Shown here: positions 1 through 44,144 of the stretch, one piece after another | Layout of the letters: each line of letters starts with the position of its first letter | How positions within the stretch are numbered: the first letter of the stretch is position 1 | Assembly: GCA_037446815.1 (NCBI GenBank) | Contig: JBBIHX010000009.1 | Span: 1-44,144 of the forward strand | Reading direction: 5' to 3' | DNA: 44,144 nucleotides | Origin: Caldilineae bacterium | GTDB taxonomy: Bacteria > Chloroflexota > Anaerolineae > DTLA01 | Notes under the pieces: model-generated | Told to the model about the DNA's origin: nothing | Database searches by the model: none | What the model saw: only the letters and a program-made list of their open reading frames with translations | Position numbers and translations under genes: made by a program

Positions 1-59
1 GGCTGGTGCGCATCTTCCAGCGCTTCCTGCCCATCGTGATGGAGAACATGGTGTACTGA
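1..59 (+). CDS. 3' end of an unidentified gene (…LVRIFQRFLPIVMENMVY*)
   Basis: Open frame with GC3-rich codons ending in TGA at 57-59; truncated by the window edge. Confidence 0.5.
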   Translation, partial: LVRIFQRFLPIVMENMVY

Positions 60-141
60 ACGCGCGCGGCGCGCCGCTGGGGTGCGTCGCACGCCAGCCG
101 GGCTGGGTGCCGTTGTGGCGCGCATCCGCACCAGGATAGTC

Positions 142-177
142 ACATGCGACGCACCTCGTCGGAGGTGCGTCGCATGT
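142..177. repeat. Perfect 15-bp inverted repeat (REP-like hairpin or terminator)
   Basis: ACATGCGACGCACCT-cgtcgg-AGGTGCGTCGCATGT; a partial copy GGTGCGTCGCAC lies near 81-92. Confidence 0.7.
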
Positions 178-191
178 TGTCCCTCCTTCTT

Positions 192-372
192 CCATCGCGA
201 GCGAAGCAGAGCAATCCCCAGGCCCGTCATTGCGAGGGCACGCAGTGCCCGAAGCAATGACGGGCAGGGTTGTGTCCACGGATAGCACGGATTGCTCGGA
301 TTGGGGGGTGAGATTCTTCGGCGGTTCGCGTCTCACAATGAGGGCGGGCCAACCGCGAATGAACGCGAAACG
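192..372. repeat. Mosaic of REP-like palindrome fragments and CACGGAT/CGCGAAT-type short repeats
   Basis: GTCATTGCGAGGGCACGCAGTGCCCGAAGCAAT matches the MITE core; 268-355 is similar to 12099-12187. Confidence 0.65.
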
Positions 373-421
373 TTATTGCCCGACTATTCTTGCCCCAGAA
401 TTGAAACCGCTTCCCCAGCCC

Positions 422-596
422 GAGTCGGTTCCAAAGTCTGTTAGCATCTACCGTCATTCTGAGCGGCGAAGCCGCGAAGAATCTCGCCCCTCACCCCGGC
501 CCTCTCCCGAAGGGCGAGGGTGTATCGCCTTCGGCTCAGCATGACAGAGTGGGGAGGCAGCGCTCGGGACAGGCCAACACAGTTTGTCACCGAGTC
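422..596. mobile_element. MITE copy 1 (variant with type-B palindromic cargo)
   Basis: Ends GAGTCGGTTCCAAAGTCTGTTAG…CCAACACAGTTTGTCACCGAGTC; perfect 8-bp TSD CCCAGCCC at 414-421 and 597-604. Confidence 0.85.
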
Positions 597-612
597 CCCA
601 GCCCCGCGGGCT

Positions 613-641
613 TTGACCCCAACGGCCACGTGTGGTAAACT
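613..641 (+). promoter_or_regulatory. sigma70-type promoter of the MFS gene
   Basis: TTGACC-17 nt-TAAACT with TG extension. Confidence 0.55.
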
Positions 642-704
642 GCGTTGCTGCCGACACACGGGCATCCCGCGCATGTCGGAAGCCATCCACAAGGAGGTTT
701 CTTC

Positions 705-1961
705 ATGGGCAATATCGGCACTCACACGGACGCTACATTGCCCGCGGCAAAGACACGGGTGAGCCCCAACGTCATCTGGCTGGCGCTGGTCTCGTTCTTC
801 ACCGACATCTCCAGCGAGATGACGCTGACGACTCTCCCGCTGTTTCTCACCGACGTGCTGGGCGTCCGCACGGCCATCGTAGGATTGATAGAAGGATTGG
901 CCGAGACGACGGCTAGCATCATGAAGATTTTCTCCGGCTACATCTCGGACCGTATCGGCAAGCGGAAGTGGCTGACGTTCGCGGGCTACGGGCTTTCGGC
1001 GGTGTCCAAGCCGTTCCTGTATTTCGCGGCATCGTGGGAGGCAGTGCTGGGCATCCGCTTTGCCGACCGCCTGGGCAAGGGGATTCGCACCGCGCCGCGC
1101 GATGCGCTCATCGCCGATTCGGCCGGCGAGGCGAACCGCGGGGCAAGTTTCGGCCTGCATCGGGCGGGCGATACCGCGGGGGCGTTCGTGGGCCTGGCCC
1201 TGGCCGCGGGCATCATCTACGCGAGCCAGCGATTCGGCCTCGCCATGACGCGCCAGACATATCAGACCCTCGTGCTCATCGGCATCATCCCTGCGTTCAT
1301 CGCCCTGCTCATCCTGGGGCTGTTCGTCAGGGAAGTTGTCGCCGGGCCGCGGGAGGGTGAGCGCGTGCGCCTGACGCTGCGGGGCTTTTCGCCGCGGTTC
1401 AAGGCGTTTCTCGTCATCATCATCCTGTTCACGCTGGGGAACTCCAGCGACGCGTTCCTGCTCTTGCGGGCGCGGAATGTGGGGCTGTCGGTGTTCCAGA
1501 TTTCGCTGATGCTGGTGGCGTTCAACCTCATCTATGCGCTGATCTCCGCGCCGGCGGGGGCGCTCTCGGATCGCGTGGGGCGGCGACGGCTGATTGTGGC
1601 CGGTTGGTTGGTGTACGGCCTCATCTACTTGGGGTTCGGGCTGGCGCGCGCGGGTTGGCACGTCTGGGCGCTGTACGCCGCGTATGGCATCTATTACGGC
1701 GCGGTGGAGGGGACGGCCAAGGCGCTGGTCGCCGACATCGTGCCGGCGGACAAGCGCGGCACCGCCTACGGGGTGTACAACGCTGCCGTGGGGCTTTCGG
1801 CGTTCCCCGCCAGTTTCATCGCCGGCGTCCTGTGGCAGGGCGTGGGCGGGTGGCAGGGATTCGGACCGTCGGCGCCGTTCTATTTCGGGGCGGCGCTGGC
1901 CCTGCTGGCGGTGGTGCTGCTGGTGCTCTGGATGCCGCGAACCCGCGCAACGGAGGCGTAA
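705..1961 (+). CDS. MFS transporter
   Basis: About 12 hydrophobic segments; MFS motif A twice (GYISDRIGKRK, GALSDRVGRRR); RBS AAGGAGG at 691-697. Confidence 0.92.
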   Translation: MGNIGTHTDATLPAAKTRVSPNVIWLALVSFFTDISSEMTLTTLPLFLTDVLGVRTAIVGLIEGLAETTASIMKIFSGYISDRIGKRKWLTFAGYGLSAVSKPFLYFAASWEAVLGIRFADRLGKGIRTAPRDALIADSAGEANRGASFGLHRAGDTAGAFVGLALAAGIIYASQRFGLAMTRQTYQTLVLIGIIPAFIALLILGLFVREVVAGPREGERVRLTLRGFSPRFKAFLVIIILFTLGNSSDAFLLLRARNVGLSVFQISLMLVAFNLIYALISAPAGALSDRVGRRRLIVAGWLVYGLIYLGFGLARAGWHVWALYAAYGIYYGAVEGTAKALVADIVPADKRGTAYGVYNAAVGLSAFPASFIAGVLWQGVGGWQGFGPSAPFYFGAALALLAVVLLVLWMPRTRATEA

Positions 1962-1984
1962 ATCAACGATTGAGGTAGGTATAC

Positions 1985-3640
1985 ATGGGTAAGCAACAGT
2001 TGCGGGTAGTTCCGCTCGGAGGACTCGGCGAGATCGGCAAGAACATGCTTGCCGTTGAGTACGGGCCGGATATCCTCATCATAGACGCCGGGGTGATGTT
2101 CCCCGAAAACGATATGTGGGGCGTGGACCTGGTCATCCCCGACTTTGGCTACCTGCTGGACAAGAAAGAGCGGGTGCGGGGCATTATGCTGACCCACGGG
2201 CATGAAGATCACATCGGGGCGCTGCCCTACGTCCTGCGCCAGATTCCGGCGCCGGTGTACGGCACGCGGCTCACCATCGGCCTGGCGAAGGTCAAGTTGC
2301 GCGAGGAAGGGATGGCCGACGTGGTGCCCCTACACGAGGTCGGGCTGCGCCAGCCGTTCCGTATAGGCGTGTTTGAATTAGAGTGCTTTCGCATGAATCA
2401 CAGCATCCCCGATGGCGTTGGCCTCGCCATCCGCACGCCGCTGGGGCTGCTGGTGCATTCGGGCGACTTCAAGTTTGACCACACGCCCATTGAAGGCAAG
2501 GGCGCCGATTTGGCCCGCCTGGCGCAATTGGGGGGCGAGGGCGTGCTCCTCCTGATGGCCGACAGCACCAACGCCGAGCGTCCTGGGTTCACGCCGTCCG
2601 AGCGGACGGTAGAGCAGGCATTTGACCAGGCCTTCTCTCGCGCCAAAGGGCGCATCATTGTGGCCACGTTCGCGTCGCTGATTCCGCGCGTGCAGCAGGT
2701 GGTGAACTGCGCGCAGCGGTATGGCCGGCGGGTAACCTTCGCGGGGCGCAGCATGGTGGATAACGCGCGCATCGCCCAGGAGTTGGGCTATCTGTCTATC
2801 CCCGACGGGCTTGTGGTGGACTTGGGGGCCATCAAGCACATGAAGCCGGACCAGGTGGTGATCGTCGCGACGGGGAGCCAGGGCGAGCCGACCTCAGCCC
2901 TGGCCCGCATGGCGGCGGGGACGCACAAGCAGGTGCAGATTGTGCCGGGCGACACGGTCATCCTGTCGTCGCACGTCATTCCGGGCAACGAGGAGATGGT
3001 AGGCCGCACCATCAACCGGCTGTTCCAGCGCGGGGCCGAGGTGGTGTATGAGGCGGTGGCGCAGGTGCATGTGTCCGGCCACGCAAGCCAGGAGGAGCAG
3101 AAACTGCTCCTCAGCCTGACGAAGCCGAAGTACTTCTTGCCGGTTCACGGCGAACTGCGGCACCTGCACCATCACGCGCGCATCGCCATTGAGTTGGGGA
3201 TGCCGCCGGAGAATGTATTCGTCGTGGAGAACGGGTACGTCATAGAGATAGACGAGAAGGGCGCGCGGGTCGGTGAGCGCGTGCCGGGCGGCTGGGTCTT
3301 CGTGGACGGTGCGGGCGTGGGCGACATCGGGCCGGCGGTGCTCCGAGACCGCGAGGCGTTGAGCCGCGACGGGTTTGTCGTAGCGGCGGCCGTGGTCAGG
3401 CGCGACGGTTGGACGCTTCAGCGCCCGGTGGAAGTGGTTACGCGGGGCGTGGTGTTCCTGCCCGATGCGCAGGAGTTGCTGCAACGGGCCGCCGCCGCCG
3501 CCAGCGATGCTGTGAGCGCGGGAAGCCCGCCCAAGGATGAGGTGGATGTCCGGGAGCGGATACGCCGCGCCCTGTCGCGCTTCTTCCACGATGAGGTGGG
3601 GCGCAATCCCATGATTGAGGTCATTGTACTCGCTTTATGA
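1985..3640 (+). CDS. rnj: Ribonuclease J
   Basis: PLGGLGEIGKN, THGHEDHIG, HSIPD, GSQGEP and HVSGHAS motifs. Confidence 0.96.
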   Translation: MGKQQLRVVPLGGLGEIGKNMLAVEYGPDILIIDAGVMFPENDMWGVDLVIPDFGYLLDKKERVRGIMLTHGHEDHIGALPYVLRQIPAPVYGTRLTIGLAKVKLREEGMADVVPLHEVGLRQPFRIGVFELECFRMNHSIPDGVGLAIRTPLGLLVHSGDFKFDHTPIEGKGADLARLAQLGGEGVLLLMADSTNAERPGFTPSERTVEQAFDQAFSRAKGRIIVATFASLIPRVQQVVNCAQRYGRRVTFAGRSMVDNARIAQELGYLSIPDGLVVDLGAIKHMKPDQVVIVATGSQGEPTSALARMAAGTHKQVQIVPGDTVILSSHVIPGNEEMVGRTINRLFQRGAEVVYEAVAQVHVSGHASQEEQKLLLSLTKPKYFLPVHGELRHLHHHARIAIELGMPPENVFVVENGYVIEIDEKGARVGERVPGGWVFVDGAGVGDIGPAVLRDREALSRDGFVVAAAVVRRDGWTLQRPVEVVTRGVVFLPDAQELLQRAAAAASDAVSAGSPPKDEVDVRERIRRALSRFFHDEVGRNPMIEVIVLAL

Positions 3641-3790
3641 GAGTCGGCTTGATCTTGTGTTGGTGAGCCGCAGGCGCACTCCCCTCGTGTGTCATTGCGA
3701 GCGAAGCGAAGCAATCCCACGCCCGGGAGATTGCTTCGGGCACTGCGTGCCCTCGCAATGACGGCTACCAACAGTCTTTAGAACCGAATC
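3641..3790. mobile_element. MITE copy 2 (150 bp)
   Basis: Same TIRs with GTCATTGCGAG…CTCGCAATGAC core; flanks CTTTATGA/CCTTATGA (7/8 TSD that includes the rnj stop). Confidence 0.85.
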
Positions 3791-3831
3791 CCTTATGAGC
3801 ACCGCTTGTTGCACAATCGCGGAGGAGCAAC

Positions 3832-5301
3832 ATGAGGCGCAACCTGGAGTTGCTGGACGCGGCGACCGTGGACCGAGTTCTGGACGAGGCGCTCGCGCTG
3901 ATTTGGGAGACGGGGGTTCGCGTGCAGTCGCGCGAGGCGCTGGACCTGCTCGCCGGCGCGGGCGCTCGCGTGGACGGGGATGTGGCGCGGATTCCGGAGG
4001 CCCTCGCGCGGCAGGCGCTGGCGTCCGCGCCCAGGGCGTTCTTCCTCTACGACCGCACGGGCCGCGAAGCCGTCCGCTGCGCCGGCGACGCCGTCCACTT
4101 TGACCCCGGGTCTTGCGGCGTTCACGTGCTGGATGCTGAGACGCGGGAACACCGCCCTTCGGTTTCCGACGACCTCGTGCGCATCGTCCAGGTGGCCGAG
4201 ATGTTGCCCCAGTTCGCGGCGCAGTCCACGGCGGTCGTCTGCGGGGATGTGCCAAAGGAGATGGGCGATCTCTATCGCCTGTTCCTCGTGCTGCTGTACT
4301 CGGACAAGCCGATTGTAACGGGCGCGTTTTCCGCCCAGGGCACGCGCACGATGATCGCGCTGCTGGCTGCCGACAGCGGCGGCGCCGAGTCGCTGCGCGC
4401 CAGGCCCCGCGCGGTGTTTGACGTGTGCCCTTCGCCGCCCCTGTGCTGGACCGAGTTCGCGGCGCAGAATCTCATAGACCTGGCGCGGGCTTGGGTTCCG
4501 GCGCAGTTGATCTCCATGCCCCTGGCGGGCGCGACGGCTCCCGTTACGCTGCTCGGCTCCATCGTCCAGCACGCCGCGGAGACCATCAGCGGCATCGTGA
4601 TTCACCAACTGGCGCAGCCGGGCGCGCCTGTCGTCTGGGGCGGCGCGCCGGCCATCTTTGACATGCGAACCGGCACCACGCCGATGGGCGCCGTGGAGAC
4701 GGCCATGTTGGACATCGGCTACGCGCAGGTGGGCAAGCGCCTGGGGCTCCCGACGCACACCTATCTGGGGGCCAGCGACGCCAAGACCGTGGACGCGCAG
4801 GCGGGCCTGGAGTCGGGCGTTACGGCCATGCTGGGGGCGCTAGCCGGCATCAACATGATCAGCGGCGCGGGCATGTTGGACTTCCTGGCGTGCTTTAGCG
4901 CGGAGAAACTCGTGGTGGATGCCGAGGCCATCGCCATGGCGCAGCGCCTGCTGGAGGGCATCCAAGCGCGAACAGAACCGCTGGCGACCGACGCCTTCGC
5001 CCGCCTGGGGCTGAAGGGCGATTTCCTGAAACTGCCGGAGACGCGCCGCCTGTTCCGCCTGGAGCAGATGCTGCCGTCGCCGGTGATAGACCGAGGTTCG
5101 CTGCGTGCATGGCAGGAGGCAGGTTCGCCCGACACGTTCGCCCGCGCACGTGAGCGGGTTCGGGGGCTTCTGGCAGGGTACACGCGGCCCCATCTCGCCC
5201 CCGACGTGGAGCGCGAACTGTTCGCCATCGTGCGGTCGGAAGCGCGGCGGCTCGGGTTGGAGCGTCTGCCCGGGGCTGAGGGCCTCGTCCCGGGCGAATA
5301 A
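3832..5301 (+). CDS. Trimethylamine methyltransferase (MttB superfamily), non-pyrrolysine
   Basis: SPPL, AGATAPVTLLG, FDMRTG, DAKTVDAQAGLES and GINMISGAGML motifs; no in-frame TAG. Confidence 0.9.
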   Translation: MRRNLELLDAATVDRVLDEALALIWETGVRVQSREALDLLAGAGARVDGDVARIPEALARQALASAPRAFFLYDRTGREAVRCAGDAVHFDPGSCGVHVLDAETREHRPSVSDDLVRIVQVAEMLPQFAAQSTAVVCGDVPKEMGDLYRLFLVLLYSDKPIVTGAFSAQGTRTMIALLAADSGGAESLRARPRAVFDVCPSPPLCWTEFAAQNLIDLARAWVPAQLISMPLAGATAPVTLLGSIVQHAAETISGIVIHQLAQPGAPVVWGGAPAIFDMRTGTTPMGAVETAMLDIGYAQVGKRLGLPTHTYLGASDAKTVDAQAGLESGVTAMLGALAGINMISGAGMLDFLACFSAEKLVVDAEAIAMAQRLLEGIQARTEPLATDAFARLGLKGDFLKLPETRRLFRLEQMLPSPVIDRGSLRAWQEAGSPDTFARARERVRGLLAGYTRPHLAPDVERELFAIVRSEARRLGLERLPGAEGLVPGE

Positions 5302-5329
5302 TCTTTGATTCTGGCTTGGAGCAGCGGCT

Positions 5330-6355
5330 ATGCGTGTCGCCATGTACTACAACAATCGGGATGTGCGCCTGGAGGAGATGCCCACCCCGCGCATCGGCCC
5401 GGGGGAACTCCTGGTGAAGGTCATCGCCAGCGGCATTTGCGGCAGCGATGTGATGGAGTGGTACCGCATCAAGAAGGCGCCGCGCGTGCTGGGACACGAG
5501 ATAACCGGCGTCATCGCCGAGGTTGGCGATGGCGTCTCGCGCTATAAGGTAGGCGATCGTGTCTTCGTCTCGCACCACGTGCCGTGCAATACGTGCCGCT
5601 ACTGTCTCAACGGCCAGCACACGGTGTGCGAGACGCTGCACACGACAAACTACGACCCGGGCGGGTTCGCCGAGTACCTGCGCGTGCCGGCCATCAACGT
5701 GGATCGGGGCGTGTGGGTTCTGCCCGACGACGTGACTTTTGAGGAGGGCGTCTTCATTGAGCCGCTGGGGTGCGTGGTGCGGGCGCAGCGGGCCGCCCGC
5801 GTCCAGCCCGGGCAGACGGTGCTGGTGCTCGGGAGCGGGATGTCGGGGCTGCTGCACATCGCGCTGGCGCGGGCGCTGGGCGCAGGGCGCATCGTTGCGA
5901 CGGATGTGGAGGAGTACCGCCTGCAGGCTGCCCGCCGTTTCGGGGCCGATGTGGTGCTGCACGCGGGCGAGAATGTCCACGCGCGACTGCGGGAGGTGAA
6001 CGATGGCAGGCTGGCAGACGTAGTGTTCGTGTGCGCCGGGGCCATGTCGGCGTTCAACCAGTCGTTGCAGTCGGTAGAGCGCGGTGGCACCATCCAGTTC
6101 TTCGCGCCGACGCCTCCGGGCGCGGAGTTGCCCATCCCGGTCAACGACTTCTGGCGCAACAGCATCACGGTGATGACGTCCTATGGGGCCGCGCCCTATG
6201 ACCTCACGGTGGCGCTGGACCTCATCCGCGCGCGCCGCGTTCCGGTGGCGGACATGATCACCCATCGGCTGGGGCTGGCGGAGACGGGACTGGGCTTTCG
6301 CTTGGTCGCCGAGGCGCGGGAATCCATCAAGGTCATCATTGAGCCGCAGCGGTAG
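5330..6355 (+). CDS. Zinc-dependent alcohol/polyol dehydrogenase (MDR family)
   Basis: GICGSD, GHE, CxxCxxC structural Zn motif, GSGMSG Rossmann motif. Confidence 0.9.
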   Translation: MRVAMYYNNRDVRLEEMPTPRIGPGELLVKVIASGICGSDVMEWYRIKKAPRVLGHEITGVIAEVGDGVSRYKVGDRVFVSHHVPCNTCRYCLNGQHTVCETLHTTNYDPGGFAEYLRVPAINVDRGVWVLPDDVTFEEGVFIEPLGCVVRAQRAARVQPGQTVLVLGSGMSGLLHIALARALGAGRIVATDVEEYRLQAARRFGADVVLHAGENVHARLREVNDGRLADVVFVCAGAMSAFNQSLQSVERGGTIQFFAPTPPGAELPIPVNDFWRNSITVMTSYGAAPYDLTVALDLIRARRVPVADMITHRLGLAETGLGFRLVAEARESIKVIIEPQR

Positions 6356-6519
6356 GGCAGGGCGGCATCCACGAATGACACGAATTCATATAAGTAGGGA
6401 AGGCAGAGGGCCTTCTCCTGCCGCCTTGCGGCGTGGGACAGCACTCACAGATGCAACAGACGGGCCAGATTCCTTCCGACAGGAAGGCTCTTTCCCAGCG
6501 CCCCCGCGGATGATGTGGG

Positions 6520-7290
6520 CTATCCCTGCCAGCCCATGCGCAGGGAGATGGCGCGGGTGGCGCTGATGAGGCCCCCCGCGATTTCCTGGACGTGCGCCGG
6601 CGTCATGCGGCTCGTGGGGCCGGGCATGCTGATGACGGCGATGACTCGCCCCTCGCGGCTGAAGATGGGCGCGGCGACAGCGCGAATGCCCAGTTCGTAC
6701 TCCTCGTCATCGTACCCATAGCCGCGCGCCCGGACTTCGGGCAACTGCGCCATCACCTCTGCCGCCGATGTGATGGTGCGCTCGGTGTAGCGGGTGAGTG
6801 GCTCTTTCAGGATGTTGCGCACCTCGGCCTCCGGAAGGTAGGCGAGGAACGTCTTGCCGCTGGCGGTGCAGTGGGCAGGGAGGCGCTGGCCTACCCGCGC
6901 CGCGATGGTGAGGACGTGTTTGCCCTGCAGGACCTCCACGTAGAAGACCTCGCCACGGTCAAACACGCTCAGGTCGCACGTCTCCTCAAACCGATCCACG
7001 AGCGCCTTCATGTGGGGGATGGCCTCGCGGCGGAAGTCCAGGCTGCGGATGGCGGCCATGCCCAGTTCGGCCAGGCGCAGCCCCAGTCGGTACCGCTCGC
7101 CGTCGGGCGCCTTCTCCAGAAAGCCCCCGTTCATGAGCGACACGATGATGCGGTGCGCGGTGGCCTTGTGCAGGCCCACGAGTTCGGCGACCTCGGACAC
7201 GCCGCGCTCGGGATGCTCATCGTCAAAGCAATCCAGCACGTGCATCGCTCGTTCCATGACGCGGACGCGGTAGATGTTGGGGTCCTTCAT
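6520..7290 (-). CDS. IclR-family transcriptional regulator
   Basis: N-terminal HTH (GLHKATAHRI), LPAHCTASGK, RARGYGYDDEEYELGIRAVAAPI. Confidence 0.95.
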   Translation of the reverse strand: MKDPNIYRVRVMERAMHVLDCFDDEHPERGVSEVAELVGLHKATAHRIIVSLMNGGFLEKAPDGERYRLGLRLAELGMAAIRSLDFRREAIPHMKALVDRFEETCDLSVFDRGEVFYVEVLQGKHVLTIAARVGQRLPAHCTASGKTFLAYLPEAEVRNILKEPLTRYTERTITSAAEVMAQLPEVRARGYGYDDEEYELGIRAVAAPIFSREGRVIAVISMPGPTSRMTPAHVQEIAGGLISATRAISLRMGWQG

Positions 7291-7334
7291 CCGTGCTCCT
7301 CGCGACTAGGGATTTGGTCTCGGTCAGCGAGACT

Positions 7335-7363
7335 ATTGTACCACACTTCGCCGCACACTTCAA
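7335..7363 (-). promoter_or_regulatory. Promoter of the IclR gene
   Basis: Minus strand TTGAAG-17 nt-TACAAT with TG extension. Confidence 0.55.
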
Positions 7364-7383
7364 ACTTTGCGCCTGAATGAATG

Positions 7384-7412
7384 TTGACGCTGGGCGTGGC
7401 AAGGTCTATAAT
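7384..7412 (+). promoter_or_regulatory. Promoter of the corrinoid protein gene (divergent from IclR)
   Basis: TTGACG-17 nt-TATAAT. Confidence 0.7.
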
Positions 7413-7459
7413 CCCGACCGTCGCGTGGCGACAGGATTTTCGCAGTCTCGGAGGGCCCG

Positions 7460-8110
7460 ATGTCGGAGACGTGGTACGTGACCCTGCGGCAAAGCGTTGT
7501 GGACGGCGATCCGGATGCCGTAGCCGAAGGAGTGCGCGCGGCGCTGGCCGACGGCTTGAACCCGCTGGATGTTATCCAGAGAGCGCTGGTCCCCGGTCTG
7601 GACTCCGTCGGCGAGCAGTATGCCCGCGGGGAGATGTTCCTGCCCGACCTGGTGCTGGCTGGCGAGGCGATGAAGGCGGCCATGGCCGTGCTGGAGCCGC
7701 TGCTGCGCAACCGCGGTCTGGAGCGTTCGGCGGTGGGCAAGGTGGTGCTGGGCACGGTGCACGGGGACATTCACGAGATCGGCAAGACGCTGGTGGGGAC
7801 GTTGCTGACGGCCAACGGGTTTGAGGTGTACGACTTGGGTGTGGACGTGCCGGCGGAGCGGTTTGCGGAGAAGGCGGCGGAGGTGGGCGCGGACATCGTG
7901 GGGGCGTCGGCGCTGCTGACAACGACGATGGCCGGGCAGCGGGATGTGATCCGCGCGGTGGAGAGCGCCGGGCTGCGGCCGAGGGTCAAGGTGATGGTGG
8001 GCGGCGCGCCGGTTACCCCGGAATGGGCCCGCGAGATCGGCGCCGATGGCTACGGAGCCGACGCGGTGGCGGCGGTGGCGCTAGCGCGGCGGCTGATGGG
8101 CATGGGATGA
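7460..8110 (+). CDS. Methyltransferase cognate corrinoid (B12-binding) protein
   Basis: B12 cap domain plus GDIHEIGK, SALLTTTM and VMVGGAP motifs. Confidence 0.95.
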   Translation: MSETWYVTLRQSVVDGDPDAVAEGVRAALADGLNPLDVIQRALVPGLDSVGEQYARGEMFLPDLVLAGEAMKAAMAVLEPLLRNRGLERSAVGKVVLGTVHGDIHEIGKTLVGTLLTANGFEVYDLGVDVPAERFAEKAAEVGADIVGASALLTTTMAGQRDVIRAVESAGLRPRVKVMVGGAPVTPEWAREIGADGYGADAVAAVALARRLMGMG

Positions 8111-8227
8111 TGGGGGACGGCCTTACATCCGCTGCGCTGCGTGGCCTAATAGCGGGTTATTTTCCTGCCGCTGGCACAGATGACGCTTGCGGTTCGCCGG
8201 GGCGAGAGGTTCGCCCCGGGCTTGCGT

Positions 8228-8992
8228 TCAGATGTACAGATGGTGCGGGTCTATCTCCTCGCGCAACAGGCGCAGTTCCTCGGCCGTCGGCGGGGGCGTC
8301 TCTTCAATGTGGTCGGCCAGCAGGAGTTCAAACCCCGTGTTCTGGATGACCTGCTCCACGGTAACGCCCGGGTGCACCGCCAGCAGTTTCATGCGCTTGG
8401 TGGCGTCGTCAAACCCCATGAGCGCCAGGCTGGACACGACGCGGTAGGGGCCGGTGTTGGGCGGCAGGCCGGCTGCCTCGCGCGCGCCCGGGCCGGTGAG
8501 GTAGCCCGGCGTTGTGATGAAGTCCACCTTGGGGACGAAGCGCCGCGCATCGTGCTGCATGATGGCGATGGTGCGCCAGCAGTGGGAACCGACGTCATTG
8601 GCGCCGCCGCTGCCCGGCAGGCGGGCCTTGGGCCGGGCGTGGTCGCCGATGACCGTGGAGTTCAGGTTGCCGTAGGGGTCAATCTGCGCGCCCCCCAGGA
8701 AGCCGTACTCAATGAAGCCGCGCTGGGCGGTCTCCATGGTGTCGCAGATGCCCGTGGCGGATAGGGCGCGGTGGAAGGTGCGCTCCTCGCCCACGGCAAG
8801 GGGGAGTTCTTCCAGAATGGCGCCGGTGCCGCCGAACTCAAAGACCGTTACCAGATTGGGCGCGTGGAGTTTTTGCGCCAGCGCCGCCGCCAGCATGGGG
8901 ATGCCCGTGCCAATGAACGCGGTGGTGCCGTCCTCCATTAGGCGCGCGGCTACGCAGATGAGGAGTTCGCGGGGGTTGTATGCGGCGTTCAT
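8228..8992 (-). CDS. Family I CoA-transferase beta subunit (glutaconate CoA-transferase B-like)
   Basis: FIGTGIP, FEFG, FLGGAQIDPYGNLNST, RLPGSGGAND; ATGA overlap with the alpha subunit stop. Confidence 0.88.
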   Translation of the reverse strand: MNAAYNPRELLICVAARLMEDGTTAFIGTGIPMLAAALAQKLHAPNLVTVFEFGGTGAILEELPLAVGEERTFHRALSATGICDTMETAQRGFIEYGFLGGAQIDPYGNLNSTVIGDHARPKARLPGSGGANDVGSHCWRTIAIMQHDARRFVPKVDFITTPGYLTGPGAREAAGLPPNTGPYRVVSSLALMGFDDATKRMKLLAVHPGVTVEQVIQNTGFELLLADHIEETPPPTAEELRLLREEIDPHHLYI

Positions 8993-9966
8993 CGCTCCCC
9001 TCCTTGGCGGTATCGCAGGCTTTCCAGCCGATCTCGTCCCACCAGGTCCATGTACTCCTCGTGATTCTTCGGGCCGTAGACGTACTTCTGGAGATACGCC
9101 TGGGCCGTGTCGGGCTGCTCCATCTCCTTGACCCACTCGCGGATGAGTTCTTCGTCCCTGCGGTAGACATAACACATTTCGCCGGGGTGAGACCCGAAGG
9201 GCGCATGTACCACGGCGTCCACCAGGTAGTAGGGAATGGCGGTGCGGTCGGGGCGCTTGCGGATTTCGTCGGTGGGGATGATTTCCTCGGCGCTGACGAT
9301 GAGGCGCTTGCACGCGCGCGCCATCTCTACCGCGAACCCCGCGATGCCGTCAATCTGGCAGTTGCCGTAGCGGTCGGCGCGGTGCACATGGATGAAGCCC
9401 ACGTCCAGGATGAGGGCGGGGAGCAGGGCGACCTTCTCGCCGGTGAAGGGGCACTCCACCACCTTCGCCGCGCTATACTTGAGCGTGTCGGAGCCGAGCA
9501 TGGAGCGGACGGGGATGAAGGGCACGCCCATGGCGGCGGCCTTGAACCGCCAGGTGATGCCGCCGTTGGACCACTCCACGACCTGCTGCACGCGCCCGCT
9601 TTCCACCTCGCGGCGGAGGTTGGCCGAGATGCCGTACACCTCGTTGCCGATGTAGGTGATGTCTAGCGCGCGGACGCGACCGGTGGCCAGGAGGATGTCC
9701 AGTTCCATCACGCCCTGGCCGGCGACGCGGAGGTCTTTGTACCCCTGGCGGATGAGTTCGCGAACGAGGGACATGGGGCAGCGGACGGTGCCGTAGAGTT
9801 CGGTGCCAATGTACGCGCCGTCAAACATGAAGCGGGAGATTGCCTCGTGCTCCGACATGACTTTGTCCACAAGGGCCTTGGTCTTGTGTTTGCGATTCCA
9901 CTCTCGGAAGGCGTTCATGTCGGGCGGCTGGATGAGCGGGCCGATACCAGATTCTACTACGTGCAT
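8989..9966 (-). CDS. Family I CoA-transferase alpha subunit (GctA-like)
   Basis: EWSN, AAAMGVPFIP, IHVHRADRYGN, VVHAPFGSHP. Confidence 0.88.
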   Translation of the reverse strand: MHVVESGIGPLIQPPDMNAFREWNRKHKTKALVDKVMSEHEAISRFMFDGAYIGTELYGTVRCPMSLVRELIRQGYKDLRVAGQGVMELDILLATGRVRALDITYIGNEVYGISANLRREVESGRVQQVVEWSNGGITWRFKAAAMGVPFIPVRSMLGSDTLKYSAAKVVECPFTGEKVALLPALILDVGFIHVHRADRYGNCQIDGIAGFAVEMARACKRLIVSAEEIIPTDEIRKRPDRTAIPYYLVDAVVHAPFGSHPGEMCYVYRRDEELIREWVKEMEQPDTAQAYLQKYVYGPKNHEEYMDLVGRDRLESLRYRQGGER

Positions 9967-10100
9967 GGTTCGCCTCCTTTGCTGATAGCCAGTCCGTTCT
10001 GGCGGTGCCGTTCATGCCAAGCAGTATGACCTGGTTGTTCAGGCGACGTGCCGCGACCGGCGCGGCAGGGCACTCGGGCCAGGCCCAGGACCGCGGGCCG

Positions 10101-10862
10101 CTAGAGATGCGTTTGGAACCACTCGGTGGATGCGGCAATCACCTCCTCTTCCCACGCCACGGATGAGAATGTGTGGTCGGCGCCATGGATCATGCGCAGC
10201 GACTTGGGGCCGCTGAGCGCTTGCATGTACTCGTGCGCGCTTTCGGGGGGCACGGCGTCGTCGGCGGTGCCGTGGACGACGAGCGTTGGCCCGGCGAAGC
10301 GGCGGATTTCGTCCAGCGGGCGAACGGCCATGACTTCGCGCATGAAGGCGTGGCCGACGACAAGGCCGCCGATGTCCAGGCCCGTGGGCTGGGGAACCGG
10401 CGGCCGCGGGGAATTGGCCGCGCCCTTGGTCAGCACCTCGGCAAGGTTGGACGGCGCGGCCCATAGCACAAGGGCGCGGACACGCGGGTCGCGGCCCGCA
10501 AGGCACGCTGCGATGAGTCCGCCCAGGCTGAGGCCCAACACGGCGACGCGGGCCTTGTCTATTTCGGGCTGGGCGCTTAGCCAGTCCAGGGCGGCCACGG
10601 CGTCGGAGATTTCGCCTTCAATGGTCATGTCAGCGAAGTCGCCTTCGCTCTCGCCCGAGCCGCGGAAGTCAAAGCGGAGCGCGGCGATGCCATGCCGTGC
10701 GAGATGCCGGGCCTGTTTGGTGAAGATGAAGTGGGATTCGCTACGGTGGCCTGTGAAGCCGTGGAGCATGATGGCGGCAGGGAACGGCCCTGGGCCCTCG
10801 GGGAGATGGAGCATGCCGTACAGGTTCTGCCCCTGATTCTGAAAGACGACCGGTTTCTCCAT
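10101..10862 (-). CDS. Alpha/beta hydrolase
   Basis: HGFTG, FDFRGSGESEG, GLSLGG nucleophile elbow, HGTAD, GADH. Confidence 0.92.
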   Translation of the reverse strand: MEKPVVFQNQGQNLYGMLHLPEGPGPFPAAIMLHGFTGHRSESHFIFTKQARHLARHGIAALRFDFRGSGESEGDFADMTIEGEISDAVAALDWLSAQPEIDKARVAVLGLSLGGLIAACLAGRDPRVRALVLWAAPSNLAEVLTKGAANSPRPPVPQPTGLDIGGLVVGHAFMREVMAVRPLDEIRRFAGPTLVVHGTADDAVPPESAHEYMQALSGPKSLRMIHGADHTFSSVAWEEEVIAASTEWFQTHL

Positions 10863-10938
10863 CCGCAGCCCCTCCACAATGGAAGTGTCGTCTCCGGCGA
10901 GGAGATGCCCTGCTCCGCACCGGCGGGTGGCGGCGCGC

Positions 10939-11871
10939 CTAGTCGCTATCGGGCGATGCCGCCCTCGCCTGGTAGAGCATGATCTCCGCCTTTTCCAGGA
11001 GTTGCTCTGCCGAGTCGGCCTGCTCGGGGAAGTGGGCCAGGCCGACGAGAAGCCGCCGCTCGCGGGTTGGGTCTGCGCCGCTCGCCAGATAGTCGGCCTG
11101 CACCTTCTCGGCGATGGCCCGTGCGTCTTCGGGAGCCACCATCGGCAGAATGGCGACGACCTCGCCGGCGCTGTATCGGCCCACGATGATGTCCTCGTTG
11201 TTCTGCTGTCGGAAGGCGGCGGCAAGCGCCCTCGCCTCTTTGTCCAGCGCGGCCAGGCGATTGTCGGCGGCGTCGCTCTGCGCTTCTATGCTGGCGAGGA
11301 ACAAGGCGACGGGATAATCGTGGCGGGCGGCGCGGACGCATTCGCGTTGCAGCAATTCCAGCATGTACTGCCGATTGTAGAGGTCGGTGCCTGGGTCGCG
11401 CGTCGCGAGGTAGTAGGCATCGTCGGAGGCGCCTTGCTCGCCGAAGTCCATGTACCGGACGCGGAACACGGTGTCGCCGACGCGAAGCAGGTCGCCGTCC
11501 TTGAGTTCGGCGCGCTCAATCTGCTCCTCGTTGACGAAGGTGCCATTGCTGCTATCCAAATCTACGACGACCGCGCCGCGCTCTTCCAGGACGATTTTGC
11601 AGTGTTGGCGCGAGACCTTGCTGTCCCACAGGCGGAGGCCGGCGCCCACCTGGCGCCCCAGGATGGTCTCGGCCTCGCGGATGATGAAGGCGCGGGAAAG
11701 CCCCCCGCCGATGAGCGGGATGAGCCACACGGCGCGCACGGGCTGCGCCCTCGGGATGTCGGTGCGCGAGATCATGATGGTCTGCTCCAGAGGCGGCGCG
11801 GTGAGTTTGCGGGGACGCCGAATGGTGGATGCGTCTGCCTGCCGTCGGGGATCGTACCCTATCAGAGCCAT
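10939..11871 (-). CDS. FHA domain + degenerate GGDEF domain protein
   Basis: FHA motifs GR, VSRQH, DLDSSNGTFVN; DPGTDLYNR; RYSAGEV in place of RYGGEEF. Confidence 0.85.
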   Translation of the reverse strand: MALIGYDPRRQADASTIRRPRKLTAPPLEQTIMISRTDIPRAQPVRAVWLIPLIGGGLSRAFIIREAETILGRQVGAGLRLWDSKVSRQHCKIVLEERGAVVVDLDSSNGTFVNEEQIERAELKDGDLLRVGDTVFRVRYMDFGEQGASDDAYYLATRDPGTDLYNRQYMLELLQRECVRAARHDYPVALFLASIEAQSDAADNRLAALDKEARALAAAFRQQNNEDIIVGRYSAGEVVAILPMVAPEDARAIAEKVQADYLASGADPTRERRLLVGLAHFPEQADSAEQLLEKAEIMLYQARAASPDSD

Positions 11872-11946
11872 GGCGAATCGCTCCTTGTCGCAGTTTCAGG
11901 GCGATTATAGCATGTTCTTTGCAGCCTGCAAAGCGACCGGGGGTTG

Positions 11947-12096
11947 AAGTCGGTTTCATCTTGTGTTGGTGAAACGCATGGGCACTCTCCCCGTGTGTCG
12001 TTGCGAGCGAAGCGAAGCAACCTCACGCCCCAGAGATTGCTTCGGGCGCGGAGCGCCCTCGCAATGACAAATGCCAACAGACTTTGGAACCGAATC
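11947..12096. mobile_element. MITE copy 3 (150 bp)
   Basis: TIRs and core present; perfect 8-bp TSD GGGGGTTG at 11939-11946 and 12097-12104. Confidence 0.9.
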
Positions 12097-12104
12097 GGGG
12101 GTTG

Positions 12105-12280
12105 TATCCACGGATAACACGGATGGGGCGGATAGGGGCTTGAGATTCTTCGCGGCTTTGCCGCTCAGAATGACAGCAGGCCAACCGTCATGCTGAGCCG
12201 AAGGCGATACGCCCTCGCCCATCGGGAGAGGGCTGGGGTGAGGGGCGAGATTCTCCGCGGCTTCGCCGCTCGGAATGACG
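12105..12280. repeat. CACGGAT repeats plus a free type-B REP-like palindrome
   Basis: 12187-12279 is a near reverse complement of the cargo in MITE copy 1 (453-545), but has no TIRs. Confidence 0.75.
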
Positions 12281-12375
12281 GGCGCCGAGGTGTCGCAGGG
12301 GATTGCCCGCACGCAAGCCTTCTTTGACGCGCGCGGCGTTTCAATATACTATTGGCGGGCGCGGAGGCAGACGCC

Positions 12376-12783
12376 ATGGGGTTGGCATCCTTGCCGTTTG
12401 AGGAAATCTACACGCGGGTGTATGAGATCGTCGCGCTCATCCCGCGCGGGCGCGTGGCGACCTACGGCCAGGTCGCACACATCGTCGGCCCGCCCTGCAC
12501 GGCGCGGATGGCCGGGTGGGCGCTGCGAGCCATGCCGTCGGGCCTGGATATCCCGTGGCATCGGGTCATCAACGCGCGCGGCGAGATCAGCACCGAGTTC
12601 CGAGAGGCAGAGGCCAATCTCCAGCGCAGACTCCTGGAGGCCGAAGGGATAACGTTTGACGCGCGAGGCCGCACGGACCTGCGCCGATTCCAGTGGGAAG
12701 GGCCCGATAAGGAGTGGCGTATCGCGCACGGGTATCCGGTTGCCGATGAGGACGAAGGGCCTCGGCAGTTGGCGCTCCTTTGA
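12376..12783 (+). CDS. Alkyltransferase-like protein (Atl/YbaZ, MGMT family)
   Basis: IPRGRVATYGQVA and PWHRVINARG (Trp in place of the catalytic Cys); RBS GGAGG. Confidence 0.9.
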   Translation: MGLASLPFEEIYTRVYEIVALIPRGRVATYGQVAHIVGPPCTARMAGWALRAMPSGLDIPWHRVINARGEISTEFREAEANLQRRLLEAEGITFDARGRTDLRRFQWEGPDKEWRIAHGYPVADEDEGPRQLALL

Positions 12784-12835
12784 GCCGCACTCTCCGCTGT
12801 TCAGCATCTTCTCGTGATTCCCACAACAAGGGGGT

Positions 12836-13714
12836 ATGACGGTGGTTGTCGCGTCTGGGCACAGAATTGACATAACGCTAGCACAGAAACAGCGTTCCCT
12901 GCGGGAGCTGCTCCGAAGCATGGGATCCGTGCTCGTGGCGTTTTCGGGCGGCACGGACAGCACGTACCTGCTTGCCGAGAGCGTCTCGGCCCTTGGGGTA
13001 GACAACGTCCTGGCCGTTACGGCGGAGGCGCCGATTCACCCTCGGCGCGAGATTCGGGAGGCGATAGCGTTGGCGGAACGCCTGGGGAGCCGCCACGTGG
13101 TGCTCCGGTTGCCGGTGCTGGGCGACGCGCAGTTCGTCGCCAATCCGCCGGAACGGTGCTATTACTGCAAGCGGGGGCTGCTGGCGCGGCTGGCCGAACT
13201 GGCGCGCGACCGCGGGCTGGCGTTTGTGGTGCACGGGGCCAACGCCGATGACGCTGCCGACTATCGGCCAGGCCAACGCGCGGCGGATGAGATGGGCGTC
13301 CGCGCGCCGCTGGCCGAAGTGGGGCTGACGAAGGCGGAGATTCGGGCGTTGTCCCGCGCCATGGGCCTGCCCACCTGGGACAAGCCCTCCCAGGCGTGTT
13401 TGGCCTCCCGTTTCCCGTATGGCACGCGCATCGCCGAGGACGATTTGGCGCGGGTGGAGCGCGCCGAGGAGTTCCTGCGCTCGGAATTCGGGTTGCGGCA
13501 GGTCAGGGTGCGGCATTTCGGGGCGCTGGCCAAGATAGAGTGCGAGCCTGGCGCCTGGCCCGCGCTGCTGGAGGAGGAGGCCCGAGAGCGCGTGCTTCGC
13601 GCGTTCAGGAATCTGGGATATGTTCACGTCGCGCTGGATTTGGCAGGCTATCGGTCGGGCAGCATGAATGAGATGCTGTCGGTTCGGGAGGAAGACTCGG
13701 ATGGACGGGCTTGA
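12836..13714 (+). CDS. larE: LarE-type ATP-dependent sulfur transferase
   Basis: PP-loop SGGTDS, RCYYCK, DYRPG, WDKPSQACLASRFPYG, GYRSGSMN. Confidence 0.9.
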   Translation: MTVVVASGHRIDITLAQKQRSLRELLRSMGSVLVAFSGGTDSTYLLAESVSALGVDNVLAVTAEAPIHPRREIREAIALAERLGSRHVVLRLPVLGDAQFVANPPERCYYCKRGLLARLAELARDRGLAFVVHGANADDAADYRPGQRAADEMGVRAPLAEVGLTKAEIRALSRAMGLPTWDKPSQACLASRFPYGTRIAEDDLARVERAEEFLRSEFGLRQVRVRHFGALAKIECEPGAWPALLEEEARERVLRAFRNLGYVHVALDLAGYRSGSMNEMLSVREEDSDGRA

Positions 13715-14429
13715 GTTCGCAACCCCTGACTTCTTTCGGGATGACCGCAAGGGCGCTCCGGAGGTCATCCTGGCGAGCACGAAGACCGCGGAGCAGTGCC
13801 TGGCGATTGCCCAGGCGTTTCTGCGAGCGCGGGGGCGGGCCATCTTGAGCCGCGTTTCGCCGGAACTGGAGGCGCGCTTGCGGGTGGAATTCGCGCCGCA
13901 ACCCGACCCCGCCAACCCGCAACAGCCGTGGTTGGAATGGGACGGGAAGGCGCGCGCCGCCGTCCTGCGCAGGGCAGGCGGAGAGGTAAGGGCTTCGGGC
14001 GGGCGAGTGGGCGTCATCACGGCGGGCACGTCCGACATCCCAATCGCCGCGGAGGCGGCGCTGGTGTGCCGCGAGATGGGGTGCGAGGTGTTCAGTGCCT
14101 ATGACGTTGGGGTGGCCGGCCTGCATCGGCTGTTTGAGCCGCTGCGAGCCCTTGTGCGGGACGCGCAAGTGGATGTCATCATCGTGGCCGCGGGAATGGA
14201 TGGCGCGCTGCCGTCGGTGGTGGCGGGGTTGGTGGACGTGCCCGTCATCGGGTTGCCCACCTCGGTGGGGTACGGTTTCGGCGGCGGGGGCGTCGGCGCG
14301 CTGACCTCCATGTTGCAGACGTGCGCGCCGGGCCTGGCCGTGGTGAACATTGACAACGGCGTGGGGGCCGGCGTCATGGCGGGCCTCATCGCGAATCGCG
14401 TGGCGGCGGCCAGGCGCCAAGGGGGTTGA
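13701..14429 (+). CDS. larB: Nickel pincer cofactor biosynthesis protein LarB
   Basis: TAGTSD, DVGVAGLHRL, AGMDGALPS, PTSVGYG, VVNIDNG. Confidence 0.93.
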   Translation: MDGLEFATPDFFRDDRKGAPEVILASTKTAEQCLAIAQAFLRARGRAILSRVSPELEARLRVEFAPQPDPANPQQPWLEWDGKARAAVLRRAGGEVRASGGRVGVITAGTSDIPIAAEAALVCREMGCEVFSAYDVGVAGLHRLFEPLRALVRDAQVDVIIVAAGMDGALPSVVAGLVDVPVIGLPTSVGYGFGGGGVGALTSMLQTCAPGLAVVNIDNGVGAGVMAGLIANRVAAARRQGG

Positions 14430-14430
14430 C

Positions 14431-15621
14431 ATGGGGCGGGTGGCGTATTTTGACTGCTTTTCGGGGGCCAGCGGCGACATGTTGGTGGCCTCGCTTGTGG
14501 ACGCAGGCGTTCCGCTTGACGGGCTTCTGGCGGCGCTGCGGGCGTTGCCGGTCAGCGGCTACACGATTGAGGCGACGGGCGTTGTGCGCAACGGAATCGC
14601 CGGCGCTCGGTTTGAGGTCCGCGTGGATGAGCACGACCAGCCCCACCGCCATCTCGCGGAGATTGAGGCGCTCATCCGCGAGGCGGGCGACGCGTTGCCC
14701 GTCCGCGCCAGGGAGCGCGCCATCGCCATCTTTCGCCGATTGGCCCGCGCGGAAGCCAGGGTTCACGGCACGACGCCCGAAGACGTGCATTTTCACGAAG
14801 TGGGCGCGGTGGATAGCATCGTGGACATCGTGGGGTTTGCTGTGGCCCTGGAGTTGGCGGGTGTGGACGGGGTGTACGCGTCGCCGTTGCCCTTGGGGAG
14901 GGGATTCGTGCGCACGGCGCATGGGATTCTTCCGCTGCCCGCGCCGGCCACGCTGGAGGTTTTGGCCGAGGCAGGCGTGCCGACGTACTCGGTGGACGTG
15001 GAGGGAGAAACAGTAACGCCCACCGGCGCCGCGATCCTCGCCGAGGTGGCGCGTTTCAAGCAGCCTGACATGCGCATCGGCCGAGTCGGGTACGGGTTCG
15101 GCAAGTACGAAGGGTTCCCGTGGCCGAACGCGGTCCGTGCCTGGCTGGGCGAGGCGAGGGACAACGCCCACGAGCGCGTGGTGTTGCTGGAGTGCAATCT
15201 GGACAACGTTACGGGCGAGGCGCTGGGGTACGCCATGGAGCGGCTTTTCGCGGACGGCGCGCTGGATGTGTGGTTCACGCCGATTCAGATGAAGAAGAAT
15301 CGTCCCGGCGTCGTCCTTTCGGTCATCGCTGCGCCGGAGAACGCGGAGGCCCTGGCCCAAGTGGTATTGCGCGAGACGCCCACGCTGGGGCTGCGCTGGC
15401 AGGAGGTGGAGCGGCGCACGGCGGAGCGACGCATGGAGATGGCGCGGACGCCATGGGGCGACGTGCGGGTGAAGGTCAAGATGCTGGACGGCGAGATCGT
15501 CCTGCGCAGGCCCGAGTACGAAGATTGCGCGCGCATTGCCCGCGAACACCACGTACCCCTTGAGGAGGTGTGGCGCGTGGCGCTGGCATTGGAATCCCCG
15601 GACTCGGAGCCCGGCATCTAG
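14431..15621 (+). CDS. larC: Nickel insertion protein LarC
   Basis: DCFSGASGDM, HFHEVGAVDSIVDI, HGILPLPAPAT, TPTGAA, MKKNRPG, PEYEDC. Confidence 0.95.
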   Translation: MGRVAYFDCFSGASGDMLVASLVDAGVPLDGLLAALRALPVSGYTIEATGVVRNGIAGARFEVRVDEHDQPHRHLAEIEALIREAGDALPVRARERAIAIFRRLARAEARVHGTTPEDVHFHEVGAVDSIVDIVGFAVALELAGVDGVYASPLPLGRGFVRTAHGILPLPAPATLEVLAEAGVPTYSVDVEGETVTPTGAAILAEVARFKQPDMRIGRVGYGFGKYEGFPWPNAVRAWLGEARDNAHERVVLLECNLDNVTGEALGYAMERLFADGALDVWFTPIQMKKNRPGVVLSVIAAPENAEALAQVVLRETPTLGLRWQEVERRTAERRMEMARTPWGDVRVKVKMLDGEIVLRRPEYEDCARIAREHHVPLEEVWRVALALESPDSEPGI

Positions 15622-16967
15622 AGTCTGAGGATCGCCCTCGCAATGGTGAAATAGATAAACAGACCTGTGGCGTCCACCAGCGTGCTCATGACCGGTCCGG
15701 ATACCACGGTTGGGTCTATGCGCAGTTTGTGGGCGATGATGGGCAGGAGCGCGCCCAGGCTGTTGGCCCACAGGACGATAACCCAGATGCTCACGGCTAC
15801 TGCAAGTGCGACCCACACCGTTGTGCCCCACGTGAGGGCGCGCAAGAATGCCACGGCGGCCATCATGGCGCCCAGCACAAGTCCAACTCGTGCCTCATGC
15901 CAGTATACCCTGAGGATATCTTTGGCATCCACATCGCCGATGGCCAGGGCGCGGATGATGGTACTTGTGGTCTGCGAGCCGGAGTTGCCGCCCGTGCCGA
16001 TAAGCAGGGGGACGAAGAAGGCCAGCGACACGACATGGCTAAGCGTAGACTCAAAGTGGCGCAAGACCGAGCCGGTGAAGGTCTCAGTGATGAACAGGAG
16101 CAGCAGCCACCCGAGCCTCTTGCGGGCCACCCAAGTTACTGCGGTGGATAGGTAGGGCTTGTCCAGAGGTTGGGCACCACCGAATCGCTGGATGTCCTCG
16201 GTGGCCTCTTCTTCCAGGATATCGGCGACCTCGTCGTAGGCGATGATGCCGAGGAGGTGATTCTCATGGTCTACGACAGGGAGCCCCAGCAGGTCGTACC
16301 GCGTCATCAGGTGGGCCGCCTCTTCCTGGTCTGCATCCGCACGGATGGAGATGACGTCGCGGTTCATGATGTCTCGGATGCGGGCGTGCGGGTCTGCGAC
16401 GATGAGTTCGCGCAGGCTCACCACCCCCACCAGGTGCTTTTCATCGTCCACGACGAAGAGGTAGTAGACGGTCTCGGAATCTGGGGCGATCTTTCGCACG
16501 TGCCGAATCGCCTCGTCGGCCGTCATGCGCTCGTGGAGGACAACATCCGGGGGCGCCATGAGGCCGCCGGCGGTGTCGTCTTCGTGGGCGAGCAATGGAA
16601 GGACCTCGCGCGCGTCCTCCATTTCCTTCAGCACGGCGGCTGCAGTCGCATCGGGGAGATCGCCCAGGAGGTCGGCCGCCTCGTCCGGCTCCATTTCATC
16701 CACGATGTCGGCTAGGGTGTCTACCGGCAACTTCTGCGCCAGTTCGGCGGCCTCTTCGTCCTCCAGTTCCTCCAGGATGTCTGCCGAATCCTCCGTGTCC
16801 ATCTGGGGGAGCAGGGTTTCCTGGTGTTCCGGCGACAGTTCCTCAAACACGTCGGCCTGGTCTGGCGCGTTGAGGGACTCCAGCACGCGGATAGCGGCCT
16901 GGATGTCGTTGGCTTCCAGGAGCGCCCGCACGGTGCGGAGCGCGGCATCTACGCGGCTCTCTTCCAT
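15618..16967 (-). CDS. mgtE: Magnesium transporter MgtE
   Basis: Acidic N domain, CBS pair, GTGGNSGSQ, IDPTVVSGP, TLVDATG; RBS AGGAGG. Confidence 0.95.
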   Translation of the reverse strand: MEESRVDAALRTVRALLEANDIQAAIRVLESLNAPDQADVFEELSPEHQETLLPQMDTEDSADILEELEDEEAAELAQKLPVDTLADIVDEMEPDEAADLLGDLPDATAAAVLKEMEDAREVLPLLAHEDDTAGGLMAPPDVVLHERMTADEAIRHVRKIAPDSETVYYLFVVDDEKHLVGVVSLRELIVADPHARIRDIMNRDVISIRADADQEEAAHLMTRYDLLGLPVVDHENHLLGIIAYDEVADILEEEATEDIQRFGGAQPLDKPYLSTAVTWVARKRLGWLLLLFITETFTGSVLRHFESTLSHVVSLAFFVPLLIGTGGNSGSQTTSTIIRALAIGDVDAKDILRVYWHEARVGLVLGAMMAAVAFLRALTWGTTVWVALAVAVSIWVIVLWANSLGALLPIIAHKLRIDPTVVSGPVMSTLVDATGLFIYFTIARAILRL

Positions 16968-17074
16968 TGGCTCACCTCCTTTCTGGGTTGGAGACGAAAA
17001 CAAAAGCCGAAACACCTGGCCCCAGGGGTGCTGGGCTATCGGTTGGATAGATGCCAAGCGTATCGGCTGGTCAA

Positions 17075-17103
17075 ATGCTACTGCGAAATGCGCTTGTTGT
17101 CAA
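17075..17103 (-). promoter_or_regulatory. mgtE promoter
   Basis: Minus strand TTGACA-17 nt-TAGCAT. Confidence 0.7.
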
Positions 17104-17133
17104 AAAACACGCGGGCGCGATGGTGAGCCCGCG
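17102..17133 (-). terminator. Intrinsic terminator of the upstream small-gene operon
   Basis: CGCGGGC/GCCCGCG stem followed by a U-tract on the minus strand. Confidence 0.6.
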
Positions 17134-17149
17134 CCGCTCGCCGACGGCG

Positions 17150-17389
17150 CTATCGGCTTGCGCCGCGCCTCTTGGCGACGCCCTTCTGCCTGACCGAGCG
17201 GATCTGCCGTATGAAGGAGAAAGCGGCGCGGGCGATGGCGAGGCCCTCCACAAGGCCGATGCCCGCCAACAGCGAAGGGGTTTCCTCCTCGCCGGGCTCT
17301 TTGGGGGGCGCCAGCAGGTAGGCGACGGTAGCGCCCAAGAGTCCTCCGATGAGGGTTCCGGCAAAAACCACACGTTCCCGTTTAGACAT
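17150..17389 (-). CDS. Small YtxH-like membrane protein
   Basis: GTLIGGLLGATVAYLLAP pattern; RBS AGGAGG; overlaps the upstream stop. Confidence 0.65.
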   Translation of the reverse strand: MSKRERVVFAGTLIGGLLGATVAYLLAPPKEPGEEETPSLLAGIGLVEGLAIARAAFSFIRQIRSVRQKGVAKRRGASR

Positions 17390-17681
17390 GCGAGTTCCTC
17401 CTTGCGGAGCCGCCCAGGGCGCGCCAGGCTGCACGGATGCGTGCGGCCGTCGCCCCGCCCTGGACGAACGGGGCGATGGCTATCCTGCTGCTGCGCCGGA
17501 CGACAGCCTGCGTTTGATTTACATAATACAAAGCGGGGCGCGTGATGCGCGGAAGGTGGGCCTTGAGCCAGAGCACGCCGCGGATGGCGAAGTAACATGC
17601 CGCGCCCGCGATGAGGACGCCGCAGAATGCCTCCACCGCGAGCAGCACAATCGCAATGTCCCGCCAAGTACCTAGGTTCAT
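17382..17681 (-). CDS. Small single-pass membrane protein
   Basis: N-terminal TM helix, RBS AAGGAGG, operon coupling. Confidence 0.65.
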   Translation of the reverse strand: MNLGTWRDIAIVLLAVEAFCGVLIAGAACYFAIRGVLWLKAHLPRITRPALYYVNQTQAVVRRSSRIAIAPFVQGGATAARIRAAWRALGGSARRNSHV

Positions 17682-17730
17682 GATTCCCTCCTTGGCGTCT
17701 GTCCCCTATGCAGCGACAACTGCGCTCGGC

Positions 17731-18024
17731 CTACAGAATCTCAATCTCGTAATCCAGGAGTTCCACATCCCAGTGGCCGTGTTCCACCATCCGAACGACG
17801 GCGGTGAGCAGGCCGTGGGCGTGGTCGGCGGCAGTGCTCACGGTTACGATGCCCAGGGTGGCCAATTGCCACGCGTCCTGCGTGTCCACCTCTGCGACGG
17901 CCACGTTGAAGTCCTTTCGGATGTGCGCGATGATGGACTGGACGGTGTGGCGCTTTCCCTTGAGCGAGCCGTTGTCCGGCAATCGCAATTGCAGGCGGCA
18001 TGTCCCGACGATCACGATACCCAT
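17731..18024 (-). CDS. DUF503 family protein
   Basis: SLKGKR…FNVAVAEVDTQDAWQ signature. Confidence 0.88.
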   Translation of the reverse strand: MGIVIVGTCRLQLRLPDNGSLKGKRHTVQSIIAHIRKDFNVAVAEVDTQDAWQLATLGIVTVSTAADHAHGLLTAVVRMVEHGHWDVELLDYEIEIL

Positions 18025-18869
18025 CCTACCGGTGTTGGGGCCGATTCCCTGCGACGATGCGCGCGGAGGCGAATGTCGGCATAGTTCTCGGCGCGCAGGC
18101 GATGCGCGGTGGCCGTCTCTTCGTGCGACAGGTCGCCTTCCACGAGCCGCACGTTCAGCACGTCCGCGATGCCTCGGCATAGGGCCGTGGCGGCCTCGGC
18201 AAAGGACACGCGCCGCCCCAGCGCCTGCTCCACAGTCGTGGCCGTTGCCCGCAGTCGCTGGCGCATGGCCTCTCGCGCGGCATCCGCCAGGCTCAGGAAG
18301 TCCACGATGGCGGCCACGTCGCCGTGGAGCGGCAGCGAACCGTGCTGGAGCAGGGCCGTTCGGGTGCGGAACTGGGCGCTGCCCAGGAGTTTGCGCCCCC
18401 CGACGGTGATCTCGTATCCGGCCAGCGTCTCAAAGCAGGCCGGGGCGGCCTCGGGCTCGGCCTTTCGGGGCAGCGCGCGCTCCACGGCCAGGCCCAGGCC
18501 GCGCAAGCCCTCGGCCAGCCCGTCGCTGAGCCGCCTGTACGATTCCACGATGTCCCCCGCCGCGCGCGGGTCGCTCAGCGGGAGGCTGATGCTGTAGGTG
18601 AGTTCGTTCTGGTGGAGGATGGCGCGCCCACCGGTCGGGCGGCGCACGCAGGTGTGGCCGGCCCGGTCGCAGGCCGCCACGTCCACGTCGGCGTCGGGTT
18701 GGCCGCGGCCCAGCGACAGGCAGGGCGGCTCCCACTCGTAGAAGCGCAAGGTGGGGGGGCTATCGCCGCGCCCGACGGCGGTCGCGATGGCCTCATCTAT
18801 GGCCATGTTCCATGCGCCGTCGCGCGCCTCATGTATGATTAGCCGCCAGGTTGCCGCCGGATACACCAT
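18012..18869 (-). CDS. Lipoate-protein ligase A family (LipM-like octanoyltransferase)
   Basis: NMAIDEA, LRFYEW, RRPTGGRAILH, ELTYS, KLLGSAQ, QHGS. Confidence 0.92.
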   Translation of the reverse strand: MVYPAATWRLIIHEARDGAWNMAIDEAIATAVGRGDSPPTLRFYEWEPPCLSLGRGQPDADVDVAACDRAGHTCVRRPTGGRAILHQNELTYSISLPLSDPRAAGDIVESYRRLSDGLAEGLRGLGLAVERALPRKAEPEAAPACFETLAGYEITVGGRKLLGSAQFRTRTALLQHGSLPLHGDVAAIVDFLSLADAAREAMRQRLRATATTVEQALGRRVSFAEAATALCRGIADVLNVRLVEGDLSHEETATAHRLRAENYADIRLRAHRRRESAPTPVGWVS

Positions 18870-18895
18870 CGCCTCGCATTGTTCAAGGTGGTGCC

Positions 18896-18924
18896 ATTAT
18901 AGACCAGGGGCAAGGGGGTGTCAA
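18896..18924 (-). promoter_or_regulatory. Consensus sigma70 promoter of the lipoate ligase operon
   Basis: Minus strand perfect TTGACA-17 nt-TATAAT. Confidence 0.8.
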
Positions 18925-18938
18925 CGTGAGCGGGGGCG

Positions 18939-19147
18939 GAGTCGGTTTCCTCTTGTGTTGGTGAACCTTAGGCGCGCTCTCTTCGTGTGTCATCGCGAGC
19001 GAAGCGAAGCAATCGCACGCCCCGGGGATTGCTTCGGGCGCTCCGCGCCCTCGCAATGACGGATACCAGCAATCCCGCGCCCCGGACATTGCTTGGGCAG
19101 TGTGTGCCCTCGCAATGACGGATACCGGCAGACTTTGGAACCGACTC
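18939..19147. mobile_element. MITE copy 4 (209 bp, internal ~60-bp duplication)
   Basis: TIRs GAGTCGGTT…AACCGACTC; the half core is duplicated; TSD degenerate (5/8). Confidence 0.8.
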
Positions 19148-19164
19148 CGTGGTGGCAGTTGCAT

Positions 19165-19193
19165 TTGCATTCCGCGGGTCTATCTCGTATAAT
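19165..19193 (+). promoter_or_regulatory. Promoter of the hdr/metVF operon
   Basis: TTGCAT-17 nt-TATAAT. Confidence 0.65.
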
Positions 19194-19348
19194 GCTCGTG
19201 GTGCGGCAGTGCGGCCGCATGTGGCTGACAACAAGAGGCTCGTGAAACGATGAAGATGTTCGTGCTACGCTCTGGGATGCAATACTGAAACGCCTAGCCG
19301 TATTCCAAGAGGCGTAGCCTTTTTCTTATCGCCCGATTAGGAGGAAAC

Positions 19349-22300
19349 ATGCCACACCGGGAAAAGATTGGCGCTGTACTCGTCGTCGGAGCGGGCGTAG
19401 GTGGCATGCGCGCCGCAGTGGATCTGGCCGAAGCGGGTCTCCAGGTTTACCTCGTGGAAGCCTCCTCTAGTTTGGGCGGGGTGGTCGCCCAGTTGGGATT
19501 CATGTTCCCGACCCACGACTGCGTGTTGTGCCGTGGCACGTCTGACCATGGCTACGGCTGTACCCGCCCGTCCATCACCCCCGCTCTCTTGGATCACAGC
19601 GTGCACCCCAACATTCGGGTCATGACCCTGTCGGAGGTGGTGTCGCTGGACGGGCTACCGGGGGACTTTGACGTTACCCTGCTGCACAGGCCTCGTTATG
19701 TGGATGTGCGCAAGTGCATCAACTGCGGCGACTGCAGCGAGGTCTGCCCGGTGGACCTGCCCGACCGCTTCCAGACGGGCTTCACCACGCACAAGGCCGC
19801 GTTCAAGCCGGCCCCGCGCGCGATTCCCAATGCGTACCTCATTGAGAAGGGGCACTACTGCATTGATTGCCGCAAGTGCGAGGAGGTCTGCCCGACCAAG
19901 GCCATCAACCTGGACGAGACGGAGACCTACGAGCACATCAAGGTGGGGGCGGTGATCCTGGCGCTGGGCTACCGCCTGTACGACCCGAGCCGCGCGGCGG
20001 AGTACGGATACGGCCGCTATCCCAACGTCGTTACCAGCCTCCAGTACGAGCGCCTGGCCAGCCGATCCGGGCCGACAGAGGGCGTCGTGCTGCGCCCGTC
20101 GGACAATCAGTTCCCCAAGAAGATCGCATGGCTCCAGTGCGTGGGCTCGCGGGACAAGGAGCATCCGTACTGCTCGTCCATCTGCTGCATGTACGCCACG
20201 AAGGAAGCCCTCCTGGCCAAGCAGCGCGTGCCCGGCGTAGAGTGCGAGATCTTCATGATGGATGAGCGCGCGTTTAGCAAGGAGTACAACGCGTACTACG
20301 AGCGGGCGCGCGACGAGTTCGGCGTGAAGTACACCCGCTGCCGCATCTCGGGCATCAAGGAAGACCCCAAGACCCACGACTTGATCCTGGATTACCAGAC
20401 CGAAGACGGGAAACTGCACGAGTCGCGCTTTGGATTGGTGGTGTTGTCGGTGGGGAGCGAGCCGCCGCCAAAGGCAAAGGCCCTGGCCGAGAGACTCGGC
20501 GTGGACCTGAACGCATACGGCTTCTGCGAGACCGACAAGTTTGAGCCGCTGGACACGTCTCGGCCCGGCATCTACGTGTGCGGAGCGTTCGCCACGCCGA
20601 AGGAGATTGCCGAGACCGTCATAGATGCCAGCGGCGCCTCGGCGCGGGCGATGGAACTCCTCTCGGGAGCGACGCAGGCCGCGCCGACCCGGAAGCCCTT
20701 GCCGCCGGAGCGGGACATAACCGCCGAGCCGCGCAAAGTCGCGGTGTACGTGTGCGAGTGCGGGCAGGAGGTGGCGGGCGTTGTGGACGTGCCTGCGGTG
20801 GTGGAGCGGGCGCGCACGCTGCCGGATGTCGTCGTGGCCGAGCGGGTACAGTACGCCTGCTTGCAAGAAGGCATGGACCAGATCCGCGAATCCCTGAGGC
20901 AGAGCGGCGCGAACCGCGTGGTGGTGGCGGCCTGTACCCCGCGAACCCACGAGGCGCTGTTCCAGCAGATTCTGCGGGAAGTGGGCCTGAACCCATATCT
21001 GCTGGAGTTCGTGAGCATTCGCGACCACTGCGCGTGGGTGCACCGGGACGACCCGGCGGGGGCGACGCGCAAGGCGCATGAGTTGGTCCGCGTGGGCGTG
21101 GCGCGCGCGCGAACCCTGGAGCCCGTCCACAAAGTGCGCGGAGACTTCCAGCGATCCGCGGTGGTGCTGGGGGGCGGCCTTTCGGGCATGACGGCCGCGC
21201 TTGCCATCGCCGACGGCGGGTACGACGTGTATCTGGTGGAGAAGAGCGACGTGCTGGGCGGCAACCTTCGCCATCTGTACTTCACCGCCGAAGGCCCAGA
21301 CCCGCAGAGGCTGCTGCGGCAACTCATCAAGGACGTGGAATGCAATCCACGCATCGCCGTGCTTCGGTCGTCGGAGTTGGTGGGTTTCGGCGGGCACGTG
21401 GGCGACTTCCGGTCGGTCATCGCCACGCGACGCAACGGCACAACCACCACGCAGACCATCCGGCATGGGGTTCTCGTCGTGGCGACGGGCGCCAAAGAGT
21501 ACCGCGGGCAGCAGTTTCTGTTCGGGCAGGACCCGCGCGTCATCACCCAGTTGGACTTGGAGAAGCAGATCGCGCTGTCGCCGGACATCGCGCATTCCCT
21601 GAACACCATCGTCATGATTCAGTGCGTGCGCGACCCCGGGCCGGAGTCCGACTACTGTAGCCGCACGTGTTGCACCAACACGCTGAAGAACGCCATCCGC
21701 ATCAAGCAGATCAATCCCGATTGCCAGATTTACGTGCTGTACAAGGACTTGATTACCTACGGCCACCGCGAGGAGTTCTACACAGAGGCGCGGCGCCGCG
21801 GCGTTATCTTCATGCGATACGACGAAGACAAGCGCCCGTCGGTGCGCGTGGTCAACGAAGAGTTGCAGGTGGTGGTAACGGAGCCTATCCTGGGCGAGCA
21901 GATCATCATCAAGCCGGACATGGTGGCGCTGAGCATGGCCACCGTCCCCGCCGACAGCAATCCGCAGTTGGCCCGACTGCTCGGCGTTCCTCTGTCGCGC
22001 GAGGGGTTCTTCATGGAGGCCCACCTGAAGTTGCGCCCGATGGACTTCATTGACGAGGGAATCTTCCTGTGCGGCCTGGCGCATTACCCGAAGTTCATTG
22101 AGGAGTCCATATCCCACGCGCTGGCGACCGCGGGGCGAGCGCTCTCGCTGCTGGCCAAGCCCGCGCTGGAGGTCGGCGGCGTGGTGGCCTCGGTGGATGA
22201 GAGCAAGTGCGTGGCCTGCCTCACGTGCGTGCGGACATGCCCGTTTGACGTGCCGGTGGTGGACCCTGAGCGCGTTGGCAATGGCGGCATCAAGGGCACG

Positions 22301-22444
22301 GCCTACATTGACCCGGCCCTGTGCCAGGGCTGCGGGACGTGCACGTCCGAGTGCCCGGCGAATGCGATACAATTGGCCCATTACCGCGATGACCAACTCG
22401 CGCAGTGCGAAATGGATATTCTGGGAAGGTGGCAAGTCGTATGA
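19349..22444 (+). CDS. hdrA: Heterodisulfide reductase subunit A-like flavoprotein (duplicated HdrA modules)
   Basis: Two FAD motifs (VVGAGVGG, VLGGGLSG), QCVGSRD…YCSSICC, AACTPRTHE, ferredoxin motifs. Confidence 0.93.
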   Translation: MPHREKIGAVLVVGAGVGGMRAAVDLAEAGLQVYLVEASSSLGGVVAQLGFMFPTHDCVLCRGTSDHGYGCTRPSITPALLDHSVHPNIRVMTLSEVVSLDGLPGDFDVTLLHRPRYVDVRKCINCGDCSEVCPVDLPDRFQTGFTTHKAAFKPAPRAIPNAYLIEKGHYCIDCRKCEEVCPTKAINLDETETYEHIKVGAVILALGYRLYDPSRAAEYGYGRYPNVVTSLQYERLASRSGPTEGVVLRPSDNQFPKKIAWLQCVGSRDKEHPYCSSICCMYATKEALLAKQRVPGVECEIFMMDERAFSKEYNAYYERARDEFGVKYTRCRISGIKEDPKTHDLILDYQTEDGKLHESRFGLVVLSVGSEPPPKAKALAERLGVDLNAYGFCETDKFEPLDTSRPGIYVCGAFATPKEIAETVIDASGASARAMELLSGATQAAPTRKPLPPERDITAEPRKVAVYVCECGQEVAGVVDVPAVVERARTLPDVVVAERVQYACLQEGMDQIRESLRQSGANRVVVAACTPRTHEALFQQILREVGLNPYLLEFVSIRDHCAWVHRDDPAGATRKAHELVRVGVARARTLEPVHKVRGDFQRSAVVLGGGLSGMTAALAIADGGYDVYLVEKSDVLGGNLRHLYFTAEGPDPQRLLRQLIKDVECNPRIAVLRSSELVGFGGHVGDFRSVIATRRNGTTTTQTIRHGVLVVATGAKEYRGQQFLFGQDPRVITQLDLEKQIALSPDIAHSLNTIVMIQCVRDPGPESDYCSRTCCTNTLKNAIRIKQINPDCQIYVLYKDLITYGHREEFYTEARRRGVIFMRYDEDKRPSVRVVNEELQVVVTEPILGEQIIIKPDMVALSMATVPADSNPQLARLLGVPLSREGFFMEAHLKLRPMDFIDEGIFLCGLAHYPKFIEESISHALATAGRALSLLAKPALEVGGVVASVDESKCVACLTCVRTCPFDVPVVDPERVGNGGIKGTAYIDPALCQGCGTCTSECPANAIQLAHYRDDQLAQCEMDILGRWQVV

Positions 22445-22920
22445 CATCGGAAATCGCACCTACCGTATCTGAAATCGCGACCGAAGCGGAGGCCACGGGC
22501 ACCTTTGAGCCCGAAATCACGGCGTTCACCTGCATCTACTGCGGATTCATGGCGGCGGACACCGCCGGGGCGCTTCACTTCTCGTACCCGGCCAACGTCA
22601 AACTGCTCAAGTTGCCGTGCACGGGCAAGGTGGACGTGGAGTACATCCTGAAGGCGTTTGAGAACGGGGCCGATGGGGTGTACGTGGTTGCCTGCCCGCT
22701 CGGGAACTGCCACCATCTGGAAGGGAACGTGAGGGCGACCAAGCGGGTTGCCTACGCAAAGAAACTGCTGGACGAGATTGGACTCGGCGGCGACCGCGTT
22801 GACATCTTCTACATGTCGGGCGGGCAAGGAGGCGCATTTGCCGAGGCCGCTCGGACGATGACGGAGCGAATCCGAAAGATGGGGCCCAATCCGCTTCGGA
22901 TGAAGTCCTGGGGCTGCTGA
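22441..22920 (+). CDS. mvhD: MvhD/FlpD [2Fe-2S] subunit (Cys form)
   Basis: FTCIYC, LPCTGKVD, GADGVYVVACPLGNCHH, GPNPL. Confidence 0.93.
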   Translation: MTSEIAPTVSEIATEAEATGTFEPEITAFTCIYCGFMAADTAGALHFSYPANVKLLKLPCTGKVDVEYILKAFENGADGVYVVACPLGNCHHLEGNVRATKRVAYAKKLLDEIGLGGDRVDIFYMSGGQGGAFAEAARTMTERIRKMGPNPLRMKSWGC

Positions 22921-23056
22921 CGTCGGCGAACTCGCGTTTACCCGGCGCGGATTTGGGCCTGATTGTGGCGGAGGGTCTGGCGGAGCGATTCGTTGGCACA
23001 AGGGCGACGGCGCCCCCACGCACTCACAACGGGGTGGGCTGGCAGAAGGTGTCGCA

Positions 23057-26000
23057 ATGTCAGAGAACACGAATGCCCCGATCGGTGCCGCCCTTGTCGT
23101 CGGGGGTGGCATTGCGGGCGTACAAGCCGCGATTGACCTGGCCAACGCGGGGATCAAGGTCTACCTCGTGGAGCGCTCGCCTGCCATCGGTGGGAAGATG
23201 GCCCAGTTAGACAAGACGTTTCCCACCAACGACTGCGCCATCTGTATCATCTCGCCGAAACTGGCGGAGTGCGGCCGCCATCCGAACATTACAATCTTGA
23301 CCAATGCCGAGGTGGTGGGGCTGGCCGGCGACGTCGGCAACTTCACGGCCACCGTGCGCCAAAAGCCGCGCTACGTGGACTTGGAGCGGTGCACCAGTTG
23401 CGACGACTGCGCGAAGGTGTGCCCTGTGCGTCTGCCCGACGAGTACAACGAGGGGATGCGCGAGCGGACGGCTATCTATCGGCCGTATGCGCAGGCCATA
23501 CCCAGCGCGTATGCCATTACCAAGCGGGGCACGTCCCCGTGCAAGAATGCCTGCCCGGCGGACACGAGCGCGCAGGGGTATGTGGCGCTCATCGCCCAGC
23601 GGCGATACGCCGAGGCGTTTGAGGTCGTGCGGGAGTACAACCCGTTTCCCGCTACCGTGGGGCGAGTGTGCAACCATCCGTGCGAGGGCCAATGCAACCG
23701 GGGCAAGGTGGACGCTCCCGTCGCCATCTGCGCGCTCAAGCGGTTCGTGGCCGACTACGTGTATGAGCATGGGCTGGAGGGGACGGCGCCGAGTGTCTAC
23801 GCCGTCAAGCCCGACCCCGAGGCGGCGAACCTACCCGTGGCCGTGGTGGGCGCGGGGCCGGCGGGCCTGTCGGCGGCGTACTTCCTGGCGCGGATGGGGC
23901 ATCCGGTTACCGTGTTTGAGGCGCTGCCGGTGCCCGGCGGGATGATGCGGGTGGGGATTCCTGCCTACCGCCTCCCGCGCGAGGTGCTGGACAGGGAGAT
24001 TCAGAACATTTTGAAAGCGGGCGTAGAACTGAAACTCAACACGCCCATTCGGAACATTAACAATCTGCTGGAACAGGGTTTCAAGGCCGTCTTCCTGGCC
24101 ATCGGCGCGCACCAACCGCAGAAACTGGGGATTCCAGGCGAGGACGTGGAGGGCGTGTTCCACGGCGTTCCCTTCCTGCGGGCCGTGGCGTTGGGCGAGA
24201 CCCCTCCCATCGGGAAGCGCGTCGTGGTTGTGGGCGGCGGCAACACGGCCATAGACACGGCACGCACCGCGCGGCGGCTTGGCGCGGAACAGGTTACCAT
24301 CCTGTACCGCAGGGATCGGGAATCCATGCCCGCCAATCCCTGGGAAGTGGACGAGGCGGAGCGCGAGGGGATTCGCCTGCAGTTGCTCACGGCGCCCGTG
24401 GAGGTGCTGAGCGATGGCGGGCGTGTTACGGGTGTGCGCTGTGTTCGGATGCAACTGGGCGAGCCGGATAGCAGCGGGCGACCCCGGCCGATTCCGATTC
24501 CGCGCAGCGAGTTCACCATATCCTGCGATACGCTGGTGGCGGCTGTGGCCCAGGCCCCCGAAATCTCGCTCCTGGATCCGGACCATGGGCTGGATGTTAC
24601 GCGGTTCGGCACGTTCCGTGTGGACCCCAAGACGCTGGCGACCAATCGGCCGGGCATCTTCGCAGGAGGGGACGCGGCCAAAGGCCCGGGCGCGCTGATA
24701 GAAGCCATCGCTGCGGGTCGCCGCGGGGCGCTGTCCATCCACCGCCACCTGAAGGGCGAGCCGCTGCTCACGCCGCGGGAGGAACTGCCACTACCGGTGG
24801 CCGAGATGTCGCCGGAGGAAGCGCGCGAGCACGTGGCCGGGGGAGAAGCCTCTCCGCGGCCGCGGGTCGCCATCCCGATGCTGCCGGTTGAGGAGCGGCT
24901 GCGCGGTTTCGCCGAGGTGGAAATCGCCCTGGACGAGGAATCGGCCGTGCGCGAGGCCGAGCGATGCCTGGGCTGCGGCATCTGCTCCGAGTGTCATCGG
25001 TGCGTCGTGGCGTGCAAGGCCGAGGCGATAGACCACCAGCAGGCGCCGATGGAGTTGGAGATTCCGGTGGGCGCGGTCATCTTGGCCACCGGCTACCAAT
25101 TGGCCGACGCGCGCGGGTATCAGGAATATGGCTTTGGCCGGTATCCCAATGTGCTCACGGCGTTGCAGTACGAGCGCCTGCTGTCGGCTTCGGGGCCGAC
25201 GGGAGGGCATGTGCAAAGGCCGTCGGATGGCCGGGAAGCGCGACGCATCGCCTGGCTGCAGTGCGTTGGCTCGCGCGACACGCGACACGCCTACTGCAGT
25301 TCGGTCTGCTGCATGTACGCCACCAAGCAGGCGCTGCTCACGCTGGAGCACGTGCACGGCGCCGAGTGCGATGTGTTCCTGATGGACATGCGCGCCTTCA
25401 GCAAGGGGTTTGACGCCTACTTCGCCAGGGCCAAAGAGCAGGGCATCCGCTATCACCGGTGTCGGGTGTCCAGCGTGAAGGAAGACCCGAAGACGCGGGA
25501 CTTGCGGCTGACGTTCACCGATGAGAATGGGGCCATTCACGAGGCCGCGTTTGACCTGGTAGTGCTGAGCGTGGGGATGGAGATTCCCCAGGAGACGCGC
25601 CAATGGGCGGAGGCGCTCGGCTTGAGCCTGCGGCCGGAGGGATTCGCGAGGCCGCGGCCGTTCCATCCGGTGGAGACCGATCGCGCGGGCGTGTTTGTGT
25701 GCGGAGCGCTGGCCGACCCGAAGGATATTCCCGATAGCGTGGTGGAAGCGAGCGCGGCAGCGGCGGCGGCCCTGGAAGTCATCGGCAAGGCGCGCGGGAC
25801 GCAGATTACGCCCAAGGTTCTGCCCCCCGAGACGGCTGTAGCGCCCAGCGACGAGCCGCGCATCGGCGTGTTCGTGTGCAGTTGCGGGAACAATATCGCC
25901 GGGGTGGTGAATGTCGCCGAGGCGACGCGCTACGCGGCCACATTGCCGGGCGTGGTCCACGCCGAGAACACGATGTACACCTGCTCGCCCGACGCGCTGA

Positions 26001-27595
26001 AGATCATCAAAGAGCGGATTCGCGAACACAACCTGAATCGCGTCATTGTGGCGTCGTGCACGCCCCGCACGCACGAGCCGCTGTTCCGCGAGACAATCCG
26101 CGAGGCCGGGCTGAACCCGTACCTGTTTGAGATGGCGAACATCCGGGACCAGTGCTCGTGGGTTCACGGGAACGACCCGGCCAGGGCAACGGCGAAGAGC
26201 AAGGACCTGATTCGCATGGCGGTGTGGCGCGCGCGGACCCTGGAGCCGCTGTACAAGCAGGAGCAGAGCCTGTTCCACAGCGCGCTGGTGGTCGGCGGCG
26301 GCGTCGCAGGGATGTCTGCCGCGTTGAGCCTCGCCGAGCAGGGGTTCCCGGTGTATCTGGTGGAGCGTTCGGACCAACTCGGCGGGATGGCGCGGGAATG
26401 GGCGCGCGGCGTGAGCGGCTCTCGTCCCGCCGCAGAGGTGGCGGACCTCATCGCCCGTGTGTTGTCGCACCCGCGGATAGAAGTCCTGCTGGGGACCCGC
26501 GTGGTGAAAACGCAGGGATTCGTCGGCAATTTCCAGACAACGGTTGCTAGCGTGCACGACCCGACGCAGCGGCTGCTGGAGCACGGCGTTACGATTATTG
26601 CCACGGGCGGGCAGGAGTGGCGCGGCCCGGTCTTCGGCCTGGGTTCCCGCCCGGAGGTGGTAACGCAGGGGGATTGGGAGCGGACGCTCGCCGAATTGGA
26701 GGCGGGGCTGCACCCGGACCATCCTTTGCGGAGGGCGGGGGCGACGGTTGCCGTGCTGCAGTGCGTGGGGCCGTGGGATGCTGACCCGTCGCAGGCGTTC
26801 TATTGCAGTCGCGTGTGCTGCGCTGTGGCCATGAAGAACGCGCTGCGCATCAAGGCGCTGAACCCGCAGGCGGCGGTCGTCGTGTTCCACGAGGACGTGC
26901 GCACCTACGCGTTCCATGAGGTGCTGTACACAGAGGCGCGGGACGCGGGCGTGCTGTTTGTCCGCGTGGAGGATAGGCGGCAATTGGAGGTTGTGCACGC
27001 CGACGCGGGCGTGCGGATTCAGGCTCGCGATCCCGGACTCGGGCAGGATGTCGCGGTGCAGGCGGACATGCTGGTGCTGTCCAGCGCCATTGTCCCGGCC
27101 GAGGGGAGCGTCGCGCTGGCCGAGACGTTCAAGTTCTCGTGCACGCTGGAAGGGTTCTTCGCCGAGGCGCATGTGAAACTGCGGCCGGTGGACTTCCCGG
27201 CCGAGGGGCTGTTCTTGTGCGGCGCAGCGCACTACCCGAAGACGATTGAGGAGAGCATTGCGCAGGCTCGCGCGGCAGCGGCGCGGGCGGCCGCCATCCT
27301 GTCCAAGGATGTGCTGGAAGTGGGCGGCATTGTGGCGGTGGTCAATGCCGAGCAGTGCACGGCATGTCTCACGTGCGTGCGCATCTGTCCCTACGGAGCG
27401 CCGCGCATCAACCCGGATTTGAGTGGGGCGGGCGGGATTCATGGCGCGGCCGAGGTCAAGGCGGCGGCGTGCCAGGGGTGCGGCTTGTGCGTTGCCGAAT
27501 GCCCCGCCAAGGCAATCCAGTTGATGCATTACAAAGATGAGCAGATGCTGGCCAAGATAGACGCCCTGCTCATGGCAGAAGGAGGTGCGCGATGA
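23057..27595 (+). CDS. HdrL-type large HdrA with inserted GltD/NfnB-like NAD(P)H-binding module
   Basis: LDKTFPTNDC; PCKNACP…GRVCNHPCE; VVGAGPAG; GGGNTAID…YRR; followed by two further HdrA regions. Confidence 0.9.
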   Translation: MSENTNAPIGAALVVGGGIAGVQAAIDLANAGIKVYLVERSPAIGGKMAQLDKTFPTNDCAICIISPKLAECGRHPNITILTNAEVVGLAGDVGNFTATVRQKPRYVDLERCTSCDDCAKVCPVRLPDEYNEGMRERTAIYRPYAQAIPSAYAITKRGTSPCKNACPADTSAQGYVALIAQRRYAEAFEVVREYNPFPATVGRVCNHPCEGQCNRGKVDAPVAICALKRFVADYVYEHGLEGTAPSVYAVKPDPEAANLPVAVVGAGPAGLSAAYFLARMGHPVTVFEALPVPGGMMRVGIPAYRLPREVLDREIQNILKAGVELKLNTPIRNINNLLEQGFKAVFLAIGAHQPQKLGIPGEDVEGVFHGVPFLRAVALGETPPIGKRVVVVGGGNTAIDTARTARRLGAEQVTILYRRDRESMPANPWEVDEAEREGIRLQLLTAPVEVLSDGGRVTGVRCVRMQLGEPDSSGRPRPIPIPRSEFTISCDTLVAAVAQAPEISLLDPDHGLDVTRFGTFRVDPKTLATNRPGIFAGGDAAKGPGALIEAIAAGRRGALSIHRHLKGEPLLTPREELPLPVAEMSPEEAREHVAGGEASPRPRVAIPMLPVEERLRGFAEVEIALDEESAVREAERCLGCGICSECHRCVVACKAEAIDHQQAPMELEIPVGAVILATGYQLADARGYQEYGFGRYPNVLTALQYERLLSASGPTGGHVQRPSDGREARRIAWLQCVGSRDTRHAYCSSVCCMYATKQALLTLEHVHGAECDVFLMDMRAFSKGFDAYFARAKEQGIRYHRCRVSSVKEDPKTRDLRLTFTDENGAIHEAAFDLVVLSVGMEIPQETRQWAEALGLSLRPEGFARPRPFHPVETDRAGVFVCGALADPKDIPDSVVEASAAAAAALEVIGKARGTQITPKVLPPETAVAPSDEPRIGVFVCSCGNNIAGVVNVAEATRYAATLPGVVHAENTMYTCSPDALKIIKERIREHNLNRVIVASCTPRTHEPLFRETIREAGLNPYLFEMANIRDQCSWVHGNDPARATAKSKDLIRMAVWRARTLEPLYKQEQSLFHSALVVGGGVAGMSAALSLAEQGFPVYLVERSDQLGGMAREWARGVSGSRPAAEVADLIARVLSHPRIEVLLGTRVVKTQGFVGNFQTTVASVHDPTQRLLEHGVTIIATGGQEWRGPVFGLGSRPEVVTQGDWERTLAELEAGLHPDHPLRRAGATVAVLQCVGPWDADPSQAFYCSRVCCAVAMKNALRIKALNPQAAVVVFHEDVRTYAFHEVLYTEARDAGVLFVRVEDRRQLEVVHADAGVRIQARDPGLGQDVAVQADMLVLSSAIVPAEGSVALAETFKFSCTLEGFFAEAHVKLRPVDFPAEGLFLCGAAHYPKTIEESIAQARAAAARAAAILSKDVLEVGGIVAVVNAEQCTACLTCVRICPYGAPRINPDLSGAGGIHGAAEVKAAACQGCGLCVAECPAKAIQLMHYKDEQMLAKIDALLMAEGGAR

Positions 27596-28047
27596 CGGAG
27601 TTTGAGCCGCAGATTCTGGCCTTCGCGTGCCACTACTGTGCCTACGCGGCGGCAGACCTGGCGGGGTCTATGCGCCTGCAATACCCGCCGAACGTCAAGG
27701 TCATTCACGTCCCCTGTAGCGGCAGGGTGGACGTGATCCATATCCTGCGCGCCTTTGAACGGGGCGTGGACGGGGTGTTTGTGGCGGGCTGACTGAAAGG
27801 GACATGTCATTACCTGGAAGGTAATTTCAGCGCAGAGCGTAGGGTCAATTACGTGAAGCATCTTCTGGATCAAATCGGGTTGGGGGGAGAGCGGCTTGAC
27901 ATGTTTTTCCTCGCGTCCTCGGAGGGGGCGCGATTTGCGGAAATCTGCCGAGAGATGACCGAGCGCATCCGCGGGCTGGGGCCCAACCCCATCGCCTCGG
28001 GTGCGGGCACCTCTTCATCGGACACCAAAGGAGGATGTTCAGAATGA
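27592..28047 (+). CDS. mvhD: MvhD/FlpD subunit, predicted selenoprotein (UGA at 27790-27792 = Sec67)
   Basis: Readthrough gives VFVAG-U-LKGTCHYLEGN, aligning with VYVVA-C-PLGNCHHLEGN of the paralog; SECIS-like hairpin follows. Confidence 0.92.
27793..27830 (+). promoter_or_regulatory. SECIS element of mvhD2
   Basis: ATTACCT-GGA-AGGTAAT upper stem-loop, CTGAA/TTCAG lower stem; 23 nt between UGA and the loop G. Confidence 0.8.
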
Positions 28048-28718
28048 TAGTCGCAGAACAGAAGTCGCTGGATGAAATCAAGAATATGCTCGCGCCGTAT
28101 GAGAAGGTGCTCATCGTCGGGTGCGGCACCTGCGTAACCGTCTGCTTCGCGGGCGGGGAAAAAGAGGTCGCCATCCTTGCTTCGGCGCTGCGCATGGCCA
28201 CAGCGCTGGACGGCAAGCCGAAGGAGATTCTGGAGGCGACGGTGCAGCGGCAGTGCGAGTACGAGTACAACGACGCCATCGCCGAGAAACTCAAAGAGGT
28301 GGACGCGGTGCTGTCGCTGGCCTGCGGCATCGGCGTGCAGACGATGAATGAGCAGTTCCCCGAGATGCTGACGCTGCCCGGGCTGAACACCACCTTCCTC
28401 GGTCAGCCGACCGAGCAGGGCGTCTGGGTGGAGCGGTGCCAGGCCTGCGGCAATTGCGTGCTGGCGACGACGGGCGGCATCTGCCCCATCGCGCGCTGCT
28501 CCAAGAGCCTGCTGAACGGCCCGTGCGGGGGGTCGCAGAACGGGAAGTGCGAGGTTGACCCCGACATCCCGTGCGCCTGGCAGGAAATCTATGACCGCAT
28601 GAAGGCGCTGGGTCGGCTGGACGCGTTGCTGCAAGTGGCAGAGCCCAAGGATTGGCGCACAAGCCGCGACGGCGGCCCGCGCAAAATCGTTCGCGAAGAT
28701 TTGCGCCTGGACAAGTAG
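28044..28718 (+). CDS. metV: Methylenetetrahydrofolate reductase subunit MetV
   Basis: GCGTCVTVC, RQCE, LACGIGVQ, ERCQACGNC…GGICPIARCSKSLLNGPCGG…CAW. Confidence 0.92.
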   Translation: MIVAEQKSLDEIKNMLAPYEKVLIVGCGTCVTVCFAGGEKEVAILASALRMATALDGKPKEILEATVQRQCEYEYNDAIAEKLKEVDAVLSLACGIGVQTMNEQFPEMLTLPGLNTTFLGQPTEQGVWVERCQACGNCVLATTGGICPIARCSKSLLNGPCGGSQNGKCEVDPDIPCAWQEIYDRMKALGRLDALLQVAEPKDWRTSRDGGPRKIVREDLRLDK

Positions 28719-28756
28719 GCGATAGGCCGCGAGATATGGGAAAGGATGATCAGACG

Positions 28757-29716
28757 ATGAAAGTGGGAAGCAATCTTGAGAAGATTCTTACCGCCGGATA
28801 TTTCGCTGCCACGGGGGAACTGGGGCCGCCGAAGAACGCCGACCCCGAGGTCATACGCCGCAAGGCCGAGATTCTTAAGGGCCATGTGGACGCGGTCAAC
28901 ATCACCGACAACCAGACCGCGGTTGTGCGCATGTCCAGCATCTCGGTGGGCATCATGCTGCTGAACATGGGGATTGAGCCCACCATCCAGATGACCTGCC
29001 GCGACCGCAACCGCATTGCCATCCAGAGCGACCTTCTGGGGGCGGCGGCATTCGGCGTCAAGAACCTGCTGTGTCTCTCCGGCGACCATCAGCGCTTTGG
29101 CAATCACCCCATGGCCAAGAACGTGTTTGACCTGGATTCCATGGGCCTGTTGCGCATGGTGCGCGACATGCGCGATGCGAAGAAGTTCCAGTGCGGCGAG
29201 GAGATCAAAGGCCCGGCGCCATGCTTCTTCATCGGCGCGGCGGCCAACCCGTTTGCCGACCCGTTTGAGTTCCGCCCGTACCGACTGGCGAAGAAGGTTG
29301 CGGCGGGCGCCGACTTCGTCCAGACGCAGATTGTGTTCAACGTGCCCAAGTTCCGCGAATACATGCAGCGTGTGGGCGACCTGGGCCTGCTGGACAAGGT
29401 GTACGTTCTGGCGGGGGTCAGCCCGATTCGCACCGCGGGCGCGGCCAAGTACATGGCGACGCAGGTTCCCGGCATGGACGTGCCGGAGGAATACGTGCGG
29501 CGGATGGAGGATGCCGTCAAGGGCATCCCGAAGGAAGACAAAGCGGCCCGCAAGGCTGCCTGGGAGGAGGAGGGCATCCGCATCTGCGTGGAGATCATCC
29601 AGCGGGTGCGGGAAATCCCCGGCGTGGCGGGTGTCCATATCATGGCGATTGAATGGGAGGAAGCGGTACCCGAGATTGTGAAGCGCGCGGGTCTTCTGCC
29701 TCGTCCCCAGGTCTAG
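28757..29716 (+). CDS. metF: Methylenetetrahydrofolate reductase MetF
   Basis: ELGPPK, NITDNQTA, TCRDRNR, LSGDH, KKVAAGADFVQTQ, GVHIM. Confidence 0.95.
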   Translation: MKVGSNLEKILTAGYFAATGELGPPKNADPEVIRRKAEILKGHVDAVNITDNQTAVVRMSSISVGIMLLNMGIEPTIQMTCRDRNRIAIQSDLLGAAAFGVKNLLCLSGDHQRFGNHPMAKNVFDLDSMGLLRMVRDMRDAKKFQCGEEIKGPAPCFFIGAAANPFADPFEFRPYRLAKKVAAGADFVQTQIVFNVPKFREYMQRVGDLGLLDKVYVLAGVSPIRTAGAAKYMATQVPGMDVPEEYVRRMEDAVKGIPKEDKAARKAAWEEEGIRICVEIIQRVREIPGVAGVHIMAIEWEEAVPEIVKRAGLLPRPQV

Positions 29717-29737
29717 CGATTGCTAAAGGAGTCGGTT

Positions 29738-31168
29738 ATGCCGATCATGATCAATACCGAACTGGCCGATTATATCCTGCGCGAAACAGGCCAGAACGTG
29801 TACCTGTGCTACCAGTGCAAACGGTGCACGGCGGGGTGTCCGGTGGCGCAGTTCTTTGACCTGACGCCGAACCAGATTATGCGCGCCGTGCAACTGGGGC
29901 AGCGAGATATGGTGCTCCAATCGCGCACCATCTCCCTGTGCGCGGCTTGCATCACGTGCAGCACCCGTTGCCCTCAGGGCCTGGACGTGGCGAGGATTAT
30001 GGACGCACTGGAGATTGAGGCGCAGCGCGAGAAGGTGCGTTTGCCCGTTCGCGCGGTGCCGTTGTTCTACCAGTCGGCCCTGCGCGGCATCCGATGGTTC
30101 GGGCGCATGTACGAACTGGGGCTGATGGCGGAGTTGTACCTGCGGCTGTTCGTCCGCCGTCAGTTGAGCCTGCGCCAGTTGTTCAAGTACGATGCGCCGA
30201 TGGCCATCAAGATGTTCCGCAGCGGGAAGCTGAAACTCTTGCCCAGCATCGCCCGCAAGCCCAAGCGAGACCGCGCGCCGTCGCCGCCGGAGCCGGACGC
30301 GATCGCCTACTACCCGGGCTGCTCGCTTCACTCCACAGGGATTGAGTATCAGATGTCCACGCTGGCCGTGGCCGACGCCCTTGGGCTGAAACTGAAGGAG
30401 CCCGAAGGGTGGGTCTGCTGTGGCACGTCGCCGGCGCACTCCACCGACCACTACCTCTCCACGGTGTTGCCGCTGAAGACGCTTGCCGAGGTGGAGCGGA
30501 GCGGCCTCTCCTATGTAACCGTGCCTTGCGCCTCGTGCTTCTCGCGGTTCCGCATCGCGCTGCATGACGTTCGCGCAGACCCCGAATTGGCCGGCAAGGT
30601 GGAGAAGGAGATAGATTACCTTCCGTCCGGCGGGCTTCAGGTGGACTCGCTCCTGACGACTATGACCGACCGGGTGGGCCTGGCGCGCATCGCGGCGGCG
30701 GTGAAGCGCCCGCTCAACGGGCTCAAGGTGGTGTGCTACTACGGCTGCCTTCTCACGCGGCCGCCCGACATCACCGACGCGCCGGAGCCGGAATATCCGA
30801 CGAACATGGACGAACTGATGCGTACCCTGGGCGCGGAGTCGCTGGATTGGTCGTACAAGACCGATTGCTGCGGCGGGTCGCTGTCCATCAGCGTGCTGCC
30901 GGTGGCGCTGAACCTCACGCAGAAGATTCTGCGGAACGCGAAGGAAGTGGGCGCGGATGCGGTGATCGTGGCCTGCCCGCTGTGCCACGTGAACCTGGAC
31001 ACCCGCCAGGCGCAGATTGCGGCGGAGTTTGAGGGCGAGTACGACATCCCCATCCTGTACTTCACGCAGGCGATGGGGTTGGCGTTTGGACTGCCGGCGA
31101 ACAAACTGGGCCTGGAGAAGCACCTGGTCTCACCGTTGCCGCTCCTGCGACAAAAAGGTCTGGTTTGA
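29738..31168 (+). CDS. HdrC-HdrB fusion protein
   Basis: CYQCKRCTAGCP and CAACITCSTRCP (HdrC); YYPGC, CCG twice, CPLCH (HdrB). Confidence 0.92.
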   Translation: MPIMINTELADYILRETGQNVYLCYQCKRCTAGCPVAQFFDLTPNQIMRAVQLGQRDMVLQSRTISLCAACITCSTRCPQGLDVARIMDALEIEAQREKVRLPVRAVPLFYQSALRGIRWFGRMYELGLMAELYLRLFVRRQLSLRQLFKYDAPMAIKMFRSGKLKLLPSIARKPKRDRAPSPPEPDAIAYYPGCSLHSTGIEYQMSTLAVADALGLKLKEPEGWVCCGTSPAHSTDHYLSTVLPLKTLAEVERSGLSYVTVPCASCFSRFRIALHDVRADPELAGKVEKEIDYLPSGGLQVDSLLTTMTDRVGLARIAAAVKRPLNGLKVVCYYGCLLTRPPDITDAPEPEYPTNMDELMRTLGAESLDWSYKTDCCGGSLSISVLPVALNLTQKILRNAKEVGADAVIVACPLCHVNLDTRQAQIAAEFEGEYDIPILYFTQAMGLAFGLPANKLGLEKHLVSPLPLLRQKGLV

Positions 31169-31183
31169 GGTTACTAACGACCG

Positions 31184-31220
31184 GAGAGCGGGCTGAGAGA
31201 GACCCGCTCTCTGTTTGTTT
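31184..31220 (+). terminator. Intrinsic terminator of the hdr/metVF operon
   Basis: GAGAGCGGG/CCCGCTCTC stem followed by TGTTTGTTT. Confidence 0.75.
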
Positions 31221-31248
31221 GGGCATAGTGCCGGGCCATGCCGTTGGC

Positions 31249-31398
31249 GAGTCGGTTCCAAACTGTGTTGGTGAAACGCAGACACACTCTCCTCGCGTGT
31301 CATTGCGAGCGAAGCGAAGCAATCGCACGCCCCGGAGATTGCTTCGGGCGCTCTGCGCCCTCGCAATGACAGCCACCAACAGACCCTGAAACCGAGTC
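31249..31398. mobile_element. MITE copy 5 (150 bp)
   Basis: Perfect 8-bp TSD CCGTTGGC at 31241-31248 and 31399-31406. Confidence 0.9.
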
Positions 31399-31431
31399 CC
31401 GTTGGCGGCGCGGCAGTCCGGGAGGTGCGGG

Positions 31432-32373
31432 ATGATCGCCTTCGTGTTGAGCGGCGGTGGGAATCGCGGGGCGCTGGAGGTAGGCGCGCTCCAGGCGCTG
31501 TTCGGCCACGGCATCCAGCCGGATATGCTGGTGGGGACATCGGCGGGGGCGATGAACGCGGCGTTCGTGGCCGCCGACCCCAGCCTGGTTGGAACGCTGA
31601 CGCTGGGCGGTCTGTGGAAGTCCTTGCGCCGCCGCGACGTCTTCCCCGGCAACGCGCTGACGATGGCCTGGCGCGTGCTCACCGGGCAGGACGGGCTGAT
31701 GTCCAGCGACCGCCTGCGCGACCTGGTGCTGCGCAACCTGCCGCCGGGCGTTACGCGCTTCGGCGATCTGCGCGCACGCCTGTACACCACTGCGGCTGAC
31801 CTCAACACGGCGACGCTTTACCTTTTTGGCGATGACCCGACCACGCTCATCGTGGACGCCGTGATGGCCAGTGCCTCGTTGCCCATCACGTTCCCGCCCT
31901 ATGTGTACCACGGCGCGCAATTGGTGGATGGGGGCATCGTGGCCAACGTGCCTATAGAGATCGCCATGGTCAAGGGCGCGACAGAAATCTACGCCATAGA
32001 CCTGGGGTACTCCGGCGAGCCGGTGCCCGACGTCCACGGCGTCATCGGGGTTGCGCAGCGGATGCTGACGACGCTCATCTATCAGCAGTTGCTAGACGAC
32101 CTGGCCGAGGCGGCGGAAGACGAAAGCGTAACGCTGCACCACATCCGCATCCCGGCGTTCCACGGCATCTCCATGTGGGACTTCGGCCACGCGGAGGACA
32201 TGATTCACGCGGGCAAGGAGACTACCGAGGCTTATCTGGCAAACCCGCAGCCGCTTACCGTCGCCCTGGCGGAGTACGCGGCCGCGGCGCGGGAATCGGC
32301 GCGGGCGTTGCCTGGCGCGACGGTCTATCGCCCGTGTCGGCCGCGACGTTTCGGTTCCAAAGTCTGTTGGTAG
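31432..32373 (+). CDS. Patatin-like phospholipase
   Basis: LSGGGNRG, GTSAG, ASAS, DGG motifs; the last codons and stop come from MITE copy 6. Confidence 0.92.
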   Translation: MIAFVLSGGGNRGALEVGALQALFGHGIQPDMLVGTSAGAMNAAFVAADPSLVGTLTLGGLWKSLRRRDVFPGNALTMAWRVLTGQDGLMSSDRLRDLVLRNLPPGVTRFGDLRARLYTTAADLNTATLYLFGDDPTTLIVDAVMASASLPITFPPYVYHGAQLVDGGIVANVPIEIAMVKGATEIYAIDLGYSGEPVPDVHGVIGVAQRMLTTLIYQQLLDDLAEAAEDESVTLHHIRIPAFHGISMWDFGHAEDMIHAGKETTEAYLANPQPLTVALAEYAAAARESARALPGATVYRPCRPRRFGSKVCW

Positions 32374-32497
32374 CCGTCATTGCGAGGGCACGCAGTGCCC
32401 GAAGCAATCGCCGGGGCGTGGGGTTGCTTCGCTTCGCTCGCAATGACACACGAGGAGAGTGCGCCTGCGGCTCACCAACACAAGATGAAAGCGACTC
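32348..32497. mobile_element. MITE copy 6 (150 bp, opposite orientation)
   Basis: Perfect 8-bp TSD GCCGCGAC at 32340-32347 and 32498-32505. Confidence 0.9.
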
Positions 32498-32512
32498 GCC
32501 GCGACCGCGGAT

Positions 32513-32541
32513 TTGACATCCTCCCAGGTCGCGGGTATACT
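32513..32541 (+). promoter_or_regulatory. Promoter of the selenoprotein operon
   Basis: TTGACA-17 nt-TATACT. Confidence 0.8.
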
Positions 32542-32545
32542 CCAG

Positions 32546-32562
32546 ATACCCCATGAGGGTAT
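32546..32562. promoter_or_regulatory. CsoR/CstR-family operator-like palindrome
   Basis: ATACCC-CATGA-GGGTAT overlapping the predicted transcription start. Confidence 0.7.
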
Positions 32563-32569
32563 GTGGAGT

Positions 32570-32995
32570 ATGGCAAGAATCGCCCGAGTCGTGAAGGAGA
32601 ACATAGGGCTGGTCATCTTGGCGGTGATCCTCGCCGCCTCGTATGCCTATCTGCGGACGCCGTCGGATACGCTGACGACAGAGGCCGAACTGGCCGCGAT
32701 ATTCTCGGCAGGGAATCCGGTGCTTGTGGAGTTGTACTCCAACACCTGAAGCGCCTGCCTGATTTCTAAGCCCGCCGTTGACGGGTTTGAGCGTGCGAAC
32801 GCGGGCCGCGTGTCGGTGGTTCGGCTGGATGTGCGGTCGGCGCTGGGCAATGCGCTGGCGTATCGGTTTCAGGTCCGCGCGGTGCCCACGTTTCTCCTGT
32901 TCACGGCGGAGGGCGAACTGGGCGCAACCCATGTGGGAATCGCCACGGCAGGGCGTTTGGCGAATCTGTTGCGCGAAGGAACGGAGGGACGTTAG
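32570..32995 (+). CDS. Membrane-anchored thioredoxin-like selenoprotein (UxxC; UGA at 32747-32749)
   Basis: TM helix, then PVLVELYSNT-U-SACLISKPAV…FQVRAVPTF (Trx fold with cis-Pro motif); two ORF-track fragments join in frame. Confidence 0.88.
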
Positions 32996-32997
32996 GG

Positions 32998-33216
32998 ATG
33001 CCGATTTACGAATACCGTTGCCCGCATTGCGGCAAGGAGTTTGAGAAACTGGTTCCCATGCACACGGATGCGCGCGAGATAGAGTGCCCCCATTGCGGAC
33101 AGAAGGGCGTGGAGAAGAAGATGTCGCTGTTCGGGATGGGCGGGGGCGCGCTGGGGGGCTTCTCGGTCTCTCAGGGCTCCTCGTGCAGCACGGGCGGCAG
33201 CACCTGAGGAATCTAA
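32998..33216 (+). CDS. FmdB-family zinc-ribbon protein, probable C-terminal Sec (…SCSTGGST-U-GI*)
   Basis: MPIYEYRCPHCG…CPHCG; UGA at 33205-33207, TAA at 33214-33216; hairpin GGCGGGCC-GTG-GGCCTGCC starts after an 11-nt spacer from the UGA. Confidence 0.75.
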
Positions 33217-33267
33217 GCGGCGGGCCGTGGGCCTGCCTGGAAAAGTCTGCGGAGAAAGGATGTTTGC

Positions 33268-33621
33268 ATGGCAACGAGTGAGACCGAGCCGGTAGTGGTG
33301 TCTGTTTTCGGCAACGACCTGGTGGAGAGTTGTTTCAGCGGGGGCTGAGGACCGCATTGGTCTTCGGAGGAGACCACGAGGATCGTCGCGCAGTATCTGC
33401 AAGAGGATTTCGGCGACCGTGTGAAGGTGGAGTACTACGAACTGTCGGACCCTGCGCTCCGTGAGAAGTACGCGGACGTGGTGAAGGCGGTGGAGGAGCA
33501 CGGGCTGGCGTACCCGCTGACGGCGATCAACGGGGTGTTCCGCTTTGCCGGCGGGGTGAGTTACTACGCCATCCTGCGTGCGGTAAAGGAGGCGCTGGGC
33601 CTCCCGGAAGGGGAGTCATGA
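33268..33621 (+). CDS. YuzD/DUF1462-like thioredoxin-fold selenoprotein (C-x4-U; UGA at 33346-33348)
   Basis: VVVSVFG…SCFSGG-U-GP…FGDRVKVEYYEL…YPLTAING; RBS AAAGGA; hairpin TGGTCTTC-GGA-GGAGACCA. Confidence 0.85.
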
Positions 33622-33770
33622 ACCTCGGCGACCTGCTGCTACTGGGGATGTTCGCGTTGTTCGCGGTGCTTTGGGTTCTCGTCGGCCCGAAGGTCGGCGT
33701 AGGCGGCTGAGCGGTCCGACCGCCAGCCGCGCCGTCGGCGCGCGACAACTCCTGCGATTCTGACGAGTAG
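33618..33770 (+). CDS. 50-aa single-pass membrane peptide, probable Sec31 (UGA at 33708-33710)
   Basis: ATGA overlap with the upstream stop; MNLGDLLLLGMFALFAVLWVLVGPKVGVGG-U-AVRPPAAPSARDNSCDSDE*; hairpin CGCGCC-GTC-GGCGCG. Confidence 0.62.
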
Positions 33771-33803
33771 CGCCCATAGCGCGACTCACGTTGGCTACTT
33801 GGC

Positions 33804-33831
33804 AAAGGCCCGCTCGGAAGCGGGCCTTTTT
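33804..33831 (+). terminator. Intrinsic terminator of the selenoprotein operon
   Basis: AAAGGCCCGCT-cgga-AGCGGGCCTTTTT. Confidence 0.88.
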
Positions 33832-33877
33832 CGTCGTCGGGGTTCATCTTGTTGCGTTGGAATTGCTTGTAGAAAAG

Positions 33878-33905
33878 TTGACAGAATCGGTTGATAGGCT
33901 ATAAT
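33878..33905 (+). promoter_or_regulatory. Promoter of the MerR-family gene
   Basis: TTGACA-16 nt-TATAAT. Confidence 0.75.
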
Positions 33906-33948
33906 GATTGTGAAGCCCGTTGCGATAGTCTCTAAGATGAGGTGAGAA

Positions 33949-34377
33949 ATGCGTAGCGAATCCACCCCCTTGTACACCATTGGCACAGCAGCGGAACTGT
34001 TGAAGGTTCACCCCCGTACGTTGCGCCTCTACGAGCAGTTTGGCCTGATCCGTCCGGCGCGCAAGAACAATCGGCGCTTCTACTCCGAGAACGACCTGAA
34101 GTGGGTTCAGTGCATCCGGTACTTGATTCATCAGAAGGGCCTGAACCAGGAGGGGCTGCGGCGGTTGCTGGGCCTGATTCCGTGCTGGGAACTCAAAGGC
34201 TGCTCGGAAGAGGACCGTTCCACCTGCACGGCATACGAAGACCGCTCCATGCCATGCTGGGAGGTTGCCAGCAGCACATGCGCCAAGGCCGGCAAGTGCT
34301 ACGAGTGCGAGACGTACCTGGCCGCTCGGCACAGGCTCCTCTCCCCTGATGAGTTGGCGGAGATCAGCGCCGTCTAA
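33949..34377 (+). CDS. MerR/HspR-type regulator with Cys-rich two-CW-like C-terminal domain
   Basis: YTIGTAAELLKVHPRTLRLYE…RFYSENDL; CWELKGC…C.AY…CWE…C…CYEC. Confidence 0.88.
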   Translation: MRSESTPLYTIGTAAELLKVHPRTLRLYEQFGLIRPARKNNRRFYSENDLKWVQCIRYLIHQKGLNQEGLRRLLGLIPCWELKGCSEEDRSTCTAYEDRSMPCWEVASSTCAKAGKCYECETYLAARHRLLSPDELAEISAV

Positions 34378-35519
34378 TGGCGGAGGCCGCGCAGGGGAAC
34401 ATGCGAGTCGTGCTGCTGGAGCCGTACTTCACGGGCTCGCATCGGGCGTGGGCCGAAGGGTACCGGGCTGCCAGCCAGGCGCACATCGTTGACGTCTGGG
34501 CGATGGAGGGGCGGTTCTGGAAGTGGCGGATGCATGGGGCAGCCCTGGAGTTCGCATGCCGAAGCCGAGCCGCTCCGCAGGACCCCGATTTGCTCCTCGT
34601 TACCGACATGGTGAACCTGCCCTACTTCCTTGCCCTGACCCGCCCCCGCTTCGGCGATACGCCCGTTGCGGCGTATTTCCACGAGACGCAGTTGGCCTAT
34701 CCCCTGGCACCTGGGGCCCGGCAGGACCTGACCTATGGGTTCATGAACCTCATCACCGGCCTGTGCGCGGACTGGGTGTTCTTCAACTCCGCGTTTCATC
34801 GCGAGCAGTTCTTTGACGAGTTGCCCCGCCTGCTGAAGCATTTTCCCGACTACAACCATCTGGAAGTCGTCCCCCAACTGCGGGCGAAGTCCAGCGTGCT
34901 GCCGGTGGGGTGCGACCTTGGGCGACTGGATGCTGCGAGGGCCGATGCGCCGCCGCGCACACTCCCACCGCTGGTGCTGTGGAATCAGCGCTGGGAGTAC
35001 GACAAGCAGCCGGAGGTGTTCTTCAGGGCGCTGTCCATCCTGGCCGAGGAGGGGGTGCCGTTTCGCTTGGCGCTGGCGGGCGAGAACTTCCGACAGAAGC
35101 CCGAGGAGTTTCTGCAGGCGAAGGAAGCCTTTGCCGACCGCCTCGTTCATTACGGCCACGCGGACGCGGAGGGGTACGCCCGGCTCCTGTGGCAGGCCGA
35201 TGTAGTGGTCAGCACGGCAATCCATGAGTTCTTCGGCATTGCCATCGTGGAGAGCATCTATTGCGGGGCGTGGCCCCTACTGCCCAATCGCCTCGTGTAT
35301 CCGGAGATGATTCCCCCGTCCCTGCACGCCGCGCACCTGTACGAGGACTTTGATGACCTGGTGCGGCGGCTGCGGGACATCCTGCTGCACCCCCGGCCTC
35401 CCGCGCCAGCCTTGCGCGAGGCGATGGCCCGGTACGACTGGTCGCGTATGGCGCCGGAATACGACCGCGCGCTGGACGCCGTGCGCGACCTCCGCGCGGC
35501 GCAACGCCCTTCGCGCTAG
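34377..35519 (+). CDS. DUF3524/GTDC1-like GT-B glycosyltransferase
   Basis: LEPYFTGSH, WKWRMHG, YFHE, FNSAFH, WNQRWEYDK, HEFFGIA. Confidence 0.88.
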   Translation: MAEAAQGNMRVVLLEPYFTGSHRAWAEGYRAASQAHIVDVWAMEGRFWKWRMHGAALEFACRSRAAPQDPDLLLVTDMVNLPYFLALTRPRFGDTPVAAYFHETQLAYPLAPGARQDLTYGFMNLITGLCADWVFFNSAFHREQFFDELPRLLKHFPDYNHLEVVPQLRAKSSVLPVGCDLGRLDAARADAPPRTLPPLVLWNQRWEYDKQPEVFFRALSILAEEGVPFRLALAGENFRQKPEEFLQAKEAFADRLVHYGHADAEGYARLLWQADVVVSTAIHEFFGIAIVESIYCGAWPLLPNRLVYPEMIPPSLHAAHLYEDFDDLVRRLRDILLHPRPPAPALREAMARYDWSRMAPEYDRALDAVRDLRAAQRPSR

Positions 35520-35547
35520 CGGCGACGGGCGCGCTCGGCGACCCGCG

Positions 35548-38565
<3,018 letters not shown>

Positions 38566-38600
38566 GCGATTGCCCTCCTGAACGCCTCCGCGAAACGCGG

Positions 38601-39737
38601 CTACAGGCGCATTACGGTACCGCAGTACTCACACTTCACGCTCTGCATGCCTTTGACGATGGGGACGGTGAGGGTGGCCCCGCAGCCGCTGCACTTCATC
38701 ACCCTGGGTTCCGCGGGTTGCGCGGGTTGCTCAACCGCCGCGCCGGCAACGCGATCCTTGTCGGCGTCGCCAGTGATGATGCGCGTGATGAGTCCCTTCC
38801 ACTCTTCTGCATCGCCGCGAAGGCTGAGCAGGACCTGCGGATAGGGCGCGGGTGGACAGGTCAGGGCCACCTTGACCACCGGCTTCTTGAATAGCCCGCC
38901 GGTGCGCTCTATGGATACGCTCTCCACCGAGCCGATGGGGGCCTCAAACTGCGTCTCCCGCACGAGTTTCTTCTCGGTGAAGATGAGCAGTTTGCGCTTG
39001 GTAACGACCTCTTCTTTGCGCTCAAACACCACGCGGTGGTCGGTGATGAACAGCAGGCCCTTGCGTTCGTCATCTTTGCCGCGAAGCCACTCGGCGTGCG
39101 CCATGGCCACCGGCGCTTCGCCCGGCAGGAGGCGGAAGGTGGCTGCGTCCAGTTCGTCCAGCATGGCCTCGGCATCGGAGATAATCTTGTCGGCCTTGCG
39201 GATGCCCTCCGTCGCGGAGGAGAGCGTTCCCCGCAGCGTAGTCTCCGCGGCGCGGACCTCGCTCTTGAAGTTTTCCAGCGTGGCCTGCGAGCGCTGGAGG
39301 CGCTCCGAGACCTGGGCCACAGGCAGGCTCATGAAGGCGCGGCCGCCGCTGACCTCTTCCTGCACCCTGACCATGGAAACGGCGAGACGTTGGTACTCGC
39401 GCTCAACGGATGCGACGATCTGCGGTTTGAAGGTCTCCCAGTTGCGGGCAAGCCGCTCCAGTTCCTGCTCCAGCGTCGCGTGGAACTGGAACCCGCGAGC
39501 CCGTATGCGCTGCAGGCGGTCGGGCAGGGCGGCGAGTTGCGCGGAGGCTTGCTCCACTTCGCTGCGAATGCTGGCCATTCGGGCGTCGTCATAAAGGCTG
39601 GCGAGGTCGCGCTCCAGGCTCTCCTGCTTGCGGACGAGGGCTTGTCGGGCTTCCGCCTCATTTGTCGCGGCAGAGGCCGACGCGGACAGGCCGGCGCTGC
39701 TCTTGGCTCCGCCGTGGGGATCTTTCTCAACTGGCAT
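38601..39737 (-). CDS. Hypothetical protein: coiled coil + PH/GRAM-like beta domain + C-terminal zinc ribbon
   Basis: Heptad-rich N-terminus, [19 protein letters not shown]…CEYCG. Confidence 0.75.
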
Positions 39738-39748
39738 TGCGGCTCTCC

Positions 39749-40865
39749 TTAGTCGCTTGCTTGGGCCGGCTCCTGAAGGCTCTGCTTCAGGTAGGCGATC
39801 ATCAAGTCGGTGATGTCGCCATCCAGCACGCCGTCTACATTGCCGACTTCAACTTCGGTACGGTGATCCTTGACCATGTGATAGGGGTGGAGCACGTAGG
39901 AGCGAATCTGATTGCCCCAGCCGGCCTCCACATGCTTGCCCTTGAGGCGCGCCTGCTCTTCTTCGCGCTTCTGCATCTCCAAGTCCCACAGGCGCGCGCG
40001 GAGGATGCGCATGGCGACTTCCTTGTTCTGCAACTGGGAGCGCTCGTTCTGGCAGGCCACGACGATGCCCGTGGGCAAGTGGGTGATGCGTACGGCGGTG
40101 GAGTTCTTCTGCACGTTCTGCCCACCGGCTCCCGACGATCGGAAGACGTCAATGCGCAGGTCGTCGGGGTTGATCTCTACTTCCACGTCCTCTTTCAAAT
40201 CCGGCACGACTTCCACCAGGGCGAAGGAGGTGTGCCGACGGTGGGCCGCGTCAAAGGGCGAGAGGCGAACCAGGCGATGGACGCCCTTCTCTGCCTTGAG
40301 GTAGCCGTATGCGTAGTCGCCGGACACCAGGACAGTGGCGCTCTTGATTCCGGCCTCTTCGCCCTCCATGAAGTCCAGGACCTGGGTCTTGAAACCTTGG
40401 CGCTCGGCCCAGCGCAGGTACATGCGCAGGAGCATCTGCGCCCAGTCCTGCGAGTCCGTGCCGCCCGCGCCGGCGTGGACGGACAGCAGCGCGTCGGATC
40501 GGTCATATTCGCCGGCGAAGAGCAACAGGAATTCCTTCTCCTCCAGCCTCTGGGCCAGGCGCTCCGCCTCTTCGGCTACCTGCTGCAGGGTGGTTTCGTC
40601 TTCGTCCTCCGCGGCTAGGTCGTACAGGCCGAGCAGGTCGGCAGCGTGGGATTCCGCATAGCGCCACCAGGCGGTTTCCTCGCGCAAGTCATTGAGCCGC
40701 TGCATCTTCTTTCTGGCTACGGTCGGGTCGTCCCAGAAGTCGGGTGCTTCCGACTCTTTGGTCAGCCGGTCAATCTCCTTCTCCTTGCCTGGGATGTCAA
40801 AGACGCTCCATGAGTTCGTGGATGCGCTGGGACATGTCAGTTAGTTTGGACTTCAGGTCTTCCAT
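39749..40865 (-). CDS. prfB: Peptide chain release factor 2 with programmed +1 frameshift
   Basis: SPF and GGQ motifs; 22-codon first ORF ending GGAG-cgt-CTT-TGA-C (site 40796-40802). Confidence 0.97.
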
Positions 40866-40918
40866 TGTCTGATTCACTCCTGATAACGGCCGGTGTTTGG
40901 CTATCGGCCGTTGCATGA

Positions 40919-41836
40919 CTATCCGTGGGTTTCGGCGAAGAGGCCGCTCACGAATCGCTCGGGGTCAAAGACGGCAAAGTCGTCCGGCTTCTCGCCGAGG
41001 CCCACGAAGCGAACGGGCAACCCCAGTTCCTTGGCGATGCTGAGGACAACGCCGCCTTTGGCGGTGCCGTCCAGTTTGGCCACGATGACGCCGGTAACGT
41101 CCACGGCGTCCTTGAAGTGCTTGGCCTGGGCGAGGGCATTCTGTCCGGTTGTCGCATCCAGCACGAGCAGCGTTTCGTGGGGCGCTTGGTGGGCCTGCTT
41201 CGCGGCGACGTTCCGTATTTTGCGCAGTTCGTCCATCAGGTTGTGCTTGGTGTGGAGCCGCCCTGCCGTGTCCACGATGAGCATGTCGGCTCCGCGGGAG
41301 CGGCAGGCTTGGATGGCGTCAAAGACGACCGCGCCCGGATCGCTTCCCGGCTGCTGGGCGATGACCTCCACGCCGATGCGCTGCCCCCACAGTTTCAGTT
41401 GGTCTATGGCCGCGGCGCGGAATGTGTCCGCCGCCGCCAGCATCACCTTTCGCCCTTGCCGCTGGTAGTGGCGGGCGAGTTTGGCGATGCTGGTGGTCTT
41501 GCCGGAACCGTTCACGCCTACGATGAGGATGACCGTGAGCAACCTGCCGCTATCGTTGAGCGGCGCGGGAACGGTCAAGGAGCGGATCATCTCCGCCTTG
41601 AGCAGGTTCAGCACATCCTGACGCGTGCGGGCCCCTCGCGCCTTCGCCTGCGCCTGGACGCGATCCAGGATGTCGGCCGTGGCGGGTAGCCCCACATCCG
41701 CCTGGATGAGCAGGGCCTCCAGTTCGTCCCACAAGTCGGCGGTGATGTCGCCGCCGCGCAACAGCGCGCCGACGCGGGTGAATATGCTTTGGCGGGTTTT
41801 GGCTAACCCCTGCGTCCACAGCGTTTCGCCAGCCAC
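40919..41836 (-). CDS. ftsY: Signal recognition particle receptor FtsY (NG domain only)
   Basis: [33 protein letters not shown] start after GGAGG. Confidence 0.95.
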
Positions 41837-41926
41837 ACACTCCTCCAGATACAACGGGAATCTTACAACATGCATTATACGGCAATCGGCAACGCTGGCA
41901 AAGTGGCGTGAGGGGGCAGCGCGGCG

Positions 41927-42358
41927 CTACAGGGCGGAATCGGAAAGCCGAAGGGCGTGGAAAGCATCCACGGTGGAGGGTGCGCGCTGGCGGCGCAGCA
42001 GGGCGCGAATGCGCGCCTGGAGTTCGGCGGGGTCTGTGTCCTGGGGTAGCACGAGGTCGGCCCCTGCCCCGAGCATCTCAACGGTTGCGTCGCTGGACGG
42101 GTGGGCGCTCAGGACGATGATGGGCGCGGTTGTGTGGGCGCGCGCCGCCGCGCATGCAGCAGAATCGCCCGGCCAGCCCGCTACAAGGATCAGGTCATCC
42201 TCGCAGGTGATTCGGTCGGCAGCCGAGATCCACCGCGGGGAATTCGGCAGGGCCAGTACCTCGCCAAGCTGTGTGGCTGACTTCTTCGTCGGCGCAAGGA
42301 TGCAGACTTGTGCGCGATCCAGCAACACTTGGGGGCTCCCAATTTCTGTTGAAGCCAT
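41927..42358 (-). CDS. Degenerate (pseudo-)receiver domain protein
   Basis: PIIVLSA…LGAGAD…ELQARIRALLRR resembles an OmpR-type receiver; the phospho-Asp and conserved Lys are not apparent. Confidence 0.55.
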   Translation of the reverse strand: MASTEIGSPQVLLDRAQVCILAPTKKSATQLGEVLALPNSPRWISAADRITCEDDLILVAGWPGDSAACAAARAHTTAPIIVLSAHPSSDATVEMLGAGADLVLPQDTDPAELQARIRALLRRQRAPSTVDAFHALRLSDSAL

Positions 42359-42382
42359 TATAAACGCAGTTCTGTCTTGTTG

Positions 42383-42426
42383 GGGTAGATTTTGGTTGGA
42401 GAATGGTTTGAAAACGGTTAGAGTTT
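42383..42426. repeat. Four tandem 11-bp units (GGTTAGA-N4 consensus), probable regulator binding array
   Basis: GGGTAGATTTT/GGTTGGAGAAT/GGTTTGAAAAC/GGTTAGAGTTT. Confidence 0.6.
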
Positions 42427-42447
42427 GTCCAAAGCGGTGCAAACCTA

Positions 42448-42476
42448 TAGACATGGCGCCCTTTCCGGTTTAGAAT
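42448..42476 (+). promoter_or_regulatory. Putative promoter of the adhesin gene
   Basis: TAGACA-17 nt-TAGAAT. Confidence 0.5.
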
Positions 42477-42630
42477 GGAGGCAAAGGTAGGATTGCGGAG
42501 ACCACTGATTCCCCCCACAGTGGAATAGAGGTGGTTCGGTTTGCGTTGTCTAGGTCTTGATGCTCGCAGGCCGGCCCTCTCAGGTCTATGCCATGAGTCC
42601 GGATTGCCTAATGCGTGAGGAGGAGACGGC

Positions 42631-44144
42631 ATGATGAGCACGAAGCATCGTATTCCCCGCGGCGTCACTCTATTCTTGTTCGTCGTGTTGGCGGCCGTGA
42701 CTGCCATCGTAGTGCCTATGGCTTTGCGGGCATCTACGGCCACACCGACGGGGACGAAGACAGGGCAGTCGCTGTATGTGGAGTGCCTGTCGGGGAGCTA
42801 TTGGGTGGGGACGTTCAATGCGACGATAGACGGCGCCCCCAGCGAGGTCTACTGCATAGATACGAATCACAACATCTGTTACAATCAGACGTACCAGCAG
42901 GGGCCCAACCTGGTAGATAGCCGCGTGGTATGGATCCTCAACAATTTCTACCCCACCGTTCCAAGCCAACCCAGCGACCTGTCCACGAATAAGGATCGGG
43001 CGTCGGCCGTCCAGTTGGCCATTTGGTATTTCACCGACGGCTGCACATTCCCTGACACAGGGAATGGTACCATCAAGGGCGAGGCTTGGGACATCATAGA
43101 GGCGGCTCAAAGCCAGTCGGTGCCTCATACCCCGACCGCGCTGACCCTGACGCCAGCGTCGGAGACGAACTATCTTCCCCAGGAGACCACTCACACGGTA
43201 ATCGCCGAACTGAAGGACGAGTCCGGCGGACTGATGAACGGATATGTGGTAACGTTCACGGTCAAGCGCGATGGCGCTACCATCGCGACGGGTTCCAGTA
43301 CGACCGGCTCGGCAGGCACGGGCAAAGCATCCTTCACCTATACGAATCCGGGCGGCTCGGGCCAGGATACGATTACGGCCGAGGTTACATACACCATTCC
43401 GGTGGGGCTCAACTGGGTCCGCGACGGCTGTCAACGCTTGATTATGGCGAAGCAGGCGCCGGGGAAGGTTACGGCCGAGGCCACGAAGAACTGGTGGGAT
43501 CGCAGTTCGCTGGTGTTCATTGACCAGGGGAACGACTGCTACGTGGTGTGGGCGACGGTGAAGAATGACGGCGGAGGCGACATGCTCTCCGCAACGCAGT
43601 GGAAGTTGTTCTACTCGCCCTCCGGCGACCCCAAGAGCGGGACAGTGGTCGCCAGCGGCACCCTGGGGCCTCTCGCTTCGGGAGAGTCCACGACGATTAC
43701 GGTGCCCGTGTCCCAGGCGGGCAACTACATATTCTGGGCCGCGCAGGTGGCCGGGCATCCGGGCACCGGCGTCTTGTGGTCTCAGCAGATCGTCTTCGTC
43801 ATCTGCCCGCCGTGTGATGTGGAAGTTACCATCAACGGCGGCGAGTTGAACTGCAACGTCTCCTCTGTCCTAATCACAGCCAACGTTACGGGCGGCACTG
43901 CGCCGTTCACCTACACCTGGTACAAGAACGGCACAGTCATTCCTGGGGCGACGGGCAGCACGTACACAGCTACCAGCGTGGGCACGTACAAGGTCAAGGT
44001 AGTGGACAAGTACGGCTGTGAGGACACATCCAACGAAGCGCAGGTAACCTCGGTGCCTGACCCGCAGGTGTCGGTAACGCCGACGGGCGGGGAGTTGAAC
44101 TGCAACGTGGCGTCGGTGCTGCTGACGGCGAACGTGACGGGTGG
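42631..44144 (+). CDS. Secreted surface protein (partial): signal peptide, thioester (TED) domain, Ig-like, TapA-like domain, ~83-aa SprB/PKD-like repeats
   Basis: Absent from the ORF track because it runs off the window; RBS GAGGAGG; VYCID…VQLAIW…CQRLI; WDRSSL…GHPG…LWS; GGELNCNV repeated at 43837 and 44086. Confidence 0.85.
   Translation, partial: MMSTKHRIPRGVTLFLFVVLAAVTAIVVPMALRASTATPTGTKTGQSLYVECLSGSYWVGTFNATIDGAPSEVYCIDTNHNICYNQTYQQGPNLVDSRVVWILNNFYPTVPSQPSDLSTNKDRASAVQLAIWYFTDGCTFPDTGNGTIKGEAWDIIEAAQSQSVPHTPTALTLTPASETNYLPQETTHTVIAELKDESGGLMNGYVVTFTVKRDGATIATGSSTTGSAGTGKASFTYTNPGGSGQDTITAEVTYTIPVGLNWVRDGCQRLIMAKQAPGKVTAEATKNWWDRSSLVFIDQGNDCYVVWATVKNDGGGDMLSATQWKLFYSPSGDPKSGTVVASGTLGPLASGESTTITVPVSQAGNYIFWAAQVAGHPGTGVLWSQQIVFVICPPCDVEVTINGGELNCNVSSVLITANVTGGTAPFTYTWYKNGTVIPGATGSTYTATSVGTYKVKVVDKYGCEDTSNEAQVTSVPDPQVSVTPTGGELNCNVASVLLTANVTG

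Follow-up and report, generated by a model that had tools for sequence, protein, structure and literature searches.

Attack by a selenolate or thiolate, followed by the action of a resolving Cys, is established thioredoxin chemistry. The domain family cd02950 is, we assume, the TxlA family of membrane-anchored thioredoxins, and TxlA is presumably a further member of those that are fed by CcdA. Thioredoxins with a UxxC motif are established selenoproteins, and Table 1 of PMC13188914 lists them under PF00085, cd02966 ("thiol-disulfide isomerase-like"), SaoT (NF040730) and HUIPC (NF047660). The predicted product described here has in common with these, as far as that source covers them, the thioredoxin fold, a first motif position occupied by Sec and a SECIS within the coding region. 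It differs in an N-terminal membrane anchor, a Y-S-N-x-U-S-x-C-L motif without Trp, and a CstR-type operon context. A cd02950-like UxxC group of 212 sequences, GOS Trx-like 3, has also been listed (Table 2 of PMC2398784), and neither a membrane anchor nor an operon or regulator is mentioned in the accessible part of its description. The present family, likened to that group by description only, may coincide with it or be its sister. HCF164/CCS5 and ResA/CcmG are membrane-anchored thioredoxins fed by CcdA (accessible part of PMC3842002). Like them and like TxlA, the present product has a single-helix anchor ahead of a thioredoxin domain that is predicted to lie outside; where they have Cys, it has the predicted Sec. 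On the regulatory side, the persulfide-sensing CstR regulons, in the sections of bioRxiv 10.1101/2021.07.25.453692 that we consulted, have a CsoR-family repressor with an x-C-x-C motif and an operator of the form ATACCC-N5-GGGTAT, which is that of the S. mitis cst core operator. Both elements recur here; in contrast, those regulons control rhodaneses and CoA persulfide reductase, and the present one thioredoxins and small selenoproteins.

The window, that is, the whole stretch of DNA analysed, comprises positions 1 to 44,144 of contig JBBIHX010000009.1 of a Caldilineae bacterium (GCA_037446815.1). The initial annotation, made from the sequence alone, had proposed a membrane-anchored thioredoxin in which a TGA occupies the nucleophilic, N-terminal position of the CxxC motif and the frame runs on to a VPT cis-Pro motif. 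Our analysis confirmed this. Codon 60 is the only internal TGA of the ORF and lies in the context ELYSNT-U-SAC, with C63 as the resolving Cys, and VPT is found at P106 of the 141-aa read-through product. The HMM search suggested in the annotation gave a Pfam Thioredoxin (PF00085) score of 37.2 bits against a cut-off of 23.5. The N-terminus is basic, and the AlphaFold model built from a 51-row alignment was a thioredoxin fold (pLDDT 92) with an amphipathic helix at residues 2-10 before the hydrophobic helix 12-28. All top PDB matches, from Foldseek and profile searches, were thioredoxins. C60/U, C63 and P106 were invariant across the 51 rows. Thus, the product belongs to PF00085 by the Pfam cut-off, the CxxC-type motif, the cis-Pro and the fold. 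It is not a TrxA equivalog: TIGR01068 requires at least 96.8 bits, WCGPC and a soluble protein, and the product scored 44.9 bits and is membrane-anchored. A cleaved signal peptide or a lipoprotein was rejected, since the end of the helix has no conserved small-residue motif, lipobox or Cys. The features of the locus are collected in Table 1.

Table 1. Coordinates of the thioredoxin gene, its signals and the genes of the same unit (positions in the window).
Feature	Position	Strand	Remarks
Sigma-70-type promoter, TTGACA-17-TATACT	32513..32541	+	11/12 matches
Palindromic CsoR/CstR-family operator, ATACCC-CATGA-GGGTAT	32546..32562	.	Matches the S. mitis cst core operator in form
Membrane-anchored thioredoxin-fold selenoprotein gene (predicted)	32570..32995	+	141 aa; U60-S-A-C63, P106
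Predicted transmembrane anchor, residues 12-28	32603..32653	+	Ends in conserved L-R-T
In-frame TGA, predicted Sec60	32747..32749	+	Codon comparison with relatives
Bacterial SECIS-like hairpin, loop GTT 32777-32779	32768..32788	+	27 nt after UGA; comparative
Gene 2, FmdB zinc ribbon, predicted C-terminal Sec	32998..33216	+	TGA 33205-33207, then Gly-Ile-TAA; hairpin 33220-33236, non-coding
Gene 3, YuzD/DUF1462-like, C-x-x-G-G-U (Sec predicted)	33268..33621	+	TGA 33346-33348; hairpin 33358-33376
Gene 4, small membrane peptide, G-G-U (Sec predicted)	33618..33770	+	TGA 33708-33710; GTC-loop hairpin
Intrinsic-terminator-like site at the end of the four-gene unit	33812..33835	+

No NCBIfam 20.0 model scored above its cut-off for the thioredoxin, gene 3 or gene 4. 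The SaoT, HUIPC, TsoB and TUGYCR models did not match the thioredoxin product at E 0.01, and its Cys homologs gave weak matches to TsoB and TUGYCR only. Hence the protein represents a subfamily of UxxC thioredoxins, itself a known selenoprotein kind, that no NCBIfam model names. Homologs with names came from Anaerolineae and Chloroflexia. In a protein atlas, Chloroflexota clusters were the first neighbours, and cyanobacterial thioredoxin clusters followed at 0.93-0.94, which are leads only. Since database entries split the gene into fragments of 58-59 aa and 69-79 aa, the family is largely hidden.

To describe the distribution of the TGA, we searched 301 genomes of the class with a profile. 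There were 95 carriers at E 1e-18, including two-helix relatives; the 68 genomes scoring better than 1e-31, about a quarter of those sampled, were taken as the one-helix subfamily, and the other 27, mostly with two-helix relatives, were excluded from the one-helix counts. Codon 60 was TGA in 64 of the 68 genomes and TGC in four. The TGA genes, at roughly 32-84% identity, alternate solely with TGY at this codon. Likewise, the 19 best non-self matches from 61 relatives searched each had one TGA, at the same codon. An independent contig about 95% identical left 32747-32749 unchanged among the 40 of 74 differences listed. The annotation had counted homologs lacking Cys at this position as evidence against selenocysteine; Cys (TGC) homologs do exist there. 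The source genome encodes tRNA-Sec, selA, selB and selD, all over their cut-offs. selA was present in 62 of 63 TGA-form genomes versus one of four Cys-form genomes, and in 262 of the 301 genomes of the class; because the three Cys genomes without selA all belong to one family, this correlation counts as a single event. Outside the class, the family was found in 34 of 251 genomes of the phylum (a tally that includes the unpublished genome G335, which no claim depends on). The in-frame UGA thus aligns with the Cys of homologs. Together with the Sec machinery, the TGA/TGC alternation, the TGA-linked stem described below and the loss of selA in three of the four Cys-form genomes, this argues for Sec at the nucleophilic position, as the annotation had claimed. 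The TGA almost certainly encodes selenocysteine, so that the predicted product is a U-x-x-C thioredoxin. A two-helix paralogous subfamily (L041, L044-L047, L260-L270) likewise has either TGA or a Cys codon at this position and occurs as tandem copies in some genomes.

The annotation also placed a SECIS-like hairpin behind the TGA. For bacterial SECIS elements, PMC13188914 gives a loop 16-37 nt past the UGA, a G among the first two loop positions and a stem of 4-16 bp. The hairpin agrees with this rule in its spacing, its loop and its stem (7 of 8 pairs). In the MFE fold, the top pair is open, giving a 7-nt loop with G in third place, and in this genus the loop-adjacent pair is a C-A mismatch. 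As a Val codon also holds the GT of the loop constant, only the stem counts as independent evidence. At fixed geometry, at least seven of eight pairs were formed in 63 of 64 TGA genes versus one of four TGC genes, and the stem was retained in one of nine further Cys homologs. Both Cys-form genes that keep it (G077, L151; G263, L153) belong to selA-positive genomes and are likely recent Sec-to-Cys reversions. Among 24 TGA sequences, 85% of the cells were paired, with 26 double changes versus 9.4 in shuffles (0 of 500 reached this value), and slid controls gave 22-50% paired. Some changes even alter the amino acid (CCC-ATC/GAT-GGG to CCT-GTC/GAC-AGG). Relatedness inflates the shuffle test, and so the contrast with the Cys genes is the better control. 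A hairpin rule was passed by all four TGAs of the unit and by the TGA of the MvhD gene; of 634 ordinary TGA stops, 30 passed it. Thus, the position of the proposed hairpin holds and has comparative support, whereas its loop-adjacent mismatch and its unremarkable stability taken alone (-14.6 kcal/mol, z -0.61) do not add to it.

The thioredoxin gene likely opens one promoter-to-terminator unit of four predicted selenoproteins. Two promoter-type sites were found in 1.7 kb, versus 0.3 expected in shuffles. Genes 2, 3 and 4 are likely further selenoproteins, judged by their codons and hairpins; these three candidates, the operon and its operator go beyond what the initial annotation of the thioredoxin gene described.

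Gene 2 (FmdB): The terminus reads C-x6-TGA-G-I-TAA. Among short FmdB genes with a single tail Cys, gathered beside Sec genes and therefore a biased sample, 50 of 50 stop at TGA and have a second stop 2-6 codons on, and in 47 of 50 a G-loop hairpin follows at 16-23 nt, with freely varying stems. The background of this pattern was 11 of 634 TGA stops in the source genome and one of 19 other FmdB paralogs. A role of the hairpin as terminator was rejected, as a T-run followed it in 0 of 47. The FmdB selenoprotein TIGR02605 is listed with a UxxU motif (PMC13188914, PMC2398784). The zinc-ribbon domain is common to both; here, however, both CxxC pairs are Cys, the predicted Sec lies 2-6 residues from the C-terminus and the hairpin is mostly past the stop codon.

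Genes 3 and 4: Gene 3 matched Pfam YuzD/DUF1462 weakly; TGA was present in 29 of the best 30 loci, and Cys counterparts exist. Gene 4, a 50-aa membrane peptide found in five of 301 genomes, all of this genus, is the weakest of the four Sec candidates.

Within 3.5 kb of the thioredoxin gene in the 68 genomes (some contigs being shorter), the neighbours were FmdB (41), TrxA (29), a CsoR-family repressor (28), TrxB (13), a YuzD-like gene (13) and OsmC (7), and 16 loci had none of the five core neighbours. In one family (L056, L057, L203, L204, L215), the thioredoxin gene stands between a small ferredoxin gene and trxB. A tie to the Hdr/MvhD/MetVF cluster upstream in the window was rejected: of four congeners, G004 alone keeps the cluster, two have different genes upstream and one is at a contig end.

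We favour, by a modest margin of confidence, a reading in which the protein would be an inducible reductase at the membrane surface, acting on disulfides or sulfane sulfur within a regulon that is likely induced through the release of a CstR-like repressor. SelB with Sec-tRNA would, almost beyond doubt, bind the hairpin so that the UGA is read as Sec60. The protein would probably insert with its N-terminus in and its C-terminus out, leaving the domain outside. Attack by the Sec60 selenolate would then fall on an S-S or polysulfide bond, leaving Cys63 to resolve the intermediate. In CcdA-bearing genomes such as the source, electrons for re-reduction might pass from TrxB or ferredoxin-thioredoxin reductase to TrxA and on to CcdA, which is the weakest step. 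For induction, it is rather probable that the x-C-x-C repressor encoded on another contig, C77, would come off the operator once persulfide had reacted with its cysteines or they had been oxidised, and all four genes would be induced. Induction of the unit by sulfur or thiol stress is likely.

The side of the membrane on which the domain lies separates this reading from its strongest rival, an unlikely one. In that rival, the selenoprotein and the regulon would be the same but the domain cytoplasmic. TrxB or ferredoxin-thioredoxin reductase would reduce it without an intermediary, and it would act on membrane-bound targets together with the FmdB and YuzD-like selenoproteins. The recurring neighbours TrxA, TrxB, OsmC, FmdB and the YuzD-like protein have no evident export signal and would fit an inward-facing domain, the Arg directly after the helix is invariant, and CcdA is never adjacent and went undetected in 17 of the 67 genomes. 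Against this, in 45 of 51 rows the net charge was higher ahead of the last helix than behind it (33 of 51 for K+R alone); the 51 include one row taken from the wrong strand and two with a wrongly chosen segment. Furthermore, the loop that precedes the last helix in two-helix relatives is rich in Arg, which by the positive-inside rule places the domain outside. The outward-facing domain suggested in the initial annotation therefore gains the charge bias as support and is weakened by the carriers in which CcdA was not found. From the charge bias we predict that the domain likely faces outward on an uncleaved anchor.

Electron supply bears on a second, improbable rival, in which the protein would be a housekeeping reductase of the ResA/HCF164 type, fed by CcdA and serving cytochrome c maturation or envelope protein folding. 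Its architecture is that of the CcdA-fed, outward-facing membrane-anchored thioredoxins, as far as the source cited for them describes these, and profile searches with the product and its homologs gave weak matches to the StoA, DsbD and ResA models. However, the source genome, which has CcdA, also has its own ResA/TlpA-like gene beside ccdA, the thioredoxin gene lies behind a repressor operator, and CcdA was encoded within 3.5 kb of it in 0 of 68 loci. CcdA was detected in 50 of the 67 carriers, and several families had little or none of it; the carriers in which it was not found, about a quarter, include eight of the 42 good-quality genomes. A looser CcdA threshold, DsbD_2 and VKOR explain few of these 17, as DsbD_2 was also missing in 13 and VKOR in 16. 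The data thus do not support CcdA as an obligatory partner. Regarding the cytoplasmic donors, a ferredoxin-thioredoxin reductase domain is present in the source genome, and no TrxB scored over the cut-off in its assembly, whereas TrxB was present in all four congeners. If the domain faces outward, as in the preferred reading, the carriers without detected CcdA imply an unknown electron route across the membrane.

The repressor and its operator bear on a third rival, about as improbable as the second: a stress operon for copper or another metal, with a CsoR-type sensor, whose selenoproteins would repair or bind metal-damaged thiols. TAC...GTA palindromes are common to CsoR-family operators, according to the parts of the literature consulted, FmdB is a Cys-rich zinc ribbon, and the His ligand is retained in three of the 28 repressors found as neighbours. 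In contrast, the other 25 lack His, and the preceding (second-shell) Tyr is missing in all 28. The x-C-x-C motif without His or this Tyr, which we used as the criterion for CstR, was found in these 25 and in the C77 repressor, and the promoter carries a cst-type operator. The motif marks persulfide-sensor clusters and has limits (bioRxiv 10.1101/2021.07.25.453692, in part). A copper-type repressor (x-C-H-C) on contig C70 has a different, C-rich upstream site of its own, which resembles the Thermus CsoR site in what is accessible of its description.

The operator, placed after the -10 box and ahead of the start codon, forms part of an extended inverted repeat (32538-32570), and that of congener G004 is identical to the S. 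mitis cst core operator over 15 bases. TACCY-N4-6-RGGTA occurred within 2 kb upstream of the thioredoxin gene in 40 of 68 genomes and downstream in three of 68; 28 of 68 had no match within 2 kb. Its distance from the gene varies with how many genes of the run come first, and it heads the gene run in the cases checked. Since the N5 form has four copies in the source genome versus about eight expected by composition, placement and not rarity is the evidence. One copy precedes the repressor-trxA pair on C77. Another (G000:C160:1683, L286) lies between an 85-aa ORF and a divergent gene that is followed by an AmmeMemoRadiSam radical SAM gene, and it may extend the regulon. Among 43 neighbours scanned, OsmC and a YgaP-like gene were present, and no rhodanese, persulfide dioxygenase or SQR was found.

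It is very improbable that the TGA is a genuine stop, or that sequencing error or pseudogene decay put it there, leaving a 59-aa membrane peptide and a separately started 77-aa fragment as in database annotation. All eight homologs from one database search are C-terminal fragments of 77-79 aa and the hairpin alone is ordinary, but the TGA recurs at the same codon in 64 divergent genomes in alternation with TGY only, its stem covaries, and the C-terminal fragment would be without the active site.

The interest of the locus thus lies in a hidden family and in a CstR-like selenoprotein operon, and it ties selenoproteins to a CstR-type regulon. More speculatively, and doubtful as a whole, the Anaerolineae may possess a selenium-based defence regulon against reactive sulfur: a CstR-like sensor would free up to four small selenoproteins, the outward Sec-thioredoxin would reduce surface polysulfide and disulfides, and an undescribed transmembrane carrier would recharge it where CcdA is missing. 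The C-terminal-Sec FmdB and the YuzD-like protein are two selenoprotein types missing from the 119-family list. Table 1 of PMC13188914, which has several Trx-like families, contains no DUF1462/YuzD entry, and terms for these families had no matches in the deep-Sep main text, in PMC12013277 or in the consulted part of the BSepDB supplement. The further papers compared, in part, were PMC13326102, PMC5016687 and PMC10318464. A literature search for selenoprotein with DUF1462 returned no paper, and a full-text search returned none linking selenoprotein, CstR, persulfide and thioredoxin in bacteria; Haft and Tolstoy (2025), which lay outside its scope, could describe the neighbourhood.

Several other features were observed in the window. 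The MvhD-type hydrogenase delta subunit at 27592-28047, a known selenoprotein type, has an in-frame TGA at 27790-27792 with a GGA-loop hairpin and sits in an hdrA-mvhD-metV-metF-hdrBC cluster. Directly after the operon, at 33878-34377, a perfect sigma-70 promoter precedes the gene of an HspR-like regulator of the MerR type whose C-terminus is rich in Cys; a glycosyltransferase with a QTMAN_N domain is encoded at 34377-35519. An intergenic repeat containing gtcattgcgagggcgc is present at 31165-31389 and 32377-32500, and also at L147 beside a resA-like gene.
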